Source: a virus. From it: 38,491 nt of DNA. Shown here one piece after another: positions 1-38,491 of the stretch. The translations under genes and the position numbers were made by a program. The stretch lies in the IMG/VR virus record IMGVR_UViG_3300029839_000006, one strand, 5' to 3'. The notes beneath the pieces are model-generated. The model worked only from the letters and a program-made list of their open reading frames with translations, was not told the DNA's origin and made no database searches. Every line of letters starts with the position of its first letter. Positions within the stretch are counted from its first letter, which is position 1.

Positions 1-99
1 CCGGAGGAGTGCGTGGCCACGCTCTACTGCGACGACGAACGCAACGAACCCGCACGACTAAGCATCGCACGGGTTCGCACATTTTCGGGTTGGTGCCCC
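1..99. repeat. Terminal direct repeat; bases 1-99 are identical to 38393-38491 (assembly overlap of a circular genome).
   Basis: Seen directly: exact 99-nt identity of both window ends. The repeat lies inside an open reading frame that continues seamlessly across the junction. Confidence 0.9.
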
Positions 100-174
100 G
101 TTTCAAAAGATAGTCGAACCCAGGTACTGGCGCTCGGGCGCTCCGTGTTCATCAGATTTTCTCGGGCCGCCTAA
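1..174 (+). CDS. int: Large serine recombinase, 3' portion; the frame continues from 38491 and stops at TAA 172-174.
   Basis: Frame continuity across the 99-bp repeat. Combined length is ~495 aa, typical of large serine integrases. Confidence 0.8.
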   Translation, partial: PEECVATLYCDDERNEPARLSIARVRTFSGWCPVSKDSRTQVLALGRSVFIRFSRAA

Positions 175-191
175 AATAGCAACTACTGAAA

Positions 192-228
192 AAGGGGAGG
201 TCCCGCGAGGAGCCTCCCCTTTACTTTT
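192..228. terminator. Bidirectional rho-independent terminator between the convergent integrase and endolysin genes.
   Basis: Stem GGGGAGG...CCTCCCC flanked by AAAAA upstream and TTTACTTTT downstream. Sits between the int stop (174) and the minus-strand lysin stop (231). Confidence 0.7.
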
Positions 229-230
229 GG

Positions 231-1298
231 CTATCCCACCACCAGCACTTGGCCGGGGTAGATCACGTTCGGGTTCGCCAACCCGTTCGCCTTGGCCAGC
301 GTCCGGTAGTCCATGCCGTACTTGGCGGCGATTCCCGAGAGCGTGTCGCCGCTCTTGACCGTGTAGGTCTTCTTGGACGAAGCGCCGAGGCGGACATTGA
401 CCACGCCCTGCACCTCCGCATAGCGCTCGCCGAGCACGCGCTTGCGAAGCTCGCCGCTGCCGAGCTGCCCACGGATTACCGCGTCGGCCAGCTCCGTGGC
501 CCCCGTCTTCAGGACGTAGTTCACCAGCTCCTGCACCTCGTCGTAGCGGTCGCCGAGCGCCTCCTTGCGCGCGTCGCCGTTGCCGTAGGTGCCGTCCATG
601 ACGCGGGCGGCCAGCTCGAGCGCCGTCTCCTGCGGCTGCGGGACCGTCCCGCTCGGCTTGGCATCGGGAACTGGCAGGCCCTTGGGGTTCGCCACCCTGT
701 CCCAGCCGTCCGCATCGAGGTGCGCGATGTCGAGGTCGAGCGGCCCGTCGTATCCGTCGAGGCGGCCGTTGGAGCTGTACTGGTGGAGCGCGCACTCGTT
801 CCACGCGCCGAAGCCGCCGGAGGGCAGCCACGGGGTCGCCTGGTATGCCGTGCGCTCCGTATTCGCATACTGGGCGACCCACAGCGGGTGGTCTTTGGCC
901 ACAGCGCTCCAGTCGTCTTCGGTGCAGACGCTGCGGCTCATGTAGACCGCGCATCGGATGCCCGTCAGCTCATGGACGCGGTCGAGGAACTTCTTGGCAC
1001 CTGCGGCCCCGTGGACCATGCCGTACATCTCGTAATCGAGCGCGGGCACGCCGTTGCCGAAGTAGTTCTTGGTCTGCGATACGAAGAACTCGGCCTGCTT
1101 CACCGGGTCTTCGCCGTTCAGGAAGTGGTAGAAGCCCCATTTCTTCCCGAGCGCCTTGGCCTTCTGGACGAAGCCGTCGCAGGTGTCGTGGACGATTCCG
1201 GTGCCCTCGGTCGCCTTGCAGATCATGAAGTCGAACGGGACCTTGTCGAGGTCGATACCCCTCTGGTAGTTGCTGATGTCGATGCCCTGCACCGTCAA
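231..1298 (-). CDS. Endolysin: GH25 muramidase plus two CW_7 repeats plus a C-terminal LysM.
   Basis: N-terminal [12 protein letters not shown]... is the GH25 signature. Two repeats ([25 protein letters not shown] and [25 protein letters not shown]) match the CW_7 motif. C-terminal [17 protein letters not shown]...PGQVLVV is LysM. Uses a TTG start. Confidence 0.85.
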
Positions 1299-1846
1299 TC
1301 ACTCCCTATAGCGATGAAGTACGCCCACGATACGCTGGCGAACTCGTCTGTGTTCAGATTCACTTGTCCCTCGTCCGGGTCGCGGATGTCGGCCGTGCCG
1401 CCGTCCCACCCGCATATGAGCACGATGTGGCCTCCGTAGGCCCTCCCGCCCTCATGGAGCTGGCCGGTCATGGAGCCGAACACCATCCAGCCGCGCCCGG
1501 CATATCCGAGCGCCTCCTGCTGGTAGTAGAGCAGGCCCGTGCTCGACAGGCTCCCGTCGTTCGCGCGCATCCACGCGCAGAACTTCTGCATGTCGTTCAG
1601 GCCGCCCGTGGTGCACGTGTCGCCGACGGTCAGCGCGAGCCGAAGCGGTGTCCACTCCTCGCCGGTGAGGCCGGTGTACGCCATGGCTGCGCTTGTGAGG
1701 CCGCAGCCGCTCGTTGCGATGTCGTCCCCCGCATAGGGGAGAGCGCCCCAGCGCTCGTCCGTCTGGAGGTAGGTCGGGACCTGCGCTGGGGCGTCCTTGT
1801 CGTAGACGGTCGGTATCGCCTTTCCGGCCGTCCGCACCTGCGGCAT
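1295..1846 (-). CDS. Second lysin: papain-like Cys/His peptidase (C39/CHAP-like). The start is uncertain and an upstream TM segment may belong to it.
   Basis: [12 protein letters not shown] (Cys) and [13 protein letters not shown] (His) motifs. ATG at 1846. The upstream in-frame hydrophobic stretch YLAVCDAALALLAASVLVFLSLELG overlaps the holin 3' end, and a GTG is available at 1876. The rest of the 282-aa track ORF upstream is Arg-rich shadow frame. Confidence 0.55.
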
Positions 1847-1893
1847 CCCCAGCTCGAGAGAGAGGAAGACGAGCACGGATGCCGCGAGTAGCG

Positions 1894-2127
1894 CTAGTGC
1901 CGCATCGCAAACGGCGAGGTACCCTCCTCGACCTCCGGGACTCCGGCGATTGAGGTGAGTACCGATACCACTGCGGTGCACGCGGCCACGGCCGCGATCT
2001 GGCCCCAGTCGAGCGCCGTGATGGCCACGGCGGTCGAGCCGATGAGCGTCACGGCCGTCTGGGCGGCCGTCTTCACGGCGCGGACTCCTGCGGCGATGAG
2101 CCAGCGCTTGAGTGCGTCCTTGTTCAT
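1894..2127 (-). CDS. Holin (77 aa, two TM helices, charged C-terminus).
   Basis: Two hydrophobic helices (AAQTAVTLIGSTAVAITAL; IAAVAACTAVVSVLTSIAG). AGGAG RBS 5 nt upstream of the ATG. Lies immediately upstream of the lysins. Confidence 0.7.
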   Translation of the reverse strand: MNKDALKRWLIAAGVRAVKTAAQTAVTLIGSTAVAITALDWGQIAAVAACTAVVSVLTSIAGVPEVEEGTSPFAMRH

Positions 2128-2135
2128 AGTTGCTC

Positions 2136-2471
2136 CTAACCATTGTGGTTCTCTGGGTGCGTGTACTCGGGGATGCTGCCGTGTATGTCCAAGGTGTTGG
2201 CGTGCGCCCTGATCGTCTCGATGTACGTGTCCCCGTGGAGGAGGGCGTAGTTGTCGGCGCGCTTGTTGAGCGTGTCCAGCTCCATGGCCGTGATGTAGCC
2301 CCGGGCCACCGCCTCCTCGTAGCTGCGCACGATGGAGGCCTTTAGTTGCGATCGCTGCGCGGATATGACGGCCGAGTACTCCTTGCGGATGTCATGCAGC
2401 TGCCTGCCGAGATACCCGGCGAGGCCCGTCACCACCGCGAGCGTCAGTCCGCTGATAACGGTGGAGAGCAT
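2136..2471 (-). CDS. Lysis-cassette membrane protein (111 aa) with an N-terminal TM helix; possible holin partner or antiholin.
   Basis: ATG at 2471 is preceded by GAGGAGG. N-terminus MLSTVISGLTLAVVTGLAGYLG. The track ORF extends upstream only through an Arg-rich shadow frame. Confidence 0.55.
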   Translation of the reverse strand: MLSTVISGLTLAVVTGLAGYLGRQLHDIRKEYSAVISAQRSQLKASIVRSYEEAVARGYITAMELDTLNKRADNYALLHGDTYIETIRAHANTLDIHGSIPEYTHPENHNG

Positions 2472-2578
2472 CAGGCCTCCTCGTCCAGCATCTTCTGCAC
2501 CTTCTCGCGCCAAAGCTCGGGCACCTCGTCGATGGTGCGCTTTCCGGCCTTGACTTGGCGATAGTAGATTTTCGCCAT
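2471..2578 (-). CDS. XkdX-like small phage protein (35 aa: MAKIYYRQVKAGKRTIDEVPELWREKVQKMLDEEA). It is not in the ORF track.
   Basis: ATG at 2578. Its stop overlaps the next ATG as TGATG. The pattern resembles the XkdX family (…AGK.T.EE…), which sits between tail-fibre and lysis genes. Confidence 0.5.
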   Translation of the reverse strand: MAKIYYRQVKAGKRTIDEVPELWREKVQKMLDEEA

Positions 2579-2580
2579 TG

Positions 2581-2988
2581 CTACTCACCTCCCTTGATTG
2601 CCGCCACGAGGTCGCCGAGCTCCGCGAGTGCGGCCTCCTGGTCCTCGATTGCCGACTGCTGCTCCGCGACCATGTCGCCGAGCTCCGCGAGGGCGTCGCC
2701 GCTATCGCTGGCGCTCTGCTCGGTCTCGTCGATTCGCTCGTCGAGGGTCATGCCGTCGCGCACGGCCTGCTCCCAGAGCTGGTCGAACGCCTCGGTGGCT
2801 TCGTCCTTCGAGATGGCGGCGAGGACGTACTGCTCGTCAGCCTGCCACTCCACGGTGGCTTCTCCGGCAGGGTCGATCTGCTCGCGCGTCACCTTCTGGA
2901 TGTTGCGGCGCAGCCTGATGTCCGCGAAGCCGTCCGGGCGCTCGTGGTAGTCCACGGCCTGAAGCTCCGCCGTCGAATAAACTCTCAT
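2581..2988 (-). CDS. Acidic hypothetical protein (135 aa) with a C-terminal ALAELGD repeat; an XkdW-like position.
   Basis: ATG at 2988 with a GGAG RBS. Strongly acidic. Its 5' 150 nt overlaps the RT 3' end in another frame. Confidence 0.5.
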   Translation of the reverse strand: MRVYSTAELQAVDYHERPDGFADIRLRRNIQKVTREQIDPAGEATVEWQADEQYVLAAISKDEATEAFDQLWEQAVRDGMTLDERIDETEQSASDSGDALAELGDMVAEQQSAIEDQEAALAELGDLVAAIKGGE

Positions 2989-4078
2989 CGAGTCTCCTCT
3001 CGGTCTCGGCAAGGCTCACGACGTCCTTGCACCGTGCGAATGTATCCTCGGCGTGATATTTCTCGATGACTCCCTTGCTGCAGCTGTGTTTCAGGTATCC
3101 GTAGTAGCTGATGCAGCGCCGGGCCAGCGGCAGCGGTATGACCTCCGACCGCCCGGCGAGCATGAAGGCCCGTCTGGCGCGCAGGAAGATGCCCGGCCGG
3201 ATGGTGGTCTTGTACGTGTAGAAGACGAAGCCGACCATATCCAGCGGCTCCTTATCCACGGCGCATACCTTCCACGGCTTCAGCTCGACGTGCAGCTCGT
3301 CGCTCACGAACTTGGACAGGCGGCGCGCGGCCATCTTGAGGTCGCGCTTGTCGTGGCCCATGAGCAGGATGTCGTCCATGTAGAACAGCACGTGGTCCAC
3401 GAGACGCTTGTCCGTCACCACGCCCGTGCGCCTGTTCACGCGCGTCTTGCGCAGGCGCTCCTGCGCGTAGTGGTACGCGCGCGAGGCGTAGTAGTTGGCC
3501 AGATATTGGCTTAAGAAAGAGCCGATGTTCAGGCCGTGCGGGAACTGGTCGAGGAGGACGCCGACGAGGTAGAGCAGGGCCTCGTTCTTCACGTCGCGCG
3601 CGAGCATGGCGCGCAGAACGTCTTGGTCGATGCTCGGGTAGAACTTGCGGATGTCCAGCTTTATGAAGTACCTGGCCCTCGGCTCGCGTATCCACTTCTC
3701 GATGGCGTGCTTGGCGAATATCTGCCCGCGTCCCGGTATGGAGGCCGTCTGGTAGTCGCCTATCTTGGCCATGAGCAGCTCGGCTAGACCGTTCACCGCG
3801 ATGTAGTCGAAGCGCTGGTGCTTCGGCGTCTCGCGCCCGATGATGCGGTGCTTGCCGTTGATCGGCTCGATTCTGTTGAAGTACTGGATGGGTGCGACCG
3901 TGACGCGCCGCTCGCGTATCTCGGCGGCGAGGGAGCGCGCCAGCTCCTCCTCGCCTCCGTATTCGTCCAGAAGCGCCTGCACCTCCCTGCGCCCGCTCTT
4001 GCCTCGCAGAAAGTCGCGGACCGAAGCGAGGCAGAAGCCCTCGTACTCGATGTCCACGCGCTTGCAGTAACGCTTCAT
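2837..4078 (-). CDS. Diversity-generating retroelement (DGR) reverse transcriptase.
   Basis: RT motifs: YFNRIEPINGKHRIIG, FYPSIDQ, the DGR-specific LNIGSFLSQYLANYY (IGxxxSQ), and FYMDDILLMGHD (YMDD). ATG at 4078 with an AGGA RBS. The TR lies 129 bp upstream. Confidence 0.9.
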   Translation of the reverse strand: MKRYCKRVDIEYEGFCLASVRDFLRGKSGRREVQALLDEYGGEEELARSLAAEIRERRVTVAPIQYFNRIEPINGKHRIIGRETPKHQRFDYIAVNGLAELLMAKIGDYQTASIPGRGQIFAKHAIEKWIREPRARYFIKLDIRKFYPSIDQDVLRAMLARDVKNEALLYLVGVLLDQFPHGLNIGSFLSQYLANYYASRAYHYAQERLRKTRVNRRTGVVTDKRLVDHVLFYMDDILLMGHDKRDLKMAARRLSKFVSDELHVELKPWKVCAVDKEPLDMVGFVFYTYKTTIRPGIFLRARRAFMLAGRSEVIPLPLARRCISYYGYLKHSCSKGVIEKYHAEDTFARCKDVVSLAETERRLDESLFDGGASGRGLPRAPGRLRGHQAAPQHPEGDARADRPCRRSHRGVAG

Positions 4079-4206
4079 TGTGTCCTATCTGGTTTTGGCG
4101 TTCTTCGCCGCTGGGCTACCAAACGCCGTGGGGTTGATATTTTCGTCAGTTGACGGGGCAAGCCCGCTCGAAGCGGGTGGACTCGACGAGCGTGTTCCGC
4201 GTTTGA

Positions 4207-4316
4207 CCAGATTTCCGACCGCCATAGTTCCACCTGTAGTTGCCGAGCCTGTTGTTCGAATTGCCGTAGAAGGCACCGTACATAGACCCATTCCTGAGAT
4301 TGCCGAAGCACTGCAG
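4207..4316 (-). repeat. DGR template repeat (TR), 110 bp.
   Basis: 84.5% identity to 4443-4552. All 17 differences are plus-strand T in the TR (A on the coding minus strand) replaced by other bases in the VR. The TR translation has AAC/AAT/TAC-rich codons (FGNLRNGSMYGAFYGNSNNRLGNYRWNYGG). Confidence 0.9.
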
Positions 4317-4366
4317 AAGGCCGAGAACCAAGCGGCTACCGCCGAGAACCCCCAAGGGACCTGGGA

Positions 4367-4409
4367 GGGGTGATGAGGGGGCGCTGCCCCCTCGCTTGCG
4401 CTTCACCCC
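4367..4409. other. Nested GC-rich hairpin immediately 3' of the VR (DGR target-recognition / homing hairpin candidate).
   Basis: Outer arms GGGGTGA (4367-4373) / TCACCCC (4403-4409). Inner hairpin GAGGGGG-CGCTG-CCCCCTC (4375-4393). Lies between the target stop (4421) and the TR. Confidence 0.6.
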
Positions 4410-4420
4410 CCGCACCATGG

Positions 4421-6016
4421 CTAGGCCATGGTGACCCCCAGGCCAGATAGCCGACCGCCAAAGGTCCACCCGTAGTGGCCGAGCCCGTAGTGCGAAGCGC
4501 CGCAGAAGGCACCGCACATAGACCCATGCCAGAGATAGCCGAAGCACCGCAGCTCTCGCAGGCCGGGGGATGAGATCGGGTCGGAATATATCGCGTCGCA
4601 GGTGCCCGTCGTTGAGGTTCCCTTGGAGCCTGTCGGCACGAGGAGGCCGGGGCACTTCGCGGACTCCTGCCAGTCCTCGTTGTACATCCACTGGCCGTTG
4701 GTCTTGCTGTCGCGGGCGGGCAGCTCGAGGTCGAGCTTGACGTGGTTGGCGTCGAGGGACGAGGAGTACTTGCGCGAATCGAAGCACTTGTACAGCTCGC
4801 AGTGGCCCTCGTCGGCCGACGTCTTGACCTGATTCACAATCACGTCGCACAGCGGCTCGTACGCTCCGCAGAGCACCTCGATGCCCTGGATGCGGTACGG
4901 CTGGCGCTGCTTGGGCTTGCCAGCGATGGGGTAGCCGTCCGTGCCGAGCAGGTTGTCGCACGTGCCCGTCTTCCACGGCATCGCGGATACGTAATCGTCG
5001 ACGGCCGTGGTGAACGGTGCGCCGTCGACGTAGACCGCGCATCGGTCGCTCATCGCCTCGATCTTGGTGACGGTGCGGTAGGCGAACGTGGACTGGCCCG
5101 CGGTCGCTCCTCGGTCGCTGTTCGGTCCGCAGACCAGCGTGGAGCCGACGAGGAAGTAGTCGGCCGCCGCCTTCGGCAGCAGCACGCGGTTCACGCCGGT
5201 CTCGGCCTCGAGGACCTTGTACTGGTTCGCGTAGTCGGTGCAGCCACCGAGGCTCTGGAGGTCCTGCGTGGCGTACTTGAGCATGAGCATGAGCTGGAGG
5301 TAGAAGTTGTCCGCTACGGTGCGGCCCGTGTAGCCCGCGCCCTTCTTCTTGCTGTAGCTGATTCCGGTGTCGTGCGAGCCGAACTGGAACGTGTGGACCT
5401 TGCCGGAGTAGCTGTGCGGGACGTTGTTGGAATCGCACCACGCGAGGTATGGCGAGAAGACGAGGAGCGGTCGCTCGGTGCCGTCGGCGTACTTCTGGCC
5501 GGGCAGCGGCCTCATGCCCTCGTACTTGGTGTCGGAGTAGAGCAGGCGCTTGTATCCGTTGCTGCGCGTGATGCTGTAGTAGCCGGGGCAGGCCATGACC
5601 CAGACGTCGCCGTTGGAGCCGTCGGCCCTGAAGCGGCCGTCGCCCTTCATGGCGGTGCAGTGGAACTTGCCGCTGTCGTCGACCGTGCCGTTGACGGTGA
5701 AGTACTCGAATGCGTTGAGCTTGGAGTAGTCGTCGCGGCCCGCCGTGGTGTTGGTGGCGGGCTGGCACACGAGGCCGACGTTGTCGCGCGTCTTGATGCC
5801 CTTTGGATCGTTCGAGTAGGTGTACTCGGGGATGTCGACGCCGTACACCTTGCCGTCACGGCGCAGGCTGAACCACTCGCCGAGGTTGTCGTACTCGCCC
5901 TTGGTGCCGTCGTAGTGCGGAGCCACGGCCACGGGGTTCGCCGAGGCCTTGTGCACCTTGGTGATGAGGTCGACGGTGTCGCCGAACGTCATGAACTTGT
6001 TTACCTGTACTGCCAT
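4421..6016 (-). CDS. DGR target protein: putative receptor-binding/tail fibre protein with a C-terminal variable (CLec-like) domain.
   Basis: 531 aa. The VR occupies the last ~40 codons. Strong AAAGGAGA RBS. It is the last gene of the baseplate module, downstream of the BppU-like gene. Confidence 0.8.
   Translation of the reverse strand: MAVQVNKFMTFGDTVDLITKVHKASANPVAVAPHYDGTKGEYDNLGEWFSLRRDGKVYGVDIPEYTYSNDPKGIKTRDNVGLVCQPATNTTAGRDDYSKLNAFEYFTVNGTVDDSGKFHCTAMKGDGRFRADGSNGDVWVMACPGYYSITRSNGYKRLLYSDTKYEGMRPLPGQKYADGTERPLLVFSPYLAWCDSNNVPHSYSGKVHTFQFGSHDTGISYSKKKGAGYTGRTVADNFYLQLMLMLKYATQDLQSLGGCTDYANQYKVLEAETGVNRVLLPKAAADYFLVGSTLVCGPNSDRGATAGQSTFAYRTVTKIEAMSDRCAVYVDGAPFTTAVDDYVSAMPWKTGTCDNLLGTDGYPIAGKPKQRQPYRIQGIEVLCGAYEPLCDVIVNQVKTSADEGHCELYKCFDSRKYSSSLDANHVKLDLELPARDSKTNGQWMYNEDWQESAKCPGLLVPTGSKGTSTTGTCDAIYSDPISSPGLRELRCFGYLWHGSMCGAFCGASHYGLGHYGWTFGGRLSGLGVTMA
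4443..4552 (-). repeat. DGR variable repeat (VR) at the 3' end of the 531-aa tail/receptor-binding protein gene.
   Basis: Offset 236 bp from the TR, with adenine-specific substitutions. Encodes the C-terminal FGYLWHGSMCGAFCGASHYGLGHYGWTFGG. Confidence 0.9.
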
Positions 6017-6026
6017 TATTTCTCCT

Positions 6027-6797
6027 TTACTGGCCGAAAACCTTGCCGAAGGCGTAGTCGTAGTCCTCCTGGGTGAGGCCTTCGAGGACCGTGTCGGTGC
6101 CGATTGCCGGGGCGATGATGGACTCGAACGCCTCGTCGATTTCCGCGTGCGTGGCGAAGACCACTCCCGCGCTCGCCATGGCGGCGATCTTCTCCTTTGC
6201 GTCGTCCGTCAGGTCGTCGTAGTCGACCTTGAGCGACGCGAGCGCGGCCTCGCAGCGGTCGGCGGCGCTGTTCGCCCGGCCGCGCGCGTTGGAGACTTCG
6301 TCCATGATCGCCTGCCACTCGGACGCGCGCACATCCTCGGCGTTGCCGTAGGTGACGCGCTGCGCCTCGAGCGCGTTGATGAGGTGGTCGATCTCTGGGA
6401 TGTAGTCGCCGCCAGTGGCCTCGATGGCCACCGAGGGCACGACCCTGATGGCGATGTTGCCCGTGGATGCGGACCAGTCGCCCGAGCTGATGCGGATGTA
6501 CGAGGTCGGTATGTCGCCTGCCGCCTGCGTGAGCTTGGCGGGGACGGTGTACTGCACGATTCCGTCGGGCGCGGAGAGCACCGCGACGTTCTCGCCGTCG
6601 ATGACTTTCCCGCCGTCCGGCCGCAGCGCGTAGAAGCGCACGGTCATGCCCGTGAGGTCGAGCACCGCGCCCCCCTGGCGCAGGTTGACGTTGAACACGT
6701 ACGCCTCGGCGTCCTGCTGCCGAAGCGTGATGGGGTTGTCGAGCGTCGAGAAGCGGTTGGTGCCCTTCTCGATGTCGAGCGTGAGGTCTATGAGCAT
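6027..6797 (-). CDS. BppU-like baseplate upper protein / tail-fibre anchor (256 aa).
   Basis: N-terminus MLIDLTLDIEKGTNRFSTLDNPITLRQQDAEAYVFNVNL resembles the BppU_N domain. Lies directly upstream of the receptor-binding gene. Confidence 0.55.
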   Translation of the reverse strand: MLIDLTLDIEKGTNRFSTLDNPITLRQQDAEAYVFNVNLRQGGAVLDLTGMTVRFYALRPDGGKVIDGENVAVLSAPDGIVQYTVPAKLTQAAGDIPTSYIRISSGDWSASTGNIAIRVVPSVAIEATGGDYIPEIDHLINALEAQRVTYGNAEDVRASEWQAIMDEVSNARGRANSAADRCEAALASLKVDYDDLTDDAKEKIAAMASAGVVFATHAEIDEAFESIIAPAIGTDTVLEGLTQEDYDYAFGKVFGQ

Positions 6798-7025
6798 CTA
6801 GACCGCCTTCCCGAGCACTACTGCTCCTTGCTTGAACACGAGCACCAGCACGCGGTCCCCGGCCTTCACCTCGGCCAGGCACGTGCAGGTGGTCGATATG
6901 GATGGGTTGAGCCGCACGTCGGCGGTCCCGTCTTTGTTGACTGCGGCGACGGTGCCCCACGTGTGGGACTCCTTTGCGCCCGTCCCGCCGAACAGCAGCT
7001 CGTACAGCTCGTGGCCGCTTACCAT
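6798..7025 (-). CDS. Small gpV/Gp45-like OB-fold baseplate spike protein (75 aa).
   Basis: ATG at 7025 overlaps the upstream stop (ATGGTAA). The motif AEVKAGDRVLVLVFKQGAVVLGKAV resembles Phage_base_V. The rest of the 196-aa track ORF is shadow frame. Confidence 0.5.
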   Translation of the reverse strand: MVSGHELYELLFGGTGAKESHTWGTVAAVNKDGTADVRLNPSISTTCTCLAEVKAGDRVLVLVFKQGAVVLGKAV

Positions 7026-8119
7026 GACCCTCCCTCCGTCTCGGTGACGAAGCCGGAGCGGATGAAGCGGCGGGCCTTGCCCGTCACCGCGCAGTGGCCT
7101 CCGACCTCTATCTCCTGCTCCGTTATCGCACCGCGCCAATTTAGCCCGGCGGTGAGATAGTCGATGCCGACCGCGTCGTTGGGCAGCAGCGGTACCCACG
7201 GGTGGCCCCACTCGACGTACTCGATGGACGAGGAGTTGTCCACGAGTTTCGTCTTCGCCTTGGCCTTGAGGGCATCTAGGCGCTCGTCCTTGGTGGCTCC
7301 CGTGAGCTCCGTCACCTGGTCGACGAGCGGGACCTCGTAGCCCCTGTACGGGATGGACGCGCGTGAGTTGGGGTCGGTGTTCCGGCACACGGCCCAGAGG
7401 CTCTCCTCCTCCGTCTCGTAGGTCAGGTACACGGCGTTGGGTATGTCGTCCGCGTTGTCCGATCTGGATACCTCGGGGAGCATGATGGAGTCTTCGCCGT
7501 CGTTGAACGTGCGCACCGGCTTGCGCGCCTGCGGCTCGACGTACGGGACCATCTGGATAACTCCGTATGCGTCGGGGTAGGCCGATGCGAACCCGGCCAT
7601 GGCGAGGAGGTCGTTGGCTATCTTCAGCCAGCTGTCGTCCGGCTCGTACACCACGTCCCTCGGCAGGACGTAGTCGCAGCGCGGCTCGTTCGTCCGGAGG
7701 CCGAGGCGCTTGAAGATGCCGTCGGCGTGCGCGACCGCGTTAGTCCCCGCCTTCACCGTGTAGTAGCGGCCGTACTTCCCCTTGACCGCGAGGCGCAGCG
7801 TCGATTCGAGGTCGACGCTGCCGGATACCAGAGGCCCGTTGTATTTCGGCGTGCCGATGCTGCAGAAGTACGTGCCGAGGGCGAACGTCCCCGCCTCGCC
7901 GCGCTCGTCCTCCATCTGGTAGTACACGCGCACGAGGTCGTGCTCGTCTGGTATGGCGCTGCCGGAGAAGTCGAGCGTGCCCTGGGAGCGGAGCTGCGAT
8001 AGCGCGGAGTGCGTGAGCCGCCCGCCCGTGAACATGCCGTAGTCCTCGGCCTCGACGAGGCCGGGCCACGTCACGCGGCGGTAGATGTACGACTCCTGCC
8101 GGAAACCTGTCCAGATCAC
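7019..8119 (-). CDS. Tail-associated / baseplate hub protein (Tal N-terminal gp27-like), 366 aa.
   Basis: Size and position after the Dit-like gene. GTG start overlaps the upstream stop (GTGA). No catalytic motif recognised. Confidence 0.45.
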   Translation of the reverse strand: MIWTGFRQESYIYRRVTWPGLVEAEDYGMFTGGRLTHSALSQLRSQGTLDFSGSAIPDEHDLVRVYYQMEDERGEAGTFALGTYFCSIGTPKYNGPLVSGSVDLESTLRLAVKGKYGRYYTVKAGTNAVAHADGIFKRLGLRTNEPRCDYVLPRDVVYEPDDSWLKIANDLLAMAGFASAYPDAYGVIQMVPYVEPQARKPVRTFNDGEDSIMLPEVSRSDNADDIPNAVYLTYETEEESLWAVCRNTDPNSRASIPYRGYEVPLVDQVTELTGATKDERLDALKAKAKTKLVDNSSSIEYVEWGHPWVPLLPNDAVGIDYLTAGLNWRGAITEQEIEVGGHCAVTGKARRFIRSGFVTETEGGSW

Positions 8120-10536
8120 AGGGCCTCACCGTCCACCCTCGTCAGCGAGAGGCTGATGTCGGCATGCGTCGTCGGCATGCACAGGTCGCGGTTCACGCTC
8201 ACGTCGGCGGCGACGTGGAACACGTCACCTGCCACGCTCTTGAAGATGGCGCGCGGGTAGAGGATGAGGTCCTCGAAGGCGCGAACCTCCTCCTCGCCTA
8301 TGACGTGCGCGGTCAGCGGACGGGTGTCGCTGATGCCGCCCGCGTCGTATAGGACGGGATGGGACCTGCCCGCGTAGCGCACGAGCGTGCGGTTGGCGCG
8401 CTCGAGGTTGCGCTGCTCGGTCGGGTCGAACTGCGCTCGGGCCATGAGGCCGTCGCCGTAGTAGACGAAGCAGTAGGGCGTCTTGATGCTGCCCGGGTGC
8501 TCCGTCGCCCTCGATGCACCCGAGGCGGCATACGCCGCCACGCGGTAGCTGTACTCGGTGTTCAGCGGCGCGTAGCGGTCGACCACCGACGAGCCGTCGG
8601 ACAGGTCGGAGGCGATCAGCCTCTCACCGTCGCGCGTGACGCGCCAGATGCTAAGGCTATCGACGTCCTGCCCCTCGTCGTTATTGTCTACGATGCACTG
8701 CAGCTCGGCGTATCCGCGCTCGATGTCGGCCTCGATGCGGAGGGAGGCGCGGCGCGGCAGCTCGAACTCAACGCGGAAGGGCATGGAGGCCGTAGACTGC
8801 AGGCCGCTCGTGCTTCGCGCCGTGGCCACGATTCGGTACTCGCCGCCGTCCTCCGGCATCCACTCGTCCTTGGTGACGCTCGTGGCCGTGGAGGTGCCGA
8901 GCGCCTCCTCGTAGAGCACGTTGCCGCCCATATCGGTAATGGCCACGGCCATGGCCGCGAGCGCGCCGGATGCGTCGACGTACTGCACGCTCACGCCGAC
9001 CGGCACGTTGCGCACGGTCTGGCCGGGCGCGTCGAAGGCGAGCTGCGGTGGCTGCCGGACGTGGAACGAGCTGTTGCCGGACCACGGTCCGAAGTCGGCG
9101 TGCACGCCCTTGGTGCGCACGCGCCAGTAGACCGTAGAGTTGAGGGGGAAGTTCGGCACGCTCGCGCTCTGGGCGGTCGCGGCCGTGACGGTCTTCCATG
9201 AGGCACCGTCCGTGGAGTACTGGACCTCGGCCGCCCTCTGCGCGGAGCCGTCGATGGGGTTGTGGTGCCACGTGAACGTGACCCTTCCCTGCGAGACGAG
9301 CAGCACCTGGCCGCTCGTCGGCGTGAGGAGCGTCGGTGCCGCCGGGGCGCAGATCGTGACGATGGCCTCGGACGGCTCGGACCACGCGGAGACGAGGCTG
9401 CCTCGCAAGTTGCGCGCGCGGTAGTAGAACGTGCCGCCTCCGGGGTTGTCGCCGAACGACAGCGCCTTGCCGGTCACCGTGGCGATGGTGGTCCAGTCCT
9501 TGCGGTCGCGCGAGCGCTGAATCTCGGTGGCGCTCGCGGTGCGCGACAGGTTCGGGATGGTCAGCTCGACGGAGGTGTCTCCCGTGCGCTGGCCGCTCGG
9601 CTTGAACGGCGCGGACGGCGTGTTGAACGTGCGGTCGGTCATGACGCGCTCGGAGTAGCCGCTCTCGTTGTACGCGCGGACCAGATAGCGGTAGTAGTGG
9701 TCGGCCGAGCACGTCGGGTCTGTGTAGGAGGATGCCGAGCCGCTCACGTGGGCGATCTGGACGGAGCCGCCCCCGTCCGTGCTGCGCTCGATGCGCACCT
9801 CGGAGTAGGGGGCCTCGTCCGTGGCGTGGTTGGCCCACGTTATGAGGTTCTTCTCGTCGCTCAAGCGCTCGACCTTGGCACCGCTCGGCGCTGCGGGCTT
9901 CTCGGGCGGGTTGCGCAGCGTCTCGGTGTAGGAGTGGCCACCGGCGTTTCCGGCCGTGTTGTACGCGCCGATACGGTAGCGGTACGTATGGTTCGGGCGC
10001 ACCGTCTCGTCGCTGTACTCCGTCTTGTCGCCGCCCGGCTTGGCGATGTTCTCCCACTCGCCGCCGTCGGTCTGGCGGTCGACGTAGATGCCGTCGTACG
10101 GTCGGGCCGCCGTGGTGTTGCGCGTCCACGTGATTACGTTGAGCGTCTGGGACTTGCGCACGGCCTTGGCGTTGCTCGGCGTCTGGGGAGTCCAGACCGG
10201 GGCCGAGGGCCTGAAGGTGTCCCTGCACGTCGACTTGCGGAAGGTGCCGGAGTAGCTCGTGTACCACGCCGAGCACTCGCGCGTGACGTGGTCTCCGTAG
10301 TTGACCCAGCCGACGTCGAGCCAGCCGGAATCGCCGTACCAGCCGGGGCCGTACATGCGGTACTGGCCGCCCCACGAGCGGTTGAGGATGGTGCCCTGCA
10401 TGTCGCCGCACTTGACATAGGAGCTGTACTTGACCTGCACGTAGCAGGAGTTCTCGCCGTACTCCTTGATCTTCCACTCGATATATGTGTTCCAGGCGGT
10501 CTGGCCCGTAGGCCAGACCTCGTTGCCCCATGCCAT
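8116..10536 (-). CDS. Distal tail protein-like structural protein (806 aa) with multiple fibronectin type III repeats.
   Basis: Immediately follows the tape measure (TAAATG junction). Repeated ~90-aa units contain YRYRIGAYN / YRYLVRAYN / YYRARN FN3-like signatures. Confidence 0.5.
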   Translation of the reverse strand: MAWGNEVWPTGQTAWNTYIEWKIKEYGENSCYVQVKYSSYVKCGDMQGTILNRSWGGQYRMYGPGWYGDSGWLDVGWVNYGDHVTRECSAWYTSYSGTFRKSTCRDTFRPSAPVWTPQTPSNAKAVRKSQTLNVITWTRNTTAARPYDGIYVDRQTDGGEWENIAKPGGDKTEYSDETVRPNHTYRYRIGAYNTAGNAGGHSYTETLRNPPEKPAAPSGAKVERLSDEKNLITWANHATDEAPYSEVRIERSTDGGGSVQIAHVSGSASSYTDPTCSADHYYRYLVRAYNESGYSERVMTDRTFNTPSAPFKPSGQRTGDTSVELTIPNLSRTASATEIQRSRDRKDWTTIATVTGKALSFGDNPGGGTFYYRARNLRGSLVSAWSEPSEAIVTICAPAAPTLLTPTSGQVLLVSQGRVTFTWHHNPIDGSAQRAAEVQYSTDGASWKTVTAATAQSASVPNFPLNSTVYWRVRTKGVHADFGPWSGNSSFHVRQPPQLAFDAPGQTVRNVPVGVSVQYVDASGALAAMAVAITDMGGNVLYEEALGTSTATSVTKDEWMPEDGGEYRIVATARSTSGLQSTASMPFRVEFELPRRASLRIEADIERGYAELQCIVDNNDEGQDVDSLSIWRVTRDGERLIASDLSDGSSVVDRYAPLNTEYSYRVAAYAASGASRATEHPGSIKTPYCFVYYGDGLMARAQFDPTEQRNLERANRTLVRYAGRSHPVLYDAGGISDTRPLTAHVIGEEEVRAFEDLILYPRAIFKSVAGDVFHVAADVSVNRDLCMPTTHADISLSLTRVDGEAL

Positions 10537-13500
10537 TTACATCCCTGCCTTCGCCTTGCGGACGGTCTGGAAGAAGTCGTTGAGTGTCATGAACTCGCTT
10601 ATCGAGGAGGCGTCGATCTTGACGTCGCCCAGCGAGTAGTAGTTGTTGACCACGGTGGTCTTGGTGCCGCCGTTGCCCGTGTAGGCCACGTTGCCGTCGA
10701 GCTGCGCCGTGGCCATGAGGCGCTTGGCGCTGTCCCTCACGTCCGCGCGGGCCTCGAGCATGCCGTGGGCGAAGTTCTCGCCGAGGTGGCGTCCAGAGGT
10801 CTCGCCGCCCTTCTCGGCACCGGACCAGGGGCCATCCTCCGGCACGGAGAAGCCCATGACGCTCTTGGCCGCATTGACCAGCGACGTGGCGAAGCTGCGG
10901 ACGGAGTTCCACGCCGAGCCGATGCCGCTGGCGAACTGCTTGCCGAGGTGCGAGCCGCTCGTGTACGCGCTCCACCCGCTCGCGCCGGAGGAGGCGCTGC
11001 TGGCGAGCGACGAGCCGCTCGACCTCGATGCCCACGCCGCCAAGCCGACGCACCGTGCGTAGTTCGAACCGGCGGAGCTGCCCGTGCCGCCGAGGTCGCC
11101 GGGGGAGGAGGAGACGCCGGACTTGGCGTTGCTGGCCAGCGAGCGCGCGTTGGCGTTCGCGCTTCTGGACGCGGAGCCGATGCCGCTGGCGAACAGCGCA
11201 CCCGCCGATGTGCCCGTGCTGGATGCGTCGCCGGGCGCGGGGGCGATGCCGCCGGACACGGCCGCTCGCAGCCCTGCGGCGTTGCTGGATGTCTGTTGCG
11301 TGTTGTCGGCGATGCCCTGCGCGAAGCCAGCTCCTGCGGAGTTGCCCGTCGCGGATGCATCGGCGGGGGCGGTGGAGATGCCGCCCGCCAGCGCTGCGGC
11401 CAGCGCGGCCGCGTTGCCCTCGGTCAGCGCGCCTCCGGTTGTGATGCCCTCGGCGAACAGCGCACCGGCGAGGGTTCCCGCGTCGGAGCCGCCCTGCTTG
11501 GCCTCGTCGAGGCCGCCGACGGCCTCACTGGCCTTTGCCGCCGCCACGTCGTAGGTGTCGCCCTGGGCGAGCGCGTTGGCGAAGACCGTCACGGCGGCGT
11601 CTCCGGCGATGCCGTAGTCGTCGCAGTTGCGCTTGAACTCCTCGAGCGTGGAACCGGTGACCTGCTGGGCCGCGCCGATAGCGCTCTGCGCGCCCGCGCT
11701 TAGGCCGCTGGCCCAGTTGTCGGCCGCCGCCTGCCCCTGCGTCTTGCACTTGATGCCCATGTCGCCGAGGGCCTTGCTGATGCTCCCGGTGGTGCCGTCC
11801 CACGAGGCGGACAGCTTGATCAGCTGCTCGTCGTTCAGGCTCTGGAAGTCCTCGACGCTGATTCCGGCATTTTGGAGGTCGTCGCAGAACTGGCCGAGGT
11901 CCTTGTCGAGGCCGAGGAACGCGGAGGAGACGGCCGGGGACGCCGCAGCGAGGTCCCTCACGCTCGCGGTGGCCCCGTCTGCCACGGCCACGGATGCGCC
12001 GAGGCTTTCCGTGACGGTGTCGATGGAGTTGTTCACCGCGCCGAGCGCGGCCTTGGCCTCGTCAAGCGCCTTGCCCTGCTTCGAGTAGCTCATGGTCAGC
12101 TCGGCCTGCTCGCGCGTCATCTGCGGGTTGTTCTTCATGCAGCGGTTGACTTCGTCGTTGTAGTCCTTCTGGGCCACGGCGAGCGTCTGGATGTCCTGCG
12201 CCTGCTGCTCGTAGAGGGCCGTCAGGTTCGACTGCTGCGCGTCTATCCTGATCTGCTCTAGCTTCTTCTCGACGTACTCGCCGAGCGCCCCGGTGACGTC
12301 GCTGATTGCGCCGTGCTCGTCGGCGAGCTTGCCGTTCGCCTGGTCGACGACGCTTATCTGCGTGCCGCACATCGAGTTGACCGTATCGACCGCAGCGCGC
12401 AGGCGGCCCTGCGCCTCGGTGCTCAAGTCGCTCTTGTTCGCGTACTCCCTGATGGTGTCGTACGCGGCCGTGAGCTGTGCCGATTGCGCGGCGGCCGACG
12501 TGTTGGTCTCCTTGAGCGTGCTGGCGAGCTGCGCCTGGCTCTCGAGCATCTTGTCGACGTCGGCCTTGGCGCTGCCCGTGGAGCCCGTGAGGACGTCGAA
12601 GGCCCCGGCCTCCTCCTTGACCTCGTTCTTGGCCCCAGCGGCTGCGGCCTCCAGCTCGGTGGTCGATGCCTTCAGGTTATCGGCGTGCTTCTTGGCGTCC
12701 TCCATGCTCTGGATGAACATGCCCACCGCGCCGATCGCGAGCGCCGGGCCGACGGCGGCGAGGGCGAGCTTGGCCACGTCTGCGGCCTTCGCCCACATCA
12801 TGAGTCCGGCGGCATGGCTCTTCGTGGCGGCCTCGGACGTCTTGGCCGCTGCGGCCTCCTGCCTGTATCCGTTCACCAGCCCGTTCGACTGGTTCATGGC
12901 GTTGCGCTTCTCGACGACTTCCTTCTTGAGGCTCTCGACGAGTTCGGCGTTGGCCTTGCTGCCCTTCTTCTGCTCGTTCGACAGCTTGCGGACGGCCGTG
13001 TTGTACTTGGACGTGTCGCTGTTGGCGTTGCGCACGGCCTCGACGTACTTCTCGACGCCGCCAGCCGCCTTGGCCGCCGGGTTCTTCTCGAGGGCCTTGC
13101 TCAACTTCTCGTTGCTGCTGTAGGTCTTCAGCGCCGAGGCGTTGGTGGTGGTCAGCGCGTCCGCGTAGACGCCCCACTCCTGCTTGGCCTTGCCCACGGC
13201 CGTGACGGCGTTGCCCACGGTCTTGACGATTCGCCCGCTCGTCGTGAGGACGGGCGAGGCGGCTGCTGCGACGGCGGCGAGCGTGATGATATTGCGCTGC
13301 GCGCCCTCGTCCATGTCGGCGAAGCCCTGCGTCACGTCCTCGACGGCCTCGAACAGCGGCTCGGCCGCGTCGACGGCGTCGGTTGCGGCGTTTACCAGCG
13401 GCGTGCCGATGTCCTCGGCCACCGCCGTGACCTTGTTCTGCAGTATCTCCAGCTTTGCGGCCATGGAGTCGTTTCGGTTGTTGACCTCGTCCTGCAGCGC

Positions 13501-14562
13501 CGTGTTCTCGCGCCAGCCGTCGTTGGATACCTGCAGCGCCTGGCTCACGAGGTCCGTGTTGCCAGCGAGGCGCTTGAGCACGTCGGTCTGCCTGATTCCG
13601 GTCACGCCCATGGACTCAAGCGCCACGGTCATATTCTCGGCGCTGTTGGTGCCCTTGAGGAGGGCCAGCATGGTGTCGGTGGCGCTCGTCCTCCAGCTCT
13701 GGGCGAACTGGTCGGCGCTCATTCCGGCGATGGACGCGAACGAGTCGAGCGCGTCGCCTCCGGTTGCCACGGCCTTGTCGATGGATGCGACGGTGTTGGA
13801 GAACGCCGTGCCACCGGCCTCGGCCTCGATGCCGAGGGAGGACATGGCACCGGACCATCCGAGGATGTCCGGCGTGCTCATGCCGACTTGGTTGGATGCG
13901 GCAGCGATGCGCTGCCCCATGGACGAGACGCTTGATTCGGTTGTGGCGAGGTTGTTGCCGAGGTTGACGATGGCCGAGCCGTAGCGGCTCACGTCGGCGT
14001 GCGACATCTTCACGATGTTGGCGAACTGCGCCAGCTCGGTGGCCGCCTGCTCGGCGTTCATGTCGGTGGCGATGTCCAGACCGGATACCACGCGCGAGAA
14101 CTCGTCCAGCTCGTCGATGGAGAAGCCGAGCTGCGCGCCCAGCGCCTGGATGTCGAGAATCTGGTCGGCGCTCACCGCGTTGGTCTTGGAGAACTCGATG
14201 GCCGATTCCTTGAGCTGGCGGTACTGCTCCTCGGTGCCGTCCACGGTCTTGCGCACGCCCGTGAGGGACGTGTCGATCTTGACGGCCGCAGCGCCCGTGG
14301 CCACGCCGACGGCGGCGATGGCTGCGGAGATGGGCATCATCTTCTGCCCGGCCTGCTCCACGCGCTCGCCGTAGTTGTATATCTCGCCTCCGGCCTTTGC
14401 TAGCTTGGAGCCGCTGCTCACGAGCTTGCCGCCGACAGTCTCTAGGTTGCCACCGGCGGCCACGGCCTTCTTGGACAGGCTGTCGAGACGCCTCTCCGCC
14501 TTCTCCAGCGCGGAGCCGTTGTAGGAGCCTGTGACGGCGATGGAGATTGATGCCTTACCCAT
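10537..14562 (-). CDS. Tail tape measure protein (1341 aa, TP901-family core).
   Basis: Length, and the core region ...SADQILDIQALGAQLGFSIDEL...SAIVNLGNNLATTESSVSSMGQRIAAA. C-terminal Gly/Ser/Ala-rich repeats. Confidence 0.85.
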   Translation of the reverse strand: MGKASISIAVTGSYNGSALEKAERRLDSLSKKAVAAGGNLETVGGKLVSSGSKLAKAGGEIYNYGERVEQAGQKMMPISAAIAAVGVATGAAAVKIDTSLTGVRKTVDGTEEQYRQLKESAIEFSKTNAVSADQILDIQALGAQLGFSIDELDEFSRVVSGLDIATDMNAEQAATELAQFANIVKMSHADVSRYGSAIVNLGNNLATTESSVSSMGQRIAAASNQVGMSTPDILGWSGAMSSLGIEAEAGGTAFSNTVASIDKAVATGGDALDSFASIAGMSADQFAQSWRTSATDTMLALLKGTNSAENMTVALESMGVTGIRQTDVLKRLAGNTDLVSQALQVSNDGWRENTALQDEVNNRNDSMAAKLEILQNKVTAVAEDIGTPLVNAATDAVDAAEPLFEAVEDVTQGFADMDEGAQRNIITLAAVAAAASPVLTTSGRIVKTVGNAVTAVGKAKQEWGVYADALTTTNASALKTYSSNEKLSKALEKNPAAKAAGGVEKYVEAVRNANSDTSKYNTAVRKLSNEQKKGSKANAELVESLKKEVVEKRNAMNQSNGLVNGYRQEAAAAKTSEAATKSHAAGLMMWAKAADVAKLALAAVGPALAIGAVGMFIQSMEDAKKHADNLKASTTELEAAAAGAKNEVKEEAGAFDVLTGSTGSAKADVDKMLESQAQLASTLKETNTSAAAQSAQLTAAYDTIREYANKSDLSTEAQGRLRAAVDTVNSMCGTQISVVDQANGKLADEHGAISDVTGALGEYVEKKLEQIRIDAQQSNLTALYEQQAQDIQTLAVAQKDYNDEVNRCMKNNPQMTREQAELTMSYSKQGKALDEAKAALGAVNNSIDTVTESLGASVAVADGATASVRDLAAASPAVSSAFLGLDKDLGQFCDDLQNAGISVEDFQSLNDEQLIKLSASWDGTTGSISKALGDMGIKCKTQGQAAADNWASGLSAGAQSAIGAAQQVTGSTLEEFKRNCDDYGIAGDAAVTVFANALAQGDTYDVAAAKASEAVGGLDEAKQGGSDAGTLAGALFAEGITTGGALTEGNAAALAAALAGGISTAPADASATGNSAGAGFAQGIADNTQQTSSNAAGLRAAVSGGIAPAPGDASSTGTSAGALFASGIGSASRSANANARSLASNAKSGVSSSPGDLGGTGSSAGSNYARCVGLAAWASRSSGSSLASSASSGASGWSAYTSGSHLGKQFASGIGSAWNSVRSFATSLVNAAKSVMGFSVPEDGPWSGAEKGGETSGRHLGENFAHGMLEARADVRDSAKRLMATAQLDGNVAYTGNGGTKTTVVNNYYSLGDVKIDASSISEFMTLNDFFQTVRKAKAGM

Positions 14563-14980
14563 TTAGGTACCTCTGGATTACTTTCTCGATGCGCGACTCC
14601 ACGCGGTCGCGCACCTCGTCCTCGTATTCGTCGACGGCGCGCATGAGCGCGCGCGGTTTCCCGGCATGGGGCACGCCCATGCGCCTGCCCGCCCTGGGGC
14701 CGTTCAGGTAGAAAGCGCCGGGGTTTGCGAACTCGATGGGGCCTGCTCCGGGGTCGCTGTTGGCGATCTTCACGCCCGCCGATATGGTCCGCATCGAGGC
14801 GTTGGCGGCGTACTGCCCGGAGCCGCCGAGGCCGCGCGCGTAGGATTGATAGGCTGCAAAAAGGGGCCGCACGTCCTCGCGCAGCCCCCTCTTTACTTCC
14901 TTCGGCAGCTCGCGGTCGATTTCGCGGAGGCCCTTCAGCGTCTCCGCGAGGCCCTCGACCCTGATGCTCAAGCTGCTCAT
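14555..14980 (-). CDS. Hypothetical tail protein (141 aa), possibly HK97 gp10-like.
   Basis: ATG at 14980 with a GGAGG RBS, overlapping the T-extension stop as ATGA. N-terminal SIRVEGLAETLKGLREIDRELPK pattern. Its position between G/T and TMP is unusual. Confidence 0.4.
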   Translation of the reverse strand: MSSLSIRVEGLAETLKGLREIDRELPKEVKRGLREDVRPLFAAYQSYARGLGGSGQYAANASMRTISAGVKIANSDPGAGPIEFANPGAFYLNGPRAGRRMGVPHAGKPRALMRAVDEYEDEVRDRVESRIEKVIQRYLNG

Positions 14981-15488
14981 CTCTTCCTCCCCATGCGGTC
15001 GAACAGGCGCTGCACGCGCTCGCCCCTCGTCCTCTCGCGCTTGGCCGCGAAGCCCTCGCCGCGACGGTCGAACAGGGCCAGCCACTCCTCGAAGACGAAC
15101 GGGTACTCGTCCAGGAGGCGCGCCATGTCGTATGGGGAGGCCCCGGTGATTCTCGCGGCGCTTGCTACTTGGCGGGCGCAGATGCTAAAGGGGCGTCCTT
15201 CTCCTTGGCGAGGAGCTTGGTGTTGTCGTCGATAACGACGGCGTCGTAGGTGTCGGCGATGTACTCGGCGGCCTCGGCCAGCTCCATGCCCTCGATGCCG
15301 ACCTCCTTGGCCTTGCCCGCCTGCTCGGCGGCGATCACGCACCACACGAAGTCGTTGTATGCGGCCTTGTGCGGGGAGTCTGGGATGGATGCCATGGCGT
15401 CGATGGACTTCCAGTTGGAGGTGCGGCCCGCATCGAACTCGATTGGGTCGTTGTCGCCGTCGGTGAGGGTGAAGTGGAACTTGAGCAT
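14977..15488 (-). CDS. Tail assembly chaperone G-T fusion made by a programmed -1 ribosomal frameshift at heptamer CCCTTTA (minus strand, 15192-15186).
   Basis: A perfect X XXY YYZ slippery heptamer (C CCT TTA) sits 19 nt before the gpG stop. The -1 frame is open to 14977 and encodes ...PFSICARQVASAARITG... Confidence 0.6.
15165..15488 (-). CDS. Tail assembly chaperone (gpG-like), 107 aa.
   Basis: Lies between the major tail and tape measure genes. An overlapping -1 frame ORF (14977-15345) indicates a G/T frameshift. Confidence 0.7.
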   Translation of the reverse strand: MLKFHFTLTDGDNDPIEFDAGRTSNWKSIDAMASIPDSPHKAAYNDFVWCVIAAEQAGKAKEVGIEGMELAEAAEYIADTYDAVVIDDNTKLLAKEKDAPLASAPAK

Positions 15489-15498
15489 TTAGTGCCTC

Positions 15499-16515
15499 CT
15501 AGGCTGCTGCGTAGGTCTGAACCTTGTTGACGATGGTGATGGTCACGGGGGAGCCGTCCTTGGCCGCCACGCCGATGTCGTCGGCGCTGAACTCGACCTC
15601 GGCGGCGCTGCCCTCGGGGTCGATCTCGGGCGTCTCGCAGTTCCACGGGACGTTGCTGAAGACGACGCTCATGGTGCAGTTGGGGTCTTGCGAGTGGGTG
15701 AACTCCCATGCGGCGGAGCCGTAGACGACCTTGTTGGTCACGGTCGTGCCGTTCTCGCTGCCCGTGAGGACCTTGCGAATCTCGGTGTAGTCCTCGGGGA
15801 TGATGGTCTGCTTCACCGTGGTCTTGAGCTTGGACTCGGCGACCTCGGATGCGATGACGCGCCCCGCGCCTCGGTAGGAGGTGAGGCTGTTGGACAGCTC
15901 GAACTCGCCCTTGGTCACCAGCACCTCGATGGGGGTCTGGTCGTTGGGGGAGAACTTGAACACGCCGTTGGTCGGGATGAAGTAGCCGTCGAAGCACGAG
16001 GGCTCCGTCTCGCCGGACCAGCCGCCGAACAGGGCGGCGTCGATGCCTGCGGCCGTGATGCCGATGTCGAGCGGCGCGTTGCCCTCGAAGGAGAGCGACA
16101 GCGTGTCGATCTTGCAGCCCGTGGCCTTGTGCACCGTGGCGGCCGACGTGTTGCCCACCTGGCCCCAGAAGGTCAGGAAGGGAATCTCGGAGCCGAGGGT
16201 GACCACGTGCTTGTAGTAGCCGGGCTTCTCGGCCGAGGTGGTGACGATGTTGCCCATGGCGGCGAGGATGTAGAGCGCAAGCGAGTCGGCGTAGGCCAGC
16301 GTCTCGAAGTCGACGGCCATGTTGACCTCGGAGACGTAGGCCCCGTTGGTGGTGTTGGCTCGCAGGCCGCAGGCCACGTTCTTCTGCTCGACGGTGCGCT
16401 CGGGCTTGATCAGGCCGCCGCCGGTGAGGCCGTGTCGGAACGTCGGCGTCGGCGCGGCCTTGGTCTTGGACTCCTGGCGGGCGACGCCGAGGAGGCCGAT
16501 GGATGTGTTAATCAT
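15499..16515 (-). CDS. Major tail protein (338 aa) with a C-terminal Ig-like domain.
   Basis: Its position before G/T. No sheath gene is present, so this is a siphovirus. C-terminal SAAEVEFSADDIGVAAKDGSPVTITIVNK is Ig-like. Confidence 0.7.
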   Translation of the reverse strand: MINTSIGLLGVARQESKTKAAPTPTFRHGLTGGGLIKPERTVEQKNVACGLRANTTNGAYVSEVNMAVDFETLAYADSLALYILAAMGNIVTTSAEKPGYYKHVVTLGSEIPFLTFWGQVGNTSAATVHKATGCKIDTLSLSFEGNAPLDIGITAAGIDAALFGGWSGETEPSCFDGYFIPTNGVFKFSPNDQTPIEVLVTKGEFELSNSLTSYRGAGRVIASEVAESKLKTTVKQTIIPEDYTEIRKVLTGSENGTTVTNKVVYGSAAWEFTHSQDPNCTMSVVFSNVPWNCETPEIDPEGSAAEVEFSADDIGVAAKDGSPVTITIVNKVQTYAAA

Positions 16516-16675
16516 CTGCCGTCTCCTTCTTGGACGTGCGGGACTCCTTCACGATTCCGTCCCGCTTCAGGATGGTCAGGAGGGACGTGGGCAGGCCCTC
16601 GACCTGCTCGCCCTTCTTCGCTCGATACGTGAGGCCGTTGTAGGTGGCCTCGAAACCCTTAGCCGCGCGAAGCAT
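16508..16675 (-). CDS. Possible small gene (55 aa: MLRAAKGFEATYNGLTYRAKKGEQVEGLPTSLLTILKRDGIVKESRTSKKETADD), not in the track.
   Basis: Fills the 144-bp gap upstream of the major tail gene. Its stop overlaps the major tail ATG (GATGATTAA). Composition is not Arg-rich. Confidence 0.3.
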   Translation of the reverse strand: MLRAAKGFEATYNGLTYRAKKGEQVEGLPTSLLTILKRDGIVKESRTSKKETADD

Positions 16676-17150
16676 TGCGCACCAGCTCCTTGAACTCTCT
16701 GGGGCAGGCCGAGAAGACCTTGCAGGTCACATCGACCTGGGCCGCCACCACGTACTTCTTGTCGGGGGTCGAGTCGTAGCCCGCGTCGCTCATGCGCGGA
16801 ATCGCGCAGTCGACCGCGCCGCCGAGAGTCGCGTCGGCGGCGATGCCGTAGCAAAGCGAGTTGACCCAGCGCTGCACGCTCTCGCGCGCGACGTCGAACT
16901 TGGCGTGCGTGGCGAACAGGTAGACGTGCAGCGTGAACTGCTTGGCGTACTCGGCGCTCGTGGCCCCGCCCGTCGTGCTGTCCATGTCGGCCAGCGGGTC
17001 GCACCACGCGAGGAACGGCGGGCGCTTCGGCGGGATGTGGTCGTGGACCTCGGGCACCTTGCCGCCGTCGCCGTACATGGCCAGCGCGCTCTCGGACAGC
17101 ACCAGCGACGCGCGCTCGAACAGGGCCGTGGCGGCCTCGGCGTAGGGCAT
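16659..17150 (-). CDS. Tail terminator / tail completion-like protein (163 aa).
   Basis: Position between the head-tail connector and the major tail gene. ATG at 17150. No family motif recognised with certainty. Confidence 0.4.
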   Translation of the reverse strand: MPYAEAATALFERASLVLSESALAMYGDGGKVPEVHDHIPPKRPPFLAWCDPLADMDSTTGGATSAEYAKQFTLHVYLFATHAKFDVARESVQRWVNSLCYGIAADATLGGAVDCAIPRMSDAGYDSTPDKKYVVAAQVDVTCKVFSACPREFKELVRNASRG

Positions 17151-17155
17151 GGCGA

Positions 17156-17893
17156 TCACATGACCACCGCCCTGCACCGGCCGAACTGCTCAATGGCCGC
17201 GTCGACCTCCGGCAGGCCCGTCGCGCCGTCGCGCCCGGCGAGCGTGTAGCGGATGAAGCCCGCGTCGGTGGCCTCGCCCGTGGCCCTCTCGGGCGTGGCC
17301 GACGGCCGCAGGTAGTAGGCCGCGAGACGCAGGACGGCCTCGCTCACGCGCTCCGGCACCTCGGTGAGGCCGTAGCGGTAGCGGATGGTCGCGCGCCCCT
17401 CGGGGCCGACCGCCTGGCAGTCGCTCACGAGCGACCAGCCTGGGGTGAGGACCTCGGCCACGTCGTTGTGGTCGAGCCAGACGAAGCCGCCGCCGAAGGT
17501 CTCCGTGACGCCCATCTGCTGCACGAAGCTGCGCCCCGCGTTGCGCTCGAACGTCTCGGTGGCCGCCTGCCGCGCGGCCCAGAACTCCTCCTCGGTCACG
17601 TCGGAGAAGTCGTCGGTGTCGTCCATGCCCTTTAGCTGCTCGAGCCTGAAGTAGTGGCGCGTGACCACAGCGAGGAACGTGGTGAACAGCAGGTCGTCAC
17701 CGCTGTACCAGTTGATTCGCACGGAATCGGGGGCCGCGATGCGCGGGAGCTTCAGCTTTCCGTCCTCGAGCCTGTACTCGAGTGACGTTCCGCTGCCCAA
17801 AAGGAGGGCCGCGCGGTCGGGCGCGGCCTCCGTCTCAAGTGTCAGCTCGTCCGTGTAGGCGACGCGCAGCGTGCTGTAGGGCTGGACGAGCAC
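17156..17893 (-). CDS. Head-tail connector / adaptor protein (245 aa).
   Basis: GTG at 17893 with a GGAGGAG RBS. The N-terminal 125 aa of the track ORF is Arg-rich shadow frame overlapping the 88-aa gene. Confidence 0.45.
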   Translation of the reverse strand: MLVQPYSTLRVAYTDELTLETEAAPDRAALLLGSGTSLEYRLEDGKLKLPRIAAPDSVRINWYSGDDLLFTTFLAVVTRHYFRLEQLKGMDDTDDFSDVTEEEFWAARQAATETFERNAGRSFVQQMGVTETFGGGFVWLDHNDVAEVLTPGWSLVSDCQAVGPEGRATIRYRYGLTEVPERVSEAVLRLAAYYLRPSATPERATGEATDAGFIRYTLAGRDGATGLPEVDAAIEQFGRCRAVVM

Positions 17894-17895
17894 CG

Positions 17896-18162
17896 CTACT
17901 CCTCCTCGTCGTCGTAGAGGTCGGCCTCGAGGAGCGCCAGAAGCTCTTCCTTCTTGGCCGCCTTGGGGTACTCGATGCCCTCGGCGTCGAGCTTGGCCTT
18001 GATCTCCTTGACGGTGAGGTCCTCGGCCTGCGGATCGGGGGCCTTCACGGCCTCGATGGCGAGGCCGCGTCGCACGGCCTCGTCGGCGGACATGACTTCG
18101 CCCTCGAAGGCGATCAGGTGGCCGTCGCGCACGACGCGCTTGGGTGAGGTGTAGGTCTCCAT
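17896..18162 (-). CDS. Small acidic protein with a HeH/SAP-like (Rho-N-like) motif (88 aa).
   Basis: LTVKEIKAKLDAEGIEYPKAAKKEELLALL motif. Follows the capsid gene. Confidence 0.5.
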   Translation of the reverse strand: METYTSPKRVVRDGHLIAFEGEVMSADEAVRRGLAIEAVKAPDPQAEDLTVKEIKAKLDAEGIEYPKAAKKEELLALLEADLYDDEEE

Positions 18163-18171
18163 GGCTCCCCC

Positions 18172-19275
18172 TTACGCCGCTGCGGTGTCGAGGTTCGTCT
18201 TGGAGGCGTAGCAGAAGGCGTCGGGGTAGCGGACCTGCAGCGCCTTGGTGTGCTCGGCACGGATGCACAGCTCGTTGTGGATGAACTGGTCGTTGATGCG
18301 GTCGACGTCGACCGTGGTGCCGTGGATGGAGCGGCGCTCTGCTGCGTAGGAGTCGTACACGAGCAGGCCATCGCAGTTCGGGTCTTCCACGACCTTCATG
18401 CCCCAGAGCACGTCGCCGGTGATGGACTGGTACAGGCCGGTCTCGGTCTTGTACAGGTCGATTTCCTGCTTGATGATCGGGGAGACGAGCACGTGGGTCG
18501 GGACGCGCTTGGCGGTCAGCATGACCTTGGTGCGCATCTTGCGGATGGCCTCGTAGTACAGGCCGCCGACGTGCTCCTCGAACTCGAGGATGCCGGTGGT
18601 GTTCTTGATGCCGACGATGCCGGTGGAGTTGTTGCCGCTGAACATGTGGTCGTCGGTGACGCCGTTCAGGTCGAGCAGGAGGTCGTGCTGGATGATGCTC
18701 AAGAGCTCGTCGTAGTCCTTGAGCGTGTCCTCCGAGACGGGGACGTATCCGGCGAGGGTCTCCTTGTTGGCCACGGCGTCCTTGTAGGAGTACAGGACCT
18801 TGGCCTTGGCTGCGGAGGTGCCATCGACCACGCCGCCCCAGGTGGCGGGCATGCCCGTCTGCGTGGAGCGCTGCTTATAGGTGACGGAGCCGGTTGCGGG
18901 GGTCTCGCGCAGCGTGTCGGCGAAGCTGCCGAACAGGCTGTCGGGCTTCGGGTCGAGGGTCAGCTCGATCTCGGTGGGCGCGCCGACGGTGACGACGGTG
19001 GCCTCGTTCTTGAAGCCGCGGTAGAGGCCTCGGAACTCGTCGCGCGGGCCGAGGATGCGCTCGGCGAAGGACGCCTTGGGCGTGTGGACCTTGGGGGCGG
19101 GCGCGTTGCGTGCGGCGTCCTCCTCCTCGATGACGTGCTCGAGGGTCAGGTCGAGCTGCTGAATCTGGCCCTCGATGATGAGGGCCTTGTTCTGGTCGCC
19201 GGAATCGGCGGCCTTGTGCTGCTCCTCGGCGAGGCGGCTGCGCTCCTGCCAGAGCTGCTTGGAATTGAGCGGCAT
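18172..19275 (-). CDS. Major capsid protein, HK97 fold (367 aa).
   Basis: Follows the prohead protease. N-terminal coiled-coil delta-like region, then the HK97-type body (…TGDVLWGMKVVEDPN…). Confidence 0.8.
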   Translation of the reverse strand: MPLNSKQLWQERSRLAEEQHKAADSGDQNKALIIEGQIQQLDLTLEHVIEEEDAARNAPAPKVHTPKASFAERILGPRDEFRGLYRGFKNEATVVTVGAPTEIELTLDPKPDSLFGSFADTLRETPATGSVTYKQRSTQTGMPATWGGVVDGTSAAKAKVLYSYKDAVANKETLAGYVPVSEDTLKDYDELLSIIQHDLLLDLNGVTDDHMFSGNNSTGIVGIKNTTGILEFEEHVGGLYYEAIRKMRTKVMLTAKRVPTHVLVSPIIKQEIDLYKTETGLYQSITGDVLWGMKVVEDPNCDGLLVYDSYAAERRSIHGTTVDVDRINDQFIHNELCIRAEHTKALQVRYPDAFCYASKTNLDTAAA

Positions 19276-19277
19276 GC

Positions 19278-19964
19278 TTACTCCTTACGGTAGACGTGGT
19301 TGCCGAGGAGGACGAAGCCCTCCTCGCTCCGGGCGACTGTATCCACGGCGTGAGATTTTTCGAACGCGTCGGCGGGTGCGTGCTTGAAGCGGCCCATGAG
19401 CGTGCGGTCGAGCGCGTCCGCCACGCGCTTCTCGGTGGCCACCTTCTCGTCGACGAGGCCGAGTTCGAGCGCCTCGTCGGCCGTATACCACGTCTCCTCG
19501 TCCATGGCCTTCTTGACGTCGGCCAGCTCCATGCCGGAGCGCGAGGAGATGATTCCGGCGATGGTGGAGTCGAGCGCGGCGAGCTGCGCGACGACGTCGG
19601 CAAGCTCCTGCGCGTTGCCCTGCGCGTAGGTCCATGCGTCGTGGATCATCAGCTGGGCGAAGCTGCTCATGACGACCTTGTCGGCCATCATTGCGATATA
19701 GGAGGCCGCCGATGCGGCGATGCCGTCGATGTGCGCCGTGGTCTCGCCCTTGTAGCGCTGGATGGCCGAGGCGATGGCGAAGCCCTCGTACACGTCGCCG
19801 CCCAGGGAGTCGATGCGGATGTCGACGGGCTTGCCCTTCAGGCCGTCAAGCTCCTTGGCGAAGTTCTTGGCCGTGTTGGACTCCTCGGAGGACCAGAAGT
19901 CGCTGCCGATGGTGCCGTAGAGGTACACGGTGGCCTTCTCGGCCTCATTCTTGATTCGGAACAT
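19278..19964 (-). CDS. Prohead (head maturation) protease, ClpP family.
   Basis: Motifs DIRIDSLGGDVYEG, ASAASYIAM and MIHDAW are typical of ClpP-like serine proteases. Confidence 0.8.
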   Translation of the reverse strand: MFRIKNEAEKATVYLYGTIGSDFWSSEESNTAKNFAKELDGLKGKPVDIRIDSLGGDVYEGFAIASAIQRYKGETTAHIDGIAASAASYIAMMADKVVMSSFAQLMIHDAWTYAQGNAQELADVVAQLAALDSTIAGIISSRSGMELADVKKAMDEETWYTADEALELGLVDEKVATEKRVADALDRTLMGRFKHAPADAFEKSHAVDTVARSEEGFVLLGNHVYRKE

Positions 19965-21240
19965 TCGTTGCCCCTTCCTGCGTGCCGTCGGCGGTGCCGC
20001 CCGGCTTGTCTGCGTTGAATACGTTCACGGTGCCGTCGTCGTTGACGGTTCCGTAGTTGAGCGGGAACAGCGGCTGGTCGATGCCCTCGACGGGTTCCAT
20101 GTCCTCGAGGTCGCGCACGTCCGCGCGGGTGATCGCGCCGAAGTAGCCGAGCTCGCGGTAGTACTGTGTGCGCGCCGCGTCGTCCCCTCGCATGAGGCCG
20201 TTCAGCTTGAACTTGGCCTTGGTGTTGCGCTGGTAGCAGGCGTCGAGGACCGGCTGCAGCGCCATCTCGAGGTCGCGCACGTCCGGCGTGATGGTGTCGG
20301 TCACGTAGTCGATTCGCATCTGCTGGCCGCCGTTGTACGTGGCCCCCTCGCTGTCGTAGACCTTCCACGGGGGCACGTTGCAGGCGCGGCAGACCTGATG
20401 GAGCACCCATTTCTGCTGCTCGATGACGGAGGCGTCCTTCATCGTCTGCTGGTCCGTCACCCACTTGGCCCCGTAGCCGAAGATGGGCGCGCGGCCCGCC
20501 TCCGTGACGCCGCTCTTGGCGTCCACGGCGGCGCGGAGTGCCTTCAGGTCCTTCTCGTCCATGCGGCCCTCGGGCACCTCGACGTGGCCGAGCTGGTGGT
20601 TTCCGTTGTGGAGCATGGAGCGGTAGAAGCGCTCGAGGTCGATGGACAGGCCGATCTCCTCGGCCGCGAGGCGCGCGAGGGAGATGCCCCTCACGCCGTC
20701 CTTGGTCATGTGCGTGGAGATGTTCACGACCTCGTCCGGGTAGTACCAACCGGCGGGCACGTGGTCGTCACCGGGGGAGACGTAGTAGCGCGTGCGCCTG
20801 CCCCTGGGCGCGTACTTGTCGTAGTCGTGCATCACGCTGGCCGTGATGGGCCAGATCGCCACCGGCTTGCCCTTGAACCACTCGACGTACCAGTAGGCGT
20901 TGCCGAAGGTGTCGCGGCGCAGCACGGTCCAGTCCATGAGCTTCGCGGCGGTCATCTCCTCGTTGGCCATGCCGTTTAGAATCTTGGCCAGCGGGTGGTT
21001 GTCGAGCCGCTTGTGGCCGTCGCGCCCGGCCTGCATCACCGAGAAGGGCAGGCTGGCCATGCTGCGCGCCTTGGTCTGCTCGCAGGCGGCGAAGTCGATG
21101 GACATGAGCGCGCCGTAGCCCGCAGGCGAGGCGAAACCGGGAGGCAGCGTGACGTGCACGACGCCCTCGGGCTGAACCGGCTCCCTCTTGTAGAACATGT
21201 CGTAGAAACGTCCCATACGTCCCCTTTCTGTCGGGGGCAT
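19945..21240 (-). CDS. Portal protein (HK97 family), 431 aa.
   Basis: Size and position after TerL. Portal-like sequence features (…YWYVEWFKGKPVAIWPI…). Confidence 0.8.
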   Translation of the reverse strand: MPPTERGRMGRFYDMFYKREPVQPEGVVHVTLPPGFASPAGYGALMSIDFAACEQTKARSMASLPFSVMQAGRDGHKRLDNHPLAKILNGMANEEMTAAKLMDWTVLRRDTFGNAYWYVEWFKGKPVAIWPITASVMHDYDKYAPRGRRTRYYVSPGDDHVPAGWYYPDEVVNISTHMTKDGVRGISLARLAAEEIGLSIDLERFYRSMLHNGNHQLGHVEVPEGRMDEKDLKALRAAVDAKSGVTEAGRAPIFGYGAKWVTDQQTMKDASVIEQQKWVLHQVCRACNVPPWKVYDSEGATYNGGQQMRIDYVTDTITPDVRDLEMALQPVLDACYQRNTKAKFKLNGLMRGDDAARTQYYRELGYFGAITRADVRDLEDMEPVEGIDQPLFPLNYGTVNDDGTVNVFNADKPGGTADGTQEGATNVPNQE

Positions 21241-21258
21241 CGTATGGGCCGCGTGAGA

Positions 21259-22731
21259 TTAGCTGACGGGCACGTAGGACTCCGTGCCGCTCACCAGCTT
21301 GTCATATGCGAGGGCCGCTATCGCCAGCGCGATGGCCGCGTCGATTTTGGACTTCTTGGAGTCCTTGCCGAAGCGCATGCCGTACGGCTCGCGCTCCATC
21401 TCGACGGTGTTGGCCAGGTGCGCGCGGAGCTTGGGGCACCCGCGCAGGCGCAGCTCGCCCGCCTTGACCTCGTTCACGACGATTGACGTCGCCTGGCACA
21501 TCGTGGCGTTGTTCTGCGGGAACGAGACCGTCTCTATCCCGTACACGTCGCGCAGGCGCGAGTTCATGACGATCAGGCGGTTTGGGTCTATTCCAACGAC
21601 CTGCGGCCAGTGCTCCGAGCACAGCCCGGCGATGAGCTGGGTTATCTGCTCGAAGTCGTAGTGGCCCGTCTCCTCGTCGGGCGTGTCGAACACCCACTCC
21701 TTGGTGAGGCAGACGGTCTTCCCCTTCTTGGTCTTGCGCTTCTGGTACGCCACTATTGCGAAACTGTCGCCCGCCGTTGCGCCGTCGATTCCGAGCGTCC
21801 AGGGCTTTGTGAAGTCGAACCTGTTGGTGCCGCGCTCGCAGCGGTCGAGCTGCGGTGCCTTGAAGACCGAGTAGGCGTCGTTGTCCTTCGGGAATCGGTT
21901 GGCCGTGTAGCGCTCGAACTGGCGGGCGGACGCGGCCATGCCCCTCTGGTCCTCGATGCTCTCCCACGTGACCCACGAGGCCACCATGATCTTCTCCCAG
22001 TCGGCGCGCTTCTCGATGTCGTCGTCATCGTCGAGGCCGAGCCAGTACAGGTACATGCCGGGGTCTCGGCGCGCCTTGTCGCTGTACATCTCCCAGAGGA
22101 AACCCTCGCGCTTGTCCCCGGCCGTGGTGATTCCCACGGTGAGCGGGTTCCACAGGACCTTCTGGCCCTTGACCCCGGCGTCCCAGACCTTCGAGTCCGG
22201 GTAGGTGTGCAACTCGTCGAATATCAGGAAGTTGAAGTGCCACGATTCCAGCGCGTCCGCCGTGTTCGGCAGAATCATGATTTTCGCGTTGGTCTCCTTG
22301 TGCGTGATGATGTTCTTCCCGATGTCCCACTGCTCGCGCCACGTCGGGTTGAGCTTGATCATCGTGCAGATCTTCTCGTAGACGTTGCGAATCTGGTCCT
22401 TGGAGGATGCAACCATCCCGTACTGGCCGTTGTGTACCGGCTCCATCGTGGCCACGGTGAGGAGGATTCCGGCGCACGTCTCGGACTTGCCGTAGCCGGA
22501 GGGCAGGCCGATGATGGCGCGGCGGTACTTGCGCTTGAAGCCCCTGGCGGTCATTTTCCCCGAGGCGAAGAGCGGTTTCCAGATATTCTCGCGCTGGAAC
22601 TCCTCAAGATAGAAGGGCTGCGCGTAGTAGGAGTCGTTGGCGACGTGGCGGCACATCGAGGTGAAGCAGCGCTCGTAGTCGCGCGCCATGACGAGGCCCT
22701 CGCGCGAGTATCTAGTCGGCGTCCGATACAT
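21259..22731 (-). CDS. terL: Terminase large subunit (490 aa).
   Basis: Walker A-like GLPSGYGKSE and a C-terminal nuclease region. Follows TerS. Confidence 0.85.
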   Translation of the reverse strand: MYRTPTRYSREGLVMARDYERCFTSMCRHVANDSYYAQPFYLEEFQRENIWKPLFASGKMTARGFKRKYRRAIIGLPSGYGKSETCAGILLTVATMEPVHNGQYGMVASSKDQIRNVYEKICTMIKLNPTWREQWDIGKNIITHKETNAKIMILPNTADALESWHFNFLIFDELHTYPDSKVWDAGVKGQKVLWNPLTVGITTAGDKREGFLWEMYSDKARRDPGMYLYWLGLDDDDDIEKRADWEKIMVASWVTWESIEDQRGMAASARQFERYTANRFPKDNDAYSVFKAPQLDRCERGTNRFDFTKPWTLGIDGATAGDSFAIVAYQKRKTKKGKTVCLTKEWVFDTPDEETGHYDFEQITQLIAGLCSEHWPQVVGIDPNRLIVMNSRLRDVYGIETVSFPQNNATMCQATSIVVNEVKAGELRLRGCPKLRAHLANTVEMEREPYGMRFGKDSKKSKIDAAIALAIAALAYDKLVSGTESYVPVS

Positions 22732-23257
22732 CCACTACCTCCGCTGGCAGCTCGTAGGCCGCGTCGATGGAACGGAACATGGACGCCGTGTCCGCTGCGG
22801 TCTTGACGGTCGTGGCGTCCATGAGGCCGATGCGCGAGCGCGCGAGCGGCGACAGGCCGAGCATGTCGGACAGGGCGCGAATCTCGCTCGATGCCTCCTT
22901 GAGGATTGTCAGTGCCGGGTTCTTGCGCACGAGCGGGACCTCCCTCCCATCCGGTGTCTTGTACGGCTTCACGCCGATCTTGTCGAAGATGTTTATGCGG
23001 CCGTCCTCGCTGTGGATGGCCTGCTGCGCCTGCTCGGCCACGGCGTGCCAGTAGGTGAGGAGGCGCAGGGTCGGTATGTCCTGCTCGGAGAAGTTGTTCA
23101 CCGGCGGGCACAGCCATGCCCATATCTCGCTCTGGACGGGGTCGAGGGCGATGTCCTCGGGCATGAGGACTCCGGCTGCGTCGGTCTTCGCCGCGAGCCC
23201 GTATGCGTCGGTTATCCCGCGCCGGATGGCGTCGTGCTTCGGCTTGGCACCCTTCAC
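22712..23257 (-). CDS. terS: Terminase small subunit, P27 family (181 aa).
   Basis: P27-family signature …LLTYWHAV…NPALTILKEASSEIRALSDMLGLSPLARSRIG…. ATGA overlap with the upstream gene. Confidence 0.75.
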   Translation of the reverse strand: MKGAKPKHDAIRRGITDAYGLAAKTDAAGVLMPEDIALDPVQSEIWAWLCPPVNNFSEQDIPTLRLLTYWHAVAEQAQQAIHSEDGRINIFDKIGVKPYKTPDGREVPLVRKNPALTILKEASSEIRALSDMLGLSPLARSRIGLMDATTVKTAADTASMFRSIDAAYELPAEVVDVSDAD

Positions 23258-23553
23258 AGGCCCTCACCCCGCAGCGCGTCCTCCATCTTCTTCGCGGCCT
23301 TCTTCAGGGATAGGCACAGCGGGGCGGCGGTCATGAGGGAGGCGCGGGACATATCCGAGGCGGCGACGTGCGCGCGCTGGATGACCTCGAGCACCTCGTC
23401 GTCGCTCATGGCGGCGTTTGGTGCCGGTGCCTGAAGCTCGCCCACGTAGGCGTAGCCCCTGTATGCGTGGCTGCGGCACGTCGAGCAGCAGAAGCGGGCG
23501 GTGCTCCTCTTCGCCTGGAACTCGCGCCCGCATGACTCGCATCTCTTTATCAA
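23254..23553 (-). CDS. Small zinc-ribbon protein (~99 aa); start uncertain (TTG at 23553 or ATG at 23601).
   Basis: CESCG…CCSTC Cys motif. The TTG overlaps the MTase stop as TTGA. Confidence 0.4.
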   Translation of the reverse strand: MIKRCESCGREFQAKRSTARFCCSTCRSHAYRGYAYVGELQAPAPNAAMSDDEVLEVIQRAHVAASDMSRASLMTAAPLCLSLKKAAKKMEDALRGEGL

Positions 23554-24880
23554 ACTTCCCCCGTCTCGAGGACCGCCTCGCGGCCCGTCATGTTCTCCCA
23601 TCTCGTTATGATCACGTCGCAGTAGTGCGGGTCTAGCTCCATGCACAGGCACCTGCGGCCCATCTGCTCGGCCGCTATCACGGAGGTACCGCTGCCGCCG
23701 AACGGGTCGAGCACCGTCTCGCCCTTGCGGCTCGAGTTGCGCATCTGATATGCGAACAGCTTTACCGGCTTCATTGTCGGATGGTCCTCGTTGCGCGACG
23801 GCTTGTCGTAGTGGAGCACGTCCGTCGCCACGCTGTCGCCGGACATCGCCTCGACCATCTCGATGAGTTCGGCCTTGCTCATCTTGTGCGGGTCTTTGCC
23901 GAGGTCCTCGTAGACCGTCGACTCGGAGCGGCTGTCCGTGAAGTAGTGCGCTGCTCCGGGTTTCCATCCGTAGAGGCATCCCTCATGACGCCACTGGTAG
24001 TCCTGATGGCCGAGTACGAATGTGTTCTTGACCCATATAAGCATCTGCTTGCACATGATTCCGGCGCGCGCGAGGGCCGAGGCGAACGCTGGCATGTGCA
24101 TCACCGCGAGCCACGTGTAGACCGCGCCGCCTTCCTTCAGATGGGGCACGGCCGCGTTCAGCGCTGTGTGCAGGAACTCCTCGAATTGCTCCTCGTCTTC
24201 GAACTCGTCGTTGTCGATTACGAGGCCGTCCGTTCTGCGCTGGAGCTGTTTTTTCTCCGATGGCCTCATATGCTGGCCGAGCGCGACGTTATATGGCGGG
24301 TCGGTCAAGATCATGTCCGCGAGACCCCCCCGCATAGCTTCTCGACGTCTTCCGGGCATGTTGAGTCCCCGCACATCACGCGGTGGTTTCCCAAAACGAA
24401 GACGTCGCCGCGCTTCGCCCTGCAGATGGTGACCTCCGGCTCGGGGTCGTCCTCCTCCACGGCGCTTAGGCCGTCCGGCTCAAGCTCCTCGGAGAAGCCG
24501 AAGTCGCCCATGTCGAATTCGTCCGCGAGGACGTCCAGCTCGTAGGCGAGGAGGTCCTCGTCCCACCCGGTCATCATGGTCGTCTGGTTGTCGACGAGCG
24601 TGAGCGCGCGCCTCTGGGCATCGCTTAGGTCGTCGCACGCGACGCACGGGACCTTCTTCATCCCGAGGTTCTTCGCGGCGGTGATTCGCGCGTGCCCGGC
24701 CACGACTTCCGGCAGGCCGTCCGCGTTTCGCCAGACGATAACGGGGTTTCTGAAGCCGAACTCCTTGATTGACGCCTCGACGGCGTCTATCTGCTCCCGC
24801 GTGTGCTTCTTGGCGTTGTTCTCGTACGGAACGAGCGAGTCGATCTCGATTTCCTCGATTTTCAGGTCGTTTTCGCGCAT
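23550..24880 (-). pseudogene. ParB-like nuclease domain fused to a DNA methyltransferase (beta class). The frame is interrupted at a G7/C7 homopolymer (24324-24330).
   Basis: The upstream frame (24311-24880) has a ParB N-domain (…IEIDSLVPYENNAKKHT…) and MTase motif X, ending …CGDSTCPEDVEKLCGGVSRT*. The downstream frame (23550-24374) continues …GGLADMILTDPPYNV (motif IV) and FGGSGTS (motif I). One extra G restores KLCGGGLADMILTDPPYN. Confidence 0.75.
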
Positions 24881-25123
24881 TTCTTGCGTCCCCTTCCGGC
24901 GTGTCGTGATGGGGAGCATAGGCGCGCCGTGAGATTTAGCGTTGCGATTTGCCCTCGCCTTGGCGTTGCACCGAACCCCCCCGGCCTCCAATTTCGTGGC
25001 GAAACGCGGGGGATAGGGGCGCGCGGGGTAGGGGGAAAGAAACCCGATTTTCCGAGGGGGTAGGGGGTCGTGCATAAAAAAGGGGTGCAGCCCTGTCCGA
25101 GGCCACACCCTTGTGCATAAAAG
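24881..25123. promoter_or_regulatory. 243-bp noncoding region with three GGGG(G)(A)TAGGGG(G) repeats (a G-quadruplex motif), a C7 run and two GTGCATAAAA repeats; candidate cos/packaging or regulatory region.
   Basis: Repeats at 25008-25019, 25025-25035 and 25056-25067. GTGCATAAAA at 25070 and 25113. Lies between the HNH endonuclease and the MTase. Confidence 0.4.
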
Positions 25124-25504
25124 CTATCTGTTCGCCGCCCTGCGTGCATCATCGCGCTTCTTGTGGCAGCTCTTGCACCGCAGCGTGAGGTTCTCCACCT
25201 CGCTGCCGCCGCCCTCGCACAGCGCGCGGCCGTGGTCCACCTCGCCGCCCATGCCCGCCGTGTACCAGCGGCCGTCGCGGTACTCCGCGCACACCCTGCC
25301 GCAGTCGGCGCACCTGCCCAGCTGCCTGCCGATGGCCCTCTGCCTCGCCTTGCGGTACGCGCTCGACGAGTACTCGGAGCGCCATGGCTCGCGCTCGGCC
25401 CTCGTGGCGTCACCCTCCGTCGGCCTGCGCTTGGGCCTCGGCCTGCACGGACAGCGCTGGCCCTCGGGGTGCGTGCGGCCGCAGTGCGGGCAGTACACGC
25501 TCAC
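25124..25504 (-). CDS. HNH endonuclease (126 aa), terminase-associated type.
   Basis: …CADCGR…EVDHGRALCEGGGSEVENLTLRCKSCHKKR… GTG start with a GGGAGG RBS, overlapping the upstream stop as GTGA. Confidence 0.7.
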   Translation of the reverse strand: MSVYCPHCGRTHPEGQRCPCRPRPKRRPTEGDATRAEREPWRSEYSSSAYRKARQRAIGRQLGRCADCGRVCAEYRDGRWYTAGMGGEVDHGRALCEGGGSEVENLTLRCKSCHKKRDDARRAANR

Positions 25505-25671
25505 AGCTCGCGCCTCCCGCTCTCGGCCTTGGCCTTGGCGGCCACGCCCAGGCTGATGCTGCGGCCCGCCTGGAATATCTCCAGCGGCGTGAGGCCCAGC
25601 AGCTTGAACGCCTCCAGCGCTGCCGTGATTCCCTGCTCGACCCTGTGCTGGCTGTACTGTTCCTTGTCCAT
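25501..25671 (-). CDS. Small hypothetical protein (56 aa: MDKEQYSQHRVEQGITAALEAFKLLGLTPLEIFQAGRSISLGVAAKAKAESGRREL), not in the track.
   Basis: ATG at 25671. Its stop overlaps the HNH GTG start. Non-biased composition. Confidence 0.4.
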   Translation of the reverse strand: MDKEQYSQHRVEQGITAALEAFKLLGLTPLEIFQAGRSISLGVAAKAKAESGRREL

Positions 25672-25907
25672 CTATCCCACTCCAATCGCCGCCGACAGCG
25701 CCAGCAGCATCTTGAACATTACGGCCACCGCCGCCGCGTCTATGGCGAGGCAGGCCGCGATGATGAGCAGGCATCCGCCCGCCCTCTTCCAGTCGATCAT
25801 GTGTCCCTCCTATAGTGCCATGAATGCGAGCAGGAGGAGCCCTGCGGCGAGGGCGCGGACCGTCCACGCCCATGCCGCCAGCAGGGCCGCCGCCAAAAGG
25901 GCCAGCG

Positions 25908-26198
25908 CTAGTAGCTCTCGAAGGTCTCGCACGCCGCCTCCTGCATGTCCCTCATGTGGTTCGGTATCCACTCGAGCGCCCACATCGCCCCGAAGCTAGA
26001 GTTCTCGGCGTCGCCGGTGCCGAACTCCTCGGCGTACGCCCGGTCGAACTCGACCTCGCAGATACCGTAGTCGCAGCAGCACTCGACCATGCGCTTGCAC
26101 TCGGCGCACGTTGGCTTGACCTCGCCGAAGTGCCTGTCGATTGCCGCGTCGGTGCACCCGTCCGGGAGGTTGTATCCAGGCTCACAACTGGCGGCCAA
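25908..26198 (-). CDS. Cys-rich hypothetical protein (96 aa).
   Basis: CAECKRMVECCCDYGICE. Plausible composition. Confidence 0.45.
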   Translation of the reverse strand: MAASCEPGYNLPDGCTDAAIDRHFGEVKPTCAECKRMVECCCDYGICEVEFDRAYAEEFGTGDAENSSFGAMWALEWIPNHMRDMQEAACETFESY

Positions 26199-26349
26199 GG
26201 CGGGTCACCTCCTCGCACCACGCCTCGCGCCCGTAGGTCTCGATGAACCAGTGCGCGTCGTCCTTGATCTCCTCCAGCGGGTTGTCCATCTCCTCGACCT
26301 CGCTGTCGGGGATGTCCACCACGTTGACCTCGGTTATCTCGAATCGCAT
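26182..26349 (-). CDS. Small acidic hypothetical protein (55 aa).
   Basis: ATG at 26349. MRFEITEVNVVDIPDSEVEEMDNPLEEIKDDAHWFIETYGREAWCEEVTRLGRQL. Confidence 0.4.
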   Translation of the reverse strand: MRFEITEVNVVDIPDSEVEEMDNPLEEIKDDAHWFIETYGREAWCEEVTRLGRQL

Positions 26350-26624
26350 GTCTGCTCCTCTCCGGGCGTGATGCCCAGCTCCTTCGCTATTCCCTCGGCG
26401 ATGATGCGAGCGGCCTCCCTCGCCACCGCCTTGCTGCTCTCCATCCGGCCGACTGTGTATGCGCGCTCGATCATGTCCTGCGCGGCGCGCTCCATGGCCG
26501 TGTCGTCGTATCCCCGGCAGACCCTGTGCTCCTTGAGGTACGTGTGGGCGCGGTCCTGCGGCCTCGTCTCGTCGTAGCGGAACACATAGTTGCAGTCCTC
26601 GAGGATGTCCTCCATCGTGTCCAT
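26334..26624 (-). CDS. Hypothetical protein (96 aa).
   Basis: ATG at 26624 with a GGAGGTGG RBS, overlapping the Lar-like stop as ATGA. Confidence 0.45.
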   Translation of the reverse strand: MDTMEDILEDCNYVFRYDETRPQDRAHTYLKEHRVCRGYDDTAMERAAQDMIERAYTVGRMESSKAVAREAARIIAEGIAKELGITPGEEQTCDSR

Positions 26625-26836
26625 CAGGCCACCTCCGCTCGTATCTGGATAGGCCCCCGGTTCCACAGGTTGCGCGCGCCGTTGGCGTCCATCGGGTCGC
26701 CGTCTCCGCGCGCCCCGTACGCGGCGCAGTAAACGAACTGCCATATGCCGCCAATCGTGGAGTTGTACGCGGCATGTGCCAGATGTTCGGTGGTGCCGCA
26801 GCATGGGCAGCATTTGAGCGGGTCTCGGTCAATCAT
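26624..26836 (-). CDS. Lar-family restriction-alleviation-like protein (70 aa).
   Basis: LKCCPCCG…W.V.C..C…NLWNRG pattern matches Lar_restr_allev. Confidence 0.5.
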   Translation of the reverse strand: MIDRDPLKCCPCCGTTEHLAHAAYNSTIGGIWQFVYCAAYGARGDGDPMDANGARNLWNRGPIQIRAEVA

Positions 26837-27210
26837 CGGTGCCTCACAAACGTTATCTCTGCTACGTTGCGCCCTTGCATGATGGTGTATACGGTTGGGC
26901 TGCCTTTGTGCCCGCTCCGGTAAACCTCGATAAGCCCGGCGTCCTTGAGGCGGTCCACCGCCCTCTTTACGGCGGTTTCGCTGATGCGGAGCTCTTTGCT
27001 CATGCGCTCGCGGCTGTAGGAGGCGAAGGCGAGTATCTTGCCGTCCGTCTCGTTACCGAACTCGACGTGTTCGCAGAGGAGCATGAACACGGCCAACATT
27101 GTGCCGCCGAGATGCTTTCTCTTTGACAGTTCGAGTACCCAGTCGTGGAAGATGGTCGAATACGGAATTAGGCCGTCGGGATGCACGACAAACGGTTGTT
27201 TCCAGCTCAT
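26833..27210 (-). CDS. Winged-helix DNA-binding protein (125 aa).
   Basis: ATG at 27210. C-terminal …ISETAVKRAVDRLKDAGLIEVYRSG… HTH. The upstream part of the track ORF is shadow frame. Confidence 0.45.
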   Translation of the reverse strand: MSWKQPFVVHPDGLIPYSTIFHDWVLELSKRKHLGGTMLAVFMLLCEHVEFGNETDGKILAFASYSRERMSKELRISETAVKRAVDRLKDAGLIEVYRSGHKGSPTVYTIMQGRNVAEITFVRHR

Positions 27211-27740
27211 TCGTCCACCTCGAAGCCGTCGCCGAACCTCTCCGCCACCAGCACGCGCTTCAGGCTGTTGATGCGCTCGATTGCCTGCGCCGGGGTGTGG
27301 CCGTCCCATTCGGGCGCATGGTCGAGCACCCTGCATTGGAACAGGCCCCAGTGCTTGTCCTCGCGGAAGTGGTACGTCGCCTGCCCCTCCGGCGTCTCGA
27401 TACCGACGATGAACATACCCTCGAGCATCGTCCCGTCGGCGTGGAGCCTCGACTTCCACGCGCGCTCCGGGAACATGGTCACGATCACCGAGAACAGGAC
27501 GGCCCTATGGTGGTACAGCTCACCGAACGAATGGCACCCGTCGGAAGTGCCGGAGTCAATCTTTGCTGGCTCGATGAGGTCGGCGAGCGTGCACAGGATT
27601 CCCCGGTAGCTCCTGTCCTCGGCCTTGATTAGCCTCCCCAGCGCGCTCGGGGATATTTGCACGTTGCGGCAGTTGGCCGCGTCGCGCAGTCGCCGCGCGG
27701 TCTTGCGTCGGTCGTTGTTGCTTATCTTCGTATAACTCAT
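27207..27740 (-). CDS. Hypothetical protein (177 aa).
   Basis: ATG at 27740 with a GGGAGAGGA RBS. ATGA overlaps at both ends. Confidence 0.5.
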   Translation of the reverse strand: MSYTKISNNDRRKTARRLRDAANCRNVQISPSALGRLIKAEDRSYRGILCTLADLIEPAKIDSGTSDGCHSFGELYHHRAVLFSVIVTMFPERAWKSRLHADGTMLEGMFIVGIETPEGQATYHFREDKHWGLFQCRVLDHAPEWDGHTPAQAIERINSLKRVLVAERFGDGFEVDE

Positions 27741-28117
27741 TGGTCCTCTCCCATTAACTTACGGATGCGCGATTCGATGTCCCCGAACGCGATCTTCTTG
27801 CAAGCGAAGGAGCAGACGGCCTCGCATTGGTCGCAGTCGTTCTCGTCCCTCCCGAAGTAGGCGCACTCCGGGTGATGGACTCTGCTCGCGCCCCTTTTGA
27901 GGTCGGCCAGCAACTTCTCCCAGCTGTCATCCCGGTCGAGCAGGAGTTCGGAGACGCCGCGCGACCCCTCATCCGTTTCGACGTACCAAGCCTTGTCGCG
28001 CGGGTCGTAGTCGTAGTGGTAGATGAACACCGCCGCGCCGCTCTTCTTGTAGAGCGTCCCGGTGTCCAGTGGAATGGCGCGCCCGTAGGCATCTTTTGGC
28101 AACTCTACGCAAGCCAC
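27737..28117 (-). CDS. Hypothetical Cys-containing protein (126 aa).
   Basis: GTG start. Plausible composition. Confidence 0.4.
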   Translation of the reverse strand: MACVELPKDAYGRAIPLDTGTLYKKSGAAVFIYHYDYDPRDKAWYVETDEGSRGVSELLLDRDDSWEKLLADLKRGASRVHHPECAYFGRDENDCDQCEAVCSFACKKIAFGDIESRIRKLMGEDQ

Positions 28118-28380
28118 GGGGCATCAATCCTTCCCCTGTCCCTGTTGCGCTTGAGGCAGCGCAGCATCGCGTTGTCCACGTCCTGCTGCGTGAGGCCCAT
28201 CCACGCCATCATGTTGGCGCACGCCTGGATGCAGTCGGCCAGCTCGTCGACCACGTCCTCGTCGCAGCGGTTCTGCCACGCGCCGAACACCTCGGCGGCC
28301 TCCTCAAGCGGCTTCAGCGCCTTGGCCTTCGGCTCGTCGCCGATGTCGAACGTCTGCGTGCAGATCGAATAGCAGGTCAT
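28105..28380 (-). CDS. MazG-like nucleotide pyrophosphohydrolase (91 aa).
   Basis: ATG at 28380 with a GGAGGA RBS. All-alpha pattern …EEAAEVFGAW…ELADCIQACANMMAWMGL… typical of small MazG-family proteins. Confidence 0.45.
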   Translation of the reverse strand: MTCYSICTQTFDIGDEPKAKALKPLEEAAEVFGAWQNRCDEDVVDELADCIQACANMMAWMGLTQQDVDNAMLRCLKRNRDRGRIDAPWLA

Positions 28381-28589
28381 TAGTCCTCCTCGGTCTCGTA
28401 GCTTGCGTCGGTCCAGTAGTTGCAGTGGGCCTCGCCCTGGGTGCGGTGGATGAACTCGGGCCTGCGCATGCACTCGTACTCGATGCGCTCGGTCCCGTAG
28501 ACGCTGCGGAACACGGTCGTCCTGGCATGACCGCAGTTCGCGCAGCGCTCCGGCCTCACCCCGTCGCTGTAGATGTCCGGCCTATCCAT
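28380..28589 (-). CDS. Small zinc-ribbon protein (69 aa).
   Basis: CANCGH…C..W. ATG at 28589 overlaps the upstream stop (ATGA). Confidence 0.4.
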   Translation of the reverse strand: MDRPDIYSDGVRPERCANCGHARTTVFRSVYGTERIEYECMRRPEFIHRTQGEAHCNYWTDASYETEED

Positions 28590-28888
28590 CAGTTGGTCAC
28601 CTCCGCCCCGCACTGCTCGCAGTAGTTCAGGCCGCCCGTTGGTTCGGTCCTGCCATCGTGGCCGCAGGCGAAGCAGTGGTATCGGCCGTCGGGCGCAACC
28701 TGCACCTGCGTCGTCGGGCGGTATGCCAGCTCGGCCATACGGCGCATGACCCCGCGCCAGCTCGTGTCCTCCGCCCCGGTGATTCTGGCCAGCGCGCGCT
28801 GGAGGCTCTCGCCGCCCAGGCTGTCGTTAGCCGTTCGGTTCAGCTCCTCGACGATGCGGAGGCGCTCCTCCGCGATGATCTCGTTCAT
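28589..28888 (-). CDS. Hypothetical protein with a C-terminal zinc ribbon (99 aa).
   Basis: Strong AAGGAGAGGA RBS. CFACGH…CEQCG. Confidence 0.5.
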   Translation of the reverse strand: MNEIIAEERLRIVEELNRTANDSLGGESLQRALARITGAEDTSWRGVMRRMAELAYRPTTQVQVAPDGRYHCFACGHDGRTEPTGGLNYCEQCGAEVTN

Positions 28889-29004
28889 TTCTTCCTCTCC
28901 TTAATCCAGTCGTATGCGATGAGCGGGAGGCACGCCAAAAGCAGCGGGATGCTAAGCAGCAGCGCTGCGGCCCTTATGGCGTCCTCCCCGGTCGGTTTCC
29001 TCAT
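28885..29004 (-). CDS. Small single-TM membrane protein (39 aa).
   Basis: MRKPTGEDAIRAAALLLSIPLLLACLPLIAYDWIKERKK. ATGA overlaps at both ends. Confidence 0.35.
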   Translation of the reverse strand: MRKPTGEDAIRAAALLLSIPLLLACLPLIAYDWIKERKK

Positions 29005-29393
29005 TCCATCCAGCTCCCTGGCCTCTTCCGGCCGTAGTCCCAGCTTCTCAATCTGAACACCTGCCCCATCGGCAGGCCGTGGGTCGCCGCCCAGCATCGG
29101 TCCCACACCGTGTGGACCTTCACATCAGGGTCGAACACGCCTATCTGCCGTGGGCTGGTGCACCGGAGCGGCTCGTGGCACATCTTCCCGTCGCGGAAGT
29201 CGACCAGCGCCTTGCAGCGGTCGAAAGCCTCGACGGTGCCGAAGTCCCGGTACAGCTCGCGGACCTCGCCCTCTATCTCGCCCCTGACGCACCCGTGCAC
29301 GTCGCACATCCACTCGAGGGTGTCCTCGACGTGGTCGCGGGGAGGCGCGGGGAAGAGGTCGAGGGCCGTCTGCCCCGCGCACGCCCTATTCAT
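29001..29393 (-). CDS. Hypothetical protein (130 aa).
   Basis: Plausible composition, Cys/His-containing. Confidence 0.45.
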   Translation of the reverse strand: MNRACAGQTALDLFPAPPRDHVEDTLEWMCDVHGCVRGEIEGEVRELYRDFGTVEAFDRCKALVDFRDGKMCHEPLRCTSPRQIGVFDPDVKVHTVWDRCWAATHGLPMGQVFRLRSWDYGRKRPGSWME

Positions 29394-29565
29394 GGACGAT
29401 GCGGTAGAAGGTCGGCAGGCAGTCCGGCGGGGTCACGGCGTTGGCGCGGATGAACTCCATGCACTTCTCGAAGCTCCCCGCGCAGACGTCGTAGAAGGCA
29501 CCGCTCGACGGCCTCGGCCTGCCGCCGTCGCTCTTGTCGAACACGACAGCCTCTACTCGGTACAT
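29386..29565 (-). CDS. Small hypothetical protein (59 aa: MYRVEAVVFDKSDGGRPRPSSGAFYDVCAGSFEKCMEFIRANAVTPPDCLPTFYRIVHE), not in the track.
   Basis: Fills the gap 29394-29552. Overlaps both neighbours by 8-13 nt in typical phage fashion. Confidence 0.4.
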   Translation of the reverse strand: MYRVEAVVFDKSDGGRPRPSSGAFYDVCAGSFEKCMEFIRANAVTPPDCLPTFYRIVHE

Positions 29566-29957
29566 TTGGCCACCTGCTCGTCATAGATGGCCTTGAGGTC
29601 GTCGCGCATGAATCTGATGAGCGTCTCCTCGCTGATGTCGTCCGGCAGCGCCTTCAGGCGCACTGCCTCGTGGCACCACTCGTCGAAGCCGAGCAGCTTG
29701 CCGCTGAACGCGCTCTTGACGTCCGTGACATCGGCATAGGAGAAGCGGGTCAGCATCTCCTCGCGCATGACCTCGTCGGCCAGCGCCTCGATGGGCGTCT
29801 TGGGGCGGTCGATGGTCTCCTTGTAGCTCTTGGCCCTCTTGGTCATGGCGTCGAGCTGCTTGGCCAGCTTGTTGTTCTCGGCCACGAGGCGCTCGTTGCG
29901 GCGCTGCTCGTAGTCCAGCTCGGCGAGCACATACTGCTCGCAGTTGGTGATTTCCAT
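29553..29957 (-). CDS. Hypothetical protein (134 aa) with an N-terminal coiled coil.
   Basis: ATG at 29957 with a GGAGGG RBS. The upstream 167 aa of the track ORF is Arg-rich shadow frame. Confidence 0.5.
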   Translation of the reverse strand: MEITNCEQYVLAELDYEQRRNERLVAENNKLAKQLDAMTKRAKSYKETIDRPKTPIEALADEVMREEMLTRFSYADVTDVKSAFSGKLLGFDEWCHEAVRLKALPDDISEETLIRFMRDDLKAIYDEQVAKCTE

Positions 29958-29959
29958 GT

Positions 29960-30412
29960 CTAACCCTCCGTTATCTCGATTGTTCGTCCGGTCTTGGTGT
30001 CCGCTATCGCCCAGTGTCCGTAGGCGTAGAGCGCGGGGTCGTGCGGTTCGTGCTCGCACAGCAGCGTGCCGTCCCACCACGCCTCCTCGAACTCCGGCTC
30101 GTCCCACACCCACTCGGGCCTGTATCTCGCCCCGCCGTGGAACCCGTCGTGGCATCCCGTGGTGCCGCTCCCGCACAGGGCGATCAGCGGCGAGCGGAGC
30201 CGCCACGTGCCCCTGGGCGTGACGAGGGCGAAGTCCCCGCAGCGCCTCGGCACGATATGGTGGCAGTTCGTGGCCTGCCGCCCGCAGATTCCGCAGCGCT
30301 CGGCGGTCAGCTCGTAGCGGTTGCCCACATAGCGCGCGCCGACGTGGGGCTTGCCGTAGAGCTCCGCGCGGTCCTTCGGGACTCCACGGAGCTGCGATGC
30401 GCTCACTATCAT
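29960..30412 (-). CDS. HNH (His-Me finger) nuclease-like protein (150 aa).
   Basis: CGICGRQATNCHHIVPRRCGDF…GCHDGFHGG. ATG at 30412 overlaps the upstream stop (ATGA). Confidence 0.55.
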   Translation of the reverse strand: MIVSASQLRGVPKDRAELYGKPHVGARYVGNRYELTAERCGICGRQATNCHHIVPRRCGDFALVTPRGTWRLRSPLIALCGSGTTGCHDGFHGGARYRPEWVWDEPEFEEAWWDGTLLCEHEPHDPALYAYGHWAIADTKTGRTIEITEG

Positions 30413-30993
30413 CCGAGCCTCCTGTCCTGCCCCTTGACCTCGATGGGCCTGCACGCACCGGCGAGGCGCGATGCCACGCGCTTTCCGGCCATGCCCCCCC
30501 AGAGGTCCCTGATCTGCCCGATGCGGTAGTTGCTCGTGACGATGATGGGCAGGCCCTCGGCCACTCGTGTGTCGATGAGGCGCGTCAGCGTCTCGATGGC
30601 CCACTCGGTCGGGCGCTCGGCCCCGAGGTCGTCCAGGGCGAGGAGCCTGTACCGCTCGGCCCTGCGGAGCGCCCCGCGCTCGCCGCCGTCGTACTCGGAG
30701 CGGATGTCGTCGAGCAGGCGGCTCGTGGTGACCAGCTTGGCACTGGTCCCGTCCAGCACCGCCAGGCGGACGGCGCAGGCGGCGGCGTAGGTCTTGCCCG
30801 TGCCCGGCTCGCCCCAGAGGTATGCGCCCTCGCCCTTCCCGGCGAGCTTGGCCATGCGCTTGCCGAGGTCGCAGTCGGCCTCGGCGTAGGGGCCGCGAAG
30901 CCCGGCCTTGCGGAGGCGGGAGCGCATGATTGCGGCGATCTGCTCGCGCGCCCCGTCGGGCATGAGCACGTCAGAGATTTGAGTACGCATCAT
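30409..30993 (-). CDS. DnaC/IstB-like AAA+ helicase loader (194 aa).
   Basis: Walker A LWGEPGTGKTY and Walker B LLALDDLG. Confidence 0.75.
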   Translation of the reverse strand: MMRTQISDVLMPDGAREQIAAIMRSRLRKAGLRGPYAEADCDLGKRMAKLAGKGEGAYLWGEPGTGKTYAAACAVRLAVLDGTSAKLVTTSRLLDDIRSEYDGGERGALRRAERYRLLALDDLGAERPTEWAIETLTRLIDTRVAEGLPIIVTSNYRIGQIRDLWGGMAGKRVASRLAGACRPIEVKGQDRRLG

Positions 30994-31576
30994 GGCCTGC
31001 CTCCTTCTTCGCCTCGCGCTGCTGCCACGTGGAGCACGCGGCCTTCCAGTTCCTCATCGGCTTGCTGCCGACCTTCCACCCGACTGCCTCGTAGTAGCTC
31101 CAGAACGCCTCGGGGTTGAACGTGTAGCCCTTGTCCGAGACGTACTCCTCGACTTCCGCGAGCGCGGGTTTGACGAACCTCTTACTAACTGCTTTGCCTT
31201 GCCTTGCCTTGCCTTGCCTTGCTTTGGCTTCGGCGCTGTCCCCGTCACCCTTTTGGCTGTCCGAAAGGGGTTCGTCGTTTCCTTCCGGCTCGTCGTTTTG
31301 GGTTTCGGCTTCGCTAAAGGGGGGTTTAGTACCGTCTAAAGGGGGCTTTCTGTTACCTCGTCCACCCGTTTTGCCTGCCGCGATACACCGTTTCGAGTAG
31401 TCGATGTCCTCGCGGACGCTGGCGAAGATGGCATCGAGCGGCCACTCCAGCTCCGGCTCGATGCCGTAGGTGCCGTACTGGGCCAAGGCCCAGAGGAGCT
31501 TTCCTCGCTGCTCCTCCGGTGCCTTGGCGCAGGCTGCGGTGAACTTGGGAAGCCACTTGAATTGGGCCTCCTCCAT
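30971..31576 (-). CDS. Replisome organizer / replication initiator-like protein (201 aa).
   Basis: Upstream of the DnaC-like gene. C-terminal …FVKPALAEVEEYVSDKGYTFNPEAFWSYYEAVGWKVG… resembles phage replisome-organizer C-domains. Contains an internal pentanucleotide repeat. Confidence 0.5.
   Translation of the reverse strand: MEEAQFKWLPKFTAACAKAPEEQRGKLLWALAQYGTYGIEPELEWPLDAIFASVREDIDYSKRCIAAGKTGGRGNRKPPLDGTKPPFSEAETQNDEPEGNDEPLSDSQKGDGDSAEAKARQGKARQGKAVSKRFVKPALAEVEEYVSDKGYTFNPEAFWSYYEAVGWKVGSKPMRNWKAACSTWQQREAKKEAGHDAYSNL
31191..31225. repeat. Pentanucleotide tandem repeat (GCCTT)x5 flanked by two GCTTT units, inside the replisome organizer gene.
   Basis: Seen directly: gctttgccttgccttgccttgccttgccttgcttt. 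Encodes AKARQGKARQGKA. Confidence 0.85.
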
Positions 31577-31577
31577 G

Positions 31578-31898
31578 TCAGCGCTCCCAGGTGAAGGCGG
31601 CCTTGGCCGCGTTGAAGGTCAGGGTGGCCTCGCTGCCCACGATCACATCGAGCACGTCGAAGCTGATGGCCTCGACCTCGGGATGGTCGGCGGCGAAGCA
31701 CATGGCCACGCGCTGCAGGCGCTTCTTGTTGACCTTCGGCTCGGCGTCGTTGCCGCGCGAGCGCTTGACCTTCGCCTCGACCAGGAGCGCCTGCCCGTTG
31801 GTGACCGTGTAGACGCACTGGCCCTCGGTGCACCCGTAGCCGTGCGCGCCGGGAATGTAGACCTCGAGCGCGAGGTCGAGAATCGAATACTGCTCCAT
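31578..31898 (-). CDS. PD-(D/E)xK family nuclease (VRR-NUC / resolvase-like), 106 aa.
   Basis: ILDLALEVY…LLVEAKVK (D…ExK arrangement). ATG at 31898 with an AAGGAG RBS. Confidence 0.45.
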   Translation of the reverse strand: MEQYSILDLALEVYIPGAHGYGCTEGQCVYTVTNGQALLVEAKVKRSRGNDAEPKVNKKRLQRVAMCFAADHPEVEAISFDVLDVIVGSEATLTFNAAKAAFTWER

Positions 31899-31907
31899 CT
31901 TCACTCC

Positions 31908-32285
31908 TTAGAACGGGCAATCGTCGTCGTAGACCTCGTCGGGCACGTCGTCGCGCTTGGCCCCGCCGGAGAACGTGACGTTGTCCGCGATCACCTCGAG
32001 GCGGCTGTGCTTCTGGCCGTCCTTCTCCCACTTGCTCTGGCGCAGCCTGCCCTGCACGCATACGTGCGTGCCCTTGGACAGGTAGCGGTTGAGCGCCTCG
32101 GCGCGCTTGCCGAATACGGTGACGTCGACCCAGTTGGGCACGTCCTGCCACTCGTCGCCGACCTTGCGGCGCTCGTTGACGCACACCGAGAACCGGAGCA
32201 CCTGCGTGCCCGTCTGCGTGGCCCTCAGCTCGGGGTCGCACCCGAGGTTGCCGCTGATGGCGACCGTGTTGATTCCGCTGCTCAC
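31908..32285 (-). CDS. ssb: Single-stranded DNA-binding protein (125 aa).
   Basis: OB-fold pattern NTVAISGNLG…RFSVCVN…VTVFGKRAE…VCVQGRLRQSKWE with an acidic C-terminal tail DDDCPF. GTG start with an AAGGAG RBS. Confidence 0.8.
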   Translation of the reverse strand: MSSGINTVAISGNLGCDPELRATQTGTQVLRFSVCVNERRKVGDEWQDVPNWVDVTVFGKRAEALNRYLSKGTHVCVQGRLRQSKWEKDGQKHSRLEVIADNVTFSGGAKRDDVPDEVYDDDCPF

Positions 32286-32956
32286 TAGTCAATCTCCTTA
32301 CTGTCTCTGGCCATCTGGGCCAGATGCTTGCCGAGTTCCTCGAGCTGCCCGTCGGTGAGCTTGGCCGTGTCGTCGGTGCCGAAGTTGGCCTTCTCGTACG
32401 CGCGGAGGCCCTCCTCCTTGACGCCGTTCTGGATGCACTCGGCCTTGAGCTTCGCTATCTTGGCGAGCATCACCTTGCGCTTGCTCGGTCTGGGTTTCGT
32501 CGGGGCCTTCTCCTTCGTCTCCTTGGGGCCTGTGTCGCCGTCGGTGTCCTCCTCTCCCACGAGGCCGAAGGCCATGAGCGCGGAGTAGCGGCGGGCGTAG
32601 GTCTCGCGCTTGCCGAAAACCTGCGGGTCGCTGTCGTACTCGTACGGCTTCACGTCGAGCACGCGCTCCTCGCCGCCGAAGGCCACGATGGTGTTCAGGA
32701 GCATGCCCGCGCCGTTGGCGGCGACCTCGGAGCGCTGGTAGAAGAAGATTCCGCGCTTGTTCAGCGGCGGCCTGATGATGTTCAGGACCAAGTCAAGCGG
32801 GGCGTACGAGTACGTCTGGTATCCCTTCTGGCCCGTCTTGCTCTTGGGCGGGTTGACCATCTCGGCCTGCGCCTCCGCGAGCAGCTGGGTGAGCATCGCG
32901 GACGGGTCGAACACATCCGGTTTCGCCATCTGGACCATGGGCACCTCCTCGGCCAT
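32285..32956 (-). CDS. erf: ERF-family single-strand annealing protein (223 aa).
   Basis: …KGYQTYSYAPLDLVLNIIRPPL… ERF signature. Lies upstream of ssb. Confidence 0.7.
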   Translation of the reverse strand: MAEEVPMVQMAKPDVFDPSAMLTQLLAEAQAEMVNPPKSKTGQKGYQTYSYAPLDLVLNIIRPPLNKRGIFFYQRSEVAANGAGMLLNTIVAFGGEERVLDVKPYEYDSDPQVFGKRETYARRYSALMAFGLVGEEDTDGDTGPKETKEKAPTKPRPSKRKVMLAKIAKLKAECIQNGVKEEGLRAYEKANFGTDDTAKLTDGQLEELGKHLAQMARDSKEID

Positions 32957-33438
32957 CACAGCTCACCGTCCCCGAGCAGGGCGGCCGCGCTCATTCCCTC
33001 GACGCGCGGGCCGAGCGCCTGCATGACGTCCTCGGGGGCGCAGCCGCGCACCGCTGCGGTCTTGGGCGACTTGGGGCACCACATGGCCCAGTCGACCGTC
33101 TCGCCCGTGTCGGTGCACACGACCTTGTCACCGGCCTTTGCGAAGTGGGCCTCCCATCCCTTCTTGGGCACGATGTCCACCATGCCGATGGAGTCGAGGA
33201 AGGCAACGGCCTCGTCCATGCGCTCCTTGAGGATTACCGGGGCGGCCTTGCTGTAGCTGATGCCGATCTCGCCGACCTTCTCCTCGCCGACGAGGATGGC
33301 GCGGCGGTCGGTATGGGTCTCGGCGAAGCCGTCCATGATCTCCTGCCGCGCGATGGCCTTGGCCTCGTCGAGCGCGGGCTTGATCTGCTTCTGCATGGCC
33401 GTGAGCACGGCCAGCCTCTCGTCCTGCGTGTACTCCAT
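32956..33438 (-). CDS. Hypothetical protein (160 aa), recombination-module associated.
   Basis: TAATG/ATGA-coupled to its neighbours. Plausible composition. Confidence 0.45.
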   Translation of the reverse strand: MEYTQDERLAVLTAMQKQIKPALDEAKAIARQEIMDGFAETHTDRRAILVGEEKVGEIGISYSKAAPVILKERMDEAVAFLDSIGMVDIVPKKGWEAHFAKAGDKVVCTDTGETVDWAMWCPKSPKTAAVRGCAPEDVMQALGPRVEGMSAAALLGDGEL

Positions 33439-33734
33439 TACTCACCGTCTCCAATCATTCGCGCCTTGTCCGTGGTTACCTCGTAGACCTCGCCCGTCTC
33501 CGCGTCCACGTTCGCGGGTCGGTCGAACGGGAGCGGCTCGCCCTCGTCCTCCTCGTCGTAGTCGAGCGGCAGCTCGTCCTGGATGTCGGCCACCGTCAGG
33601 ACGACGGGCTTGCCGGAGAGCTTGAGGATGGGGAAGGCGTTGGCGTCGCTCGTCAGAATCTCGAGCTGCAGCACGGCCGTGCCGCCCTTGACCGTCGCCT
33701 GCTTGAAGTTGGCCCTGATCTCCATAGGTTCCAT
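33438..33734 (-). CDS. Hypothetical acidic protein (98 aa).
   Basis: Strong AGGAGG RBS. Confidence 0.5.
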   Translation of the reverse strand: MEPMEIRANFKQATVKGGTAVLQLEILTSDANAFPILKLSGKPVVLTVADIQDELPLDYDEEDEGEPLPFDRPANVDAETGEVYEVTTDKARMIGDGE

Positions 33735-33743
33735 GCGCGCCTC

Positions 33744-34064
33744 CTATTTGATGCCGAAAATGGCGGCCATGAACTCGCGGCGCATCTCGCGCTCGTTCTC
33801 CTTGGTGATAGGTGTGATTACCTTGGTGACGAACTCGCGGCTCTCGGCCACGTCCTTCTCGTCGAGCTCCGCGAGCCCGGCCTCGCACAGCGCGATCATC
33901 ATGTGGTAGGCGTTGGCGCTCTTCACGCCGCCGGTATGGTCGGGGTGGGCCGCATCGAACATGAGGTTGCTAGCGATGCAGGTGGCGTGCTCGAGCACCT
34001 TCTTGTGGAAGTGGTCCGCCGGGAGTTCCTCGAAGAGGTTGGCGTCGAAATACTTGTCGCTCAT
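33744..34064 (-). CDS. Hypothetical protein (106 aa).
   Basis: ATG at 34064 with an AAGGAG RBS, ATGA-coupled to rusA. The upstream part of the track ORF is shadow frame. Confidence 0.45.
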   Translation of the reverse strand: MSDKYFDANLFEELPADHFHKKVLEHATCIASNLMFDAAHPDHTGGVKSANAYHMMIALCEAGLAELDEKDVAESREFVTKVITPITKENEREMRREFMAAIFGIK

Positions 34065-34492
34065 TTCTTTTTCTCCTTTATGTATTCCTCGGTGAAGTGG
34101 GTGATGCACACCTTTGCCAGCGGCGGCGTGCCGTATGGCGTGCGGCATCCCTTCTGGACGCCACCCATCACCACGTGGGCGTCGTCCGTGTACGCGACGC
34201 CGTTGAGCGCGTCGCATACGAGCTTGCCGATGTTGTCCCAGTCGGGCTTGCCGAGGTCGGCGCGGCCCGCCCAGTACTTCGGGTTGCTCTTGGCCAGTGG
34301 CCTGAAGGTCTCGATGGCGACGGTCACGATTCCGTCGAAGTCACCGTGGTCCTCGTGCTCGGCCCTGTAGGCCTTGCGTACGGCCTCCTCGGCGAGCCTC
34401 GTCTGCTTCGGGGTGTAGTTGCGTCCGGTTCGCGGGTCGGTCCGGTGGCGCTCCTTGCCCACGATCTTCTCCAGCTCGAGCTGGAAGGTCAT
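34061..34492 (-). CDS. rusA: RusA-family Holliday junction resolvase (143 aa; start alternatives 34492 or 34522).
   Basis: …DWDNIGKLVCDALNGVAYTDDAHVV… RusA catalytic region. ATG at 34492 with an AAGGAG RBS. Confidence 0.7.
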   Translation of the reverse strand: MTFQLELEKIVGKERHRTDPRTGRNYTPKQTRLAEEAVRKAYRAEHEDHGDFDGIVTVAIETFRPLAKSNPKYWAGRADLGKPDWDNIGKLVCDALNGVAYTDDAHVVMGGVQKGCRTPYGTPPLAKVCITHFTEEYIKEKKK

Positions 34493-34518
34493 GGAGCGCT
34501 CCTTGTGCCTGACCCAGT

Positions 34519-34854
34519 TCATGCCGTGAACCCGTCGGACTGGCTGCGGTGCTTGTTGAAGGCGTCCTTGATGCTGGGGTAGCGCGCCTCCATGATTCGG
34601 GCGAAGGACGGCGCGAGGCCGTTGCGCACGCCCACGTGCAGCTCGTTGCGGACCATGTTCACGAGGTAGTTCGCGCTCACGTAGCCCTTCTTGGAGAGCC
34701 TCACGGCGTTCTCGACCATGTAATTCCATGCGCCGGGGTTCTCGTCAATCCAGCGGCGCGCGTCCTCGGCATCCGCCTCGCCCTTGGCCCCGAGGCCGAA
34801 TATCTCGAGCTGGCCGCTCTGGGGCTTGGGGTTGTACCGCTCGTCGTTACGCAT
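34519..34854 (-). CDS. Hypothetical protein (111 aa).
   Basis: Plausible composition. Confidence 0.45.
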   Translation of the reverse strand: MRNDERYNPKPQSGQLEIFGLGAKGEADAEDARRWIDENPGAWNYMVENAVRLSKKGYVSANYLVNMVRNELHVGVRNGLAPSFARIMEARYPSIKDAFNKHRSQSDGFTA

Positions 34855-35128
34855 GGACGCCCACCGCCTCGTATGCGGCCTGCGCGCTGTGCACCGCGCC
34901 GTCCATGGTCGGGATAATCCAGAGCCACAGCAGCGCGCACATGGCGAGCGCCGTCACGGTGATGCCGACCAGAAGCCCGGCCCTGAAGGCGTCCTTCTGC
35001 CTGTCGGCCTGCTCCTGCGCTGGCAGGCGGTATCCCTCGCGTGCTACGATGCGGGGAGTCCTGTTGGACGTGCGGGCGCTCTTGGTGTGGTTGCTGGGGG
35101 TGCCCGCGTATCTGTTTTGAGGGGTCAT
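34847..35128 (-). CDS. Membrane protein (93 aa) with a C-terminal TM helix.
   Basis: GGAGG RBS. LLVGITVTALAMCALLWLWIIP. Confidence 0.45.
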   Translation of the reverse strand: MTPQNRYAGTPSNHTKSARTSNRTPRIVAREGYRLPAQEQADRQKDAFRAGLLVGITVTALAMCALLWLWIIPTMDGAVHSAQAAYEAVGVHA

Positions 35129-35517
35129 TCTTCCTCCGTTTCTTGGTTCTCGGGTAACAAAAACGTTTCTTTGATTTGCTTTTTTGCGCGGTATTTGCGG
35201 CTGTAGAGCCGCTGGCGCTCTTTATTCGCCTTGTCCTCTCTCCTCACCTCCTCCTCCATCGCCCGCACCTGCTCGGCGATCTCGACGGCGCGCTGCTCCC
35301 TTGTGCAGGAGACGCACCACCCGGTCCGACTCGACAGCGGCTTGAAGGTCTCCCTGCCGCACTTGGGGCAGAGCCAGCGCTTGCGGAGTGAGAGTCCGTA
35401 ACGCATCGCTTGCATCTTCACCGCGCCGACCGTTTTGCCGAGTGCCTCGGCTATCGCCTCTGGGCCGTCCCCGGCGTGCTCCTCGAGGTAGCGGACTTCG
35501 TTGCTCGTCCACGTCAT
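35125..35517 (-). CDS. HTH plus zinc-ribbon regulatory protein (130 aa).
   Basis: …EAIAEALGKTVGAVKMQAMRYGL… HTH, then CPKCG…CVSC. Confidence 0.45.
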   Translation of the reverse strand: MTWTSNEVRYLEEHAGDGPEAIAEALGKTVGAVKMQAMRYGLSLRKRWLCPKCGRETFKPLSSRTGWCVSCTREQRAVEIAEQVRAMEEEVRREDKANKERQRLYSRKYRAKKQIKETFLLPENQETEEE

Positions 35518-35597
35518 TACGCCAGGCGTCCCTTCCAAGACTTGAAGCGGCGCTGCAACTTCCGGCGCGTGATGTCGAGCCTCTGGTTACGGGGCAT
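35517..35597 (-). CDS. Possible micro-ORF (26 aa, basic: MPRNQRLDITRRKLQRRFKSWKGRLA).
   Basis: TAATG overlap with the cro stop and ATGA overlap with the next gene. Confidence 0.2.
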   Translation of the reverse strand: MPRNQRLDITRRKLQRRFKSWKGRLA

Positions 35598-35818
35598 TAC
35601 GCCACCGCCTTCTTGATAAGGCGCTCGTTCGAGCGAGCCATGAGGTAGTCGAGGCTGCAGTCGAAGATGTCGGCCATCGAGATGAGCACCGTGCTCTTGA
35701 TGGGCGTACGACCGGCCTCCCAGTCCTTCACCGAGTCGCGGGAAACCTCGAGCTCGTCGGCAAGGTCCTGCTGGGACATGCCCAAGCGGACTCGCTCCGA
35801 TGCGATGTTGTTCTTCAT
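35597..35818 (-). CDS. cro: Cro-like XRE-family HTH regulator (73 aa).
   Basis: …LGMSQQDLADELEVSRDSVKDWEAGRTPIKSTVLISMADIF… Divergent from the repressor gene. Confidence 0.7.
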   Translation of the reverse strand: MKNNIASERVRLGMSQQDLADELEVSRDSVKDWEAGRTPIKSTVLISMADIFDCSLDYLMARSNERLIKKAVA

Positions 35819-35961
35819 CCTTGTCTCCTTTCTGATTAAGTGCCCGTTTTGGGTACCTCATGAGGGAACTATACCACCATTATGTGGATGTAGCAAGAAG
35901 ATATATTGATAAAAGTCCACATTTTGGGTATCTTCGTGCTAAGGCAGAAAGGAGCGCGGCC
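35819..35961. promoter_or_regulatory. Genetic switch intergenic region: divergent promoters and putative operator repeats (TTTTGGGTA twice).
   Basis: The most AT-rich stretch in the window. Repeats at 35847-35855 and 35922-35930. TTGATA at 35908. Flanked by divergent HTH genes. Confidence 0.5.
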
Positions 35962-36282
35962 ATGGAACTCAAGCTATACAGGCGCATGAACGGCCTCACC
36001 CAGGAGCAGGTAGCCGACTACCTCGGTATCCCGAAAAAGACGTACCAGAACTACGAGCGCGAGGTCCGCGACCCTGACTCGGACGTTCTCTGCACTTTGG
36101 CTGACCGCTATGGAATCACGCTCGACGAGCTGGTCGGGCGGAATGACGACGGTCCCGACCTTGCGCTCATCTCCAATGACGAGCGTGACCTCATTGACAC
36201 ATATCGAGGGCTAACCGCGCCCTATAAGAAGGTTCTATTGGTGACCGCCCACGAACTGCGGGCGGCACAAGGGAAGGAGTAA
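35962..36282 (+). CDS. cI: CI-like XRE-family repressor (106 aa).
   Basis: ATG at 35962 with an AAAGGAG RBS. …LTQEQVADYLGIPKKTYQNYERE… HTH. Transcribed toward the integrase. Confidence 0.65.
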   Translation: MELKLYRRMNGLTQEQVADYLGIPKKTYQNYEREVRDPDSDVLCTLADRYGITLDELVGRNDDGPDLALISNDERDLIDTYRGLTAPYKKVLLVTAHELRAAQGKE

Positions 36283-36285
36283 GAG

Positions 36286-36993
36286 ATGATCACACGCAGG
36301 ACGTTCCTGGCCGCCATGGCCACGGCCTCGCTCATCCCGTTGGCGGGGTGCTCGAGCGGGCAGCAGCCCGGTTCCGGGCAGCAGTCCTCCGGAGAGGCGA
36401 AGGAGGTCGAGGCGAAAAATGGCCCCGAGCCGCTGGAGATAACGGAGTCCGGCTGGTCAGTGGTCGGCGACGGGTGGGTCTATTACGGCTTCGCGCTGAA
36501 GAACCCCAACAAGGACGTCGAGGCCCAGATGCCTACGGTGACGATAACGGGCAAGGCCGAGGACGGCTCCATCGTCTTCTCCGACAAGCAGACCCTGTTC
36601 GTCGTCCTCCCCGGTGAGACCGTACACTACGGTTTCCAGGCGGGAAACGGCACCGCCCCCGCAACGGTCGAGTTTAAGGCGAATGAGCCGAGCTGGGTAG
36701 ACAGCCAGACGCTGGACGAAGACGTCTTTACCGTATCGAACACGGCGGAGGTACCGGACTCGTACGGCGGCGTCTCGTACACAGGCGAGTTGACCGCCAA
36801 CTACGATCTGGACAAGAAGCAGTACAGCCAGGTCGCCGTCTCCGTGATTGCTCGCGACGCCTCCGGGGCCATCAACTACGGAAACACGACGTTCGTCGAT
36901 ACCCCGTCCAAGGGCGAGTCCGAGCCGTTCGAGATTTCCTGCTTCAATATGCCCGAGCACTCCTCGTTCGAGGTATACGCCCAGGTCTGGTAG
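36286..36993 (+). CDS. Tat-signal lipoprotein (235 aa); moron, possibly superinfection exclusion.
   Basis: Twin-arginine TRRTFLAAMA plus lipobox LAGC. Lies between the repressor and the integrase on the lysogeny strand. Confidence 0.65.
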   Translation: MITRRTFLAAMATASLIPLAGCSSGQQPGSGQQSSGEAKEVEAKNGPEPLEITESGWSVVGDGWVYYGFALKNPNKDVEAQMPTVTITGKAEDGSIVFSDKQTLFVVLPGETVHYGFQAGNGTAPATVEFKANEPSWVDSQTLDEDVFTVSNTAEVPDSYGGVSYTGELTANYDLDKKQYSQVAVSVIARDASGAINYGNTTFVDTPSKGESEPFEISCFNMPEHSSFEVYAQVW

Positions 36994-37003
36994 CGGCAAA
37001 GTG

Positions 37004-37044
37004 AAACCCCGCAGGTCGAAGCGCGCCAACGCTGCTGCGGGGTT
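37004..37044 (+). terminator. Stem-loop downstream of the lipoprotein gene.
   Basis: AAACCCCGCAG … CTGCGGGGTTT, an 11-bp stem with a ~19-nt loop. There is no T-tract on the plus strand after the 3' arm. Confidence 0.4.
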
Positions 37045-37081
37045 TACCAGATAGCCGCCCGTTTGGAGGGCATCCTAGATT

Positions 37082-38491
37082 ATGCCAGAAGATATAAAGA
37101 CCGCCGTCATATACGCCCGCTTCTCGTGCTCGAAGCAGCGCGAGGCCTCGATTGACGACCAGCTGCGCGTCTGCCGCGACTGGTGCGCGCGCGAGGGCTA
37201 TGCCATCGTCGGTGAGTACTCCGACTACGCCATGAGCGGCCGCAGCGACGACCGCCCGCAGTTCCAGAAGATGATAGCGAACGCCGGGGAATCGGACATC
37301 GTGCTCGTGTACATGATGGACCGCTTCTCGCGCGACGAGTACGACGCCCCGGCATACAAGCACGAGCTTAGGAAGAAGGGCGTCGAGGTCGTGTCGGCCA
37401 TGGAGGCCATGCCGAACGGCCCCGAGCGTATCCTGATCGAGAAGATATACGAGGGCCTCGCGGCCGTGGAATCGGTCAAGACCTCCATGAGGACGCGCAG
37501 GGGCATGGAGGGCAACGCCCTCAAGTGCAAGACCAACGGCGTGCGCGTCTACGGTTACGGCCGCAACGAGGACGACGAGTACGTGGTGAACGAGGACGAG
37601 GCGGCGATAGTGCGGGAGGCGTTCCGGCGCTCCTGCGACCACGAGCCGGTCGACTCCATCGCCAGCGACTTCGCGCGGCGCGGCGTGACCACGAGGACGG
37701 GCAGGCCGTGCGGATACTCGATGGTGTACCAGATGCTCCACAACAGGAAGTACACGGGCTTCTACTCGTGGGGAGGCATAGAGGTGGACGGCGGCATGCC
37801 CCAGATTATCGACAAGGCGACCTTCGCGATGGCCCAGGAGGTGAAGCCGAAGAAGCGCCGGGCCTCGGAGGACTGGGGCACGTTCGCGCTTTCCGGCAGG
37901 GCGATCTGCTCGGAGTGCGGCCACAATATGGCCGGGACGTCGGGCCGTGGCAAGAAGAACGTCAAGTACGAGTATTACGGCTGCCGCTGCGGTGCCAAGC
38001 CCGTCCGGCGCGACTGGCTCGAGCACGAGCTGGCCGAGGCCATCAGGGGGATGCTGCGCGACCGCGAGACGGCCCTCCGCATCTCCCACATGCTCTGGGA
38101 CGAGCCGGAGCCGGAGATAGCCGACGCGCGCAGGCGGGCCATGGCCTCTAAGCGCAAGGCCGAGAACGGCCTCCAGAACATCATGGCCGCCATCGAGCAG
38201 GGTATCGTGATGCCCGAGTTCACCGACCGCATAGCCCAGCTTCAGGCCCAGAAGGCCCGCGCCGAGCGCGATCTGGCCTCCTACGATGAGGCGCGCATCG
38301 ACCCCGAGGAGTTCGCGGACTTCCTCCAGTGCGGCGGCGGGATGGACGACGCGGCCGTCCTCGATTCCTTTGTCTATCAGGTGATGGTGACGCCGGAGGA
38401 GTGCGTGGCCACGCTCTACTGCGACGACGAACGCAACGAACCCGCACGACTAAGCATCGCACGGGTTCGCACATTTTCGGGTTGGTGCCCC
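37082..38491 (+). CDS. int: Large serine recombinase (integrase), 5' portion; the ORF runs off the window end and resumes at base 1.
   Basis: Translation MPEDIKTAVIYARFSCSKQREASIDDQ... has a resolvase-type N-terminal catalytic domain with the conserved Ser (YARFSCSKQ). A recombinase domain and a Cys-rich zinc-ribbon region (CSECGH...YYGCRCG) follow. Start ATG at 37082. No stop before the window end. Confidence 0.85.
   Translation, partial: MPEDIKTAVIYARFSCSKQREASIDDQLRVCRDWCAREGYAIVGEYSDYAMSGRSDDRPQFQKMIANAGESDIVLVYMMDRFSRDEYDAPAYKHELRKKGVEVVSAMEAMPNGPERILIEKIYEGLAAVESVKTSMRTRRGMEGNALKCKTNGVRVYGYGRNEDDEYVVNEDEAAIVREAFRRSCDHEPVDSIASDFARRGVTTRTGRPCGYSMVYQMLHNRKYTGFYSWGGIEVDGGMPQIIDKATFAMAQEVKPKKRRASEDWGTFALSGRAICSECGHNMAGTSGRGKKNVKYEYYGCRCGAKPVRRDWLEHELAEAIRGMLRDRETALRISHMLWDEPEPEIADARRRAMASKRKAENGLQNIMAAIEQGIVMPEFTDRIAQLQAQKARAERDLASYDEARIDPEEFADFLQCGGGMDDAAVLDSFVYQVMVTPEECVATLYCDDERNEPARLSIARVRTFSGWCP

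Follow-up and report, generated by a model that had tools for sequence, protein, structure and literature searches.

The phage genome described here very probably carries a functional diversity-generating retroelement (DGR) without accessory genes. It has the order target, template repeat (TR), reverse transcriptase (RT), and it ends the tail module of a temperate Collinsella siphophage. The window, meaning the whole 38,491-nt stretch of DNA that was analysed, is a complete, circularly permuted 38.4-kb temperate siphophage genome. It has a 99-bp terminal repeat and encodes a portal, capsid, tape-measure protein, lysin and serine integrase. Prophage copies are present in two C. aerofaciens isolates, DFI.3.30 and MCC370, as well as in 11 other assemblies, labelled Collinsella (nine), Coriobacteriaceae (one) and 'uncultured bacterium' (one). 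The host is Collinsella, a genus of human-gut Coriobacteriia. Comparison of positions 2581-6800 with GenBank phages by megablast gave no match. All features given below with coordinates lie on the minus strand.

The TR (4207-4316) and the variable repeat (VR, 4443-4552) are each 110 nt long and are 126 nt apart. Their alignment is gapless, with an offset of 236, and homology ends at both flanks. The TR is non-coding at its own position, and the VR spans codons 489-525 of the 531-aa ORF at 4421-6016, in frame. A first-pass annotation, made from the letters alone, had reported both repeats with 17 mismatches confined to TR adenines; the gapless alignment reproduced each of these points. Tabulated by coding-strand base, all 17 mismatches fall on an A in the TR (six to G, six to C and five to T), and 17 of the 26 TR adenines are changed in the VR of the window. 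The hypergeometric probability that 17 of 17 mismatches land on 26 A among 110 bases is 8e-14. Every change affects codon position 1 or 2. The TR had also been described as rich in Asn and Tyr codons, and its translation, LQCFGNLRNGSMYGAFYGNSNNRLGNYRWNYGGRKS, agrees. Seven codons are AAY, and no stop codon can be reached through mutagenesis of TR adenines. The diversified part of the VR (4461-4548) matches 23 TR adenines. These occupy positions 1 and 2 of 16 codons and define a repertoire of ~7e13 DNA variants and 1.4e13 protein variants, none with a stop codon.

We compared 21 near-identical copies of the element, 13 of which were recovered through the RT alone and hence independently of the repeats. 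The TR is invariant in 19 of the 21, and there are 18 distinct VRs. Mismatches between TR and VR fall on TR adenines in 345 of 351 cases. Over the 18 distinct VRs, 23 of the 26 TR-adenine positions vary, together with single changes at two T positions. Among 17 aligned copies, diversity reached 0.534 at A sites, as against 0.0028 at the remaining VR sites and 0.031 over the gene outside the VR. The first-pass annotation had proposed to look for polymorphism at adenine sites confined to the VR; the 21 assembled copies display it, beside a constant TR. Given the contrast between A sites (0.53) and other VR sites (0.003), we infer from differences between assemblies that the element is active in nature. 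The two altered TRs are informative. In one (L004), all five TR changes are also present in its own VR. In the other (L011) this is so for four of nine, including a T-to-C change. Most of the new non-adenine bases in these TRs thus recur in their VRs, indicating that information flows from TR to VR. The adenine signature extends across the lineage, with 1319 of 1380 mismatches at A (96 loci, 43 distinct TRs, RT identity 36-99%).

Two of the 17 mismatches in the window are of another kind. At VR positions 4449-4450, CT stands opposite TR AA (4213-4214) in 18 of 18 distinct VRs. The pair is never TT, although TT would still encode Leu. The next A beside the fixed CT is invariant, and there is no variation 3' of TR position 91 in the same 18 VRs. 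Since CT is identical in all of them, these two mismatches are fixed differences. Hence, mutagenesis, to which all 17 had been ascribed, accounts for 15. The fixed AA to CT pair appears instead to mark an IMH-like boundary. This 3' end of the VR (4443-4460) reads TGGCGGTCGG-CT-ATCTGG, with a G/C-rich core at 4451-4459. By analogy with BPP-1, this is a boundary feature of IMH/IMH* type, in which the fixed AA/CT difference comes after a G/C-rich GGCGGTCGG block.

A hairpin (4413-4433) is found 9 nt past the VR. It has a 9-bp stem, a 3-nt loop and a DNA fold z of -4.4, and the target stop codon (4421-4423) sits within its stem/loop. Other lineages have a hairpin of different sequence in the equivalent position, for example ATATCTAAGCC/GGCTTAGATAT and TCGGTCTAT/ATAGACCGA. 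Hence, an inverted-repeat feature is present downstream of the VR, and its structure, but not its sequence, is kept across lineages. The interval between VR and TR contains a second structured element (4362-4414). Here, an outer stem, pairing 4362-4373 with 4403-4414, surrounds a G/C hairpin (4375-4393). The motifs GGGGGTGA and GAGGGGGC-loop-GCCCCC of this element are kept in all lineages inspected.

The RT is encoded at 2837-4078, formally an ORF of 413 aa. As the first-pass annotation had stated, it has the YMDD and IGxxxSQ motifs, in the forms FYMDDILL and LNIGSFLSQY. The protein matches Pfam RVT_1 and phrog_1423 (1.5e-65). Its sole PDB sequence match is Bordetella phage bRT (8ub7_A, E = 8e-19), and the alignment runs through both motifs. 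Chain 8ub7_A carries D138, D215 and D216, which have been named as the catalytic aspartates of bRT. Among copies of the phage element, the RT core and its catalytic motifs remain intact, at 97-99% conservation. The conserved part covers about 2975-4078 (~368 aa). Homologues range from 371 to 413 aa, and the last ~45 codons of the ORF (about 2837-2974) are missing from relatives of 371-385 aa. This tail overlaps the next gene and has a GC3 of 0.47, compared with 0.88-0.91 elsewhere in the RT. Judged by composition and conservation, it appears to be non-conserved read-through over that gene.

The gene following the RT, ORFx (2581-2988), encodes an acidic protein of 135 aa (pI 4.06). The start codon, an ATG served by a GGAGA ribosome-binding site, falls within the RT ORF, 151 nt short of its 3' end, and ORFx is kept directly behind the RT throughout the lineage. 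ORFx is a linked gene and is not Avd. Comparison with GenBank phages by tblastn gave no match. Assignment of ORFx as XkdW/XhlA-like was rejected; gene position was its sole basis, and Pfam, NCBIfam and PDB profiles gave no support. Apparent RT-ORFx fusions (P0266 and P0274) were likewise dismissed as evidence of functional linkage. Both are internally deleted RTs whose reading frame continues into that of ORFx. We found no Avd homologue in the cassette or in any of the ~50 phage ORFs. Matches to 23S_rRNA_IVP or four-helix-bundle families were absent to E = 1 for 20 small non-cassette ORFs and to E = 0.01 for cassette ORFs. An Avd gene is also missing in all relatives examined. The DGR had been called complete; this is correct for the RT, TR, VR and target, but not if Avd is counted. 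Avd, present in ~74% of DGRs, does not define them. Accessory-less DGRs make up 29% of the curated set described in PMC5758913, and the Avd-less "TR-RT" layout of this phage is a known architecture.

The spacer between TR and RT is 128 nt (4079-4206), rather than the 129 bp first given. We examined its RNA by single-sequence folding and by RNAalifold. The predicted conserved helices are P0 (4179-4182 with 4082-4085), P1 (4163-4177), P2 (4144-4155) and P3 (4097-4127). A single-stranded AAAAU (4139-4143), whose final four bases are invariant, and an ACCAGAU motif (4087-4093) complete the structure. In an alignment of 25 lineage representatives, 9 of 14 predicted spacer pairs show compensatory changes; one G-C pair, for instance, is replaced by U-A in 11 sequences. 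Covariation backs helices P1 and P2 and a further duplex between spacer and TR. In this duplex, ACCAGAU is predicted to pair with the 3' end of the TR, AUCUGG plus U (4206-4212). At least seven lineages show compensatory changes in the duplex (U:A, AU:AU, G:C, A:U, UUG:CAA, an inserted U:A pair and AUAGGG:CCCUAU). Mean helix length was 6.0 for cognate and 4.7 for non-cognate combinations, a weak contrast because the CUGG/CCAG core is common to most lineages. Hence, the argument for the duplex rests on the individual compensatory changes. We consider the pairing of the TR 3' end with 4087-4093 a candidate for the template:primer duplex from which cDNA synthesis would be primed in cis. Neither Rfam nor tRNA scans of the window gave a match.

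These features suggest how the element would operate. The steps of transcription, priming, copying and homing are modelled by analogy with BPP-1 and on covariation. A scan of 2500-6300 for promoters and terminators found nothing above chance, so transcription of the TR and spacer with the late operon is assumed. The spacer would fold into a multi-helix junction, with ACCAGAU paired to the TR 3' end, and so position the RT for cis-primed cDNA synthesis. Copying would be faithful except opposite adenines. The cDNA would then replace the VR, with the 3' crossover within the G/C-rich block at its end and the downstream hairpin marking the target. Avd is indispensable in the one DGR that has been studied biochemically, and the mechanism here must therefore differ in some respect. 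Phages of this lineage, in Collinsella, Bifidobacterium and some Clostridia, might retrohome without Avd via a ribonucleoprotein of their own, in which the covarying spacer junction presents the TR 3' end, possibly aided by ORFx. We offer this as a speculative and rather unlikely idea. If true, it would make ORFx a DGR accessory factor not described before. The lineage would also provide a compact two-protein system in which to study or engineer Avd-independent DGRs.

The DGR target gene (4421-6016) encodes a distal tail protein and closes the baseplate/tail-tip module. The gene immediately upstream (6027-6797) encodes a BppU-like baseplate upper protein (Pfam BppU_N 6.7e-17), a setting recognised correctly in the first-pass annotation. 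In every relative, the target is the final structural gene of this module. Two genes upstream of the target, an 806-aa protein has carbohydrate-binding-like and fn3 domains. Searches of GenBank phages with the target (tblastn) found only distant, unannotated matches, and a target-family sequence profile had no match in the PDB. In the structure model, the VR segment is of very low confidence, and Foldseek with this model found no significant PDB match. The comparison with TaqVP, the Thermus aquaticus DGR variable protein (PDB 5vf4), gave 13% identity and a Foldseek E of 0.06-0.08, with the VR segment of the model being unreliable; there was no match at sequence level, family profile included. 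A lectin-like fold is only partly supported. The diversified C-terminal surface is probably lectin-like and ligand-binding, and it most likely serves host recognition. From gene position and fold, we infer a receptor-binding role.

Other explanations differ in how far they depart from an active, receptor-directed DGR. An ordinary duplication, diverged by point mutation or recombination without reverse transcription, would explain the existence of a repeat and nothing else. We regard it as already refuted. It does not predict that every mismatch falls on one template base, that the same adenine pattern recurs across 96 loci, or that one repeat is invariant while the other is hypervariable; a DGR-type RT also adjoins the repeats. 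It is also improbable, although less so, that the locus is a relic in which TR and VR record past activity and the copy is now inert, for example through an altered RT C-terminus or missing Avd. The RT tail does look non-coding, Avd was not found in the phage, and some relatives are decaying: adenines have been lost from two TRs, and some loci have no RT or an RT with internal deletions. Against this, the RT core is intact, the TR retains all 26 adenines and the 413-aa form of the RT is found in all diversified copies. Furthermore, 18 different VRs among copies that are 2-3% divergent elsewhere require recent, repeated homing.

A more serious alternative accepts an active DGR but gives the target another role, as a tail-associated lectin for mucus or glycan adherence or as an auxiliary fibre. 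We think this unlikely, yet it deserves some weight. The receptor-binding reading draws only on fold similarity and on the location of the target behind the BppU-like gene, and the 806-aa protein could be the primary adhesin. Conversely, the target closes the tail-tip module in every relative, and the BPP-1 DGR, as described in PMC5758913, diversifies a receptor-binding tail-fibre protein. We retain the reading of an active DGR, most likely directed at host recognition.

The prototype for comparison is the BPP-1 DGR (mtd-avd-TR-brt). Both elements are phage-borne and diversify the last ~40 codons of a tail-protein gene. They share adenine-specific TR-to-VR changes, the RT motifs IGSxxSQ and YMDD, and a hairpin just past the VR. 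In each, the IMH-like end is G/C-rich and holds fixed differences between TR and VR (for BPP-1, as described in PMC5758913), and the spacer after the TR is structured, with a distal segment that pairs, in the Collinsella phage by prediction, with the TR 3' end. In contrast with BPP-1, the Collinsella phage has no Avd gene, an RT core ~40 aa longer and a TR only 126 nt behind the target. The candidate primer strand is ~110 nt into its spacer, compared with Sp 47-56 in BPP-1. The Collinsella phage infects a Gram-positive actinobacterium and is itself siphovirus-like, with a BppU-type baseplate.

A closer counterpart is architecture A, 'TR-RT', which accounts for 75 of 372 DGRs and for which Avd-independent homing has been proposed (Wu et al. 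2018, PMC5758913). As in that architecture, target, TR and RT are on one strand and no avd, HRDC or MSL gene is present. The same survey distinguishes an Avd-less RT lineage, 'Lineage 3'. The element corresponds to subtype A1, with a TR-RT core, an adjacent same-strand target and none of avd, HRDC, MSL or CH1, the last judged by description. ORFx is not among the accessory genes named in the main text of Wu et al. 2018 (PMC5758913). By the description given there, CH1 proteins are acidic, 160-169 aa long and confined to Bacteroides relatives, so ORFx is set apart by size and host range.

Prophage DGRs of Eggerthella lenta and Bifidobacterium (PMC8778435, PMC8705816) likewise belong to gut actinobacterial temperate phages and have an RT beside a tail gene. 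VR changes have been observed experimentally in E. lenta DSM2243phi4 (PMC8778435, PMC8705816). Bifidobacterium prophages encode homologues of the target (47-49% identity), RT and ORFx in the same order. Most E. lenta clades have been described with a putative avd between target and TR, whereas the Collinsella phage lineage has none. We found no dedicated description of Collinsella phage DGRs, only entries in a large survey. The finding is ordinary in that DGRs on gut prophages are common and catalogued. It nevertheless provides a clean natural case of hypermutation targeted to the tail tip of a phage, from a gut genus that is abundant but little studied. Cultured lysogens (C. aerofaciens DFI.3.30 and MCC370), a compact Avd-less cassette and dozens of natural variants that reveal the varying sites are practical advantages. 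Together, these make it a tractable system for how the Avd-less DGRs, about one quarter of the total, prime and home, and the covarying TR:spacer duplex is a specific, testable prediction. We conclude that the DGR of this Collinsella phage serves well as a working example of a kind already known, not of a new one.

The template repeat (TR, 4207-4316) and variable repeat (VR, 4443-4552) of the diversity-generating retroelement (DGR), both on the minus strand, form an ungapped alignment of 110 nt. Similarity stops at both edges. In all 17 mismatches the TR base is adenine, replaced in the VR by G (6), C (6) or T (5). The TR has 26 adenines among its 110 positions and the probability of all 17 mismatches landing on these is 8e-14. 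Tabulation by template base thus bears out the first-pass annotation, which had reported change at 17 of 26 coding-strand TR adenines and nowhere else. The VR corresponds to codons 489-525 of the 531-codon target gene (4421-6016, minus strand) and is in frame. Mismatches fall exclusively at codon positions 1 or 2. Translated in the VR frame, the TR is Asn/Tyr-rich, as had been described, and includes seven AAY codons. Changes at its adenines can never create a stop codon.

Not every mismatch reflects mutagenesis. The two closest to the 3' end align AA in the TR (4213-4214) with CT in the VR (4449-4450). All 18 distinct VRs that we recovered carry CT, and TTA was never observed at this site although it also codes for the conserved Leu. 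Hence, AA/CT is a pair of fixed differences and not a selected outcome of mutagenesis. The adjoining adenine is unchanged in every VR. Because AA/CT is fixed, and sites 3' of TR position 91 never vary, the final 18 nt (TGGCGGTCGG-CT-ATCTGG) behave like the IMH/IMH* boundary of Bordetella phage BPP-1. Removing this boundary leaves 23 mutable adenines, of which 15 are changed in the window; the earlier attribution of all 17 mismatches to mutagenesis holds for those 15. The repertoire available from 23 adenines is ~7e13 DNA sequences and 1.4e13 proteins.

Natural activity was assessed by comparing copies of the element. We scanned IMG/VR with a repeat carrying N at each TR adenine, yielding seven contigs. 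A further 13 genome loci were retrieved by the reverse transcriptase (RT) alone, and are therefore unbiased with respect to the repeats. Both repeats are present in 21 copies, of which 19 have an identical TR; the VR occurs in 18 distinct versions. Within copies, 345 of 351 TR/VR mismatches occur at TR adenines. Pairwise diversity, computed over 17 aligned copies, is 0.534 at VR sites templated by adenine and 0.0028 at the remaining 84 VR sites. For comparison, values are 0.031 for the target gene outside the VR and 0.015 for the TR. These population data, used in place of read mapping, place polymorphism at the adenine sites, as the first-pass annotation had anticipated. Given this diversity, the DGR is unlikely to be a relic. 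The pattern extends to a wider lineage set of 96 loci (RT identity 36 to 99%), where 43 distinct TRs were found and 1319 of 1380 mismatches are at adenines.

Two adenine-depleted TRs, in copies otherwise near-identical, are informative about direction. In L004/L042 (L004 3037-3146, minus orientation) five adenines are replaced, and the L004 VR bears exactly those bases. The TR of L011 (7763-7872) has nine changes, eight at adenines and one T-to-C; four of the nine, T-to-C included, recur in the L011 VR. Hence, information passes from TR to VR. The adenine loss itself suggests that the TR is now and then hit by mutagenic homing or undergoes VR-to-TR conversion. Such loss erodes the future repertoire of the element.

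The RT ORF (2837-4078, minus strand) contains LNIGSFLSQY and FYMDDILL, and matches Pfam RVT_1 and phrog_1423 (1.5e-65), in agreement with its earlier description as a DGR-type enzyme with YMDD and IGxxxSQ motifs. It does adjoin the TR, but the gap is 128 nt and not 129, the only numerical slip in that description. Although the ORF formally ends at 2837, GC3 drops from 0.9 to 0.47 from about 2975 onwards, and this tail overlaps a well-formed gene in a different frame. RTs of relatives are 371-385 aa and terminate shortly past the start of the overlapping gene. The element had also been called complete. RT, TR, VR and target are all there, but no match to the accessory variability determinant (Avd) family was found among ~50 phage ORFs; 20 small ORFs from elsewhere in the genome were searched at E = 1, and all others, those of the cassette included, at E = 0.01. 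VR and TR lie just 126 nt apart, and a layout of target, ~340 nt, then RT is common to every relative examined. Some Bifidobacterium-type relatives show DGR decay. In L099 and L101 the RT is missing between target (2743-4323) and the overlapping gene, here called ORFx (5001-5309). In P0266 and P0274 the RT has internal deletions after YMDD and reads into the ORFx frame. ORFx is intact in all of these loci.

In the window, the ATG of ORFx (2581-2988) lies inside the RT 3' end, preceded by a GGAGA ribosome-binding site, and the gene encodes 135 aa with a pI of 4.06. Every relative has a homologue in this position. ORFx retrieved 80 viral loci, of which 77 have an RT directly upstream, two have target and ORFx without RT, and one ends at the locus edge. 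Distant members keep the same cassette among differing holins, lysins and baseplate genes. ORFx could be a DGR accessory factor, but we consider this improbable. Three observations speak against a role in reverse transcription: loci with a deleted or truncated RT still have ORFx, the slot after a tail-fibre gene usually holds a fibre-associated or assembly protein, and in one Collinsella-phage lineage (L037 6091-6786; P0254, P0260) the homologue is ~230 aa, fused to a C-terminal CBM_5_12-like carbohydrate-binding domain. This fusion hints at a protein destined for the virion or cell surface, and not at a nucleic-acid factor. The structure model (pLDDT 83.5) predicts a four-stranded sheet and long helix, for which we found no informative structural neighbour; hence ORFx is not Avd-like.

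The TR-RT spacer (4079-4206, minus strand in the window) is 122-204 nt across the DGR lineage, with one common architecture. Helix P1 (CCCGC/GCGGG) is swapped for CCCUC/GAGGG or CCUCC/GGAGG in other lineages, and P2 (CGUC/GACG) for CGGC/GCCG. Further shared elements are an AAAU that never varies, P3, a two-part helix whose internal loop is UGGUAG/CGAAC, and CCAGAUAG directly ahead of the RT start. Of 14 pairs predicted by RNAalifold, 9 show compensatory changes. Spacer CCAGAU is complementary to the TR 3' end (AUCUGG) and the flanking pairs covary: U:A in the window, AU:AU in L037, G:C in L039 and L040, A:U in L049, UUG:CAA in L059, L085 and L093, and an additional inserted U:A pair in L010 and L038. 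Elsewhere the duplex is AUAGGG:CCCUAU (L060, L074, L112) or AUAAGGG:CCCUUAU (L068). In BPP-1, the TR:Sp homoduplex sets the priming adenosine and first template base in the RT active site; the predicted duplex would be its counterpart. Judging from covariation, cDNA synthesis would be primed in cis and start just 5' of TR 4212. Such a start agrees with the 3' boundary of mutagenesis seen among the copies. Solely in the lineage of the window, post-TR bases GUCAAACGC (4198-4207) can also pair with the P3 5' strand, GCGUUUGGU (4119-4127). This pairing, which competes with P3, may represent an alternative fold of the DGR RNA.

The VR-TR interval is also structured. A 9 bp hairpin, 9 nt past the VR (4413-4433), includes the target stop codon; other lineages also have a hairpin there, of unrelated sequence. 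A second, nested G/C-rich structure spans 4362-4414; the DNA fold here gives z = -4.4. Motifs GGGGGTGA and GAGGGGGC-loop-GCCCCC are common to other lineages.

The target has 294 homologues at E <= 1e-5, including prophage proteins of Bifidobacterium breve, B. imperatoris and B. reuteri (47-49% identity). It is conserved full length save fixed positions within the last ~40 residues (FGxLxxGxxxGxF...W..GGRLS), and a lectin-like fold is likely. The gene directly upstream is BppU-like, as first annotated. We infer a receptor-binding role because the target is the last tail-tip gene, after BppU.

Both ends of the window (1-99 and 38393-38491) carry one and the same 99-bp direct repeat. The serine recombinase (integrase) gene (37082-38491, plus strand) leaves the 3' end and resumes at the start; in related contigs the lysin gene passes directly into it. 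Hence, the window is a complete, circularly permuted phage of 38,392 bp whose genome is opened within the integrase gene. It has 65% G+C and almost all genes on the minus strand. These genes encode small and large terminase, portal, ClpP-type protease, capsid and tape-measure proteins, as well as a GH25-CW_7-LysM lysin, SSB, ERF, RusA, repressors and the recombinase. The lysis region (1295-2143 and 231-1298) places a Peptidase_C39_2-like protein beside the GH25-CW_7-LysM endolysin. Related phages exchange Amidase_2 or CHAP lysins and five holin families, and keep the target-TR-RT-ORFx block. In a megablast of 2581-6800 we found no DNA-level similarity to any GenBank phage. The RT search, with one genome per species, gave 13 prophage copies at 97-98% identity: two in cultured C. 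aerofaciens isolates (DFI.3.30 and MCC370) and 11 in other assemblies labelled Collinsella (9), Coriobacteriaceae (1) or 'uncultured bacterium' (1). At 90% identity, target and RT clusters (P0001 and P0121) have 2529 and 2223 members, mostly from Logan assemblies, so the phage is very common in public gut metagenomes. The early region encodes SSB (31908-32285), ERF (a single-strand annealing protein family) and RusA. An engineered E. coli DGR required the Collinsella-derived annealing protein CspRecT for cDNA installation; by analogy, we speculate that ERF and SSB could assist cDNA integration.

The element has all the defining DGR features that in silico tests can address, which supports the original interpretation. 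DGRs are already reported on gut actinobacterial prophages: VR changes were seen experimentally in E. lenta and DGRs suspected in Bifidobacterium (PMC8778435, PMC8705816). Collinsella is represented in a global DGR survey, and our literature search found no dedicated description of a Collinsella DGR. Our analysis adds evidence of natural activity, a redefined mutable span, the absence of Avd and a covarying RNA, which provides a testable model of Avd-independent priming. The accessory-less layout equals Architecture A of Wu et al. 2018 (PMC5758913), a class that makes up 29% of the DGR set curated in that study and for which Avd-independent homing was proposed.
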